64,000 nucleotides of DNA. It comes from Paraphysomonas bandaiensis. Taxonomy: Eukaryota; Protista; Chrysophyceae. Below are positions 1-64,000 of the stretch, in pieces. The DNA is taken from assembly GCA_965644295.1 (NCBI GenBank), contig CBFFRP010000362.1, positions 1 to 64,000 on the forward strand, read 5' to 3'. The translations under genes and the position numbers were made by a program. Positions within the stretch are counted from its first letter, which is position 1. The number at the start of each line of letters is the position of its first letter. Under the pieces are notes generated by a model, which was not told the origin of the DNA, did no database searches, and saw nothing but the letters and a program-made list of their open reading frames with translations.

Positions 1-3000
1 GGCAGGTACCTATAATGGCCGGTTTACTTTTTTTTTTTTTCGGAATTGGCTGATTTTTATGTGTTGAATCACATCAGAACAACCTTAAATCTTACTATAA
101 ACCATCCTCACATACTTACACAGAGAACTAAGTTATATATAGTTATATCAGGTAGAGTAAACAGAAATCACTGCTCATGATGACGTTGTCTGATCTGATT
201 TTCATGCAGAATTGATCGAATATGATGCGAGGACGTCCACAACGACCCCGAATCACTCATACTCATACTGACAGTCGTATGGACGAAGTCACATTGCCCC
301 CATTGGGAAAAAGAAATGTTTTGGTTGAGGTTAAGCATGCCAAGCAGTATGGTGTGCTTCCAGGAAATGTACCTCTACAAGCGAGAGGTTAATTTGGTGT
401 TAGAGTCTTTGCCGGATCTGCCGGAAGAGACGAGCAGCTTCCCCAGTATGAAGACTGAAAGGGCGATTCTCAACACAATCGCTAATATCCCTGAGGTAGA
501 CGTCAAACGGGGGCTACAAAGTATATACCGTTGAGGAGCGTAGGGCAGGACTTATTGCCAGGGTAATAGATGGCAAGAGCGCTGAATATGTTCTCACGGA
601 GTACGGTGTCTCTATCCGCACCCAGGGGCGGGACATGAACGCCATCAGGGAGTTGTATGGACTCACCACGAAGGAGTTCAATGTGTTTCGGAACGATTCA
701 ACGAACCATTCTGTGTTGCGGGAGGCCATCATGGAGCTGGATTACTCCCTGTCTGGTCCTAAAGCTTTGCTCTACTCCATTGCGGATCGGGATATAATGG
801 CTACGAAGATGGACCTTCAAGATAAAGCTGGATATGGGTATGTACATGAAAGTGTATGATGTGTATGATGGCATACAATGTACAATTTGTAATTGTTGGT
901 GCAGATATAGCAATGCCCAGATGCAAGCCCTAGCCAGGGAATATTGCCGCGCCCATGCCAGTGCTATGCGCACTGCCAATGGAGGCGAGGACACCCCGGA
1001 GTCGGTACGCCTTGATCATGCAAAATGCAGTAAAACCTTTATTCGAGACAACTTTCTCAAGTCGTGCACTTTTGACCTTGGTGAAAATTGTTTGCCCGCT
1101 TTGACGAAGAAATCTGACCTTTCCTACAAGCGGGCAGCAGCGGCCTGCCCGACACGGGCGAGTACTATGGCCCGTAAGTTCATACAGCATCTCAGGGAGT
1201 GTATAGAGAAAGGGATCTTCCCGTCTTATGGGCCAGACCTGGAGGATATCGAGAACTGGGACGAAATTGGTTTCGACCCTTGGGGGCACGCCTTCCCTAC
1301 CTTCAAACTCTTCCAGGAGCGGAGGGAAAGGCGATTCTCTGCAAGACACGGTGAGCATACATCCTTCTGGGTAACACTTCTGTATGGTATTCGCCCGGAT
1401 GGGTCGACAACAAGACCCATCATCATTCACCAGGGTGGTGATGGCGAGGCGATGAGGGGACATTTGCACCTCAACCTCGACCCCACGTTTCATGTGGATT
1501 CTACTCCGTCGGGATATGCTGACCGGAATACCTTTCGAATAGCTGTATCGGAGATGTCAGCGTCAGGCAGGGCTAAGTGGGTCTACATTGATGGACATAG
1601 CTCACACTTTGACCCCAACTCTATCCGGCACGCTATTTCTCATAAAGTGTATATCAATTTCCTCTGTGCTAACAACTCTGTTAATGACGCCCCCATCGAT
1701 AACGGGCCCAATGCCAAGCTTAAAGCTGCCTATCGGAGGTGCTTTTCCTGGTGGAAGCACAGAAACCCAGGAGAGCCTATGATTGTTTTTCACTTCAACA
1801 AAATAATCAATCAGGCATGGAAAGAGTTTACCTCTGACCCCACGCTACCTGGTTGCATCAAGCATGCCTTTGCTAAGACGTTGACTTGGCCTTTAGTTGA
1901 TCCCTTGGAGGGAGAGGAGGTGGCCGAGGTTCATAGAGACAAAGTGACATCTAATAGTATTATCTCTGGTGTGTATGATGTGGATGAACGGGACATGGAC
2001 CGTAAGGCATCGGTGCTTTCGGCACCCAGACCAGTCGCTCTCATGGAGCCCAGCGAGGAGAACCCAAATATGAAGCGGGTTCGTTACCAGGAGGTCAAGC
2101 CTGGGGATATTAACTATTGCGTGCTTATTAGTAGTATTTCGGCACAGTTCTTCCAGTCTAGTTTTCTCGCTCCGGCACGTGAACAGGCCCAAGCGAGGGC
2201 AGAGGAGGCCCGATACAAGAAAGCCTCAATTCCCCGCGGTGCGTTAAGTGTATTGGACGTTGCCCTAGAGAATGAGGTGAGGGGTCAGGATGCAGAAGGG
2301 GAGGGGGGAGGGGTGGACGAGAGGGGTGGTATGCCCAACACCACTACGGGGCACTGTGCAGTGCTGTCAACGGCCGAGCGTATTGAGGCCTACATGGCTC
2401 GGAGGGAGGAAGAGCGACAGGCTAAAGAGCGCCGTAAGGACGAAAAGGAGCGCCGCCAGATGGAAGAATATCACCGACATGTTGAGATCGTGGATGCCCT
2501 TCTACTCCGTGTGCGCGACCAGCAATATGACTGGCGCACGGCCAATAATGATGCCCTGAGGGCAGCACTAAATGTCCTTCCTAAGGCAACTACTCCTATT
2601 GATCCTGAGCTAAAGGTTGGCACGAAGGCCTACCTCATAGCCAAGCTCGAAGGTCCGATGTCTGACAAGTTGAGACAGCTGCACGGGGGAGTGGTGAGGG
2701 AGAGAGAGGAGGTTTATGTATCGGAATCAGACCGAGAGCCAATCGATGCGGCGTAGGTTTCTTGCTATTTAATCGCGTACTTGCGAGTCTCTTATTTTGT
2801 TTTGACCCCACTTGGTCCTTTATTTTCTTTTGACCTTCTGGTCGGTCCTTTATTTTCTTTGGATGTTTCGCATGATAAAGTGCATACAATTGTAATCACT
2901 TCAGCTCATGCAAAGTCAACGCATACATACCACAAACCAGCAGTACATATTCGTATCTACTTTAACTCTGTCGTATGTATGATTTTACGTAACATCGTTT

Positions 3001-4408
3001 TTTGTTTTGGATTTTGAATATTTTCTTTCTCCAGTGTGGAATTTAATTACGAGTTGAATGAAAGTAATAAAGTTCAACACTGATGGCTACATACTTCTTC
3101 TTGTTGACCAAACTAAGCCACCCTCTACTACATAGTCAATATCCGATTTTAAGTAAATCTCAATGGGTGTAACATAATATAAATTAAGTAGTAGAAATAA
3201 TATATATTAGTGAATATACAAGAGAAAAAAACAATTCAAAATAATAATTTAGTTAATCTAGCACTTGTAGTGCTCCTATACTACTCGACATCAATGACAT
3301 ATATTTGGAAAGCAAGATTTAGTACTATGAATCGTATGAATACTGAGGTGGCCAGGTTCCCTCTGCCCTTTATCCAGTGCAAGCTGTTGCTGAGCTCCCG
3401 CTGTTCCTCAAGAGGGGTACCTTATGTCCCATGGATCAATAGTCGACCCACTATGAGTCTGGGTGTTCAACCATTGAAAAGTTTAGGACAGCAATCAGTC
3501 ATGACGGGGGAAGCGCCAGTTGGTTTGACCACATCCACAGTTCCAATAACATTCGGCCAAGGATCACTGGTGGGCTGCGTCAACATGGATCCCTCTACGT
3601 TCCACTGCGTGCAGAGCCCCGTGCAATGAATTTCACTGTCTACATGTGCTGTTCCACATGCCTCACCCTGACCCCTGTAGAATAGTGAACTTTCAATCCG
3701 GGCGTCACCCTGAGCCCTAAATAGCTCCAGAGTCCTCCCCCTTTCCTCCTCAATTCACCAGAGCCTCCATTTCGCTCCAGAGGTGCAGCATTATAGTCAT
3801 CGTCTGGCTAATCTAAACACACGCTTATTTCAGAAATGTGATGCACAATGCCGCAGAGGAGAGCATATACTCAAAGTAGTGTGCTGATAGTATTGCGCAT
3901 ATAATGAGCAATAGTTGAGTGTATATCTACAGGTCAGATGAGGTCATTCGCAGGTGTGGTGTGCAGGCGTATCTAAATCGACCCCTTTCCCCAACCAGAA
4001 CTTATCACCATAAATACTGCGAATCAGTTGAAAGTAAGAGCACCATCGTGTCAAGCACTATGAATTTAGTCTACCTGTATCGCCACATGGCCGCTATGAG
4101 CAATGACCATCTCCAAATACTCCAATTTATTTTAAGTGACTGTGATTTGCAGTCATCTGAGAGGGAAAAAACGGCCATTTTGAAAAACCAAAAACTGAAA
4201 TGAGGTCAAAAACCTCTTAAGGGGCTCACTTTGAGGATGAATATCAAAAGATTCAGATTATGAGTGCAGTTCGTCACTTAGAATGAAATATGGGTAAAAT
4301 CACTACGTTTCTAATGATGCTTTCACTGCAATCAGACATGCATTGAGTGTTATTTTAAGTGCATCTGAAAAGTGCAAAAAAAACGGCCATAATAGATACC
4401 TGCCTTCC
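1..4408 (+). mobile_element. pogo/Fot1-type (Tc1/mariner superfamily) DNA transposon with TIRs; left end probably clipped by the window edge
   Basis: GGCAGGTACCTATAATGGCCG at 1-21 is an imperfect inverted repeat of CGGCCATAATAGATACCTGCC at 4384-4404. The right end continues TTCC then TA (4409-4410), a candidate TA target-site duplication. The element encloses a DDE_1 transposase. Confidence 0.85.
316..2756 (+). CDS. pogo/Fot1-like DD35D transposase (HTH_psq-like, CENP-B-like HTH, DDE_1); one intron, one apparent frameshift, start uncertain
   Basis: Catalytic motifs NWDEIG, YIDGHSSH and APIDNG, with 35 residues between the 2nd and 3rd D. The upstream frame YTVEERRAGLIARVIDGKS..EYGVSIRT joins ORF 834-2756 through a GT-AG intron at 838-904. 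Frameshift in the G-run near 509-513. Confidence 0.85.
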
Positions 4409-4620
4409 TAGGTACGCTGGTACTGCATCGTTCCTGGAATGGCGATAGCTATAAAAAGAATACATGAAATATGTACTCCTGTATACGTATATAGTACTGC
4501 TGGACCATCATATGAACCAGCTACGAACAAGAGTGTGTCGATCTCATTGTTCTTCTTCATACAGATATATTCGAACTCTACCTACATCTCATTATTAATC
4601 CACGTATATACACCACCACA

Positions 4621-5475
4621 ATGATTCCCAGAATAGGTTTCGCAGGATTGGGGGCAATGGGCTACCATATCGCAGGGAAACTATCAAAGAAATTCCCTGT
4701 ACTTGTATGGAACAGATCACGCGATAAGGCTATGAGACACTCGAAAGAGTTTGGGACGACTCTAGTAGAGGATATTGGGGTCATGAAGGATGTGGATTAT
4801 GTTATGGCTTGCATGCCAACAGCTGATACAGCGAATGAATTGTTCTCGCATATACACTCTCTTAAGTGTGACAGTAATCTTACATTCGTGGATTTGAGTT
4901 CTGGAGATATCGATTCATCGCAAAATATTTCAAAGATTTTGTATCCCAACCGATATATGGATGCCCCTGTGTCTGGTGGACCTATAGGGGCAGCGAATGG
5001 CACCTTGACAAGTATGGTGGGGTCAACAGAACCGTTGACAGATGTGGACAAGTCTGTTTTCGAAGCATACAGTAAAGTGATAGTCGAGTGTGGAAACATC
5101 GGCCATGGAAATGCAATAAAAGCTGCAAATAACTTCTTAAATGTTACTCATTTACTTTTGGCCTCTGATGTCCTTATTCAGTTGAAAAAGGCTGGGATAT
5201 CCCCCACCACGGCGCTGGAATGTATTAATTCATCCTCAGGACGGTCTCTGCAGACAGAAGTACGAATCCCAACCCAAGTTCTATCACGCAAATTTGACTA
5301 CGGATTCAAGCTGAACCTCATGCGTAAAGATGTATTGCAGTCTAAGCCATTGCTGCAAGGTACCCTCTTTTACAAACAAATAGAGGAGCTCCTTCAACCC
5401 CACGCTCTCACAGAGGCTGATTACACGTCTGTCGTGCGGGACCTAGAGCGAGAGAACCAAACTACTCTATCCTAA
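4621..5475 (+). CDS. NAD(P)-dependent beta-hydroxyacid dehydrogenase (3-hydroxyisobutyrate dehydrogenase-like), intronless
   Basis: GFAGLGAMG Rossmann motif, DAPVSGG, catalytic K in AIKAANN, C-terminal F-x-L-x-LMRKD. Confidence 0.92.
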   Translation: MIPRIGFAGLGAMGYHIAGKLSKKFPVLVWNRSRDKAMRHSKEFGTTLVEDIGVMKDVDYVMACMPTADTANELFSHIHSLKCDSNLTFVDLSSGDIDSSQNISKILYPNRYMDAPVSGGPIGAANGTLTSMVGSTEPLTDVDKSVFEAYSKVIVECGNIGHGNAIKAANNFLNVTHLLLASDVLIQLKKAGISPTTALECINSSSGRSLQTEVRIPTQVLSRKFDYGFKLNLMRKDVLQSKPLLQGTLFYKQIEELLQPHALTEADYTSVVRDLERENQTTLS

Positions 5476-7320
5476 AGAATTTAGGGGTGCGAAACTGGAG
5501 AACATACATAATTTGTTGGTCGTATGTACATATATACAAATGCCATTCGTAGATATAAGGGCAATACAATTTCTACAACTCACACTTCTAAGAACGATAT
5601 AGCGATCGTACTAACATATATGCATATGTGTAGTAGTCATTTTGTGTATTAGTACTTCAGTACCACATGATACGAAGGCTCATTTCTTCGCACAGCTATA
5701 AATAATGAGTTTATAAATCTCCCTGAATTAGTACGTAGTATATTAGGCACTGTAGTTTTGCCGAATAGCTACCTCCAAAATATATACTTATAAACCTTTC
5801 GTTAGTGTGATACGTTCGATGTATATGAAAGTAAGGGTTATGCTACAGATTATCGCTGCATCTAATCTATATTGCCCTGTTCTGACTGCGTTGTCATAGT
5901 GTAAACCACAGGTACATTTGACACGGAACACCTATAAGGCTAAGACTTTACCCTATTCTATTGCACTCGTTCATCTGCTTACCTCGTTTCCCATCAACAT
6001 TACTTATGTAGAACTTGTCTAATTCACAATGATTACACGAGCGTTGGTACCTACGATTCTAAATGGATAAAATTCACACAGCTTCTAGCGAGGCCGCGAC
6101 AGTTTTCCTCCCTTGAGAAGTAGCACACAGAAAAAAAGATACGCTTGACCCATACACCATACACATATTGCGTACCACTTAGCCTTCATCTTCCCGGGAA
6201 TGCACGGGGTTTATCATGTATGGGCTTTGCAATGCTGTGTAGATCTAGGTAGGACTGGTGTGGCGCAAACGAGATATACGCTGCTCTTTTTGTTATCTAT
6301 CCTGTTTCATATAAGGGTTGTGTTGCCATTCCGATGCTGAGAGCGCTAACAACCGCATCCAAAAACAAGTCTCTGACAGCAGTATTGTTTTGTGTAAGGA
6401 AGGCAACTGGCCCAATACTGTCAGTCTGAAGAGATACTTCGAATATATGATGCTTTTCTTGACTTCGTCTGGAATTGGTTTCAATAATATTTTTATTGCA
6501 AGGAGCCTGTGTTTATCTCGGTCAAGCATACAATCCAACGATTATACTTCTTTGTGCTTCTTGTAAGTGTGTGGATGTGAAGGCAAGAATTCAACGATTG
6601 AAACATTTACGCCTGTTGTGTTGTCTGTAACATGACCACTTTTCATCGTGCCAAGTCCCAGGCTATACGTAAATAAATCTGGTTTGGGGATGTTAGCGGA
6701 GACACTCCGAATATCGCTCTTCATGATAAGTAACAGTGAGAAGCTAAGATCCATTAGAGAATACACGATCTATCTAGATGTGGGGGGGATATGACTGGTT
6801 ATGATTGTATACTGTACCTTAAAAGGGCTGTATGTGTACTAGAATAAGGAGAGGTATAACTGCTAATACCTTAATTCATGCTCTTCATTTCGTATAGAAT
6901 GGTCCTCTCTCTGAATTGTTTGCTCAGTTTCTATTCCTCCAGTCTGGAACGATGTCTAATTCGTGTGCTGGACATGCTCATCAGTTGAACTGATATATCA
7001 ACCAATCATATTGTGATTTACTGTATTATGAATGTATAATTGGTTTAATTCTGCGTACGAGCCAACCAATGATATGGTAATGTACAATAAAACCGAAATT
7101 TGATTTGTAGTACAAAATCAATTAATGGCCAATAAAAACATGGTTATTACTATTGTAATGATATTATTGGATAATTGTTATCTGAGAATATCCTGTGCTT
7201 CAAGTTGAGATTCAAGTTCAATGTGTGTATGTATGAGTGTGGTATGAGTGTGGTATGTGAGAAGTTGTTAATGCATTCATATTACTGAGATTGATCATAG
7301 ATGATCTATTGAACCACGTC

Positions 7321-8930
7321 ATGGAAATCATTAAATCACCTACCGTTAATGCGGATGATAAGATCGAAACGTCAGAGAGCTCATCAGACAATAGCTGTCA
7401 CTGCATTAAGAACACAGACGACAGGATGGCATTACTAGTGATATCTACATGTATGCTTCATTTCATGTCTATTGGAGTTGTGGTTGTACCATTGAAATTG
7501 TTGATTAATCAGCGCATTGCTGGTGATGCCAATGACCCAAACAGCGCAAGTGTGTTTGTCGATACGACGAATATTTTCCTGTACGCCTTTATGAGTTTCA
7601 TATGTGGACGTTACACCTCTGGACTTGGAGATTTTATAGGTAGAAAGCCAGTGATGGGGGTATCCATAGTTGTTCTTATTCTGACTAGAGCTATTTATAT
7701 CAACTCTGAGCGAGATATTGGCTTTTATGTGGGCGCTATCATTGGTGGTACATTCGATTGTTTCTACTACTCAGGTCTCGCCTGGGTTTGCGACATATAT
7801 CCTGATCAAGAAAGAAGAAGTCAACGAGTTGGATTCTATTCGGCTTTTGTGTTGGGACTATCATTAACTATATCTGCCCCGGTGGGAGCAGTGCTGGCGG
7901 GCTCAATCAGCTTGCATGCTCCATTCATCGTATCTCCAATTATTTCATTGATAAGTCTAGTAATGCTAGTGTGCATCCCTGTAGATGACACAATTGCTGC
8001 CCAGCATGGCGAAAAACTTAGACTTTCAGAGAATGGGGCTGATACCAGTGTAGCTGTAATGCACGTGTTCGGATCTACGAGCCATCGTACTTTGCCTGCA
8101 GATACGTTTCTGTACCTAACAACCCATTTCCCACTTTCCGTAGGATCTTTGAACATCATAAAGCTGGCTAGGTCACCTCAAGACTGGCTTACCCATGGAG
8201 CTATGCAGTGCATTCCTGCCCTATTTGCTCTAATTCTGGTGCAGTACTGCTTGGCTGTTTTCCACTGGTCACCAACAGTTTCATCCTTGGCAGTGTTCTC
8301 AGTTGGCCTCTGCCTTGGTCTCACAAGTCCCCCTTTGCTTCATTTTTTTCCACCGTTGCCGGTAGCACTATATGCGATGTGTCTCTTTACTTCTGGATTA
8401 GTACTGTTGGCTATAGCTGGAAGCGGTATACAGCAAGGGCCTGCTATCGGTAAGCATAGCGAATGATTACAATATTTCATACTCATTATCTAATTCAGGA
8501 GCTGTTGGAATTGCTTGCGTTGCACTAGGAACTAGTTGGATACCTTCGTTACAAACTAACTTAGCATCGCAGTATGAACCTAGTATGCAAGGGATGGTGG
8601 GAGGACTGTTGAGCCAGCAGAAGGATTTCGCTGTTCTTCCGGCATATCTTATGAGTCTTGGATTCACTTTTTCTCTGGAAAGACCCAACGGGTTCTACTG
8701 GCCTGGGTGCAGCATGGCCATGGTTAGTGATACTTGACTTGCGTATTGGTTGTATGTAACAGAATTGTGTGTTTAAATAGGCTGCCTGTTTAGGTCTGCT
8801 ATCTATATGTATTCACTATCGCACCCACAAAGAAGCGGCAGTCTGCCGACAATGTGGTGTGGCAGTCTCAATGGATCCTACTGCAGACACTTTAGACTGT
8901 ATTGTGGATGAGCTAAAGGCTGATGTGTAG
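7321..8930 (+). CDS. MFS transporter (TetA/MFSD14-like drug:H+ antiporter group), 3 exons
   Basis: Multiple TM helices, motif A-like SGLGDFIGRKP, and AWVCDIYPDQERRSQRVG. Introns at 8450-8498 and ~8724-8780 restore the frame to TAG at 8930. Confidence 0.85.
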
Positions 8931-9275
8931 CACCGAAGTTGATTGCACAGAAAACTGTAAATATATCGGAACAACGTGCTATACCATATTTCGCATATCT
9001 TCGTGTCAATGATCTGGTGTTGAATATATTAATATTTTTGTTGCTTTATCAGACGTGTATTAATTGTACTTGAAAAAATGAGAATGCACAACAAATGTGC
9101 TTTGGGTCACGATATTATTTAGTATATACTGTAAAAGTAAGAATTAAGAGTACTTATCTCTACATATTAACTGGAGAATAGGAACAGAAAACATACGTAA
9201 AGAGTAAGGAATCACAATGATCTTTACGCAATATACATACCTACTTATGTAGTATATCACCCACCTAACCCTACA

Positions 9276-10351
9276 CTACTTCTTTCTTTTAGTAGCTACT
9301 TTCGTTGTACTAGAACTAGCAGAAGTCTTTATGCAAGACTTTACTGGGCCATATGATAACCGGTGTATGGCACAAGGTCCATGAGTGCGAAGTGCTTGTC
9401 GATGAAATACAGTGGGGTATCCCTTGTGTTGTTTCAATCCATATACCGGATAAACAGTATCGTATTCATCCATAATTCGGTCTCGGGTTACCTTGGCTAT
9501 AATGCTGGCTGCTGCTATGCTGTACACATTCCGATCGCCCTGTATTACCATAGAAACTGTCGTAAAAGTTGACATTGAATACAAAAATCGACACACCTTT
9601 ATAACAGGGATGGCTTCCATCGGCATGTCTGTCGGTATACGAGGCCCATCAATCATGGCGATAAACGACGGTTTTTCAATACTGTCATTTCCCTTTCCTT
9701 CCTGGGTGCTAAGTAAGCTTTCCAACTTCTTCCGCATTGCCCCCTCTGCAGCAATGCGCATAGCCTTGAGGGATGCCTGAAGAATATTTATCTGATCGAT
9801 CTCATCGTGTTCAATACGGACAGCTTCATAGACAACGCCCGGGTGCTGGATAAGTTCTTCATAAGTTTGCACACGAGACTTCTCTGTAGTCAATTTCGAG
9901 TCAAGAATCCCGCTTATGTCCACATCATCATCTAATATACATGCAGCAGCCACAACCGGACCTGCGAGCGGGCCTGCGAAGTGTCATATCGTTATTCATT
10001 CATTGCTATTTCAGTTCCGTACGTATAAGCATATACGCATATACACATGCATGCAACACTATGCTCACCTCTGCCGGCCTCATCCACTCCACACACATAC
10101 TCATGCTGCTTCTGCAGTTCCTTCTCCACTTTCCGGCTAAGACTCGCCTCTTTCGCCTTATCTGATCGAGCAACAGAGGCGATCACAGCAGTCTCAGACA
10201 CTACTTTTATAGAGACATGCTTGTTTTTGTTTACTTGACGGTTGATTTTTTTTTTAATAGTGACATTTGGCGGTTGAGAAGAGGGTTTAGTGCATGATAC
10301 GCGTAATGCAGCCAGACGAGGCGATCGTCGGCATGTTGTTGCAACAACCAT
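9276..10351 (-). CDS. rnhB: Ribonuclease HII, bacterial RnhB type, 2 introns
   Basis: Spliced GVDEAGRG/PLAGPVVAAA, then DSK, NILQASL, IDG, SIAAASIIAKVTRD, HKGYPT and IHRLSY. Confidence 0.93.
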
Positions 10352-11871
10352 ATCGGTCTATTTTGTGTAGAGTGAGTAATATGGTTGTAAAGTATAGAGA
10401 GCATCGTAGCAGCATGGCAGTAGAGGAGAGGTGTGTGTATGTACCGGTCTACTTGTACTGCTGTACTTTGTACGTACGGAGCCGACTACAGCATGTAGAG
10501 GGTTGTTATCTCTGTGCTGATATCCGTATTGGCAGTTCAGCATCTTATTTTTCGGGAATGAATTGAAGCAGAAATCATCTACATTAATGCAATACAACTA
10601 CGGCTGGAATACAGATAATTGTTGTCTCAAAATATACACAGGATGCCAATACGTCCATCATATACTACCACCAACACACAAGTGGGGGCTATTCTTTCTG
10701 ATTTCTAGACTTTGAGGGTGTTGAAAGTACAGATTTTTTGAAAAATCAACAAAAACATGACTGAAAATCCTGAATATATTCATAAATCCCAACTTTTATC
10801 ACCATATACACTCCAAACAAGAGGACATTGCAGTTACAGTTACAGTTACATGAGTACTCACATCCTCTGGCCTCATATATCTCATGTGAACAACCGTCTT
10901 GATCACTATCTTCTCTTTACATCCAATGGATTCTCTGTCTGTTCTATTGGCAGAGATCACACAACATGCTTTATAGAGGAGTTGCTTCATCTCATAGTCC
11001 AGTAGATACATTCATGTATTACATGGGCTCGTAACGGCAGCTGAAGATATTGCAGAGACTGAAAGTAACAGAAGGACTCTGGAGGCGTATCCTTGTTTGG
11101 AATTAGATATCTTATGAGCCATTCTCTTCAAGGCAACCACAATGATGTATCGGACACATAGTAATGTAACCCATAGTAAGGTTAACTGGGGTTTTGGCTG
11201 CCTACTGAAGTCAAGCATCCGGGCTGTTTACCTACTCAAAAATCTTGAAGTCAGCAGATATCAAGTATATCACTGTGTTTGCTTTGAGTGAAAGTGGTTG
11301 TACCTTGGTGCTTTTGGTGACGCATAAGCAGCATTCGTAGCTTTAAATAGTAGGATATCAAAGTTAGGCACTAGTTAAGTAATCTGCAATGCTGAATTTG
11401 TTCTGACTCTTAAACGCCTATTGCTATAAATATAAATATTCTATTCGACCCCACCCGTCCTTTCAAAAATAAGGGTGTAGCAGACAATTGTGTTAAGCTT
11501 ATAAGCATAAAACTTAGAATTATTCACGTATTTTGAGATGATTCCTTGATAATAATAAGTAATTATTATCTTCTTCTTCTTCTTTGGTGGTTTAACAGTA
11601 CATTTTGGCATGTCGCGGCTACATATTCAATAATATAGAATATAGTGTATAGTGCATGGATCTTCTATGTCAAACACCCGTTGGTTGATGAATATAGTAC
11701 GGAAATAAATAATATCTATAGGCCGGATTATGATATTCTTCACTGCTTCTGCTTCAATTTCAAGGAGCGATAATCCGATATAAGCATTTTCGATAAACAA
11801 TTAGAATAAAATATAACCTTTACAGTTATACTTATTTACACAATCAATAAAGTCGATGTTATTCTATAGCG

Positions 11872-14800
11872 CTACTTATAATTTGCCGGCCCACAAGGGA
11901 CCATTCTATTCGCAATCCAAAATAGTTTACGGATACTATCTTGGGTTAATACGTCAAAGCTACTAGCTATTTTCTGCGGACGCACAAATTCGCCACGAGC
12001 CTTTTCTAAAACGGTTTGCACGTGTAACTGTTCTTCGGTGACATTTTCCCCCATGGAACTCACTTTAATTGGATTCAAGCAACAATGCAATGATTGAACT
12101 CTGAAAAGAATCTCGTGACAACTTTTCAGAAAAAAAACACATTACATTACCTGGTGTGTAGATATGTTGTAATATCTGCTTTCTGAGATCTGTACAAACT
12201 GGTGACCGTGTTGTTGTCTAACGCCGTACTACTCTCCAATTTCCCTCGTAATTTCGGATGTAGACCATATATAGTTCTTTCATCGTCTTTGACGACTAAC
12301 TTCAACATATCCTGCTCAAGTTTCACTACTGCATTGACGTATGGGGGAACAAGGGTCGTGAAGTAAAGCCCTCTTCCGTTACCAAACTCAGACGAACTCA
12401 TCCTTGCAGGCCAACGCGATGTAAAGCGTGACGATATATCTGGCAAAGATTTCAATGACCACTTTCCACCTTCACCACGCTGTTTCAACAAGCTATTTTG
12501 ATGGGGCGTCTCGAAACTTTTGTAAGACATGAGATACATGCCAATATCGACGTTTATATTGTTTAAGGCTCTGGTAGCGATCCGATTATGAAAACTGGGA
12601 TCAATTCTTAATTCCATGAACAACGGGTGACCTTCTAGAGTACCGCAGTATGTGTTCGATGTGTGAGCTGTTTCATCAGCCTTCGTACTAGAAGTGCGAA
12701 TCATTTTTGCTGCAGTGTGTGGAGCTACTATGTGAACTGAGCAACCACAGTTAACGTGAGTAAACATAAAATATACAGCGACATTATTGTCACTTACCAT
12801 TAAGCACAGAATTACTTTGATCCGTTGAAGGCCCCAATCTTGATGCCATAACAATATGATAAAAGCCTTGCCGTTCCTCCAGGATACTATCCAGTGTCAA
12901 CTTCGAATTAATTCCAGTTCCCGCATCTTCACCGGTGGCACAGTCACAATCGTCGACGTCCGAAAAACATTTCTCTATAGTAGAAAAGTCGCTATTGTTC
13001 AAACCTTTTTCACGCATATAGTTTCCGCTTCGCACAAACGTTTGACTGTTGTAAGACGTCAGCAGTTCTTCCACATCATTCCAAATGGGGGTATTATCTT
13101 TCGATTGTAGCTTGCTGTCCTCGGTCCATAGTACTTCCACGCCACATGTTCGCAGCATACGTAGAAACGTAGACGTAAACCACCTCTCCATAGAAAATTT
13201 ATGGTGAGTAAAAGAATTCTCCGAATTTATATACGAATTCACGATTTGGGTCAGCAATGAGCAACGTGGGGATGATTCACACTTAATCGTACCATTATCA
13301 TTCACTCTGCTTTTATCAGCTGCTATCAAAACTGTGAAGGTGTACTCACCACTCGCCTGATACATATATCACACACATCATTTTCATAAAATCTAGAACC
13401 TAGCATAACAAAAGTACCCAAGACAAAGCCTACCTGTAACGACAGTAGTTGTTCACCAAATATTATCAACTCTACAACAGTGGCTGTCAGTAGAACCCTG
13501 GTTGCAGTGCACACCGACGCATCTCGAGATAGTAGGTGAGCAGAAAGGGCTCCTGATGACGTCGCCGTCGTTGTTATTGGCGGGTGACGACTGGACAGTT
13601 CATTCAGCCAGTGTAAACTGAACTTTTCTCGAGAAGTTGCCATTAGCTATAACAACTTATTAGAATACCAGCATACCTACTCCCAATACACCCATATATT
13701 CAAACGTCGCGTCAATAATAAGACATGCAGACGAGACAACACACAAAGTAGTTTAAATACACAACCCACACACAGAAATTACCGTTTGTGTATTCTCCTT
13801 GCCAAACGTGGCATGTTCATAATGAGTGGCCTGAGAAAACGGACTTTGCGACCAAACTACAATTAACCAACGAATGCTGATTAACATACTAAAGCTACCT
13901 GTACAAAATATGTAGTCCTTGTTTGTGACGTATATGCATCTGAAGATGTGTATCCTCAAAATACGCCTGTAATCGCGAAGTTAAGTATTTCTATTACACT
14001 GGGCATGAAAAACAAAACTACATGTTCGCCTCTCAGGCACACACGCAGTATTAAATATATATTTATTCCATTCAATTTCACATGCAACAAAACATTGTGA
14101 CGGATTGAAGTGCACCTTGTATCTGCCTGCATCAAAACCACCTGCCAATTTAAAGGCATTCGCCTTCACAAAAAGGCATGCCGCAGATTCATAGTGAATA
14201 TCTCTAACATGTCTGGCTTGAACATTACACGGTTCTGCATCTCTACATATACAATAACATACGTCGTTAAATGAGCCCTATATATACAGGTTGTATTTTC
14301 ATGACACTGTTTAATCAATACATTACCGATGGCCACGAATACAATATTGCGTATCAAGAATGCATTCATAAATATAAGCCACACAGCAGCATCGATACAG
14401 ATAGGATGTCACACAAAATACACATAGCTTTACGTTTAAGTTATGAATAGTATGGATAAGCATCCACCAAGAGCAAGCACATACCGCAAGTAGTTATCCG
14501 TGTGTCCATTAGACAATATAACGCTGCCCGCTTCAACTATGCGGTGATGAGGAAACAGGAGCTTACAACCAATCGCTCCAACTTTTCTATTAAGTACTCT
14601 ATAGCTATCCACCACATGATGAAAGTTCTGTATAAACCCCGGTTGAGGCAAGACATCATCATTGAGCAATAGCATCCACTCCACAGAGGGAGACACATAT
14701 GTGGATAAGTTGTTATAGGCCACTGCATATGGGGCATTATCACATAGAGGGACATACTTTACCCTCACACGAGAGGCAGATGAGGATCCACTCAACATTC

Positions 14801-15266
14801 TCTGTATATTCGAACACACTTCCATAGTCGGACCCAAACACCCGTTATCCCCAATAATCACCTCCATATCCACATATCCGTCCAGTGGAGTAGAAACAAG
14901 TGAGTCAAGCAATTGATGCAACATATGAGGATTGTTATATGTTAGTACTAGCACGGATAGTCGAGTCAAGTCGAGAGATGGCGCAGTATCAAGTGTAGAT
15001 CGAACTAATAGCCATGTTGTATTACTCATCAATCCATCCATATAATGCATATGCATCATATTTACATATACAAAAATCAATACACATATACACGTCCATA
15101 AGACCATACGACTGACCCCACATATACGTATATTCTTACTAGTCTCTCTATGCGGTTTATATGGACTGTATAATGGAGCATATGAACCTGATAGTTTCAC
15201 GTGTTTTTTTTTGAAGAGGGACTTCACCCATCGATGAAGTGAGAAGGCTTTAACGGCTTTTGGCAT
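11872..15266 (-). CDS. Type II membrane GT2 glycosyltransferase with a long C-terminal extension (one multi-exon gene joining six or more ORF-track pieces)
   Basis: N-terminal TM, then SVLVLTYN, IIGDNG, LLLNDD, VGAIGCKLL. Spliced exons give ESAACLFVK..GGFD, AYFEDT, HYEHATFG, then LMATSREKFSLHW (acceptor just above 13646). The gene continues through ORFs 13365, 12854 and 12090 to the stop at 11872. Confidence 0.75.
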
Positions 15267-17886
15267 ATGAAGAATGAGATGTTAGGAAATATATGCAACA
15301 GCAGTCAGAAAGATACTTTGATGAGTGATATGGGAGACTAGATGCATGGTTAGTTACTTGGAGTTAAGTGCATGAGATGGAAGAGAAATCATGATGGGTA
15401 CTTTCTATTCACCACCGCACTATGGGCACCTCTGCATCATATTTAACGTGATATAGTCGGAGTTTTGATGACAGTATTGTAGATAAAAATCGGGAAATCG
15501 CCATTTTCGACTACTAAATTGTCCAAAATTCGAAAACCCCTGGTGGTGTGTGATCGGCACTGGGCTTATAGAAAACATGACAAACTTCTTGCTATCAGGG
15601 ACGACATCATTAAGTTAGTTGATATCACTGTGTTTAAGATGAGTGATATCGATGATATCAATGCAGCAATAGACCGTATTGAGACTGAAATAAGAATGAA
15701 GAGATACGAAGAGTGGAATCTTCTATTGAAGATGCGGAAGTCAAAATTATTAGCCAATGAAAACAAAGAATTTTGAGGACCTAAACTTGAAGATTTACAC
15801 GAAGTGATAAAGTCATTACGTGAAAAGTGGAAGTTGAGGGGTGAACTTGAACTTCGATCGACTTCACGTCACTGAATTTTCAGTTTGTGTTCTACTGTAT
15901 ATCTAACAGAGTCGTTCACTATATGGATATATGCATGTGTAGATTGAATTCACTCTTGATTATATATATATATATATACAATCCCATGCTTTGCCAATCC
16001 GAACCTGTCAGCTTCTCGTATTGCGATCAAGAGCCATAAGTCCCTCTATGACGTGCTTGCACTCCCATGCTCTTCTAGCAGTTACATTCCTAATAGACGC
16101 ATACGAACACTTGTTAAGTGCTATCAAGAGTTATCAGATCACACTGATGACGTTCGTAACTTCGAGTATTACATGCAAATGGATCATAAGTCACTGCACA
16201 CGTGGAGATACTCTTCTGGAGGTTCGGAGACACATATTTGCGGTCTCAATGTATCAAAGTATATGTATATGATATATAGCAGGGTCAGTAACAATACAAC
16301 GGAAAGCACTGCTGTCGTTGTCGTTAAGGAATCTTTTCGTTTCTGTCTTGTGCTTGCTAAAAATTCAATCAAACCGGAGCACCGAATTCAGTGGAGAGGC
16401 CATGTTATCATAGCCTCCGAGGAGAAAAGGACCGTGTTTACCATAATGACTTTCTCAGAAATGGTTGCCCAACTGTAGTATATGAAGAGTTGTCCAGGAT
16501 GACAGAGAGCTCATACCTGCAACCTCTGATCATAATGAGTGGTTTGGTAGGGCTGTGGCTTCGTGGGCATGAGACAATTTGATGTTGATAGCTTTACAGA
16601 CTATATGACTGCGAATTCACTACATAAGCATTCACTACCAATTATACAACCTGAATTTAAAAGTCCCCAGGTTTTGACACTCAAAACTATCAGAGAACTA
16701 CAGTAGACGGTCTCAATGTACACAGAATCCATAGACAGATAGGAGATATGTGTTCAACTCATATACTTCTATATAGTTGAACTGTATCTACCCAGTGCAA
16801 TAAACATAACACACCCCGTAGCTCGAGATCTGATCATAACCTCACTGTGTATACTTACGAAAAGTACAAAATAAAAATATGTTACAGTAGTTAGAAAAAA
16901 CTTCGAACGGCAAGATCCTCAGTCTCCTCCTGAATGATGGATGTTGATGTATTGGTCAGTTTCTTTTCGATTATGGTTTTAACTAATCACAATTTCATTT
17001 TCTTCTTTGCTTTAGTTATCGGGAAACTTTGCTGTAATATTCTTGAATTGTTATTTCGAAGTCCAGGTTATGAAGATAGATCACTTGCACTAATATCATT
17101 TTGATCTTCTACAGCAGACGAAGGATCTTGAAGTGTTGATGATCTACTTTTGAAAGTTGAGCCATAACTGTGGTGTCTATATTACTGTGTACTACAGGGT
17201 AATATAATTAAATCACATTCAAGTGACTGTTAATATCATAATCAAGATAAATGATAGGTTCTGTTCGAACCGAATATTGGGTTGAATGTCTATATATTCC
17301 CTGTGCTTATATGAGCGTTCTGTTGAGCCCAATTCAGGTAAAATTAATACATTTTGAGTCAAAAAAGGAATAAAACTTATATTGATATGAAGTCCTACAA
17401 TTGAAACAAAATATTCCTAGATATTACTCCGGAAGCCGCATATATAGATATACACCTTATATATTATATATGATAATATGTAATATGATGGATACATGCA
17501 TACATACAAAATACAAACATACACAACCGTAACTAATGGGCGGACCAATGGAATTTCTGAAACATTCACAGCTATAAATTCTCTGCTATTATTGCCATAG
17601 TAGTGCCCTCCAAAGCTTTAGCCCATTCATTGCTCAAATAATAGAATTATTTTTATGTTTATTCTGTGGGACGGCAGACCTATCAACTATGAAGTCTTAG
17701 CTGCATTCGCAACCGAACTAGCTTTAAATAAATATACATATATATAAGCTAAGCAATGGATCAGTTCCTTCTGCTTTTATTCATGTTACAATGAATGAAA
17801 AAATTGATAGGAGTGGAATGAAGGTTCACCATCTCTAATGTTTAATAGGCAACAACGCAATTAGCTAAGAACAGATACATATCCCT

Positions 17887-18790
17887 TTAATTCACTGTAT
17901 CGTGTGCAAATTCATTGGGTAAGGCATTTACTTCCTTCAGTAAATTTGAGCACTGCTTGAATTGGGGGTGTTGGGATGTCCTCAATAGCTGAAACATGAT
18001 GCTCTCAGATGTTGTGAGATACACCCCCATGGCCTTCATTCGTTCCAGAGCGACAGCTCGATCATGCGCCCTGATAAAAATAGTGCATTAATATAGATAA
18101 TTTAATCGTGTTCGTACACAACTGATACCAGATAATAACACAGTACACATACATAGCCGTCATAAGTTCAATTAACTTTTCACACAAAGTACTCTACAAG
18201 GATATGACTTTATACGAACAGACACTTACTTCTGACTGGAGACTGCATCGCACACCAAATGCACTTCTTTTCCCGATGCAATGAGGTCCATCGCAGTTTG
18301 AAGCACGCAAACATGGGACTCAATACCACAAAGAATGATTTGATCTCGATTTAGGCCTTCCAAATGTGCAGTTACTTCTTCAGTCAACATCGAAAATTGG
18401 CGCTTTTCGTACACTGGGCATGACAAATTAAAGTCGGGAACCGTGTGACCAAATACCTGATACACTTCGTAAAAATAAAGACTAACTGATATTTTTAACT
18501 AGCATGCAACAACACTGCAGACACTCTCCATAATAACAGGTGGGCGAACCTTGCTGTACTGCTCTGTGGCGACAGTTGGCATATCAAGGAGGTTACTTAT
18601 TTTATATAGAAACACACTACGAGTGATAACAGTTTCAGATTTATGAATTAAAGGACGGAAGAGTTCCTGTATATCACATAGAAACAGAGCACTCCTCTCA
18701 GGGGATACAAGCCCTGTGAACATATAAGATGAACAGTAATACAGCTTCCACACATATGATCTACGAACCTAATGCTCTCTTTGCTGCCAT
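17887..18790 (-). CDS. Isochorismatase-domain protein (ISOC1/ISOC2-like), 4 exons
   Basis: LFLCDIQELFRP, TEQY, KRQFSM, GIESHVCVLQTAMDL, DAVSS, TTSESIMFQL. Confidence 0.9.
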
Positions 18791-19254
18791 ATTCACAATT
18801 AATGTAAGTATGAATAGTGGAGATAGCCGAACACAACTACGTGCATAATGATGGAATGGAACATATAGAAATCTCAGTACAATAAACATAATAGAAAACC
18901 CCTCATGAAAATCCCACTTTTTTATATTGGGAAGGTTTATTAGCCAATAAAATAAGAGAATAGAGTAATGATTTGATAGAAATTAATCATCTTCAAAAGG
19001 TTAGAAATAATTTCAGTTTTTGAATGCTCCAAAATATGGGAATTTATTGGGGATGACTGTCAAAATCCAAGAAATTCATATACTAAAACCAGCGCTTGCC
19101 TGAAAACCCATTAACTCTATAAAAACCCGTACATGACGAGAGCTATATAGAAACCCACTGCAGTGATACATGGACATACACACACATATATATATATATA
19201 TATAAGAATCCACTGCTGGCTGTTAGTCCTGCGACATAAACTAGAGTGACAATC

Positions 19255-21922
19255 ATGACAACATCGAAAGAGAAGGCGATGAGAGTGGCCGTCATTCACT
19301 TAGATTTAGGCATTGGTTAGTTATAGGGCCCTGCTGTACATACATATACGTATACATATATATATATATGGCGTGTAGTGTATATGAGTATATGCAGGTT
19401 ATCATATATGTATGTATAGTGTATGTAGTATACAGTGTATCGTATCTGTTGTAGTGACTCGAGCTGTATGTATGTGTTCTATAGGAGGAGCAGAGAGACT
19501 AGTGGTCAATATCGCCTGTGCTATGCAGGATCTAGGACACACTGTGCAGGTCTACACCTCTCACCATGATCCGAATCGTTGTTTTGAAGAGACAAAGACG
19601 GGAGGTGGGGGGCTGTGTTATGAGAGGCTGTTGTAATATACATGTCTGCGCAGGGGCACTGCATGGGAAGATTTATGTTATGGGGGACTGGATTCCGCGA
19701 CAGATATTTGGAATGTTTACGGCTTTATGTGCGATAATGAGAATGTTCTATCTTGCCTTTGGGGTGTGTTGTTCCGAGGATAGACCGGACATTGTCTTCA
19801 TTGATGGCGTATCAATGCCAATACCGATATTACAGGTACTGTTTCTACTGAAGCACATGATACACTGAATAGTGTTGTTATTTTAATTGCCTATGCTTTT
19901 CTCAGTACTTCGGAATTCCAGTTCTCTTTTATTGCCACTTTCCTGATAAGGTATACTATACCACTTGCAGATTTATTATAATTTCAAACGAGATTCTTGT
20001 TTCTATATTTTGTGTATATTGAGGTTCTTGTATTTATTACATGTGAATAGCTACTATGCACTCAACGGAAAAGCTTTTTGAAGCGTGCCTATCGTCTTCC
20101 TATTGATGTGTTGGAAGAAACGACCACTGGATGTGCTGACACCATTCTGGTCAATTCAAGTATGTAGAAGTAATACTTTTTGAACGATGCATAATGAATA
20201 TTACATATTTGAACCGTGTGATGACTTCTCTATTTGTTTTATATGGTGTGTGTTTTTATTAATATTTTCCGAAGTCATGTACTCTTGTTTCAAATTGAAC
20301 TTGAGTTTAAGTGTCGTACTTTTTGTAGAATTTACTGCTGAAACTTTCATGGAAGAGTTTAATGTTCTAGGAAGATGGTGCGAACCTAAGGTACGAGCGA
20401 CATGTGAAGTGTATGTAAAACCAAGTTTAATATGATGGCTGACATGTACACGTTACACGCCAATGATTTATTGGCAAAATAAAAATGATTTGTATTTACG
20501 GTGTCACAATGCTTATGTATGTTGTGCATATTTATTATAATCCGAAGGTCTTGTATCCGTCTATCGAAGATCCGAGCACACACAACCAGGACAAGAAGCT
20601 ATCCACTTCTAATAGAGACTCTGTATCCTATATACAGCCCTATGAATACGTGTTTACATCGTTAAATAGGTGACGAATGGTTATTTAATTTGACTCTTTC
20701 ATGTATAATCTTGACTTGGATTGCGTGCAGATATGAGAGGAAGAAAAATATATACCTGGCAATTGATTCATTCAAGCTGCTATTGGAATCAAAGAGCAGC
20801 CGAGATAGTAGTTCAGTGCTCTCTGCAGTTCTCGTCATCGCTGGTGGGTATGACTCGAGAGTAAAGGAAAATGTTGAGTACTATGAGGTAATACTAATGA
20901 TTTGTTACTGACAATGTCAAATAGGGAACACCAGTGTAGTGCTTGCTAAATTATTTTTAACTGATTAGTATGCTGTAGGAACTAGTGAAGCATGTTCAGG
21001 ACTGTGGTATTGAGAACAAGTACGTTAGTATCATACACCTTACAATATTTATGTATGAGTATGATACGTTTTCCTGATATAGTGTAGTATTCCGGCGCTC
21101 CATTGATGATGAAGAACGAGACCAACTTCTGACACATTCCACAGGTGCCCAAACATATTAATGATCTGTTAACTATCTTAACTCTTATATGCAGCGATAT
21201 TATATACTCCTTCCAATGAGCATTTCGGGATCGTTCCCATTGAGGTATGAGGAGACACGTATATATTACACATAAAAATCCGTTCTGAGTGTGACTTTTT
21301 TTAGGCTATGTGTGCAGGAACACCAGTTATTGCTGTTAGTAGTGGTGGCCCGAAGGAGTCAATTGAACATAATGTAACAGGCTTTCTCTGCTCAGAGGTG
21401 TGTTGTATTGATTGTCCTTACCTTACGGGGACACGTTGATATTCTGAATAGATAGTTAGTACATGCATTTTCCCTGCATGTTATACGAGTGTCCTGATTT
21501 TGATTTTTAGAGTCCTGATGATTTTATGAGTGCCATGCTACAACTGGTACAGTCATCAAGTTTGCGCACAGAAATGAGTGCGAATGGAATTGATAGAATC
21601 ACGGTAAGAGGTGTAAGATCAGTATCTATACTGCAGTGTGTGACGTAGACTGATATATAAATCATTCTTACAACCATTTATGCAGAGGAAGTTCAGTAAT
21701 ACGGCCATGAGGAAGCAGCTGCAAACATATCTGGTAGATACTGTGCGCAGAGAAGAAGGGAAGCGGGCCTTGTACTTTTTACATCGCTTTAATGCGTTTG
21801 TTTTAGGGTTCGTACACCTAAGACGTATGTTGTATTTGTATCTAATTTTCTGGTTTAGGACTTGTATTGTCGTGGTTGCGATAGTAGTGGGCTTTGTATA
21901 TCGCCAAAAAAGCGTAGTGTGA
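19255..21922 (+). CDS. ALG2: Alpha-1,3/1,6-mannosyltransferase ALG2 (GT4), many short introns
   Basis: IHLDLGIG/GAERLVV, SHHDPNRCFEET, FYCHFPDK, NRYERKKNI, GGYDSRVKENVEY, LYTPSNEHFGIVPIEAM, SGGPKES. Confidence 0.95.
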
Positions 21923-22196
21923 GAATAGCTGAAGATTAGTGAAGATATACCAGAAGCGCTACTAGTTGTTCGACTCTATATATGGTGGATGACATTAGTA
22001 GAATAGTACTGTATAATGAAATTCTTTATTAATGTTTATTCAATGCCACTTGCAGGATTTCACTTAACAGCTACCTGATAATACACTAATCATCCCTTAA
22101 TATTCTACGGTTGAAGTGGCAATACTACAAACTACAAATCAGGCTTGCGTAACAAGTAGCTAGTTTAATTGAAAATTGAAATAATTAGTTTAGAAG

Positions 22197-25100
22197 GGGA
22201 TATATTATTCAACCTAGTCAATTTGGTGGAATTTCCTAGTCATTCCATTTTCGGTGTAAAAACCTAGTCAAAGCCATAAATGACTCAACCTAGCCAAATA
22301 TAGTATTAAACCTAGTCGTTCTTATATCCATTGATTACACATTGTGACTGTCTAAGATACGCGCACACATCACACAACATATTGATGGCTCGGAGAGCAT
22401 CACAACAAACATAGCAATTCATTCATATCTACATAACAGTGTATGTGTATGTATATGCAGCATATCTGTGTAGCTTATTAGAGTACGATGGTCTCTTATC
22501 AGTGTTATGAGGAGGAGGAGTGGTCAGTGTAGCTGTGCTGTGGACATACCCCCATGAATATATGTAGACAGACACCTGGAGATCTTCATACGCTATGAGT
22601 GAGATCGCTTCCCTTCCTTAAGCGACTTGCTTGTTGAATGAGCGACTGCTTTGACTTCCAGAGGGCATGAATACCCCATGTTTCTAGACCGATTAAGAAA
22701 AAAGAGGGGTTTTCATGTCAAAGTCTGCGTATTTGTAAAAACAACATCACTGAAATGGACTGCCTTTCCAGGAGCAGATCAAACGATGAGGAGTCTGTCG
22801 TACAGTGGAGCCCTTCAATCTCTCTGCCACGGGATGGATCACTGGCAGTCTCCCTCAATAGTCTCTTGATGCTCCCATTATGACCTGTACACTACAGTCA
22901 TTGTGCCCTCTACACTGCAGTGGTTATGATATGTACACTGTAGTGGTTATGATATGTACACTGTAGTGGTTATGATATGTACACTGTAGTGGTTATGATA
23001 TGTACACTGTAGTGGTTATGATATGTACACTGTAGTGGTTATGATATGTACACTGTAGTGGTTATGATATGTACACTGTAGTGGTTATGATATGTACACT
23101 GCAGTGGTTATGATATGTACACTGTAGTGGTTATGATATGTACACTGTAGTGGTTATGATATGTACACTGTAGTGGTTATGATATGTACACTGTAGTGGT
23201 TATGATATGTACACTGCAGTGGTTATGATATGTACACTGTAGTGGTTATGATATGTACACTGTAGTGGTTATGATATGTACACTGTAGTGGTTATGATAT
23301 GTACACTGTAGTGGTTATGATATGTACACTGTAGTGGTTATGATATGTACACTGTAGTGGTTATGATATGTACACTGTAGTGGTTATGATATGTACACTG
23401 TAGTGGTTATGATATGTACACTGTAGTGGTTATGATATGTACACTGTAGTGGTTATGATATGTACACTGTAGTGATACTGTGGCCTCTACACTGTAGTGG
23501 TTATGATATGTACACTGTAGTGGTTATGATATGTACACTGCAGTGGTTATGATATGTACACTGTAGTGGTTATGATATGTACACTGCAGTGGTTATGATA
23601 TGTACACTGTAGTGGTTATGATATGTACACTGTAGTGATACTGTGGCCTCTACACTGCAGTGGTTATGATATGTACACTGTAGTGGTTATGATATGTACA
23701 CTGCAGTGGTTATGATATGTACACTGCAGTGGTTATGATATGTACACTGTAGTGGTTATGATATGTACACTGTAGTGGTTATGATATGTACACTGTAGTG
23801 GTTATGATATGTACACTGTAGTGGTTATGATATGTACACTGTAGTGGTTATGATATGTACACTGTAGTGGTTATGATATGTACACTGTAGTGGTTATGAT
23901 ATGTACACTGTAGTGGTTATGATATGTACACTGTAGTGGTTATGATATGTACACTGTAGTGGTTATGATATGTACACTGTAGTGGTTATGATATGTACAC
24001 TGTAGTGGTTATGATATGTACACTGCAGTGGTTATGATATGTACACTGTAGTGGTTGTGACCTCTACACTGCAGTGGTTATGATATGTACACTGTAGTGA
24101 TACTGTGGCCTCTACACTGCAGTGGTTATGATATGTACACTGTAGTGGTTATGATATGTACACTGTAGTGATACTGTGGCCTCTACACTGCAGTGGTTAT
24201 GATATGTACACTGCAGTGGTTATGATATGTACACTGTAGTGGTTATGATATGTACACTGTAGTGGTTGTGACCTCTACACTGCAGTGGTTATGATATGTA
24301 CACTGTAGTGGTTATGATATGTACACTGCAGTGGTTATGATATGTACACTGTAGTGGTTATGATATGTACACTGTAGTGGTTATGATATGTACACTGTAG
24401 TGGTTATGATATGTACACTGTAGTGGTTATGATATGTACACTGTAGTGGTTATGATATGTACACTGTAGTGATACTGTGGCCTCTACACTGCAGTGGTTA
24501 TGATATGTACACTGCAGTGGTTATGATATGTACACTGTAGTGGTTGTGACCTCTACACTGCAGTGGTTATGATATGTACACTGTAGTGATACTGTGGCCT
24601 CTACACTGCAGTGGTTATGATATGTTCACTGTAGTGGTTGTGACCTCTACACTGCAGTGGTTATGATATGTACGCTGTAGTGGTTATGATATGTACACTG
24701 TAGTGGTTGTGGCCTCTACACTGCAGTGGTTATGATATGTACACTGCAGTGGTTATGATATGTTCACTGTAGTGGTTGTGACCTCTACACTGCAGTGGTT
24801 ATGATATGTACGCTGTAGTGGTTATGATATGTACACTGTAGTGGTTGTGGCCTCTACACTGCAGTGGTTATGATATGTACACTACAGTGGTTGTGGGACA
24901 ATAGCCGCTGTTGGCCTTACTGACTATCCGTACATCACTTGCGAGGTATGTGCGAGACATATATTCTCTAGTATATATATTTACAATCTTGTGAGTGCTA
25001 ATCATTGTGTTATGTACTATCATAGGTACCTCAGTACTACTAATGTCCTCGATTGTGGAGCAATAGCCCCCTACTATATTTTTTCTCTGTACAACTGCGT

Positions 25101-25600
25101 TTCACTGTTGCCTATAGGTGCACATCACTTGGGAGGTGTGTACGAGATATATATTGTCCTGTACATATCTTAATGTTATCGTCAGGGAACATTATTGTCA
25201 AGCTCCATTATGCCTGAAAGGATTTGCGGCAGTCCTTGCAATAATTCGAGTGCCTGGAGATATGTATATGCTTGGATTGGTGCTGGTATACAAGAGCGAG
25301 AAAGGGTTTCGATGGCAGCGTCGGTTCTGTGATGCCCCTGATGAGATATTTGTCCATCCTAAGATACGATGCTAAAATATATGATGCACATTGCATATTG
25401 CATGCATGCAATATTTGTAGAGTATGCTCCCACGTTTGACTAGGTGAATACCCTATTCCACCTAGTCAACCTAGTCATTGTAAAGTTAAAAATCTAATTA
25501 TTTAATGACTAGGTTTTTCAACCTTTTGACTAGGTTTTTACTCCAATTTTGGTGTGACTAGGAAATTCCCCAAAATTGACTAGGTCGAAAAATACATCCC
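22197..25600. mobile_element. Non-autonomous Mutator-like (MULE) TIR element with a 9-bp TSD
   Basis: ~78-bp imperfect TIRs (GGGATATATTATTCAACCTAGTCAATTT... / ...AAATTGACTAGGTCGAAAAATACATCCC) built from repeated CCTAGTCA units. Exact direct repeat GTTTAGAAG at 22188-22196 and 25601-25609. No transposase seen inside. Confidence 0.88.
22886..24895. repeat. 23-bp minisatellite (TAGTGGTTATGATATGTACACTG)n, roughly 85-90 units, with variant units
   Basis: Directly visible tandem array. The variant GTGATACTGTGGCCTCTACACTG(C/T)A first appears near 23470; GTGGTTGTG(A/G)CCTCTACACTGCA is concentrated in the right half. Confidence 0.98.
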
Positions 25601-26134
25601 GTTTAGAAGGTGATAAATGTAATTATTTCTATTGGCAATTGTTCCCAATTAATTGGCTTTATTATATATTATATAGATTTGCTCCAGAACGACCGATGGT
25701 ATGAACCCTATTCGGGATTCCCGGCGTGAGCTGGTGACAAATGACAGCGAATCGATTTCTTCAAGAATGAAAGGTTAGTATGGTTCAAACGTTCAGGAAG
25801 CCGAAGAAGGAAGACTATGGTCTGAACAATGACGATACTTCCCTGTTAACTTCAGATTGGCGATGAAGACTTCTGAAGTGCACAATGCTTCTGCTTCGTA
25901 GCAGGTGATTGGGAGCTAGTTTTTGCTTTGGTTCGTATTTGTCGTGGTTTGTATATTTGTTGGTTCTAGGTATTAATTGCCGTTAATTTTTACTCTGTAC
26001 TATGTGTTATTTTAATTGAATACATACTTTGTCTTTTCATTCATGATACAGATCTGCATTATTCTCGCCTTTATAGTATTTCCTACTTGTAATGTATAAT
26101 GTATATATTATACTGTGTTTATTATTGTTAATTA

Positions 26135-26455
26135 TAGTACCTCTGGGTCGTATTGGTATTATATTTTTAGGTAGTACCTATAGGTAGTATTGATACATGT
26201 AGGCAGTACCTATAGGTACATTTTAATATAAATAGGGATACCTATCAGTAGGATATTTAGAGGTCATAGGTACCACCTGTAGGGAGACGAATAGGTAGGT
26301 GTATTAGGGAGTACCTTTAGGTATACTGGGTAGCTATAGGTGGCACCTATTCGAAAACCTATAGGTACCACCTATTGCTCGAAAGTGTACCTATAGGTAG
26401 ACAGAGGTACCTAATAGGTACCCTCGATTTTAATTACAAAAGTACCTATAGGCAC
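26135..26455. repeat. Cluster of dispersed palindromic (G)TACCTATAGGTA(C)-type motifs; probable subterminal region of a decayed DNA transposon
   Basis: About ten perfect or degenerate copies, e.g. gtacctataggtag, gtacctataggtac, gtacctttaggtat, acctataggtacc, gtacctaataggtac. Confidence 0.6.
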
Positions 26456-27716
26456 TCAACCGGAGTCCCACCGATGTTTTATCGGTTAAAATAGAACAAT
26501 TTGGGTTTGTATGTACACTGCGCACAGTCACTTTATCATTATTAATGTTTATTTTCCAATATAAAATACAGATTTCGAGAAAGCAGCAACATTTGTATGG
26601 AAACTGATCCTCCATGCATAGCACACATACGATAACTGATATACGATATACCTGCTGACGAAAATGAATTCGATGATATACCAGTGGCAGCTTGATGGTA
26701 GGTGATATCATTCACGACAGGTGAGCTCACATATTTTTATTGCCATCATGGTGAGAAAAGTTCAGTGATATACGACTTTGCATACACCGTATCCCTGTCT
26801 TTGTTACGCATTGCTGCTGATACTAATATTTCTTTGTTAAGCCTGTGGTCGAAGATAATATCTAGCTTCTAGGGTTTAGTATCGTACATCGTTGATTTGG
26901 TCATTACACTAGCATATAAGTATGTTTACATACCAATCGTAATCATATATCTTCTTGCCATAGTACTCACAGTACTCATGCAAGAATAGAACTCGATTGT
27001 ACGCCATTGAGAGCTAAAGCCCAATATATGCTATAAATACAATTTAAAACTGTCCTTGTATATAGAGGAGATGTTGGGTTAGTGATGGCTTAGTATGTAA
27101 TGCATATCATCATATGATATTTAAGGGACATCTCGCTGCTGTGTGCTGTGTGTATCTAGAGTGTGATAAGAGTCCATGAGCCATAGAGTTATCGTCAAAT
27201 CATATATCACGAAATGATATTCATTGAATTTCATTGGATAAAAACTACTCTGGAAACCGTTTCGCATGGAATGTATGTATTGTATAGTGTATACAGCAGT
27301 GTGTATGTGTGCATGCGTATATATATGTATGTATAGTGTATATGTATGTATGTATGTATGTATGTATGCGTATATGTACAGCGTGTATATAGAGACGCAG
27401 GCCCATATCATCATGCAGCGTATGGATGATATATGCATACCATGGCCATCTATCACATGAGACCATAAATTCACTGCACTAGACTTCACTGCACTTAGAA
27501 ATCACCACCCTCTACTCCCACTATTGATATTCTAGTTCAGTTCACAGCAGAGAGCGTGACTGAGGTTGCATTTCGTGAATGATACGCTCTGAGCTGTAAA
27601 GACAGCGCGTTATATACACACTCCGAAAGAAGTTACTTGCTTGTGAAGTTAATATAATGCTCAGCATTTGTTCATAGACCCATAGCTCTGTTCCGTTAGT
27701 AGAGTGTATCTGAAGG

Positions 27717-28893
27717 ATGTCTTATAAAGGAGGATTCTTCTCGAAGCCACCACCGCCGATATGTGTAGGGGACCCTTACCAGGATAAACCTCTCCCTTCT
27801 CACGGTAGACTGAAAGGGGCAAAACAGTTTGGTATTGGAAAAGGAATGCCGCAACAGAAGATGAGTAGGCTATTTGAAGGAGAGGCTCATACTTTAACTC
27901 GTGAGATTCTTGCAAATCAACGCAAAGAAGGAAAAAAGAAATTCCTGGAACCTCAGGGATTTCGACCTTCTTCCTCAAAATCAGATGTGAAACCAATACC
28001 GTATATATCTGATGGGCGTGGAAAACCTCGTCGTCGAGAGGCTATTCGAGACATCTCGCCAAAGCAAATATACACTTCACCTATAAAGAAAGCATGTGGC
28101 GGAGGGGCTTATTCACCCACCCCTAAACTGTGTTTTACTGATGTCGAGTATATATCAAGCGAATACGACAATTACAAAATTCAAACTGCGGTGTGTATAT
28201 TTTGCCTGCTTTCATTTGGTGTATCACACTGCATTCAGGAGTTACATAGGAAAGCGAAAGCAAAACAACCTGATCAGGCGTTTTTCATTCCTAAAATCGA
28301 TTTGGTAAGTACAATGTAGTAGTATAAATCATGATTCGTTGTTTATACCTGCGTGAATGCATTTACTTATTCTAATTCTATTTAGAATCCAATTACCAAG
28401 GGTATTACTGCCCCTGACGAATCCAAGATTCGTCCACATACTACAATGTCGGCAACGAAGTATCAGAATGACGTCAAAGCATTCAAGCCTACAACTTCTT
28501 GTCCTCCTCATGATTATCCCAGTCATATTGCCGATCCTTATGATGAGAAGAAAACCAAATGTGCGGTGACGATGACTCGACTAGAGCCAATGACGAAGCA
28601 GCTTCAAAAGTACGTTATACTTCTAATGTAGTGGTTGTATGTATCTTTCGTGTATTACACGTTTCATGCATGTTGTACTACTTGTCTTGCTTTGACGGGT
28701 ATGTTGATAATGTAGTATGGATGAGAAATTAAAAGAGAGGAGGGCTTGGACTCCAAATAATCCAGGAGTATCTACGTTTCAGAAGTCTATCTTATTTAAT
28801 AACGTTAAAGCTAGTAATGGGCGCAAGCGTGATTCGTGGCGTCCACAAGGCATATTTAAAGTTGGCAGCAGAGTAACCAAAGGAAAGAGATGA
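27717..28893 (+). CDS. Cilia/flagella-associated protein 96-like (C4orf47/DUF4586 family), multi-exon
   Basis: GFFS..ICVGDPY, RLFEGEA, KQIYTSPIKK, FKPT, YPSHIADPYDE match recalled family motifs. The last exon is open to TGA at 28893. Confidence 0.75.
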
Positions 28894-30142
28894 TATCTAT
28901 TTTGTGGTGTTTGTTTGTTCTAGTTTTTTGTTGCATTAGCCTTCTTTGTGAAGATCTTGCTATGATGATGCTTTTGTTCTATGAATTGGATAGCTTGCAG
29001 TGCGGAGTTATATTTTATGCAATCGTGCCTTCAAGACACATGTGTTTATATGATTTACTGCGAGGATGTGCATTAGAGCACCGTTTTTGAATTTGTACTG
29101 TGATAATGGACAGATAATGGATATTAAGTATACGTTATGGATAATAGATATCTTCTGACATTACTTAGATAATGCTTAGACATTTATATATGACTGATAT
29201 GCGTGAATCATTGAGTCACATATCGCGCAATATGTAATTGGATCTTACTGGTAAGAATAAGGAACTAAATAGTGGAGTACAGAAAATTGGATAGCCGGCA
29301 TGTGGGCTATATAGATCTACTAACAATGCAACACATTATATTGTTCCCTAACCCTGATATAGTGTAGATATATCTTTTAAATTGGAGCTGTCAGTCTACT
29401 GAATTCTTATGCATGTGAGTGATTTATAAGTAGGTAGTAGAAAGTAATTATTTCATAGAGCGCGAGTAATAATTATCTTGCTGGCATTATATCTTGATCT
29501 ATTTACATACTTTTTTATTCATTTAATATTCTGATAAGTTATATTTGCCGTGCTGCCGTAAATGCCTGGCATGATTCTCGCTAGGTGTAGACATCATGCA
29601 GTACACTGTTTACGATTCAACCTACACCAGTGTAGATTCTTTTAATTCAGTTGAAACCAGCATCACTTTCCGGACGACATGTTGTCCATGTGAAATCAGA
29701 CTAAATAAAGAATCGCTCAGCAAGTCTTTAACAGGCGTGGAGTAATCTACATCCTGCATAACGTGATGCTAATTCCGATCTCTATCGATATGTTGCAGCA
29801 GGACAGCAACTGTCCACACACATACGGCACAGTACGTACAGCAGATCCCGTATGTCCGAATTGTAAACCATAGAATACAGTGTATAAATGTATGTAGTCC
29901 CCTGAAGCGTTACAGTACTGCAACATACGTATCAATACAACTATACGTATGTAGACATATGAAGACACACACACAGGCTTCCATAGTATACATACATACA
30001 TATACATACATACATGACACCTCTGCACATCTCTCTCTATACATACACTATATACACATGCTCCATGCTAGGCAACACATAGCCTAACCACCCCTCCCCC
30101 CCTTCCATCAACCCTTCTAATGCCTTCCCTCTCCATCTAATC

Positions 30143-32033
30143 ATGAAGAAGATTCCCCCTATAGTTGAACTCCCTCTCCAGAAGGTCCCTCATGCGATAG
30201 ATTTCATAGGCACAGGGACCTTTCAAGTCTCTCAATTAGATGTATTACAAAGACGTAGTGTTGAACTTAATCGTACAAAAGAATCTGCATTATCAGCACG
30301 TGGATTACATCATCGTTCTAAAGATTTTTTTGCACGTGATGTGAGAGCTTCCAGTGCAGTCATCCAACAGGCGCTTCTACAGGGCGTTAGAGACCCTAAA
30401 AACAGCAATAAATCAAGTTTTTATTTGAAAAGTCAATATTTTCAACGTGCATTGGGATATGAAAGACTTGGACAAGTTGATAGAGCGATTGAAGATTATA
30501 CTCGATGTATTGCAATTGATAATGAGTGTGCTGCTGCATACTTCAATCGGGGTGGATTGTTATATGCTCAAGGCAAGTTAGAGTCTGCCATAGCAGATTT
30601 AGACAAAGCTATTGAGATAGAACCGTCGAAGCAGATCTATCACACTAATAGGGCCTATATGCACCGGCGACGAGGAAATTTCGGTGAAGCTACTTCAGAC
30701 ACTCTAATTAGCAAGAATATCATGAAAAGTCGAATACGAAATCAAAGTATAAAAGAAAACCTCCACAAGCAAATTAGTATTGTTATGCCCGATGAAGATC
30801 CTATGATTGTGTATCTTAGAAAGAGTTACTCCGACCGAGAAGAGTGCTCTGGTGATTTGCGCTATGTCATCGAGTTCATAAAAAGCGTAAAATTTTTCAG
30901 CGGCATTGCCTCTGACCCTATTGTAATGAGAGACTGCGCCAAGCGCATTAAGTTAATTACATTCGAGAAAGATGATTATGTATTTTATGAAGGAGATATT
31001 GGAAAAAGCTTTTATATCCTTGCTGATGGTGAAGTGTCTATTGTGAAACAGGCACGCTCATTGGATGGTGAGAAGTCTAAATTAGAGGTGCTAACGAAAT
31101 TATTTCGTGGACAAACTTTTGGAGAGACAGCTTTGGATAATGAGGACGGGAAGCGATCGGCAGGGGCGATCGCCAGTCAGCGGACGAATTTGTTGTGCAT
31201 GGATGTCGCGGACTACAAAAGAATATTCGCCAATTATAGATTGGCTTTGAGGAATGACATCAGGTGTGTACCTGGTCAACTTCTACAGAAAGTGTGACTG
31301 AACATATATTAATATTATGTGTTCTCCGGAATATTCTTTGTTGTTTTCTTTCATTCTGATATGTATATATAGGGAAATATTAGCTTCTTGTGCGATATTT
31401 TCGACGTGGTCCTCAGAGGATCTGGACAAGCTCGCAGACCACGCTGTGGTGAAGACTTACAGTGCAAATAGTGTTTTGCTTCAGAAAGGAATGCCAGTCA
31501 CCGATTTGTATATTGTACGCCGTGGGGTGGTAAAGCTTATGAAAGAAATCCCCACTCCAGGGACAAGCAACATCAAGATTTCTGAATTTTCAACCCCGGA
31601 ATCTATCAGTGGGATGGAGGCCCCAGGTTTGTGGGTATTGACAAAAACTTGGAAAGACCGCATCCATGCTCCAGCAGAGAAGTCAAACGAAGATATGATG
31701 ACATTTACAGTTGGTGTACTGGGATCAGGGCAAGTGTTCGGAGAATTAGCTATTCTTGCTCCTGAAATGCCGTCTCCTACATCAGCTGTGTCATTCACTA
31801 ACCTTGAAGTGTACTGCTTCTCCTCCGAATTTCTGCTTTCTGTTGGCGCAAGATTCAATACACACACAATGAACACATTAAATGAATCTATTAATTTATA
31901 TAATCCTCCGGTGGACAAGATATCGCACTATTATCGGTCTAAGTACACGTGGGAGAACAGAAAAAAGAAAATACTCAAGTCAATTGTGAGAGAGAGACCT
32001 AAAATTGCAGGGAAGCTCGATATTTCCGGGTAA
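30143..32033 (+). CDS. TPR-repeat protein with two cyclic-nucleotide-binding domains, 1 intron
   Basis: TPRs (AIEDYTRCIAID, AYFNRG, AIADLDKAIEIEP). cNMP-A: EGDIGKSFYILADGEV..FGETAL..KRSA. cNMP-B: LYIVRRGVV..GQVFGELAIL. Intron ~31264-31372. Confidence 0.88.
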
Positions 32034-32811
32034 ATATACCCGAATTATGGGATATGTGCACAACTTCTGTGTAATATATGTGCGTGAACTCTTGAGGATC
32101 ATTGCTGATCATATAAGAGATACATGTTGTGATTGGCGAAGCGTCATGCGCATCGATTGTGTTTGTTTGAAATCATTTGAATATACTGTAATGATATATA
32201 CAATTTCGATGTAGAACGAATTCTCGTGTCGAGAGGATTTATTCTTGCTTCTACTGACCAAATAGGAATAAGTGTAATAATCAGATACAAAACGACATCT
32301 CATATTATCCACATGAGCTGGTAGTGCAAAATATTCTTGTCTTCCTTTTTTATCGCATTGGAAGTATTGAGTGCATAATATATATCATACATAGTGAATT
32401 ACACTTATTCATTGCTTTATTGCGTGGAAATATAATATTGCCTTTGTTAGTTATTAGGATAACGACGACTGCTGGGTACGTCGGTGTGACAACTGTATGT
32501 CTGTTAAGTTCATTACGTAAGGTTCTGGGATCACATTATCAAAGTAAAGTTTTACAAAAACCCATTGAATTCGTCAATAAAAGCAATACAAAATTTGATT
32601 ATGTAGAGAGAAAAATTTACAGATCTCCACTAACTCTCTATACATTATGCCTCATATAACAGAGGATCTACTACTTTTCAAAATTGAAATTGAATCATTT
32701 TCACATATCCTTGCAAAAAGACGATATGCGAGATCTATACAACCCTCCCTGTATCCCTATCCGCTGTACACAAATGACTAGGAAAGGTGTGCTAATTCTT
32801 CATTTTCTTTA

Positions 32812-35476
32812 CTAAACCTCTAATTCTGTCGGCCGATTCGATCTAAGTATATCACGCAGCCTATACGCGAGGGTGCTGTACAAACCGTGTGCATATTCTG
32901 CTTTTGAACGGATGCCTTTGTGCAGACTTGTATACAGTTTTTTCGCGGAAGATTTGATAGATGTACTAATCTCCAGCATGACTTCAACTGCGGTAGGTGG
33001 ACGAGGACCCAGGCATTCCGGGCAGAAATAAGCATAGAGATCGATCACATGGTAGTTGGGATAGGTGTACTGTGACGAGTGTTAATACATATTTAAAAGA
33101 TATACATCATCTTTAAAAGCATAACAAGTCAGTTAGTTCCATTTTCAAGAAACACGAGTACTCAATGGGCATGCTAAAGGCCCACACACATATTGCCCAT
33201 GTCCAGAGAAGTACCTGTTGCATATACCACTCCATCGATGCGCTTATCATCCGTTGAACTCCCGGCATAGAGGAGACATCTACTCCTCCCAATGCATTCA
33301 CTTGCAGATCAAAAGCAGGAGGCCTCAAGAATGAAACCTACACAAATGATTGTCACATTACCTTACTAACAACAAAAATACTCAAAGTAGTCCTCACCGA
33401 AGCATTACCAAGGAAAGGATACGTATCTACAATTTCAGAGTCTATTCTCACAATTCCTGATATCATAACATCGGAAACAGTTGCTGTTGTGGCATCTGTT
33501 GTTTCCCTTTTTCCTGCAGCGGCTTGCATATCGCCCACCATACGGGAAAAACTAAACCCCTCACCATAATAAGATTTCTCGTCCCAGGTTTCCCGACGGA
33601 GAGAAAATATGAGGTCCATGTCCTGAGATATGAACGACGTGTCGACATCAATTACTATACGCTCACATGGTACCAAAGTTTGTGTTTTATTCGTCATTGT
33701 ACTGTTCTTATGCAACATACCTAATGCTGCTACCACAAGAGCGTCCCACATGTGATGGACAGAATTACTTTCGTTCATTTCTTTCTGCACAGGAGTAACA
33801 GCAGCCATGCAATGACCGGGGTGCTTAGAAAAGACGCGTACACCACGTACTTTTGGCGGCACTGAGCCTAGACTGAAGCGCTTTAAGTACAAATGTCCCA
33901 TACCTCTCGGAAGGCCTTTGAGCTCTTCATTGATTGCATCTTTGACGCTCCAGCTTATGTGAGCTCCGAGTCCGCCATTTCCATTGGCACCAATACTCCA
34001 TAAGGATTCAATGAATGCATTCATCCACAGTGAAGTTTCAAGCATAGGGCCTAGTGTTTGATGGATACTCGGAAGCTCACGGCTGGAGTTCTGAAGTTCA
34101 GTCAAGTATCTATCCACCGCTTTTACTTCCGAAAGAGCGACAGCCCTGTCGGTGTGCACTCTATGAGAGAAATCGACACACAACACGGACAACACTATCA
34201 AACAAACAACGTAAATAAATTGAACACGCTTATTCCAATTTCGAGCCCAGAGAGTACCAGCGACGAGGACGAGTGTGCTTACAAATACAACCCCAGTGTG
34301 AGTCGATGGGTGTGCGAAAACTGCCTGAATGCTGTTTGCACCAAAGAGCTTGTCATATGCACTGGCTAATTTACTAGTGTAATCTCGCAACAAATGCACC
34401 ATAAATGACAGATTTTTGTTCATACTACATACCAAGTATTGATAAAAAGAGTTTACACTTGAGGAGTTGTAGTCATGCTTCATGAATGGTATTGCCGAAA
34501 AGTGAAGGTGGTCGTCTTGCTCGATTCGCATTGAAGTTCCATGAACATAAAGTGGGACAGATGAACTGCGACGATCGCTCTGACGGACAGATAAGTGATA
34601 TTGACTATCATTGAGAGGCTTGGGGAAAAACATGCGGCTACATCTAATATGAGCGGGCGATTTCTTCTGCTGTGAGAACAATGAGGTTGGAAGAGCAGAG
34701 GAATTGTAACTCATTTCTTGCTTCAAATCATTTCGATCATAAGAAACATTATTCATTAAACCAACACGATTTTCAATATCTCCAAACGAAGAGCTGGAAA
34801 TATGTAACGGTGATAGCCATGGTCGCCGACGCCGCAAAAGAAACCCTGCCCCAGCCTGGATAGACTTAGGGATTGTTTCAAGTGAAAAGAACGAATCAGA
34901 CACTGTCCGGGCAATATTACTAGTCGCAGATTGAACAACCTCTCCAGTTACTATACACGCTTTACTTAATGCACTAAATACGTGTCCAAACGCGACCATA
35001 TAAAGTCCAACCCGCGACCTCAGTTTATTAAGCATAATGTGCAATCTGGGAGAATAAAACTCTGTGACATACGGCGCAGATGTTATTCGCGTAGACTCAC
35101 GAATAAATACTCTCGATATCAATTCGAACATCTTGCCAAGCTGTCGCATGGGATAGCTATTAACAAACGCCACAGTGTCGCCAATTAAGGGAGAAGCGTA
35201 CCCACAGAAACGAATACATTTTCTGAATAATTGAACTCCACCAGACACTAGTTTTTCTACTACAACTGCTTCCTCTTCCTCTATTTCCATAGCCGATTTA
35301 GTGTGCTCTGAGGTCATTAGGTTTGGCTGCATCCATACATCCCCCCTGTGTCTAGAGTACGACTGTATTCTCAGCTTCATACTTCGATCTAAGTCATCTG
35401 CATGTGCTGTATCGACAAACGGATGTCTGAGGAAAGCCATCAGCATCAGTAGTTGAATCCATCGCATGGAATACAT
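32812..35476 (-). CDS. Membrane protein with an SMP (synaptotagmin-like lipid-transfer) domain, 3 exons
   Basis: Signal-like N-terminus, two TM helices, then ETSLWMNAFIESLW, LKRFSLGSVPP, YPFLGNASVSFLRPP, GVDVSSMPGV and YTYPN. Confidence 0.78.
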
Positions 35477-36104
35477 GAATATTACGATACTTTAATATTA
35501 ACTAATAAAAATCAATAATAACACAATACAAAATAAATCGAAAGATATCGATACACCCTAAATAGTCACCCGCACATGCTGTGCACTTCACAAGGGTGAA
35601 CAGTGCTGCAAAGCGTGTTAATAATGAGATATGAGTTATAATGTATGGTTAACAAGGTATGAACCAGTGCAGCATATATATACACAGATGACTGGATCAA
35701 GATGCAGTAGTGTGTTACTATAAAATTCACTTACTTTGAAGTGAAGGAGAAGTCAGCAGACGATGAAAGAATTAATTAAAGGCAGTGTGTAGTACTGGAA
35801 TACAGTGAATACGGATCCCGAATACAGTAGAGGAAAGACTTTCAGTCATTAATTTTACCAATCATATGGATGAATTTATATTTAGAAGTATATTATTGGA
35901 TATTATTTCCATCCAGTGCTGGTAGTGCTCTGCATATAGTTATATAGAGCACTGCAGTGGTATGCTTAGAGCAGAGGTGTCTGGTAGCCAGAGCATATAT
36001 AGCAGGCCAGTACGAAGTATTTGGTGAATAAGTCTGATAATTCACTCAAGTAGTATACACGACCCATTGAATGCTATTTGACACACATAACTGATCACTA
36101 GAGG

Positions 36105-37313
36105 ATGTTTGTGCTGTCTGTTATAGAGGATAAAATAAAAGTCGATCCCGATAAATTCGATAGAAATATAACTGAGGTTAGTATAGCATTACACACATGG
36201 GCTGTGTTTGAATGGATACTCTGATTGTGATATTTAAATACTAATAATGATGTAGGTTCTAATCGAGCAAATTGAAATTAAGTTTGTCAACAAGGTGTGC
36301 GAATCGTTTGCTAGTTTATAACGGTAACGTTGTATATGTTGATACTTATGTAGGTGTTAGTGGATGTTGGACTTTGTGTCTGTTTCTATGACTTCATTGA
36401 TGTTGGGGACCCATATGTCTACCCTGCTGAAGGCTCTGCTCACCAACGAGTTAAATTTCGTATGGGTAAGATTTAAAGATGATGGTACCCATTATATATT
36501 TGTTTCTTTTTTCTCTTAATGCGTCACATATATTGTTGTATGAATAAAACTGACGTACTTTTGTTTCTTGTTCGCAGTCGTGTTTCGACCTTTTATTGGT
36601 GAAATAATTGTGGGGAAAATAGCTGCTTGTAGGGAAGATGGAATTAGAGGTATATTTATACTTCTTTCTTGTGGTAACTATCTTACGTGTGATTTTCAAG
36701 TGTCGTTGGATTTCTTTGACGATATTGTGATACCGACTATGCATCTGCAGGTAATGACCAACGATTTACCAGTGTGCCACCACAACTTGCCGTGAATGCT
36801 GTATGTACATTCTATACTAGCAGCCGTGCATTCATGATCTCACAACCGTGCTGTGGATAGGCTCCTTCTGAGTACGTTCCACGTAGAAAATGTTGGATAT
36901 GGAGGTTTGATGAAGATGATGAAAGTGGTGGAATTGAGTTTCCTATGCAAGCAGGCGATAAGGTATGCACCATAAATGTTGTGTATTTTCTATATTGAAA
37001 TAAATGTGATTCAGAGTATTAATTTTCATTAGCACCTTTTTCTCATTAACCACTGCTTGTATTCTAGATTAGGTTTCGTGTCAGAACAATTGATTTCACA
37101 TCTCTGACCACAACCGCCAAAGGCATCACTGCGACGACAACATCCGAGATGAAGTCGAACACGAATGACGATATTGACGACACGCCACTTCCAGGAGTGC
37201 GTCGGAGATCGACTTCAATAGATTTGGGAAAAGATGCAGAAGTCCCATCTGCGATGAGAATTATGGGATGCGTAAACGAGGATGGATTGGGTGTTACATC
37301 TTGGTGGGAGTAA
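36105..37313 (+). CDS. POLR3H: RNA polymerase III subunit RPC8 (RPC25), 7 exons
   Basis: MFVLSVIEDKIKVDP, KFVNKVLVDVGLCVCFYD, VKFRMVVFRPFIGE, VSLDFFDDIVIP, C-terminal EDGLGVTSWWE*. Confidence 0.95.
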
Positions 37314-37709
37314 TAGTGATGTACTCATAGGTTGCTTAGTGTAGTGGCAGTGGAAGTAGTGTGTTACGTTTTGGTCTTGATAGTAATAAATATTGTGACA
37401 TATCAACGTATTCGAAGAGTTATACAAACACTACAATGACCTAACTTCTTACTAAAAACTCAACAATAAACAGCTGAGGTCAGCATGTAGGTGCATTAGC
37501 CCAAAATATTAATGTACTGTTTGCCAATATTAAACAACCAGTTTTGAACTGGTTGGTGAGTTGATTGTACAATTCGCATGACCTAAAGAAAACAATCAAA
37601 TTCATGATTTCATTCGCTGTATGTACCGTTATCTCTCTATTAAATTACTACCGTAAACCCTCTATGACGTCCACTTCGGTGTATAACTCAGTTGTATATA
37701 TAAGGAAAA

Positions 37710-38529
37710 CTATACTTTTTCACTGCTTTTGCATTCGTTTTCATCACTAGTTTCTTCCGCTGCATTAGTCTTGCGTGCAATAATGGCTAAGGTCCCCTCT
37801 TGACTACTTTCACTCTTTGCAGCTCTCCACATATGTAATACAGTAAACCCCGCATTCCTAACTACTTCATTCCACTTATGCTCACTCCACAGAAGCATAG
37901 GGGTATTAATCATTGTGGACCAGTTGTGACAGTCCTCATTTTCGAGGTAATGGTCTACACCAAAAGCTAGCAACCCGTTGTCAGTCAGCCAATCAGAATG
38001 AAGTAACGAAAAGAATGTGGTGAGCTCAGAGTCAGATAAATAATACAAGAACTCCATACTGAATGCGACATTGTACTTTACCGTCGGGACATATGATGGT
38101 AATCGAGTGTGCACAAACTGAACTTTGTCTCGAAATTCAAAATCTTGAGTCAACTGATTTGCTTTGGATATCATATCAATAGCACCATCAACACCATCAG
38201 CACGACTGCAAGTCGATTTCGAAGCTTGATTGCGGACAACCCATCCGTTCCCGCACCCAATATCAACAATAGAATAATTATCAGGGATATAAGGGGCAGC
38301 CTTGGACAATATCTCAGTTACAGCAGGAGCATGATTACTCTCCATGCGGTGGTCTTTACCTTCCTTGGCCCACTGTGCATATAGTAAGAGGGTGTGGTAG
38401 AATAATAATGATTCTTACATTAGAGAACACATCTGTTGCAACATTCGGAAGATTGGAGCTCATTGCACGAGTGGCAACAGCAACGGAAGCACGCGAAATA
38501 GAAAACACAAAGGAATACGCAACCAACAT
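37710..38529 (-). CDS. Class I SAM-dependent methyltransferase with an N-terminal targeting-like extension, 1 intron
   Basis: VDIGCGNGW motif I, GVDGAIDMI, FSMEFLYYL. Upstream exon MLVAYSFVFSISR..DVFSN splices to WAKEGKDHRMESNH. Confidence 0.88.
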
Positions 38530-38593
38530 TGTTAGCCGGGTGTGTGTCAAATGTGCAAGAATTAATCCAGCATTACCATTCTTATGATGTACG

Positions 38594-38951
38594 TATGTAT
38601 GTATGTATGTATGTATGTATGTATGTATGTATGTATGTATGTATGTATGTATGTATGTATGTATGTATGTATGTATGTATGTATGTATGTATGTATGTAT
38701 GTATGTATGTATGTATGTATGTATGTATGTATGTATGTATGTATGTATGTATGTATGTAGGTAGGTAGGTAGGTATGTATGTATGTAGGTAGGTATGTAT
38801 GTATGTATGTATGTAGGTATGTATGTATGTATGTATGTATGTATGTATGTATGTATGTATGTATGTATGTATGTATGTATGTATGTATGTATGTATGTAT
38901 GTATGTATGTATGTATGTATGTATGTATGTATGTATGTATGTATGTATGTA
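38594..38951. repeat. (TATG)n microsatellite with a few TAGG units
   Basis: Directly visible. Confidence 0.99.
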
Positions 38952-39129
38952 CTTGTATAAAAATGCGTACTTTAGTGTAGTTCAAATGCAACGGCTGCTT
39001 TTCAGGACGCTATCGCTCAGTTCATCATGCATATCAATTAGTAGATTGGACGTAAGCTGATTGAGGTTTACATTATTGTGCCACGATTAGTAGTGACATT
39101 GTATTATATAGACATCGTCATTTGTTGTT

Positions 39130-39552
39130 ATGGTTTTGTCGTTACCTCATTTAAACCGTAGTCAAAAGGCACAAGTTGGTCCTCCAGTGAAATATAGACT
39201 ACAGACCTCTGAAATAAAAGTTGAGAGTCGAAAATCTAACGAATACACTGCACGATGTGAAGATGAGTTGAGCCCAACTGGTGTAGCTGGTACAGTCAGG
39301 CAAAGGATTACGTTTGCAAAGGGCGATCCTTCCATTGTCTCGGAGCCAGTATTGAAGCCATCAAGTTCTCGTGACCGAGTGTTCAAACGAATGATATCTC
39401 GCGCAGCGAGTTCAACTTGCGAGCTATTTGTGACAAGTAAAAAGGCAGAACCTGTGTCGACTGATTGCACTACCGAGCCATTGCGGATTCGCTCCCGGCG
39501 CCCTCGTGATCGTGTGCTATTACGGATGTTGTATCGCAGTCAGATATCGTAG
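39130..39552 (+). CDS. Hypothetical basic, probably disordered protein (140 aa)
   Basis: ATG-initiated ORF, more GC-rich than its AT-rich 3' flank. No recognisable motif. Confidence 0.4.
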   Translation: MVLSLPHLNRSQKAQVGPPVKYRLQTSEIKVESRKSNEYTARCEDELSPTGVAGTVRQRITFAKGDPSIVSEPVLKPSSSRDRVFKRMISRAASSTCELFVTSKKAEPVSTDCTTEPLRIRSRRPRDRVLLRMLYRSQIS

Positions 39553-40550
39553 GTGGCTTATTATATTTTTATTACTAGTATTATTACATAAAGATAAACC
39601 GTTATTGAATACTATGGTGATTTGTGGCCATACATCGACAGTTCTCGATTAATGGTACAGATAACTATAGTTTCGTTAGAGCAATTGAATGTGATGTTAC
39701 TACTATATACCGTACAGGTATCCTGTATAAATAAGACATATTATATATATAGTACCAATTCTATACCGTTTTGTTCATTACTTCTATTATTTCTGTCTAC
39801 GTTCGATATCCCTTTTCGATTATAAGTATATTGTGCATCATATGACTATGACGCTACAGTACAGGAAAGTACAGCAAATATGGCTAGAGAGTAGAGAGAT
39901 ATTTTTCGTACTGTGATAATATAGATAATACATATAATGCTATGAGTTTAGACTATAAAATGTAGTCAAGACTAATAAGTAGAGTACTGAACCGTTCGAA
40001 TCATAATCTAAATTCTACATAAATTTGTTGAGTTTCAATGTTCGTAAGTAGTTCATAGCTATACTTCTAGTGTATTAAATTTTGAGTTATGGGCATTAGT
40101 ACATAATCAATGATATGATCTGAATGATGTAAGGAAACTGTCATCTTTTGACTATATATGATCATGTCTGACTAAGATTGGTAGAGTAGAAAATATAATT
40201 TTAGGTAATATCTCTGAATAGTGTCGCTGAGATTATGATTATAATTGCTTGCTGTATGAGTTCAAGTTATGTTACTTAAATAATTGAACCATTTAAATAT
40301 GTCTAATGATGATAGAATGAGCAGTGAGTTGATTGTATATTTACAGCCCTACCCCAAGGGACACCCCTCTGACGAACTCCATCTGCACTTCCACGACTCA
40401 AGCGCATAGATTTCTTCTCCCACTTTGCTGCTTGCAGCGACGCACAAGTAGCGTTATATAGTAGGATATATAAATTAGTACTACTTTGTCCAGATTATCA
40501 CAGGGTATTAGGTATTAGATTATCAACCAAAGAGTGATAGGTAAGCTAAT

Positions 40551-42875
40551 GGATAAGGTTTTTTTGCGGCCCGCCAGGGCCCTCGGCCCTCGCGGGCCCG
40601 CGGCCCCCCGCGGGCCCTCTAAAATTAATTTTTTTCAGTTTTTGCCTCCTGAAGATTTTGATTTGTTATATTATTTCAGTTATTGTCTTTTAAAGATTTC
40701 GAGTTTTGAAAAAACTAATGTGATTAGTTTTTAATTTCGACTTTTTGAAAACTTAATACAAATTCATTAATAATTTTGTCATCAAGCAGGCGATTAATAA
40801 TGCATGATTCTAATTCAGAAGAATCAGGGAGAAAAGATAGTTGTAATAGCGATGATCTCCCTACAACTTTTCAGTGGGAAGGTTTCAGATACACTATCAA
40901 GCAGAGGAAGAGGCTTCAAGATGGTTCGGTATAATATATTCTCTATCAGTAAGCCACTGATCCATATATTTAGGAAATTTGAAGGGTTATTATCGGTGCT
41001 CAAAACACCGGAAAGGAAGAACATGTGGCTGTCCAGCTAAATTGACAATTCTTGTTCACGAGCAAGCAGAAGAATCTGATGAAAAACTGATAATTTCAAA
41101 GGGGAAAGAGGAGCACAAATGTGGTGCCGCCATCTTTATATTGCCTTCAGATTCACCAACATCTGATGATAATTCCAAGGAGAGGTCGTCGTTTTGTAAA
41201 GGTGTATATGACGCAAGTGGTGAAATGAAACAACTTTGTGAAGCAATGGCGTTGAAAGATGTTTCGAAGTCCTCCATTGCGATTGCAAATGAAGTTGCGG
41301 AAACAACGCGAGCGAAATATAAGCAGCTCGGTGAGAAAATTGATATTTTTTTCTTTTTGCTGTTTTCACTTCATTTTCTTTTGCTTATTTCGGTAGGAAT
41401 GCCATATAGATATCTCGAAACGTCGAAACTCAAAGCTTTGGTGTATCAGTGTAGACGTTTAGAGTTCAATGATTGGGAAGGAATTATATCGTCGTATCCG
41501 CTTGTGAACTGTGCTGATGACGACGAGAGACTATTTTTACAGTTCAATACTTCAATCAATGTTAGCAATCAGATGCAGAAGATAATTGGCTTTGCACATC
41601 CTGATTTAATCAATATTGTAAAGGGTGGTCCGGTCCATCTGTTTATAGACTGTACTTTTAAATGTGTGCCAAAGGGATTTTCTCAGTGTCTAGTAATTAT
41701 GATATATGACTACGCCTCGTCCCTATACATTCCTGTATTTTATATATTGCTGCAATCGAAGTTTGAAGAAGTGTATTCCATGGCTCTTTATTTGAGTAAG
41801 GCCTCAACAGATTTCATGATGGAGATCATCAATGGCTCAGTGGATTTCGAGAAGGGTCTGATGAATGCTATCAAACGGAACTTTGAGGGCAAGCCTGTAA
41901 CTGGATCCGATCCTAATGATTGGAATGTGCATGGCATTGTAACAGACGAGTCATCAACATCCCGCTTGATTAATAGAACCAACAATCCACTGGAAAGGTT
42001 TAACAGAAAGCTGAACGAGGCTTTTCCCACTGCGCATCCTTCCGTGGTGTTATATGTGAGTACTATTCGGAAGCTAAGTCAAGAATACGTCGAACTTCGA
42101 AACAAAATTCTCAGGGGTCATGCATCCCGGCCGAAACATCTGCCATTCCAGCAATTCACATTGCCAGAGGACTACGCTGCATTTGAAATGGACAGGTCAG
42201 TCCAAAGGACTAAGTTTGCGCAGCTCAACCAATACAAGTTTTTGATTGGGAAGAGCCACTATGATCCTGAGGATGGGTGCATGTACGAGGTGGTGAGAGT
42301 TGGATTTTACGAGGGGTCCATCGTTGGCTATCGCGAGCAGTGCCGACTGCAGAATGGATATGTTGTCGATGTACCCACTGATGATTGTATTTCAATTGAG
42401 GAGATAGTGAAATACACTGGATGTGGCAAGGAGTCTACAGTGACAGCCGAAGACTGTGCTTTCACCGAGGAGATTGAGACATGCTGTGTTGCCGCCGGCA
42501 GGGCTCAGACCGGCGCCAAACGCCGGAATAGGGCCGGTGGGGCCGGCCCCGGCGTTGTTTAGGGGCGGGGGCCTGGGGGCAGTGGACGCCGGCTCGTAGA
42601 GTCGAAGCGTGGGGAGCCCCCAGCTCCGAAAAATGTTTTGGTATAAAGTTGCTCTTGCTTAAGATATTAATAACTCTTGCTAAATTTGACCCTTTGCTTT
42701 GTGCGTAATACTGCCCTTTGCTTTGTGCGTTATTGTTGCTTGTGGTTGTAGTGTGTGTTGTGTGTGTTTTTAATTAAGAATTATTGTTATTATTGTTAGT
42801 TGTAGTAGAGGGCCAAATGCGGGCCGAGGGCCCTAGCGGGCCGAGGGCCAAAAAGGGCCAAAATTAAATTTTTCC
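40551..42875 (+). mobile_element. Mutator-like (MULE) DNA transposon with GC-rich GGCCC-repeat termini
   Basis: Ends GGATAAGGTTTTTTTGCGGCCCGCCAGGGCCCTCGGCCC.. and ..GGGCCGAGGGCCCTAGCGGGCC..AAATTTTTCC are imperfect inverted repeats. Flanking direct repeat AGCTAAT(GGAT) at 40544 and 42876. Confidence 0.85.
40800..42562 (+). pseudogene. MULE transposase (FLYWCH/WRKY-like Zn finger + DDE), 2 introns, internal in-frame deletion
   Basis: YYRCSKH..CPAKL..EEHKC finger; LFIDCTFK (D1), SVDFEKGL (D2), RTNNPLERFN (E). The CxxH-containing region normally between D2 and E is missing (KPVTG runs into SDPNDWN). Confidence 0.8.
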
Positions 42876-43108
42876 AGCTAATGGATGCAGTATAGTATGT
42901 AAATCCTACTCCAACATATTTGTGATACTTGTGTTCAAAATCAATAATTGCGCCTGTAAGAAGTATGCTTATGTAAAAAGTAATTATTGTTTAAACTGCG
43001 TCATTAAAAAATACTAGTACAGAAATAAATCAGTTTATATAGTGTAGGATTTTTCTGGATGGAATCGGCGTGATAATCTACATACCCACGTCACATAAGT
43101 ACGCATCA

Positions 43109-43190
43109 GTATCACGGATTCCATTTTTCAGCACTGAAACCCCTTTGAGGTAACAATGCGTCATTCCCAGCTCAAAATCCGACAATATAC
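43109..43190 (-). promoter_or_regulatory. Putative SECIS element in the 3' UTR of the candidate selenoprotein
   Basis: Minus strand: CGGAUUUU (helix I)..AUGAC GCAUUG UU ACCUC AAA GGGGU UU CAGUGC UGAA..GGAAUCCG. This gives a UGAN/NGAN core, paired helix II, apical adenosines and a basal helix. The core lies ~60 nt after the stop codon. Confidence 0.75.
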
Positions 43191-43226
43191 TTCACACAAT
43201 CATTTCTATTTCGTGAAAATATACGC

Positions 43227-43595
43227 TTATGCCGATGAAGCAAGTCCCATGTAGGAACTGTCTGCTTCATTGGCCATCTCTATGAGGGTATCAACTCTGC
43301 GGCTGTAGAATGAATTATGCTGCACTTTTTCCGACCCCGCCAGCTGCTCGCCCTCTGGAGTGCATACTCTCACCCAACCATGAGACTCCCAAGTTGTTTC
43401 TGTGCTATCATGTTTCAGTTCAACAGCGTAACCCATTTCATTTAGATGAGCAATGAGTTCTTTGATTCGTGACGTATTATGATTCCACCTTCCTCAGTTC
43501 ATGTAGGGGCCATACTCCACAACAATAGTAGGAGCATCATCCTTCGCGCCAGGAATGAGTTTGTTCAATTCGTTGGAAGAGCTTGAAGTGCACAT
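43227..43595 (-). CDS. Candidate selenoprotein, 122 aa, Sec at codon 34; UPF0728/C10orf53-like, Rdx/thioredoxin-like layout
   Basis: ATG at 43595 is in frame with ORF 43227-43436. The only interruption is TGA at 43494-43496: MCTSSSSNELNKLIPGAKDDAPTIVVEYGPYMN-U-GRWNHNTSRIKELIAHLNEMGYAVELKH... A SECIS-like hairpin lies downstream. Confidence 0.8.
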
Positions 43596-45167
43596 TGTCA
43601 ATAGTATACTATTCAAATCTGGTTTTACTTAAATAATGACAATCTTGAGAGCTTATATCGATATACTTCAATGAAAGTTCCTGGCTAGGAAAAGGCAAGA
43701 AAGTTCCTGTCAAAGCTTTTGCTACTACTAAATACATCAACCCAAAAAGCAGACAAATTGTACAAAATACTTGTAAAACCACCTATTTCGGATAGGAGGA
43801 GATGTTGAAGCACTAGAAAAATAAACTTTTAGCCGTAAAAAATCCCTTTTACGCAGAAAACACCGTATTTTTTCTCTAGGGTCGGGTTCTAGAACACTGA
43901 TTCTTTCCTTGAAGGAGAAAAAATTTGCTTTAGATATGGCAAAAAAATCTTTGTTTTTCGCAATAAAAGAGTAATTTCATATCTTTTTTACACTTTCTTG
44001 GAAAGGGAAATTCAAGGGATGTTTGAATTTAAACTCCGTTATACTATAAAATACGGGTTTTACACTATAAAAAAACTCTTTTTCTAAAATTTTCATTTTA
44101 CATAATTCAAGAATTCCCATGTGTACGGTGGTACCGGACGAATGGGAGGCTGACGTAGTGGTGACGGTTGTGTGTAGTGGATAGAAACGATGATTTCCCT
44201 CATAATTATTCCTATTGAATTGACTCAGTTAATCCATTGTGTTACTATATACCAACAAGATAAGCCATTGTGAATGAACAAATGTTGCGAGCCGCGAGAA
44301 GAGTTTCGAATTTCAAATCCCTCAGTAATTGCAATGTGAGTGAGCTCGCGATATCACGTCTCCAAATGATCGCAGAGAGGGAGTTAGGACGTGAGCTGTT
44401 TGATTTGAACGGTTTCCAGGGATGTTTGGTTGAGTCAAACTCAATGCCCCTGGATACTCTTGAATTAAAAGTAAATCAATGGATTGAGCGAAAAAAGGCG
44501 AGCAAAATTTTCTCCGAGGTCAGAAATCAGTGTCCTTAACACCGGGCGAAATGTCAATACATTGTATATATGCTTCACGGCCCATTGAATTTGAGGTAAA
44601 TGTGCAACCTTGCTCTGTCTTCATATATTCCCGCAGAATGTGAACTTCATAGAAGTCAACTATCCAGTTTTCGTGTTTCAATAGAAGTTTGTGAGTTTCG
44701 CTACATATATCTGGCAAAGAATACATAAAAAAAATTTGTAACCAGACATATTCCTGTAATAATCAGTGTGTAAGTTTGCTTGGCTTTTTTGTAACATCTT
44801 TTGGAGGTATTTATAGCATTGCTTCATAAGTTTTTATAGACTGTCTGTACTATAAGGAAATTAATCTTCTCTCATTCAAGATGTTGTAAGTGCATATTCA
44901 GGGATATATCTTACTGCTAAAGACATGTAGTATTTAGTTTTGCCTCAACAATAGAGTTGAACTCGTCCGTCCCCTACATCACCCTTACTAAAGTAAGAAC
45001 TACTACAGTTAACAGTACACAGTAGTGAATGTCATATTACTATTAGCAATAGGCGTTTCAGAGTAAGTGCTTAACACTGATATCCTACAATTTAACGCTA
45101 CAAAAGTTGCTTGTGCGTTACCGCAACCACCAAGGTGGCAGCTATAAATCGCTCTATCACTCCAATC

Positions 45168-45720
45168 TATTAGAATATGGATCTTATTCTAGTATATTCA
45201 GTAATGTCACATGAAGACAATGTACGAGAATGCAGTGAAATATAGTAATGTACAAATGCTATGATGATATTGAGAAACTGAAATAGCTTGATCTTTCAAG
45301 ATATGTTCAGTAACGAGAGGTTCGCATATGTAGGATATGAGTTTGTGTTGTTTATCACAACTTCGTGTAAACGATATTAATAAATCTATCTAGTCTTACG
45401 ACAAATTTTCTCTCTGATCTAGTGAACAACGAGCAATTTCCAACATGGTGGCGAGCGAGGAGGATAGAGGAGTAGTTCCGCAGTTGAACGAGAGTAACGT
45501 TGAACATTGGATCGAGGATTTCGAGACATTCCTCACGAGGAAAGAAGAAAGTGAGGTAGTGGTGGAGCCGCCACCGAAGGAAAGCAAGTTCGGGGAACAG
45601 CCACTCACGTTAATGGAGGAGAAGTCTTACAGACAAGCTGTGAAGAAGTACTGAAAGGCAAATGTCATAGTGTTTTCGTATTGTAGGGAGGCAGTGCAAT
45701 CAACTTCGAAGGCGCCCCAA
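45168..45720 (+). mobile_element. Truncated Ty1/copia-like retrotransposon: 5' LTR (45168-45445), PBS-like TGG, decayed gag
   Basis: The LTR ends ..TTCCAACA and is followed at once by TGGTGGCGAGCG. Gag-like VPQLNESNVEHWIEDFETFLTRK..Y*KANVIVFSY has an internal stop. LTR limits are set by the second copy at 61313-61429. Confidence 0.7.
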
Positions 45721-46455
45721 AAGTTCCATCTATTGCAGGGTTCAAGGCTGATGGAAGTGGAAGTAACAGGTTTAAAGTTTAAAGCACATGTTATGATTGA
45801 TGAATTGCTACTCTACATATTTGGGAATGTTTATATTAAAATGGCATTACTGTAATAGTGGCATTCTTTAACTGGATGTCAGCTTTTGCTTGGAATTCTT
45901 CTCTCGGTCGTCTCAACAATTGGAGTTGCAATACTTACTACTTACATACTTATTACTTATCCACTCCTGATTATGGAGTGAGCACTCTCGTCCCAGATAT
46001 AACGATTTAGATGGTGATTGAAACTCTGTGATGTTAAATGCACAATCATTGTGTAAAAATAAGTTATACGTCCAAAAATACATACTCTGGTGATGCCTTC
46101 TTTCTGCGAAATAAAATTGTTTATTGTGATATAGTAGTTAAAGGAAATTTGCAAATGTCTATTATTAATAGAATTCTACTATATTTCATTAATAGAATGA
46201 ATGCAAAAGGTGAAAGGAAAACAGAAAACACCAAATCAAAACAAATAGAAGTACACTAAAGAGACTACATATATACATATCAATTTTGATACACATGGTA
46301 GATAAAAAAGGTAGATTCTTAGTCAATGACATACCCAGGCCCACAACTCTAGACAACAAATGACAGCGGGGTTGCCGAAAATTGATATCTGCAAGATTGG
46401 ACTTACTCGCTTTTTTAGTGTATCCAATTATAAATCAAATCCACATTCGACTAAA

Positions 46456-48512
46456 TTAAGACTGTCCAATGGATGTATTCTGCACGGGTGACATTCCCGC
46501 ACACCGAAAGCACATACACTTACCCGGTACAGGACACTGAAGCAGCGGAGAATGTGTTACAACACCACATCGACTGCAGAACGCATTCAAACATTTACAG
46601 CAGTGATGCCGCTTTCTCCATCTAATCTTATGTGGTTTGAATTTAAATTTTCCCTTACATATGAAGCAGTGTTTATTACCACTATCCTCACCGTCGAACA
46701 AGTCATGTCGACTAGCATCTTCATCACACGAAGAGTGAGCACTTGAGGAAATAGAGTCATTGCGGCTGAATCGTGTCGGCGCCATGCCAGAGTTGATAGA
46801 ACATTCGCCAAATACCTTAGCCAAAAACGACCACTTGGATTGGGCGCATATCTGCTGACTGATACTCAATACCGGACTTAGAAATAGAAGTGGTTTTACA
46901 TGAAAGCCATGGAACCAAGTGAAAACAGAACTCACTGATTCATGGGTATCAGATATTAACTCTGTGCAAAAGTTGAGTTTTTTCATAGCACGAAGATATA
47001 TGCTATAAGCCACTACAGCTCCTAGAATTAATAGGGCATATATTGCAACTGCGAAGTCGGAAGATTTTTTGAACACATGTACAGTCCCTGCTGTTACAAC
47101 TGCTGATATACCAGAAATGAACTTCAAAGAGGACAACGATATTGTGTAACTTGATTTTAAGGAGTTCGAGTAAGAGCTATCCTTTGGGGTAGAAACTGCT
47201 ACTGCTGATTGAAGCGGTGTATGAATACTTCTGCGATTGGTGTTCCTTGAAGCATTGGACGTGAGCTTGTCGACATCAAGTCCTGTTGAGATTTTTAACA
47301 TTGACATAGGCATATATTGTGCAACAGCAATTTCACCACATCTATCAGATATTTCTTTGCTTGATAAAGAAGTAGTAGCAGGCCCTGTCAATGGCAATTC
47401 AAAATTCAAATACATATATTCCGACCGGCCAATCACATTCCAGCTCGAGAGACGATATGTGTGAGACACAAGAGAATGAGCGGAATGCAATGGTATCGAA
47501 TCCGACGTGTAAGTATCGATCCCATCATATACTGTTATCCAACGGTGTTGAGAAGTACTACCCGGTTTAGAATTGGGATCTACATCAAGTCGCTGAAGGA
47601 GATACTTGTGTACAGGATACATATTAGTATTCGAATCTATTTCTGCGATTTTCCATTCTACTGTTACATGTGTAAAGCACCGAGATGATTCAATCAACAC
47701 TACTTGAGGGGGGGAAGTAATGAGTGGAGGTCGCCCCATACCCAACAACTTCATCCGCATACCCCTTAGAAGCCGTCGTTTAAGAGTTATGCGAGTGATA
47801 CCAAGCTCTTGTTCCAATAGCTGTCCATCATTTTCGAGCAACTCAGGGAAATCATACCCAGTAATTCCTACAAAGTAGTAAGCATATTAGAGTACATAAA
47901 CTTCACCTATGAGCAAAACATATGTACGTTCAACAACATGCTATTATCTAAAATATACAGTTGACAAACCATTTCTTATAAATCTTGCAACAATAGACTC
48001 CGGTATTAACTGAGAGTGTGTTACCCACTCAGCAACCTCTTCCGTCGGAAGTAACGACGCTATCAATACAGATCAACGTATGAGAAGTGAGCCGAAGAGG
48101 CAGAAAAGAACATACCTAAAGATTGCCAGTACACTACCAAATCATTTTTCTTGAGGATCATATCGTTTTCTCTGCCTAAATTCCTAAACACACTCGAAAC
48201 TGCATTTTGAATTTCACTGTTCTCATCTAAAGACTTTCCCCCGGTGTCTTTTACAAACTGAAAGTAGAACAGTGTGAACACATATGCTACAGTGCATGAA
48301 TAGATTCAACTGCACACTACCTCTCTGAGCTCATCAAGACTGATCTGCCCATTAGCATTATTGTCCATATCAGCAAAAAAACCATCTCTAGATTGATCTG
48401 AGGTGAAACCGTCCCCCAACTCACCGGTGTCTATGCAATTACATCTGCCCATGCAGCATGTATATATCCAAAGCGCGAACACCATTGCATGGGATCTCCA
48501 TAATAGCTTCAT
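46456..48512 (-). CDS. STIM-like EF-hand/SAM protein with FN3, transmembrane helix and C-terminal FYVE-like zinc finger, 4 exons
   Basis: Signal peptide MKLLWRSHAMVFALWIYTCC; canonical EF loop DNNANGQISLDE; degenerate second EF; SAM (TEEVAEWVTH..F..GITGYDFPEL..LGITRITLKRRL); FN3 (VTVEW..YLLQR..W..VYDG..YRLSSWNVIGRS); TM AVAIYALLILGAVVAYSIYL; CFIC..RKRHHCCKC..FCSRC..CFRC. Confidence 0.85.
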
Positions 48513-48694
48513 GAGTGCAATCAGCAATAGTAGACTGCAACAATTTCTCAGTGATTTTGCATAAGGATGTAACCACAGATCTATTGATAGTGCGGTTATG
48601 TGATATGAGTGAGTCTTGAAACGGACTGTGAGAACAACTTAACGCAACGAACAAATTCGAAACCAATAGAAAAAGAGTTCAACTCGGTATACAA

Positions 48695-49393
48695 ACATAC
48701 ATACATACATACATACATACATACATACATACATACATACATACATACATACATACATACATACATACATACATACATACATACATACATACATACATAC
48801 ATACATACATACATACATACATACATACATACATACATACATACATACATACATACATACATACATACATACATAATACATACATAATACATACATAGTA
48901 CATAATACATACATACATACATACATACATACATACATACATACATACATACATACATACATACATACATACATACATACATACATACATACATACATAC
49001 ATACATACATACATACATACATACATACATACATACATACATACATACATACATACATACATACATACATACATACATACATACATACATACATACATAC
49101 ATACATACATACATACATACATACATACATACATACATACATACATACATACATACATACATACATACATACATACATACATACATACATACATACATAC
49201 ATACATACATACATACATACATACATACATACATACATACATACATACATACATACATACATACATACATACATACATACATACATACATACATACATAC
49301 ATACATACATACATACATACATACATACATACATACATACATACATACATACATACATACATACATACATACATACATACATACATACATACA

Positions 49394-49425
<32 letters not shown>

Positions 49426-49805
49426 CATACATACATACATACATACATACATACATACATACATACATACATACATACATACATACATACATACATACAT
49501 ACATACATACATACATACATACATACATACATACATACATACATACATACATACATACATACATACATACATACATACATACATACATACATACATACAT
49601 ACATACATACATACATACATACATACATACATACATACATACATACATACATACATACATACATGCATACATACATACATACATACATACATACATACAT
49701 ACATACATACATACATACATACATACATACATACATACATACATACATACATACATACATACATACATACATACATACATACATACATACATACATACAT
49801 GCATA
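48695..49805. repeat. (CATA)n microsatellite, ~1.1 kb
   Basis: Directly visible, with few interruptions (near 48875-48905, 49423 and 49666). Confidence 0.99.
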
Positions 49806-49921
49806 CGGCTTCAGTGGAGTGTGCGGATGCGACTATATCTCAACGACGTTTCTTGCTATCGTATCACATTCTCCCTCAATGCTTCTCCGTCACCAGTCCT
49901 AATGATCTCCGATATTTAACA

Positions 49922-52568
49922 ATGTCTCATAGATATCTCTGGTCTTATCTATTGCTGTGTGTTGTGTGTATATATGGACAGTATCATCAGCAGTCTCCAT
50001 ACTGTAAACGAGATTATGTGCCTGAGTATATAGCCCACAACAACACATATATATGCCGATATATCAAACCATCTGAGATTATCGCTGGCATGAAGTGGCT
50101 AGTGGATCAACCGGTGTCCTCTGCCTGTACTGGTAATGTTATCGTCCATGAGGGGTTTCATGTATGTGATAGTGAGCTGCCCACCTATGAGGGGATGGTA
50201 TATGTCTACATGTACAACAATAACAAGGAACAATGCGTGCTTAGAACTCCTGTTGGGGAATACTGGCTCTCACGAGGGTACTTTGTTCGGTATATTTTTC
50301 CTGGATTTCCAGTCAAATGTACGAAACAATTTCATTCGCAAAAAAAGAGAGGAGAGAGAATTAGCTTTCATCGCTCACTACCAGAGAATGACGAAGAGGT
50401 CCATATGCTGTTTCTTGAGGATGACAAAGGCCAGAGTTCATTTGAGTTAGCCGTCATGATGTCAAATTGGCCAGGACGACGAAATGTTCGCCAAATTAGT
50501 ATGAGATTAAGATACTCGTGTTCAGTCTTGCAAGACCTCGGATTCGGAACATCCACAGGCTGGGGTCTATGGTCTCTTCATCATTTCCTCAGAACCGCAG
50601 GATTTGAGAGATTTGCAGTTTCATCAGAGAGTGGATCAACAAAATCCCAACCATTGTGTATTAAAGGTTAGTCCATTATGTCAGCATGTGTGTAGTATAA
50701 TATACATTTGAGTTGCACTTTGGACCTTATTGTGCTGTACGTTTAAAGAATTTATAATGTGTGTTTAAAAATAGAGGTATTGCAAGCGGCTGAAATCGAC
50801 CCATCGAAATGTTGCTATTATTCCAGTTTCATTCGAAATCGTCCGGCAGACTTGACACTCCCTGCAACCATTCATGACTATCCAGCGGCAAATTTTGATT
50901 CAAGACTGAATGCAGTACTTTGGAATATCGCAAGTAGTGATATTCCCCCGTATTGTGCACTTCCAGTAGGGGCAAACCGCACCTATGAGCTCACCTCAAT
51001 GTATAAGTGGATTTGGCGGGAACTAAAATATACCTGTCAGATAGTACAACACAGTTTTCCGTGTACGAGAACGCCCATTGTTAATCCTTTAACGCCGTGC
51101 ATGCGATCCGTTGCGTCTGCAATGGCAGAGGACTATGCATGGAGCAAGGGTTGGTGCCATGTAAGTACTGGGTTGTCTGATATACCAGAGCTCCCGGATA
51201 TGGAATCACAAGCAGCGCAGTTGGTGGAAAACGGGAAGGAGATAGATGCGATGCGAGATGCTAACAAACCGGCCTTGCGATTAGTATTTCTTATAACCGT
51301 ATACCGGGATATCGAATTCGTACAGCGGTTACTGGATAAGCTATACAGCCCTTTTCATCAGTATGTCATCGCTGTGGATAAGAAGCAAGTATCGTTTGTG
51401 GCTGATATGAGGAGTCTTGTGCGAAGCCGTTATGGTCGCAATGTTGTTGTGAGTGATCCGTATGCTGTAGTGTACTTGGCCTCGTCTGCCACCCGCATTC
51501 TTATACATGGAATGTCCTGGTTCTTGCGCCGTATTCCGGGATGGGATTATCTTGTTACTTTGACTGGTAGTGACTACCCTCTTATTCCTCTGGCACGGAT
51601 GGAATCCATTCTTGCTGCTAGAAATCCCCCAATGCCGAGTCTTATGGCGTGGAGTTTAAAATCTATATCGTCAACCAAACCCCTGTCTCTATCACCGTTG
51701 GCTCAGCACGCAGCGAAAGTGGTATTCAGTGAACGCCGAGGAGGTGTTAGCCACGCCAGAGGTAACTCACAGTTTGGCCTACCACTAACATGTGAGGGGC
51801 AAAGCCTCTTATGTAGATACAACAACAGGAATGCTCCCAAGCGGTGGCTTACGAACGATACATTTCATTCACAGGTAACTATCAGTTTATGTGCAAATTC
51901 CTTGAGTATTGCTATATATTTGCCAGCGTATACCTCTTCGGTTTCACTTATAGGATATTTATCGCTTGTATTGTATGCTGAGTCTTCCTATATCGCTACT
52001 AGCTACAATTGTGACTGTTTTGTTTTTGCTGTGCTAGTGGCTCTTCGGTAAAGACATCTGGAGGGATAACGTAAACATGAACTTCGTGAAAGAGTGGAGT
52101 GCTCCTCCAGTTGATAATACTTTTCGTGTATGGCATAAGAGTGACCCTGCCACTACTGGTGTGTATGATAGGGAGAGTGTGGAGTATATCATACGTAGCA
52201 GTGAAGGCATCAAGTATTATCATTTCTTCAAATATATGCTTGTCGCCTCTGAAGAACACTATTGGATTTCTCTATTGGGAAACTGGAAGCGGACTATTCG
52301 CTTTGTGAATAGTATTCAGTCCCTTGCGATATGGAATACATGGAGACACGGTACCTTAACCTATAACACTACGAAAAGCCGAAGCAAGGGTGACAGAAGT
52401 ACCCACACATCTTTTTTATCGACTCGTGAAATTGATATTCTAAGGGGACTAAATGAGTTGGGCGTGTTCTTTGCACGTAAATTTACTTCGAACCAAGCTG
52501 ATGTGCTTGATATGATAGATGACATGATAGAAAATGATAAGAGTACCAAGTGGCTTCGCACTGCCTAA
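49922..52568 (+). CDS. Secretory-pathway GT14 (core-2/I-branching/xylosyltransferase-like) glycosyltransferase with an extra N-terminal domain, 3 exons
   Basis: N-terminal hydrophobic signal; RLVFLITVYRD..RLLDKLYSPFHQYVIAVDK, WDYLVTLTGSDYPL, HSQ/W, SEEHYW, FFARKF. Confidence 0.82.
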
Positions 52569-53425
52569 CGTATGTTGAGTCATAGTATCTGTATATGTGC
52601 TTTGAAGGTGGCTGATTTTTGTAGACGTGTTATTGTAGTCGACGCATTTATTCGCGAATACAGCAGTTATCGTGTGCTTCTATGAATTAACCTATAGATT
52701 TTTCGTAGTAAAATTTTGATTGTCCTATTCAGCCAGCATGCCAAGGTGTATAGCTTATTCTACATGAATGAACTTTTATTAGTTTCTTATTAAACAAACG
52801 TTAAAAGCTAGTAGTTGATTAATTTCGGTAGGAGTTTAGCGTTATTAGGATACGTACACTTCATTATTCACAGCCGTGGATGTGGAATTAAATTGTACTA
52901 CTTACACTTTAATTTGCTCCTTTGTTATACGATGTGCCACGAAAGAAACATGACTACTAACATTAACGCTTCCTTTGTACTTCATTACATTTCACCAGTA
53001 AATCCCACGCACATGTGTAAATATCTTATTTAAACATACATCAACAACTTAATTTACTTTCTGCGTCAATATATTCACACTTTCCTAGAATGACTTGGTT
53101 TCTCCCACAGCACACTTTTAACTACTTCGACTTCGATGTGATGACACCCGATTATTACATTACATGCATACCAAGTCACAAGTTCTCAATACTTTCGATA
53201 TTCCATCACATGCAGTCAATGTCTACGAAAAGAGAACACTTTAACAAAATACATCAGACAGTCTACTGTGAGGGTAAATCTAGAAGTATGATGAATATGA
53301 ATATCCACGAAAGCAGATTATCACTGCGTCAAATATGAACTTCTAATGAAAGAGAAACATAATAACAAGCGCTTCTACTACTGCAATATATAACAAGCCC
53401 GTCATTCAGAGCCCAAACGATGCCC

Positions 53426-55366
53426 CTACGAGGTTGACGTAGGACCACTAGTAGAGGGGTGAGACTGAGGTTTCTGGCGAATTTCTTCAGCTATAAATAA
53501 CGCATTAGAATAATGTAATCGAGTACAATACATACAAAGTGCACAATTATACAGGAATGGCGAAATAAGCGAACACTTGTACAATAAAACCCCTGTACAT
53601 ATGATTCACCTGTCAAAAATCCAGAAGCTAAAGGTGCACGAGTAGCGCTGGTAAAAAGCCGAACCTCCCATGATGAGATGTCGAAATAAACATACTGTAC
53701 ACCCGGGTGTCCTTGAATCTGCTCCTGTGGGCTACGTGATTTAAACCATACCCGGAGTTCACCGTGGTACCGCCATTCTCGCCGATACAACTCTACGGCG
53801 GAAGTAGTTTGCAGTACATCCCTAGGCATCGCGTAAAACATGTAAAATAGTGTCTCCAACTGGAACTTTGACAAATGCTCGGGCTTAAGACTAGGCGAGT
53901 GCATCAGATAGCACTGGGGTGTTGTGAATTGAGTCTCGCTTGCCGCCGTCTGATCAGCAAATGGACCCGAAAATGTGGTATACAAATTATCAACAGAATT
54001 AAGGTTCAGTCCAAATGTTGTGAGATCAGACCCCAACGAGAGATAATTCATATCCTATATAAAAGTATATAAATATATAAGAAGTTAATAAATGATACTA
54101 GAGAACACTATGAATCGACGGATTAAAGGAATGGTAGAATGCTAAATACCCAGATAACATGCTGTCCATTTTACACCACCTTGTTTGTCATATTGATTAC
54201 ATCCAGTAGCCCCATCAAGCCATACTTCAGCTCTCCAGATGGACCAGATTCAGATCCCATTAATCGAGGCGACGCCGGAACGCTCGGTGGTCGGCTAGGC
54301 GGATTACCAGAATTTGACCGCGTATTTCCTGGCACATTGGCACTGGATGAAAGCGGCATGTTACCAACAACACTCCCAAACCCAGTTCCGACTTCTCCTA
54401 GACCAGCAGAAGGCTGAAGTGGTGGTGATTTGATAGATTGTGGTTGTATAAGTGGGGAGGCTTGGCGAGGAAAAGACGGCGACGAACCAGCATGCCGGGG
54501 CAGATTATGCTGTCCCTGCTGGTGCTGTTGACCTTGAGTTTGTTGAGATACAACGGGATGTTCGGAATGCTGCTGCACTTCTTCATTTGTACTAGACGTG
54601 CTCTCCGTCCGACTTTTTCCTTGAGAGCTTGGCAATGCGGGGAACTCTTCACTGTGTATAGTGAATTCTTCCTCTCTTTGTGGGGGCAGGCCTCCTTGGG
54701 AAAGATGTGGTCCTGGTATTTGACTATTGACACTGGATGGAATCCGGAGTTGCTGAGGCTGTCCGTGTAGCATAGAGAAGTTGGTATTGTCGTATTGCAT
54801 AGACGAATCAGGCATGGTGCGCTGCTGACCATAACCCATCCCCATTTGAAGTCCCCCACCGCCACCCATCATATCTCCTCCCATACGTTGGTACATACCA
54901 CCACCCATATTCATTCCCATGCCTCCCTGATTAGAGGGCATCCCTAAATAAAGAGGACACTATTAGATCATTGGACTTTCTTATATCTATTTTCACTACG
55001 AGGATGTGGGTATCAGTACCACACATACTGGTCAGTGCACAACATCACCTCCATATGACGATTGTCTCTGCTGCATTGGCGGTCCACTGTTCATATAATC
55101 TCCACCCATAGGCATACCACCACTTTGACTTCGACCAACCTGCGCATACATCACTATCTCTCTATTTATTAACGTGAACACATACCATAGAAGGCATAGG
55201 AGGTCTCTGTTGACTATGCTGGCCCATCCCTTGTGCTGTACATGTATTACACACATCACTCATGTATATAAATCATCATATCTAATTAACACTCACATTG
55301 TTGATGCATGTTATAGGGAATATAGCCATTATACCCTCTGCTATCCCCTGACATGTGTTGCTGCAT
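53426..55366 (-). CDS. NOT2: CCR4-NOT complex subunit NOT2 (start uncertain)
   Basis: EEFTIHSEEFPALP, KYGLMGLLDVI, LSLGSDLTTFGLNLNS, LETLFYMFYAMPRDVLQ, ELYRREWRYH NOT-box. Confidence 0.93.
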
Positions 55367-55593
55367 TGGGAACCCTCTGATATAACGATATCTGTACAGA
55401 TGAATTTATAGAGGAGCCTTATTATCAGTCTTGAAATTATAGAAAAACAAGAGACCTCACTGCTTAATCTGAGGCTATTGATCTTGATGGTTAATATATG
55501 AGGCCATTCAATAGAGAAGTGTGTCAAGTCATGTCATTATAATGTACGATACACGCTGCCTATAGTCAGAATACCTGTACCTCTGGACCAATG

Positions 55594-55912
55594 CATACAT
55601 ACATACATACATACATACATACATACATACATACATACATACATACATACATACATACATACATACATACATACATACATACATACATACATACATACAT
55701 ACATACATACATACATACATACATACATACATACATACATACATACATACATACATACATACATACATACATACATACATACATACATACATACATACAT
55801 ACATACATACATACATACATACATACATACATACATACATACATACATACATACATACATACATACATACATACATACATACATACATACATACATACAT
55901 ACATACATACAT
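55594..55912. repeat. (CATA)n microsatellite
   Basis: Directly visible. Confidence 0.99.
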
Positions 55913-56099
55913 GCAGAGGGTGCAGTGACCGTAGAGGTTATTCCAGGTCAAGTATTCAGCGATACTATCATATATCTACTATCATCAATCATGTCCGCAG
56001 CAAAGTGCGTTGTTGTCTGTATCTGCTATCTTCTTTATCGTTAATATTTGTCGCAGTAATATTTTGACGGGGGTTATTGTAGCGCCATTTATTTTTCTA

Positions 56100-56439
56100 A
56101 TGGCTGCTGTCTCTCTCTCCAGCTTACAGCGAGGAATTGAGTGGGTCACAATAACAGCGAAGAGTACCAGTCTGAGGGGATGGATGCGCGTGTATGTGAA
56201 ACCAGCCTGCAAGAACGTAGCTACTGTGCTGGAGCGTATTCTCGGTGGTACGTACACACATATACACTGTCATACATATACATAACGTAGGTGTCAATGA
56301 TATAGGTAACAAAATAACGGTTACCCCAACCAATGTCTTGCTGATGGCGATATTGATTGTTCTTTTCGCTCTCTTGCTCAGCAAGTCTGAATCGAATGAG
56401 AAATCGAAGAAATCCGCTTCTAAGGGAAAGAAAGATTAA
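56100..56439 (+). CDS. Small hypothetical single-pass membrane protein with a lysine-rich tail, 1 intron
   Basis: MAAVSLSSLQRG..ERILG splices (GT-AG ~56248-56290) to GVNDIGNK..VLLMAILIVLFALLL..KGKKD*. The tail resembles a dilysine ER-retrieval signal. Confidence 0.55.
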
Positions 56440-56794
56440 ATGCTCTCTTTCCACATGATCAATGTTTTCGAATGTTGTAAACATAATGCATCTTTTTTTG
56501 AATTGTATTTTATATTTGTTCATTAGTTAAAATGAGCACTGGCTATCGCTGGCAAATGTGTGGTCTAAGGGCTAGGGAATAGGGAACAATATTTCGCAAC
56601 ATTGTAGACAATGACCCCCATGTATACATAACTTTCCCTTAATCAACTACGTTACTTCATCTAGAATAGCATGAGTCGTATAAAAATCCCTCACATATTT
56701 GTTATTACAAATTGACAGAATTGTTGATTACAAGGACTAGTCACCGACTAAAAACTAGCAAATATCTAAACCAGATAAACTCTTTGCAGGAACA

Positions 56795-59504
56795 TTATTT
56801 TTCTATAGGCCGTGATTCATCGACTCGGTATATGTATCTCTGATACATGTATATAATGAAAACGATGTCGTCCCTACAACATAAGCCAATTCACACTGTT
56901 CTATGAACATGAAATCTACGAAGTGGACGTACAGAATGTGGGAGACGCAACAGTTCGTGGCAAATAGATCTATACATATATAGTACACACTCACCTGAAT
57001 ACCGACAGCCGATGCATCGTCGGCATTTTGATTATAAATGCGAAGAGATCTGATAATACACCATTAAAGAGTAAATGTGTATCGCGTATGTGTACCATCT
57101 ATAAAAGTATTGATGAATCTGAAACAGAGAAATTTCCACGGTAGATGGGACACACTTTTTAATTTGTGATTGATGAAAAGCTGAGGGCACATCAGCACGA
57201 AACCTCCAGTATACCTGTGGTTCATACATACATCGTAAAAAATGGATATTAGCATTGCGCAGTTGAACTTACACGCATGTCGTGAGCGTAGTAATCACCC
57301 ACGAGTACCACGATGCATGTTTGTCCATAACGAGGCTTCTAATCGCAAATCCAATAACTAAAGGTAGAAGAATAGCACCTAGGTGTGTGGTGGCATATCT
57401 ATCAGCTTCTATTGTGACCCGTGTCAGCTCCGAAAGAACCCCCTCCTTGTCATCCTCTTTGTCAGGACTGCTACTTCCTTTTACCGAGCTAGTGCTCTGC
57501 GTAGAAGCAGCAGATGAATTACTTACAGACTCTAAGCGTGTGAAAACAATACTCCAACCACGGATTGTCACCCCGGTGGCTTTTTTAACCTTTCATATGG
57601 AATTCACATATCAGAGGCATGCTGAAAACAGAACTGCATACTACCTTCCAGCATTGTATAACAATACCACAAAAAGCAGGAATGATCACTAGAAGAGATG
57701 TGTTTGAGTCAAGAAGAAATAGAAACACAATTATTTGGGACACTAGATCAGTAATAACAGCGCGAACAGATAAACCCGCAAGACTTTTATTTTGCTGCCA
57801 AAACGATATATCCGACTGAAACGCTAAAAACTCGAATAAAAGATGCATAGTAGAGGCAAACATTGTTACACCCAGAAGATATATAGATGTATCTGATATA
57901 AGCCTGATACAAAGCACACAAGTTATATAACTTAAATACTAAACAAAAATCGCAGTACCGTCTGACATCATCAAGGTCATTATCAGTAAACCCCATTCCC
58001 TTATTAGTCTGAAAACTCTGCTCCATGTGTCTCATTAGGAGCCAACGCTGAAACGAATTGAAGGCAATCAGTAATCACAAGAATTCAGTTGGAGAATCGT
58101 ATTGTGGGTAAATATATCACACAATGTTCAACAGTACTCCACAATTAGTATATCCTACACACATTGATGCGCTATCTGTAGTAGTATTATACCTGCATCG
58201 ACATAGGTTCATACGATATGGTCAGAGGTAGGCTTGTCACAGAGGCGTTGAGAGGTATATACTTGTCTGAAGTTAGACCAATCTCATCAGCATGAATAGG
58301 AGGCCTATAAAACAGCTTCTCGATATATGTTGATGATTAGAAAGCGAATAATAAACTAGTAGAACACAGTACCTGCTGCCTACTTGCAACCGCTTTCTTC
58401 TTACTCATCGACTTCGGAGTGACTATATACTGATGCATAGCCGGAGGGACTGACGTAAGATGCATAAGCAAGAGTGACAAGAAAGATGTAACGAGGAGTA
58501 CCATAGTCAAGTGGATAGAGAGTGAAGTCTGTAACTAGTCGTACAGCTACTTCAGGTTTCCAATAAGGAATTATCGTGTCAGGTGGCATGGCTGCACGAC
58601 GAGCTGAATACAGCATAATCAGAATAAACATGAAACAGCAAATGCACATATCACATGAAGTACGTGACATATTTCATTACAAATGTGTTCACCACAGTAT
58701 CATATCAGGAAGATATATGCAGGAGTATACCGTCTTCCGGGTCTTCAGTTTGCCATCCAAGGTCTGCAAGGAGATACCTATGCCTGAATGAGCGAGGAAT
58801 TGTGTCCAGTTTAATCATCTTAACCACCCCATACTGTGCCCTGCCACTCTTATATATGCGTTACACAACGTATATATGTTAGAGAAATATTTCGTTTCCA
58901 GTAGTACACAAATGTACAGTTTAACTTGTTCAATTTTCACCTGCACAATGCTTCCTGTTATTTCATCAGGCAGGTCATCAGAATCTTGTATAGCCAGCGC
59001 ATGTAAGTAAATATCAGTGCTGTTGCCCCTGATGCCTTTCCATACGCGTGTAGAAGCCACCCCAACTTGACTTGACCCATTCGAGATCACAGAGGGATGC
59101 ATAGTTATATTCAACATGGTCTCGTGTTTCGTCTCATTCGGAAGAAAATGCAAGCCACGTTGATAACTTAAAATAATATTTTGAGCTTGTAAATCCGATA
59201 TATTGCTGTTAGCATACATTATACGCATAAGACTGCAGATATAAAGCAGCATACAATCGAGAAAACCGGGAAGAGTGCGAGAGGAATGTAATTAGCGTAA
59301 AGCTCTGATTCATACTCCATAGAGGATCAATAGTCGGCCCACTGACCTCTACCCCATCCATTGGGTTCATTAGTTTGTACATCTGTAGAGTATTGTTAGG
59401 AGGATTGAGTGGATAGTAAGAGATACCTGTGTGCCTGTATAGTACAGATACATAGCCAATAGCACACAGCTCAGAGTGGTGGAATTAAATAGCATTGAAA
59501 ACAT
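56795..59504 (-). CDS. CLPTM1/CLPTM1L-family membrane protein (lipid scramblase), many introns
   Basis: YWKPEVAVRLVTD, LHLLFEFLAFQSDISFW, GLSVRAV, GFVLMCPQLFINHKLKSVSHLPW, NTFIDDLFAFIIKMP, RDDIVFIIYMYQRYIYRVD. Confidence 0.95.
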
Positions 59505-59836
59505 TGCTGCAAGAAAATTCACCAGTTGAAATAATGATACACTACTAAGTTTGATAATATTCCAGGAGTGTTGCAGAGATCCAGAAGGGACTATGCGTGT
59601 AGTAAAGGTATGTAGAACGGGCTACACATTGAAATTCATTTGTCCGGTACGGATCTGCCCCCCCCTGTTAGTTTGGAGATATGAATATTTCGATTTTTTT
59701 GGTGCAGGGGTTCAATGCACTGAGAGTTGAGGTCCTCTTAATACAAACCAAACTATCCGCACATACAGTCATGTCATTCATAAATTATATCCAATACACT
59801 CATGTATTAATGTCATAGTCCACAGTATACGTTGAG

Positions 59837-60944
59837 ATGTTCTTTCCAGTCATCATTTCGGCCCTGTATATGAGTATGGCCACATGTAGTAAACTCCTCG
59901 TAGGGGACAGTGACCGATCACGCTGCATGGATATATGTAAATCAGAGGGACTAGAGTGTGATAATAGATGGATTCATAGATACAGTTGTGAAGAAGCAGC
60001 TCAGGTTGCCTGCAATAATCGTGAAATGCGTGAACTGTCGTTCCATCCGGAAGATGTGTCCTGTCACTTCGGTGGCGGCTGTTTCGTAAACTGCCACTCG
60101 TATGTTTATTTTGAAATAGCGCGCTGGAATGCAACATGCGGAGAAAATTATTGTTTATTCAGGACTCCTATGCGCATTCTCTGTCCATGTAAGGAGCGTG
60201 CTGCTGTTCCTGAACCTGCAGTCATTCACTACACTACTGAGGAGACTGCTGGGGTGTCTATATTTTATATTACAGTGTGTCTGTTCGGTATATATTTGAT
60301 TTGTTGTTGCTGTTCAGCGTCTCTTGTTAAAAGGTATGGCCAATATTATTTTATGCTGCACCCTTAAGTTTTTTGTCTCACACAGAAGTAATTTTGCTGG
60401 GGCAACACAGGAAGAGATGGAGGCATTTCTTCAAGAAGAACTGAACTCTCCTGTTCGACAACTTTATTGGTGTCTTTGCTGCGAGCCGATTCAGCACTAT
60501 TTGGTTGTATGCTTCAAGAAAACAAAGAAGTGTTTCCGTAGGGCGTGTAGGGCGTGCGGTGGCTATATTTCTGGATACTGCAGGAGATCTCAAGAGAATG
60601 TATCTAGTCTTGGTGAGTCTTCTCACGCATTGATAGAGATGGAGGAAGCAGATAGGTCGTCCCGCGGCACCCGCAAGAAACCATCAAAGGATCGAAGATC
60701 AAGAGATAAAAGTAGAAAAAAATTACGGGGAAAAGAGAGTATTCCAATAGCTCCTTCTATAGAGGAATGCGCAAAGCAGGATATATCTAGTATTGAATCT
60801 CCTGTTGAGAGCGGAGATAGTACAAAATCAGGTGCCACAGGGTCATCACGGCCAGTGACACGGGAGGACATTACTACTTTAGCCGCACTTTATAGTACTA
60901 AGAATAGCAAACGCCGTAGTGTGCCTACGTCGAGCTTAGATTAG
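59837..60944 (+). CDS. Type I membrane protein with a Cys-rich ectodomain and a Cys-rich/basic cytosolic tail, 1 intron
   Basis: Signal peptide, ~12-Cys domain, TM (VSIFYITVCLFGIYLICCCC). Intron ~60334-60384 joins the second ORF. Confidence 0.7.
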
Positions 60945-61312
60945 TAAAGTATTGTTCTTATAGATTAATCATCAGACTGGCCTGTCAGATATATGCCTAG
61001 AATCAGCGTACTAGAGTCGTAATGTGTAACGAAGTTATATTTAGATCTGAGATCCTTGTGTGTATCATATTTGTTCTATATTAACTTCGCTTTGTGCTGT
61101 TATTGTGTACTCCATAACAAATAACTAAACAATGTAAATCGTCAAAGTATTTAACTTTCCATTGTGTAGTCACCAAGTTGACAAATGTAAATGAACTCCC
61201 AGAGAGTACTTTGTACTTTACCCACTTCATGCATAAATTGTTAGGATAAATTAATGTCGTCTAACGCAATAGTTATTATGTTCTTTTCACAAATATATAT
61301 TCTCCTTATCTC

Positions 61313-61429
61313 TATTGATAATTGCTCATTTTAAGCTAGATCACAGAGAGAATTTGTCGTAGGACTAGATAGGTAGATTGTCTTCAAGTGACATACTGAA
61401 TATACTAGAATAAGATCCATATTCTAATA
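61313..61429 (-). mobile_element. Internally deleted solo LTR of the same family as 45168-45445, with a 5-bp TSD
   Basis: The reverse complement matches both ends of the 45168 LTR (TATTAGAATATGGATCTTATTCTAGTATATTCAGT.. and CTATCTAGTC.TACGACAAATT..GAGCAATT). Flanked by ATCTC at 61308-61312 and 61430-61434. Confidence 0.82.
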
Positions 61430-62163
61430 ATCTCTATAGTATATATTTCGACTTTCGACAAACCCAACATACCGTTGGGTCAGGTTCAACGATATCGCTT
61501 CGGGTGACAAGGGGTTCGGTCGGGCTTCTGTCATGACTAGACAAACGTCTATCCTCCAAATTGCCCACGAAATACTTAATACGCTGGTCTTTTGTGCTTA
61601 ACATCAAATAAAGCTTATCACCCAGTTGAATTCACCTCTCAGCTAACTTACAAACGACCTATTACATAAATACATGTCAATCTATAGTAACACTCTCAAA
61701 GTTTTCACCGGCCATCTCTGCCTGATATGTACTTATGTATGCTTCACGATTTGTGAAACCACAGGGAAATCAATAAATGGGACATGTTGTAAGCACCTAT
61801 AGCCTATGGCACTATTGGTTGACCTGTATAACTCCCTCAGCCATAATAGTTTATATTACTTCAGTAAATCACGACTGAAATCTCCAGGAATCTTTTCTTG
61901 ATGATAGTATGGAGAGTGAGTGACCTATACGGAAACTACAGACTATAGACCAGTATACCCAGTATACAGTTTTCAGTTTGTTAGAAACCTCGGTATAACA
62001 TGATATACATACGGTATTACTGCAGACACTGCTCTACGTATACTTACACAGAGTGTATCCATATGGGCCGGTACTACGACCACATACAGCAGCAGCGGTA
62101 CTGTACATATACATGCTCCTATCGCTCTCCTTTCATCACTATGTTTCATACATACACTTTACC

Positions 62164-64000
62164 ATGATAACTTTTAGTAAGGTTCTCTATATCGCCGCCG
62201 GTCTTGCTGGCCTGGTCGATGGTTGCTCGAATATTATCGTCAGCCCTGGAGCATCAGCAGACTCATCCTCTATGGTCGCTTATAACGCTGATAGTGCGGC
62301 TTTGTATGGTAGCTTATACCACTATCCCGCTGCTGACCATCCAAAGAACTCAATGAGAGATATCTACGACTGGGATACTGGTGTTTACCTTGGACAAATT
62401 GAAGAGGTTGAGCACACGTATAATGTTGTGGGCAATATGAACGAGTTCGGTTTGTCTATTGGGGAGACTACATACGGAGGGGTTAGTGAACTTCAGTCTC
62501 AACCAGGAGCTAAAATTGACTACGGGTCGTTGATTTGGGTCACATTACAGCGTGCCAAGACGGCACGTGAAGCAATTCATACTATCAGTCGCCTGATGAG
62601 TGAGAACGGTTATGCTTCTGAAGGAGAAAGTTTCTCTATTGCCGACCCTCATGAAGCATGGTATGAACCATTGAATTATAGCTATTTATGATATACCTGT
62701 CGTACTCATGTTTTGAATTGTATATTAACCTAACTCTATGTCACTTCAGGGTCATGGAGATCATTGGTAAGGGTTCGTATGAGAGAGGAGCTGTATGGGT
62801 AGCTCGCCGCATTCCTGACGGGTATGTATGCGCTCACGCTAATCAAGCCCGCATTACTACTTTCCCATTGGATGACCCCGAGGATACGCTATATGCACCT
62901 GATGTTATATCCTTTGCCCGCAAAATTGGCCTCTATGATGGTCCCGATGAGGAATTTTCATTCTCCGATGTCTATGACGCTGTAACTTTCTCTGGTGCCA
63001 GGTGGGCAGCGTGATAGCATGTCATAGCATATCCGTGTACTTGTGAATTATCTCTGATTTTTGGGATGTTTATGTCTTACGCGTTGCCTCACAGGTTTTG
63101 TGAGGCACGTGTGTGGTCATTCTTTGGAGATGTTATGGGAGAGGAATGGGCACAACAGTATCTGGATTATGCCCAAGGCTACAACCTAACTAACCGAATG
63201 CCTCTTTGGGTGAAGGTATCGCTACACAATACCTTTACTGATTGTGATACTAATGATAATATTCGCAGCCGGTACAGAAGGTGTCCTTAAAGGACACTAT
63301 GCGTCACATGCGGAATCACTATGAGAATACCCCTTTAGCCATGGACGGCGAGGTCTTTCCTGATGTTGGGGCAAGCTATGGCTACACTCCAGTCCGTGCC
63401 CACCCGCTGACGTGGACATCTGGCAGTAAAGAGTACCTTAATGAACGGCCTATTGCAACCCAGCAAACAGGTTGGAACTTCATCGCTCAAAGTCGCAAAT
63501 GGATGCCCCAGGAATTCTCTGGTTTGCTTTGGTTCGGCGTTGATGACTCTGCTACAACAGTGCGTTTTCCTGTTTATGGGTCTGCTACGCGAGTGGCCGA
63601 TGCATTCGCGGGTGCTGGGGCTCAGGATGGCGTCACCCCCCCACTGATGAAATTTGATTTTCAGAGTGCATTTTCCGTGTTCAACCTTGTTGCCAACTGG
63701 GCATACTCAAGATGGGATCTAATGTACCCAGATGTCCTTGCCCGCATCGAATCTCTGGAAGACTCGTTAATTGCTCAAGCCAATGATGTTGATATTAAAG
63801 CTAAGCAAGTCCTTGAGTCAAGTGGTGTGAGCGCAGCTATTGAGCTCGTTACATCCTTTTCTGTTGACGCTGGTAATAGCCTCGTCAGGAGTTGGGCTAA
63901 TTTCTTTGGGGAAATGTTTGTAAAATACAAAGATGGATACGTGTTCACTGAGGACTCATCGGAGCCTAGCTGCGGATGTAGCGTTGCCAATGGGGCGTAT
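62164..64000 (+). CDS. Secreted peptidase C69-family dipeptidase (Ntn hydrolase), runs off the window end
   Basis: Signal peptide followed directly by the nucleophile Cys (LVDG/CSNIIV), YNADS, GNMNEFGLSIGETTYGG, LQRAKTAREAI, GESFSIAD, AHANQARI, CEARVWS, NERPIATQQT. Confidence 0.93.

What the first reader, a model, noticed from the sequence alone, without database searches (positions are those of the whole stretch)
46456..48512. STIM-like luminal Ca2+-sensor module wired to FN3 and a FYVE-like finger instead of Orai-activating coiled coils
Seen after splicing four exons: signal peptide, canonical EF loop DNNANGQISLDE (STIM1 has DDDANGDVDVEE), a hidden second EF (..MILKKNDLVVYWQSL, cf. KLISVEDLWKAWKSS), and a SAM ending MKLLG (cf. 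TVLFG). Then come FN3, a Ser/Thr-rich linker, a TM helix and an 8-Cys FYVE-like finger with RKRHHC but no WxxD or RVC motif. Established: EF-SAM is the ER Ca2+-store sensor of animal STIM, and FYVE fingers bind PI3P. Inference: a store-sensing protein whose output is lipid or membrane tethering, e.g. ER-endosome/vacuole contact, rather than CAD/SOAR gating of Orai. That would be an alternative store-operated system in a protist.
Basis: partly seen in the sequence, partly recalled or inferred. Interest (0 to 1): 0.8.

Follow-up and report, generated by a model that had tools for sequence, protein, structure and literature searches.

The report
STIM-type calcium sensor with FYVE-like tail
A marine golden-brown protist expresses a membrane protein whose outer end is a true relative of the calcium-sensing head of the animal protein STIM. 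Its inner end carries a FYVE-family zinc finger where STIM has its channel-opening coil, so this sensor type exists far outside animals with a different output.

Summary

The protein reads: signal peptide, canonical EF-hand, degenerate second EF-hand, SAM, FN3, Ser/Thr-rich stalk, TM helix, disordered linker, C-terminal zinc finger.

The EF-SAM head is specifically STIM-like.
- An AlphaFold model of a homologue matches only STIM EF-SAM structures strongly (Z 15.5 and 11.6; the next hit is 7.4, among 48,161 chains).
- A 104-sequence SAM-only profile ranks STIM2, STIM1 and C. elegans STIM first in the PDB (E 2e-9 to 2e-8).

The finger belongs to the FYVE family (Vps27, E 9e-9). It lacks WxxD, RVC and the last Arg of R(R/K)HHCR, so PI3P binding is doubtful.

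The family is large (about 180 clusters) and carries only generic names. It occurs in diatoms, brown algae, chrysophytes, labyrinthulids and a haptophyte.

This genome has three Orai-like genes, no SOAR domain and one paralogue. This scan reported that paralogue earlier on another contig (s1-446471).

Store sensing, location and the finger's target remain inference. The exons were never joined; the head was folded through a homologue.

The parts
48513..48615 (-). 5' untranslated region (approximate)
   Evidence: Transcript contigs end at 48602-48615. The first in-frame ATG is at 48512.
48321..48512 (-). Exon 1 coding part (64 codons): signal peptide, then the entering helix and loop of EF-hand 1
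   Evidence: Splice junction 48321|48257 in three contigs. Aligns with the N-termini of homologues.
48447..48512 (-). Predicted signal peptide (about 22 residues; hydrophobic core MVFALWIYTCCM)
   Evidence: Kyte-Doolittle 1.92 over 12 residues. Homologues P0015, P0017, P0020, P0021 and P0022 also start with a hydrophobic leader. No dedicated signal-peptide predictor was available.
48330..48365 (-). Canonical EF-hand loop DNNANGQISLDE
   Evidence: Pfam EF-hand_1 E 4.6e-4 on the exon alone. In 115 family modules: position 1 Asp 95%, position 3 Asp/Asn 94%, position 5 Asp/Asn 93%, position 6 Gly 95%, position 12 Glu 98%.
48258..48320 (-). Intron 1 (63 nt, GT..AG)
48116..48257 (-). Exon 2: exiting helix of EF1 and the whole second EF-hand
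48141..48176 (-). Degenerate second EF-hand loop GRENDMILKKND (Gly in place of the position-1 Asp)
   Evidence: The family consensus here is near-canonical, and the paralogue has DGNKDMILKKDD.
48060..48115 (-). Intron 2 (56 nt, GT..AG)
47970..48059 (-). Exon 3: first half of the SAM domain
47868..47969 (-). Intron 3 (102 nt, GT..AG), inside the SAM domain
46456..47867 (-). Exon 4: second half of SAM, FN3, stalk, TM, cytosolic linker, finger, stop codon (46456-46458)
47734..48059 (-). SAM domain (interrupted by intron 3), ending ...MKLLGMG
   Evidence: The SAM-only family profile ranks STIM2, STIM1 and C. elegans STIM first in the PDB, aligned to the end of each chain (...LFG). 71 of 115 modules match Pfam SAM_2 at E <= 0.01.
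47386..47727 (-). FN3 domain (seven strands; YRLSSWNVIGRSE in strand F and the FG loop)
   Evidence: AlphaFold strands 54-156 of the exon-4 model. Foldseek hits are FN3 domains. Trp, Tyr-Arg and Trp-Asn..Gly are invariant. Pfam fn3 is above its cut-off in P0029 and P0038.
47128..47385 (-). Ser/Thr-rich, mostly disordered stalk with one N-x-S sequon and a conserved Cys
   Evidence: 33% Ser/Thr. pLDDT is below 50 over residues 187-226. The conserved Cys follows FN3 in most homologues.
47071..47127 (-). Weakly hydrophobic juxtamembrane helix (status unclear)
   Evidence: Kyte-Doolittle 1.47. AlphaFold helix 234-267.
46999..47055 (-). Transmembrane helix FAVAIYALLILGAVVAYSI, followed by RAMKK
   Evidence: Kyte-Doolittle 2.39. 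AlphaFold helix 271-303. Single-TM homologues have Lys/Arg-rich stretches after the helix.
46669..46998 (-). Cytosolic linker, largely disordered, with no coiled coil and no SOAR
   Evidence: pLDDT is below 50 over residues 315-393. No Pfam family at E <= 1 in this stretch apart from a chance-level SPC25 match that spans the TM helix (E 0.15, 12.2 bits against a 24.3 cut-off).
46501..46668 (-). C-terminal FYVE-family zinc finger: C-x2-C ... RKRHH-C-x2-C ... F-C-x2-C ... H ... C ... C-x-C-x2-C
   Evidence: Family profile against the PDB: Vps27 FYVE E 8.8e-9, WDFY3 8.7e-7, EEA1 2.8e-6. Nine positions are invariant in 83 fingers, eight Cys and one His. pLDDT is 82-92.
46300..46455 (-). 3' untranslated region (at least this far)
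   Evidence: Contigs of X1 and X2 run over 46300; the X3 contig ends at 46334.

Best explanation
The gene makes a 611-residue type-I membrane protein of the secretory pathway.

Shown:
- Its extracytosolic head is a genuine relative of the STIM EF-SAM module. It has one canonical Ca2+-binding EF-hand, a partner EF-hand that is degenerate in this copy, and a SAM domain whose conserved last helix is predicted to pack on the EF-hand pair.
- After the head come an FN3 domain, a Ser/Thr-rich stalk, a TM helix, about 100 disordered cytosolic residues and a FYVE-family zinc finger at the C-terminus.
- It has no SOAR/CAD.

Inferred, by analogy with STIM:
- With Ca2+ bound the head is compact and monomeric.
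- When Ca2+ in the compartment falls, EF-SAM loosens and self-associates.
- The molecules then cluster in the plane of the membrane.
- Single low-affinity fingers become a multivalent patch that holds a target on the same or an apposed membrane. The target would be an acidic lipid or a protein. This resembles the role of STIM1's polybasic tail more than that of SOAR.

The output would therefore be recruitment or tethering, not direct STIM-style gating of Orai.
For: Gene model and expression.

Head, by fold:
- Foldseek's top three hits are 6pw7, 2l5y and 2k60, all STIM EF-SAM (TM 0.71, 0.62, 0.58; everything else is at or below 0.45).
- VIA-align gives Z 15.5, 11.6 and 10.7 against 8.0 for the next hit.
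- An exhaustive pass over 48,161 chains finds only the two STIM representatives at Z >= 8.
- In the ESM Atlas, STIM clusters score TM 0.70-0.71, behind only the family's own oomycete cluster.

Head, by sequence:
- A 115-module profile aligns STIM2, C. elegans STIM and STIM1 end to end at E 3e-14 to 6e-13.
- A SAM-only profile ranks the three STIM chains first (40.3, 38.9 and 37.3 bits). The next chain, 2kiv, totals 33.0 bits, summed over two SAM copies of 16.8 and 14.5 bits; the best single other SAM domain, Shank2, scores 28.7.
- 15 of 115 modules give sub-threshold hits to Pfam EF-hand_STIM1.

Ca2+ ligands of EF1 are 93-98% conserved. The last SAM helix keeps its hydrophobic pattern and the ...LLGxG ending.

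Topology: a signal peptide, a strong TM helix, and positive residues after the TM in homologues.

Finger: FYVE domains top the PDB profile search. At least 91 distinct fingers sit at the C-termini of family members.

No SOAR.

STIM1 itself uses a lipid-binding C-terminal tail for Orai-independent recruitment to junctions (PMC2860680).
Against: - No localisation, Ca2+-binding or oligomerisation data exist.
- The EF-SAM fold was predicted for a homologue, P0017. The window's four pieces are 38, 53, 41 and 71% identical to it. The window's exons were not joined.
- AlphaFold has seen the STIM structures in training, so the inter-domain packing could be partly recalled.
- FN3 and a flexible stalk of about 90 residues lie between EF-SAM and the membrane. 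STIM has only a short linker there, so only clustering could be transmitted, not a rigid conformational change.
- FN3 plus a mucin-like stalk is typical of cell-surface proteins. In seawater the EF-hand would then be permanently loaded.
- The finger lacks WxxD and RVC.
- Close relatives (P0002, P0009) have two adjacent hydrophobic segments, so the number of membrane passes is not settled.
- Oomycetes reported to lack Orai (PMC9694693) seem to have the family. The family is therefore not tied to Orai.
Confidence: 0.5

Rival explanations
1. It is a cell-surface receptor or adhesion protein. EF-SAM-FN3 faces the sea water, Ca2+ is a permanent structural ligand, and the cytosolic FYVE-like finger links the protein to endocytic or cortical machinery. 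It senses no store.
For: FN3 plus a Ser/Thr-rich stalk is a classic ectodomain layout. Some relatives carry two EF-SAM-FN3 units in a row, like modular ectodomains. Four modules also touch the extracellular SPARC Ca2+-binding family. No ER-retrieval motif is visible at the C-terminus.
Against: The SAM is specifically STIM-like, and the Ca2+ ligands are conserved as in a working sensor. STIM1 too lacks a classic retrieval motif and partly reaches the plasma membrane (general knowledge). SAM domains are otherwise almost unknown outside the cytosol except in STIM (general knowledge).
Confidence: 0.25
2. It senses luminal Ca2+ in an endosomal, phagosomal, vacuolar or other acidic store. The finger binds PI3P or a related lipid on the cytosolic face of the same organelle (in cis) and so reports or controls the organelle's maturation.
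For: The finger's nearest relatives are endosomal PI3P readers: Vps27, EEA1, WDFY3, Hrs, endofin. This clade keeps RKRHHC. Earlier notes (untested here) take the organism for a phagotrophic chrysophyte.
Against: WxxD is found in 1 of 91 fingers, RVC in none, and the last Arg of the basic motif in 2 of 91. By established FYVE structure-function work all three motifs contribute to the PI3P pocket. An extra His/Cys set hints at a modified fold.
Confidence: 0.15
3. The likeness to STIM comes from an independent fusion of two common domains, an EF-hand pair and a SAM. The module is a generic Ca2+-binding or oligomerisation unit with no sensor role.
For: A single sequence and a shallow profile find only generic EF-hands. 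Pfam's EF-hand_STIM1 is never reached above its cut-off. The same genome has other SAM plus EF-hand proteins according to earlier notes (untested).
Against: The SAM-only profile, which has no canonical EF loop in it, still puts the three STIM chains first, aligned to their very ends. Order, spacing and predicted packing match STIM over 142-147 residues.
Confidence: 0.1

Closest known systems
STIM1 / STIM2 / C. elegans STIM (EF-SAM luminal domain; PDB 2k60, 2l5y, 6pw7)
   Same: Signal peptide and type-I topology. The order is canonical EF-hand, partner EF-hand, SAM, with the same spacing. The predicted fold superposes over 142-147 residues (Z 15.5 and 11.6; 10.7 over 139 for STIM1). Among all PDB SAM domains, STIM's is the closest by sequence profile. 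The last SAM helix ends ...LLG against STIM's ...LFG.
   Different: FN3 and a Ser/Thr stalk are inserted before the membrane. There is no CC1, SOAR/CAD or polybasic tail; a FYVE-family finger stands in their place. In most family members EF2 still looks able to bind a cation. Pfam's STIM EF-hand model is not reached. The family occurs in stramenopiles and a haptophyte, not in animals or choanoflagellates.
FYVE zinc fingers (Vps27, EEA1, WDFY3, RUFY1, Hrs)
   Same: Four C-x2-C pairs with FYVE spacing, the [KR]-H-H-C core, the F-C-x2-C element, and a position at a protein end. These are the top PDB profile hits (E 8.8e-9 to 1e-4).
   Different: No WxxD, no RVC (C-[VI]-C instead), and the last Arg of R(R/K)HHCR is missing. 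An extra near-invariant His and two extra invariant Cys are present (a possible third metal site). Pfam FYVE is below its cut-off for this protein (13.9 bits against 27.8).
Database relatives with no specific function assigned: Ectocarpus siliculosus D8LBP1 ('n/a'), Corethron hystrix A0A7S1B4T7 ('EF-hand domain-containing protein'), Pavlovales KAJ1623338.1 ('hypothetical protein'), Phaeothamnion CAM9753437.1, and an oomycete ESM-Atlas cluster auto-named 'Calmodulin'
   Same: The same EF-SAM-FN3 head (E 1e-30 or better) and, in most, the same TM plus C-terminal finger.
   Different: 28-47% identity to the window's protein. Some have two EF-SAM(-FN3) units in tandem. None is described as STIM-like in the papers I could search.
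Paralogue in the same genome
   Same: Same exon pattern and the same domain order, finger included.
   Different: Exon 4 is only 42% identical. Its second EF loop is near-canonical (DGNKDMILKKDD).

Membership tests
STIM (stromal interaction molecule) | Signal peptide and type-I topology with EF-SAM on the luminal side | tested here: met
   Hydrophobic leader, one strong TM helix, and positive residues after the TM in homologues. This rests on hydropathy only, with no dedicated predictor, and the number of passes in some relatives is unclear.
STIM (stromal interaction molecule) | Canonical Ca2+-binding EF-hand paired with a non-canonical EF-hand | tested here: met
   EF1 is DNNANGQISLDE. EF2 is GRENDMILKKND, with Gly at position 1. 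In the family at large EF2 is near-canonical.
STIM (stromal interaction molecule) | SAM directly after the EF pair, forming one compact EF-SAM unit | tested here: met
   Z 15.5, 11.6 and 10.7 to the three STIM EF-SAM structures; nothing else reaches 8.1. The SAM profile ranks STIM first. The fold was predicted on homologue P0017, not on the window's joined protein.
STIM (stromal interaction molecule) | Pfam EF-hand_STIM1 (PF25578) above its curated cut-off | tested here: not met
   No hit on P0017 or P0018 at E <= 0.1 and none at this locus. 15 of 115 modules hit below the cut-off, best E 1.4e-5.
STIM (stromal interaction molecule) | EF-SAM joined to the TM helix by a short linker | tested here: not met
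   An FN3 domain (about 110 residues) and a stalk of about 90 residues intervene.
STIM (stromal interaction molecule) | Cytosolic coiled coils with SOAR/CAD (PF16533) that bind and gate Orai | tested here: not met
   No SOAR in exon 4, in 16 homologues or in the whole genome (best 15.7 bits against a cut-off of 25).
STIM (stromal interaction molecule) | Ca2+-dependent monomer-to-oligomer switch and relocation after store depletion | not testable with these tools
   Needs protein biochemistry and live imaging.
FYVE zinc finger | Eight zinc-binding Cys in four C-x2-C pairs with FYVE spacing | tested here: met
   Invariant Cys pattern in 83 fingers. FYVE domains are the best PDB matches, E 8.8e-9.
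FYVE zinc finger | Pfam FYVE (PF01363) above its curated cut-off | tested here: not met
   13.9 bits against 27.8 for the window's finger. 15 of 21 fingers hit below the cut-off. The best relative, P0028, reaches 26.4 bits.
FYVE zinc finger | N-terminal WxxD motif | tested here: not met
   Absent here. Found in 1 of 91 family fingers.
FYVE zinc finger | R(R/K)HHCR basic motif | tested here: inconclusive
   The window has RKRHHC followed by Cys instead of Arg. The full motif occurs in 2 of 91 fingers; only [KR]-H-x-C is general.
FYVE zinc finger | RVC motif before the last C-x2-C | tested here: not met
   Replaced by C-[VI]-C (window: C-M-C) throughout the family.
FYVE zinc finger | Specific PI3P binding | not testable with these tools
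   Needs lipid-binding assays.
Fibronectin type III domain | Seven-strand beta sandwich with the conserved Trp (strand B) and Tyr (strands C and F) | tested here: met
   Seven predicted strands. FN3 structures fill the Foldseek list. Trp, Tyr-Arg and Trp-Asn..Gly are invariant. Pfam fn3 is not reached by the window's copy but is by P0029 and P0038.

The most novel reading that the evidence does not exclude
This family is the missing luminal Ca2+-store sensor of stramenopiles and haptophytes, lineages that have Orai-type channels but no STIM. Coupling would not use SOAR. Clustered FYVE-like fingers would dock the store membrane to the target membrane, next to Orai-like channels that, according to earlier untested notes, carry their own PH domain in this organism. 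That would be a store-operated entry pathway built on lipid-reading modules. It would also mean the EF-SAM sensor is older than animals and choanoflagellates, or was exchanged between lineages.
Probability: 0.15. Interest if true: 0.9.

Novelty: new variant of a known kind. Interest (0 to 1): 0.72.

Why it matters
Reviews place STIM in animals and choanoflagellates only. They state that diatoms, green algae and early plants have Orai but no known store sensor, so 'a different protein' must do the job (PMC11085791; PMC11506743).

This gene belongs to a large family with only generic database names, whose head is a real relative of the STIM sensor. The family occurs in exactly such lineages: diatoms, brown algae, chrysophytes, labyrinthulids and a haptophyte. 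That gives the open question a concrete candidate that can be tested in transformable diatoms or in Ectocarpus.

It also shows that evolution can couple the EF-SAM module to a quite different cytosolic output. This bears on how STIM arose and on how EF-SAM could be used as a portable luminal Ca2+ switch.

Tried and rejected
- Pfam on the single exons gave only sub-threshold EF-hand and FYVE hits. The pieces are too short.
- phmmer of one homologue's head against the PDB found only generic EF-hand proteins.
- The shallow 18-row profile was swamped by calmodulins, with STIM outside the top 60. A shallow SAM profile put STIM only at E 0.06-0.5. The relation became clear only with profiles of more than 100 sequences.
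- PF25578 and PF16533 searched over the genome gave nothing at this locus.
- The language-model Atlas search gave one weak lead, 0.83, a chlorophyte EF-hand/SAM cluster. I did not follow it.
- Word-index protein searches found only about 27 relatives and no close one; the best is 47% identical over a third of exon 4.
- Collins & Meyer 2011 and Cai et al. 2015 are not held in the library.
- Four literature searches found no paper that describes a STIM-like protein in stramenopiles.
- I considered a reading in which the Cys-rich end lies in the lumen as a disulphide domain, which would follow from two membrane passes. I set it aside because the domain is homologous to cytosolic FYVE fingers and single-TM relatives obey the positive-inside rule. 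It is not excluded for the P0002/P0009 clade.
- Steps left out by rule: joining the four exons into one protein for a search or a fold. The window's own EF-SAM was therefore studied exon by exon and through homologue P0017.
Full report
On the minus strand an ATG at 48512 opens a 192-nt exon. Exons of 142, 90 and 1412 nt follow, and the last ends with the stop at 46456-46458. The three introns (63, 56 and 102 nt) begin GT and end AG. The CDS is 1836 nt, which is 611 residues.

Three contigs of 2061-2165 nt from three runs of the same organism lie on the stretch with no mismatch and skip exactly these introns. They reach about 100 nt upstream of the ATG and at least 120-150 nt past the stop. Short pieces from a marine poly(A) metatranscriptome cover parts of exon 4 at 95-99% identity. 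Every search used the exon translations by reference or stored homologues.

**The architecture is conserved.** Translated exon by exon, the pieces align collinearly with full-length homologues, and the exon ends abut without gaps. The order is as follows.
- A hydrophobic leader.
- A short conserved Gly-Asp stretch.
- EF-hand 1, with loop DNNANGQISLDE.
- EF-hand 2, with loop GRENDMILKKND.
- A SAM domain ending ...MKLLGMG.
- An FN3 domain.
- An 89-residue stretch with 33% Ser/Thr.
- One strong hydrophobic helix followed by RAMKK.
- About 100 poorly ordered residues.
- A Cys/His-rich finger of 56 residues, nine residues from the C-terminus.

FN3 is supported by seven predicted strands, by the W / Y-R / W-N..G signature that is invariant in 24 sequences, and by Foldseek, whose list is filled with FN3 domains.

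**Is the head STIM-like or just an EF-hand next to a SAM?** First attempts were negative. A single homologue and an 18-row profile found only calmodulin-type proteins in the PDB. Structure then gave a clear answer.

An AlphaFold model of the head of homologue P0017 was built without templates (pLDDT 81). The window's four pieces are 38, 53, 41 and 71% identical to P0017. The results were:
- Foldseek's first three hits are the three solved STIM EF-SAM domains, TM 0.71, 0.62 and 0.58. All other hits are at or below 0.45 and cover one domain only.
- VIA-align gives Z 15.5 (rmsd 2.5 A, 145 residues), 11.6 and 10.7, against 8.0 for the next hit.
- An exhaustive pass over 48,161 representative chains finds only the two STIM representatives at Z >= 8; the next is 7.4.
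- In the ESM Atlas the nearest shapes are an oomycete cluster with FN3 and SAM (TM 0.75), which is evidently the same family, and then two STIM clusters (0.70-0.71).

**Sequence evidence followed once the family was deep enough.** An exhaustive HMMER search with the EF-SAM-FN3 profile found 180 clusters at E <= 1e-30. From those proteins I cut 115 complete EF-SAM modules.
- Their profile aligns STIM2, C. elegans STIM and STIM1 in one stretch from end to end, at E 2.8e-14, 3.6e-13 and 6.5e-13. Calmodulins score similarly, but only on the EF half and in several pieces.
- A profile of the SAM part alone (104 sequences, no canonical EF loop) ranks STIM2, STIM1 and C. elegans STIM first among all PDB sequences, at 40.3, 38.9 and 37.3 bits (E 2e-9 to 2e-8), aligned to the last residues of the chains. 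The next chain, 2kiv, totals 33.0 bits as the sum of two SAM copies (16.8 and 14.5). The best single other SAM domain, Shank2, gets 28.7. A few of the STIM bits come from the Trp-containing helix before the SAM, which other SAM entries lack.
- Fifteen modules touch Pfam's EF-hand_STIM1 below its cut-off.

I conclude that the head is a distant homologue of STIM EF-SAM, not merely a look-alike.

**The Ca2+ site is conserved.** Across 115 modules, EF1 keeps Asp1 (95%), Asp/Asn3 (94%), Asp/Asn5 (93%), Gly6 (95%), a hydrophobic residue at 8 (96%) and Glu12 (98%). That is the pattern of a site under selection to bind Ca2+. EF2 keeps Asp1 (91%), Asn/Asp3 (84%), Asp5 (72%) and Asp/Glu12 (99%) but rarely Gly6. 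In most members it may therefore still bind a cation. The window's copy has lost Asp1, and the paralogue has not.

**The finger is a FYVE-family domain without the PI3P signature.** An 83-sequence profile finds FYVE domains first: Vps27 8.8e-9, WDFY3 8.7e-7 and EEA1 2.8e-6 (the last two over the whole domain), then RUFY1, Hrs, endofin and Lst2. Rim2 and rabphilin come far behind. It is therefore a FYVE-family finger.

Of the three motifs that define PI3P-binding FYVE domains, little is left:
- WxxD occurs in 1 of 91 fingers.
- RVC is replaced everywhere by C-[VI]-C.
- The full R(R/K)HHCR occurs in 2 of 91. The window has RKRHHC followed by Cys.

A near-invariant extra His and two extra invariant Cys suggest a further metal site. 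Pfam FYVE is not reached. PI3P binding is therefore not to be assumed. A basic patch is kept, so acidic lipids or a protein partner are both possible targets.

**Topology.** The leader and the single strong TM helix place EF-SAM-FN3 in the lumen or outside, and the finger in the cytosol. This fits the positive-inside pattern of the single-TM relatives, and all known FYVE domains are cytosolic. A Cys in the first FN3 strand and one just after FN3 are conserved. This would fit an oxidising compartment, but that is inference. A weaker hydrophobic helix precedes the TM helix here, and P0002 and P0009 have two good hydrophobic segments. One or three passes would keep this topology and two would not, so the point needs experiment.

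**Context in the genome.** The 62.6-Mb assembly holds three Orai-like loci above Pfam's cut-off. One shows a Glu in the first TM helix at the place of the selectivity Glu. It has no SOAR domain. It has one paralogue of this gene, with the same exon pattern and 42% identity in exon 4. The scan reported that paralogue before (s1-446471). Three earlier notes say the Orai-like genes are fused to PH domains; I did not test the PH part.

**Distribution.** The named members come from these taxa:
- Ectocarpus and Phaeothamnion;
- Mallomonas;
- the diatoms Proboscia and Corethron;
- the labyrinthulid Mucochytrium;
- a Pavlovales haptophyte.

Oomycetes appear only through the Atlas cluster. Their database names are 'hypothetical', 'EF-hand domain-containing' or 'Calmodulin'. 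At least 91 distinct fingers sit at the C-termini. Several proteins carry two EF-SAM(-FN3) units in tandem.

[quoted passage not shown] None describes this family.

**How it most likely works (inference).** In STIM, loss of Ca2+ destabilises EF-SAM and drives self-association. Here the long flexible stalk rules out a rigid push across the membrane, but clustering would still pass through. Clustering would turn weak single fingers into a multivalent binder, and many FYVE domains need such avidity (general knowledge). STIM1 itself uses a C-terminal lipid-binding tail for Orai-independent recruitment to junctions (PMC2860680). My odds are:
- about 0.5 for a Ca2+-controlled clustering sensor of an internal store;
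- 0.25 for a cell-surface protein with structural Ca2+;
- 0.15 for an endosomal or vacuolar sensor acting in cis;
- 0.1 for convergence without a sensor role.

A direct role in opening Orai has no support beyond co-occurrence in this genome.

**Verdict.** It is a new variant of a known kind, and it is of real interest to calcium-signalling and protist biologists.

Noticed in passing
window 48689-49806: An (ATAC)n microsatellite of 281 copies (98% matches) begins about 75 bp upstream of the transcript's 5' end, so it fills the promoter-proximal region of this gene. The same repeat type lies beside an Orai-like locus (L004, about 2730-2950).
   Followed up: partly
G000 contig C297, 854103-856100 (L011, L013, L015): A paralogue with the same four-exon pattern and the same domain order. 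Exon 4 is 42% identical. Its second EF loop is near-canonical, unlike the window's copy. It was reported earlier by this scan (s1-446471).
   Followed up: partly
G000 contigs C66 (45760-46673), C374 (18539-19298), C348 (136494-137104); L001-L006: Three Orai-like genes match Pfam Orai-1 above its cut-off. The C66 copy shows a Glu in the first TM helix (…SSLCEIQIS…). Earlier notes say these genes are fused to PH domains; that was not checked here.
   Followed up: partly
P0028, P0029, P0032, P0038, P0054, P0074, P0082 (relatives from other organisms): Some family members carry two complete EF-SAM(-FN3) units in tandem before the TM helix. Among them are a Pavlovales haptophyte and the labyrinthulid Mucochytrium quahogii. 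The sensor head has therefore been duplicated within one chain.
   Followed up: partly
window 50759-52048 (+) and 53491-54048 (-): Neighbouring ORFs match a Core-2/I-branching glycosyltransferase (E 2e-13) and the NOT2/NOT3/NOT5 C-terminal domain (E 5e-27). No functional link to the finding is apparent.
   Followed up: no
P0027 (Ectocarpus siliculosus D8LBP1), C-terminus: The public Ectocarpus model starts a finger (C-x2-C) and then runs into unrelated sequence. The 3' end of that gene model is probably wrong.
   Followed up: no
ESM Atlas: A chlorophyte cluster of 243-residue proteins with SAM_2 and EF-hand domains was the nearest by language-model features (0.83, a weak score). It is a possible green-algal EF-SAM relative that is worth a proper test.
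   Followed up: no
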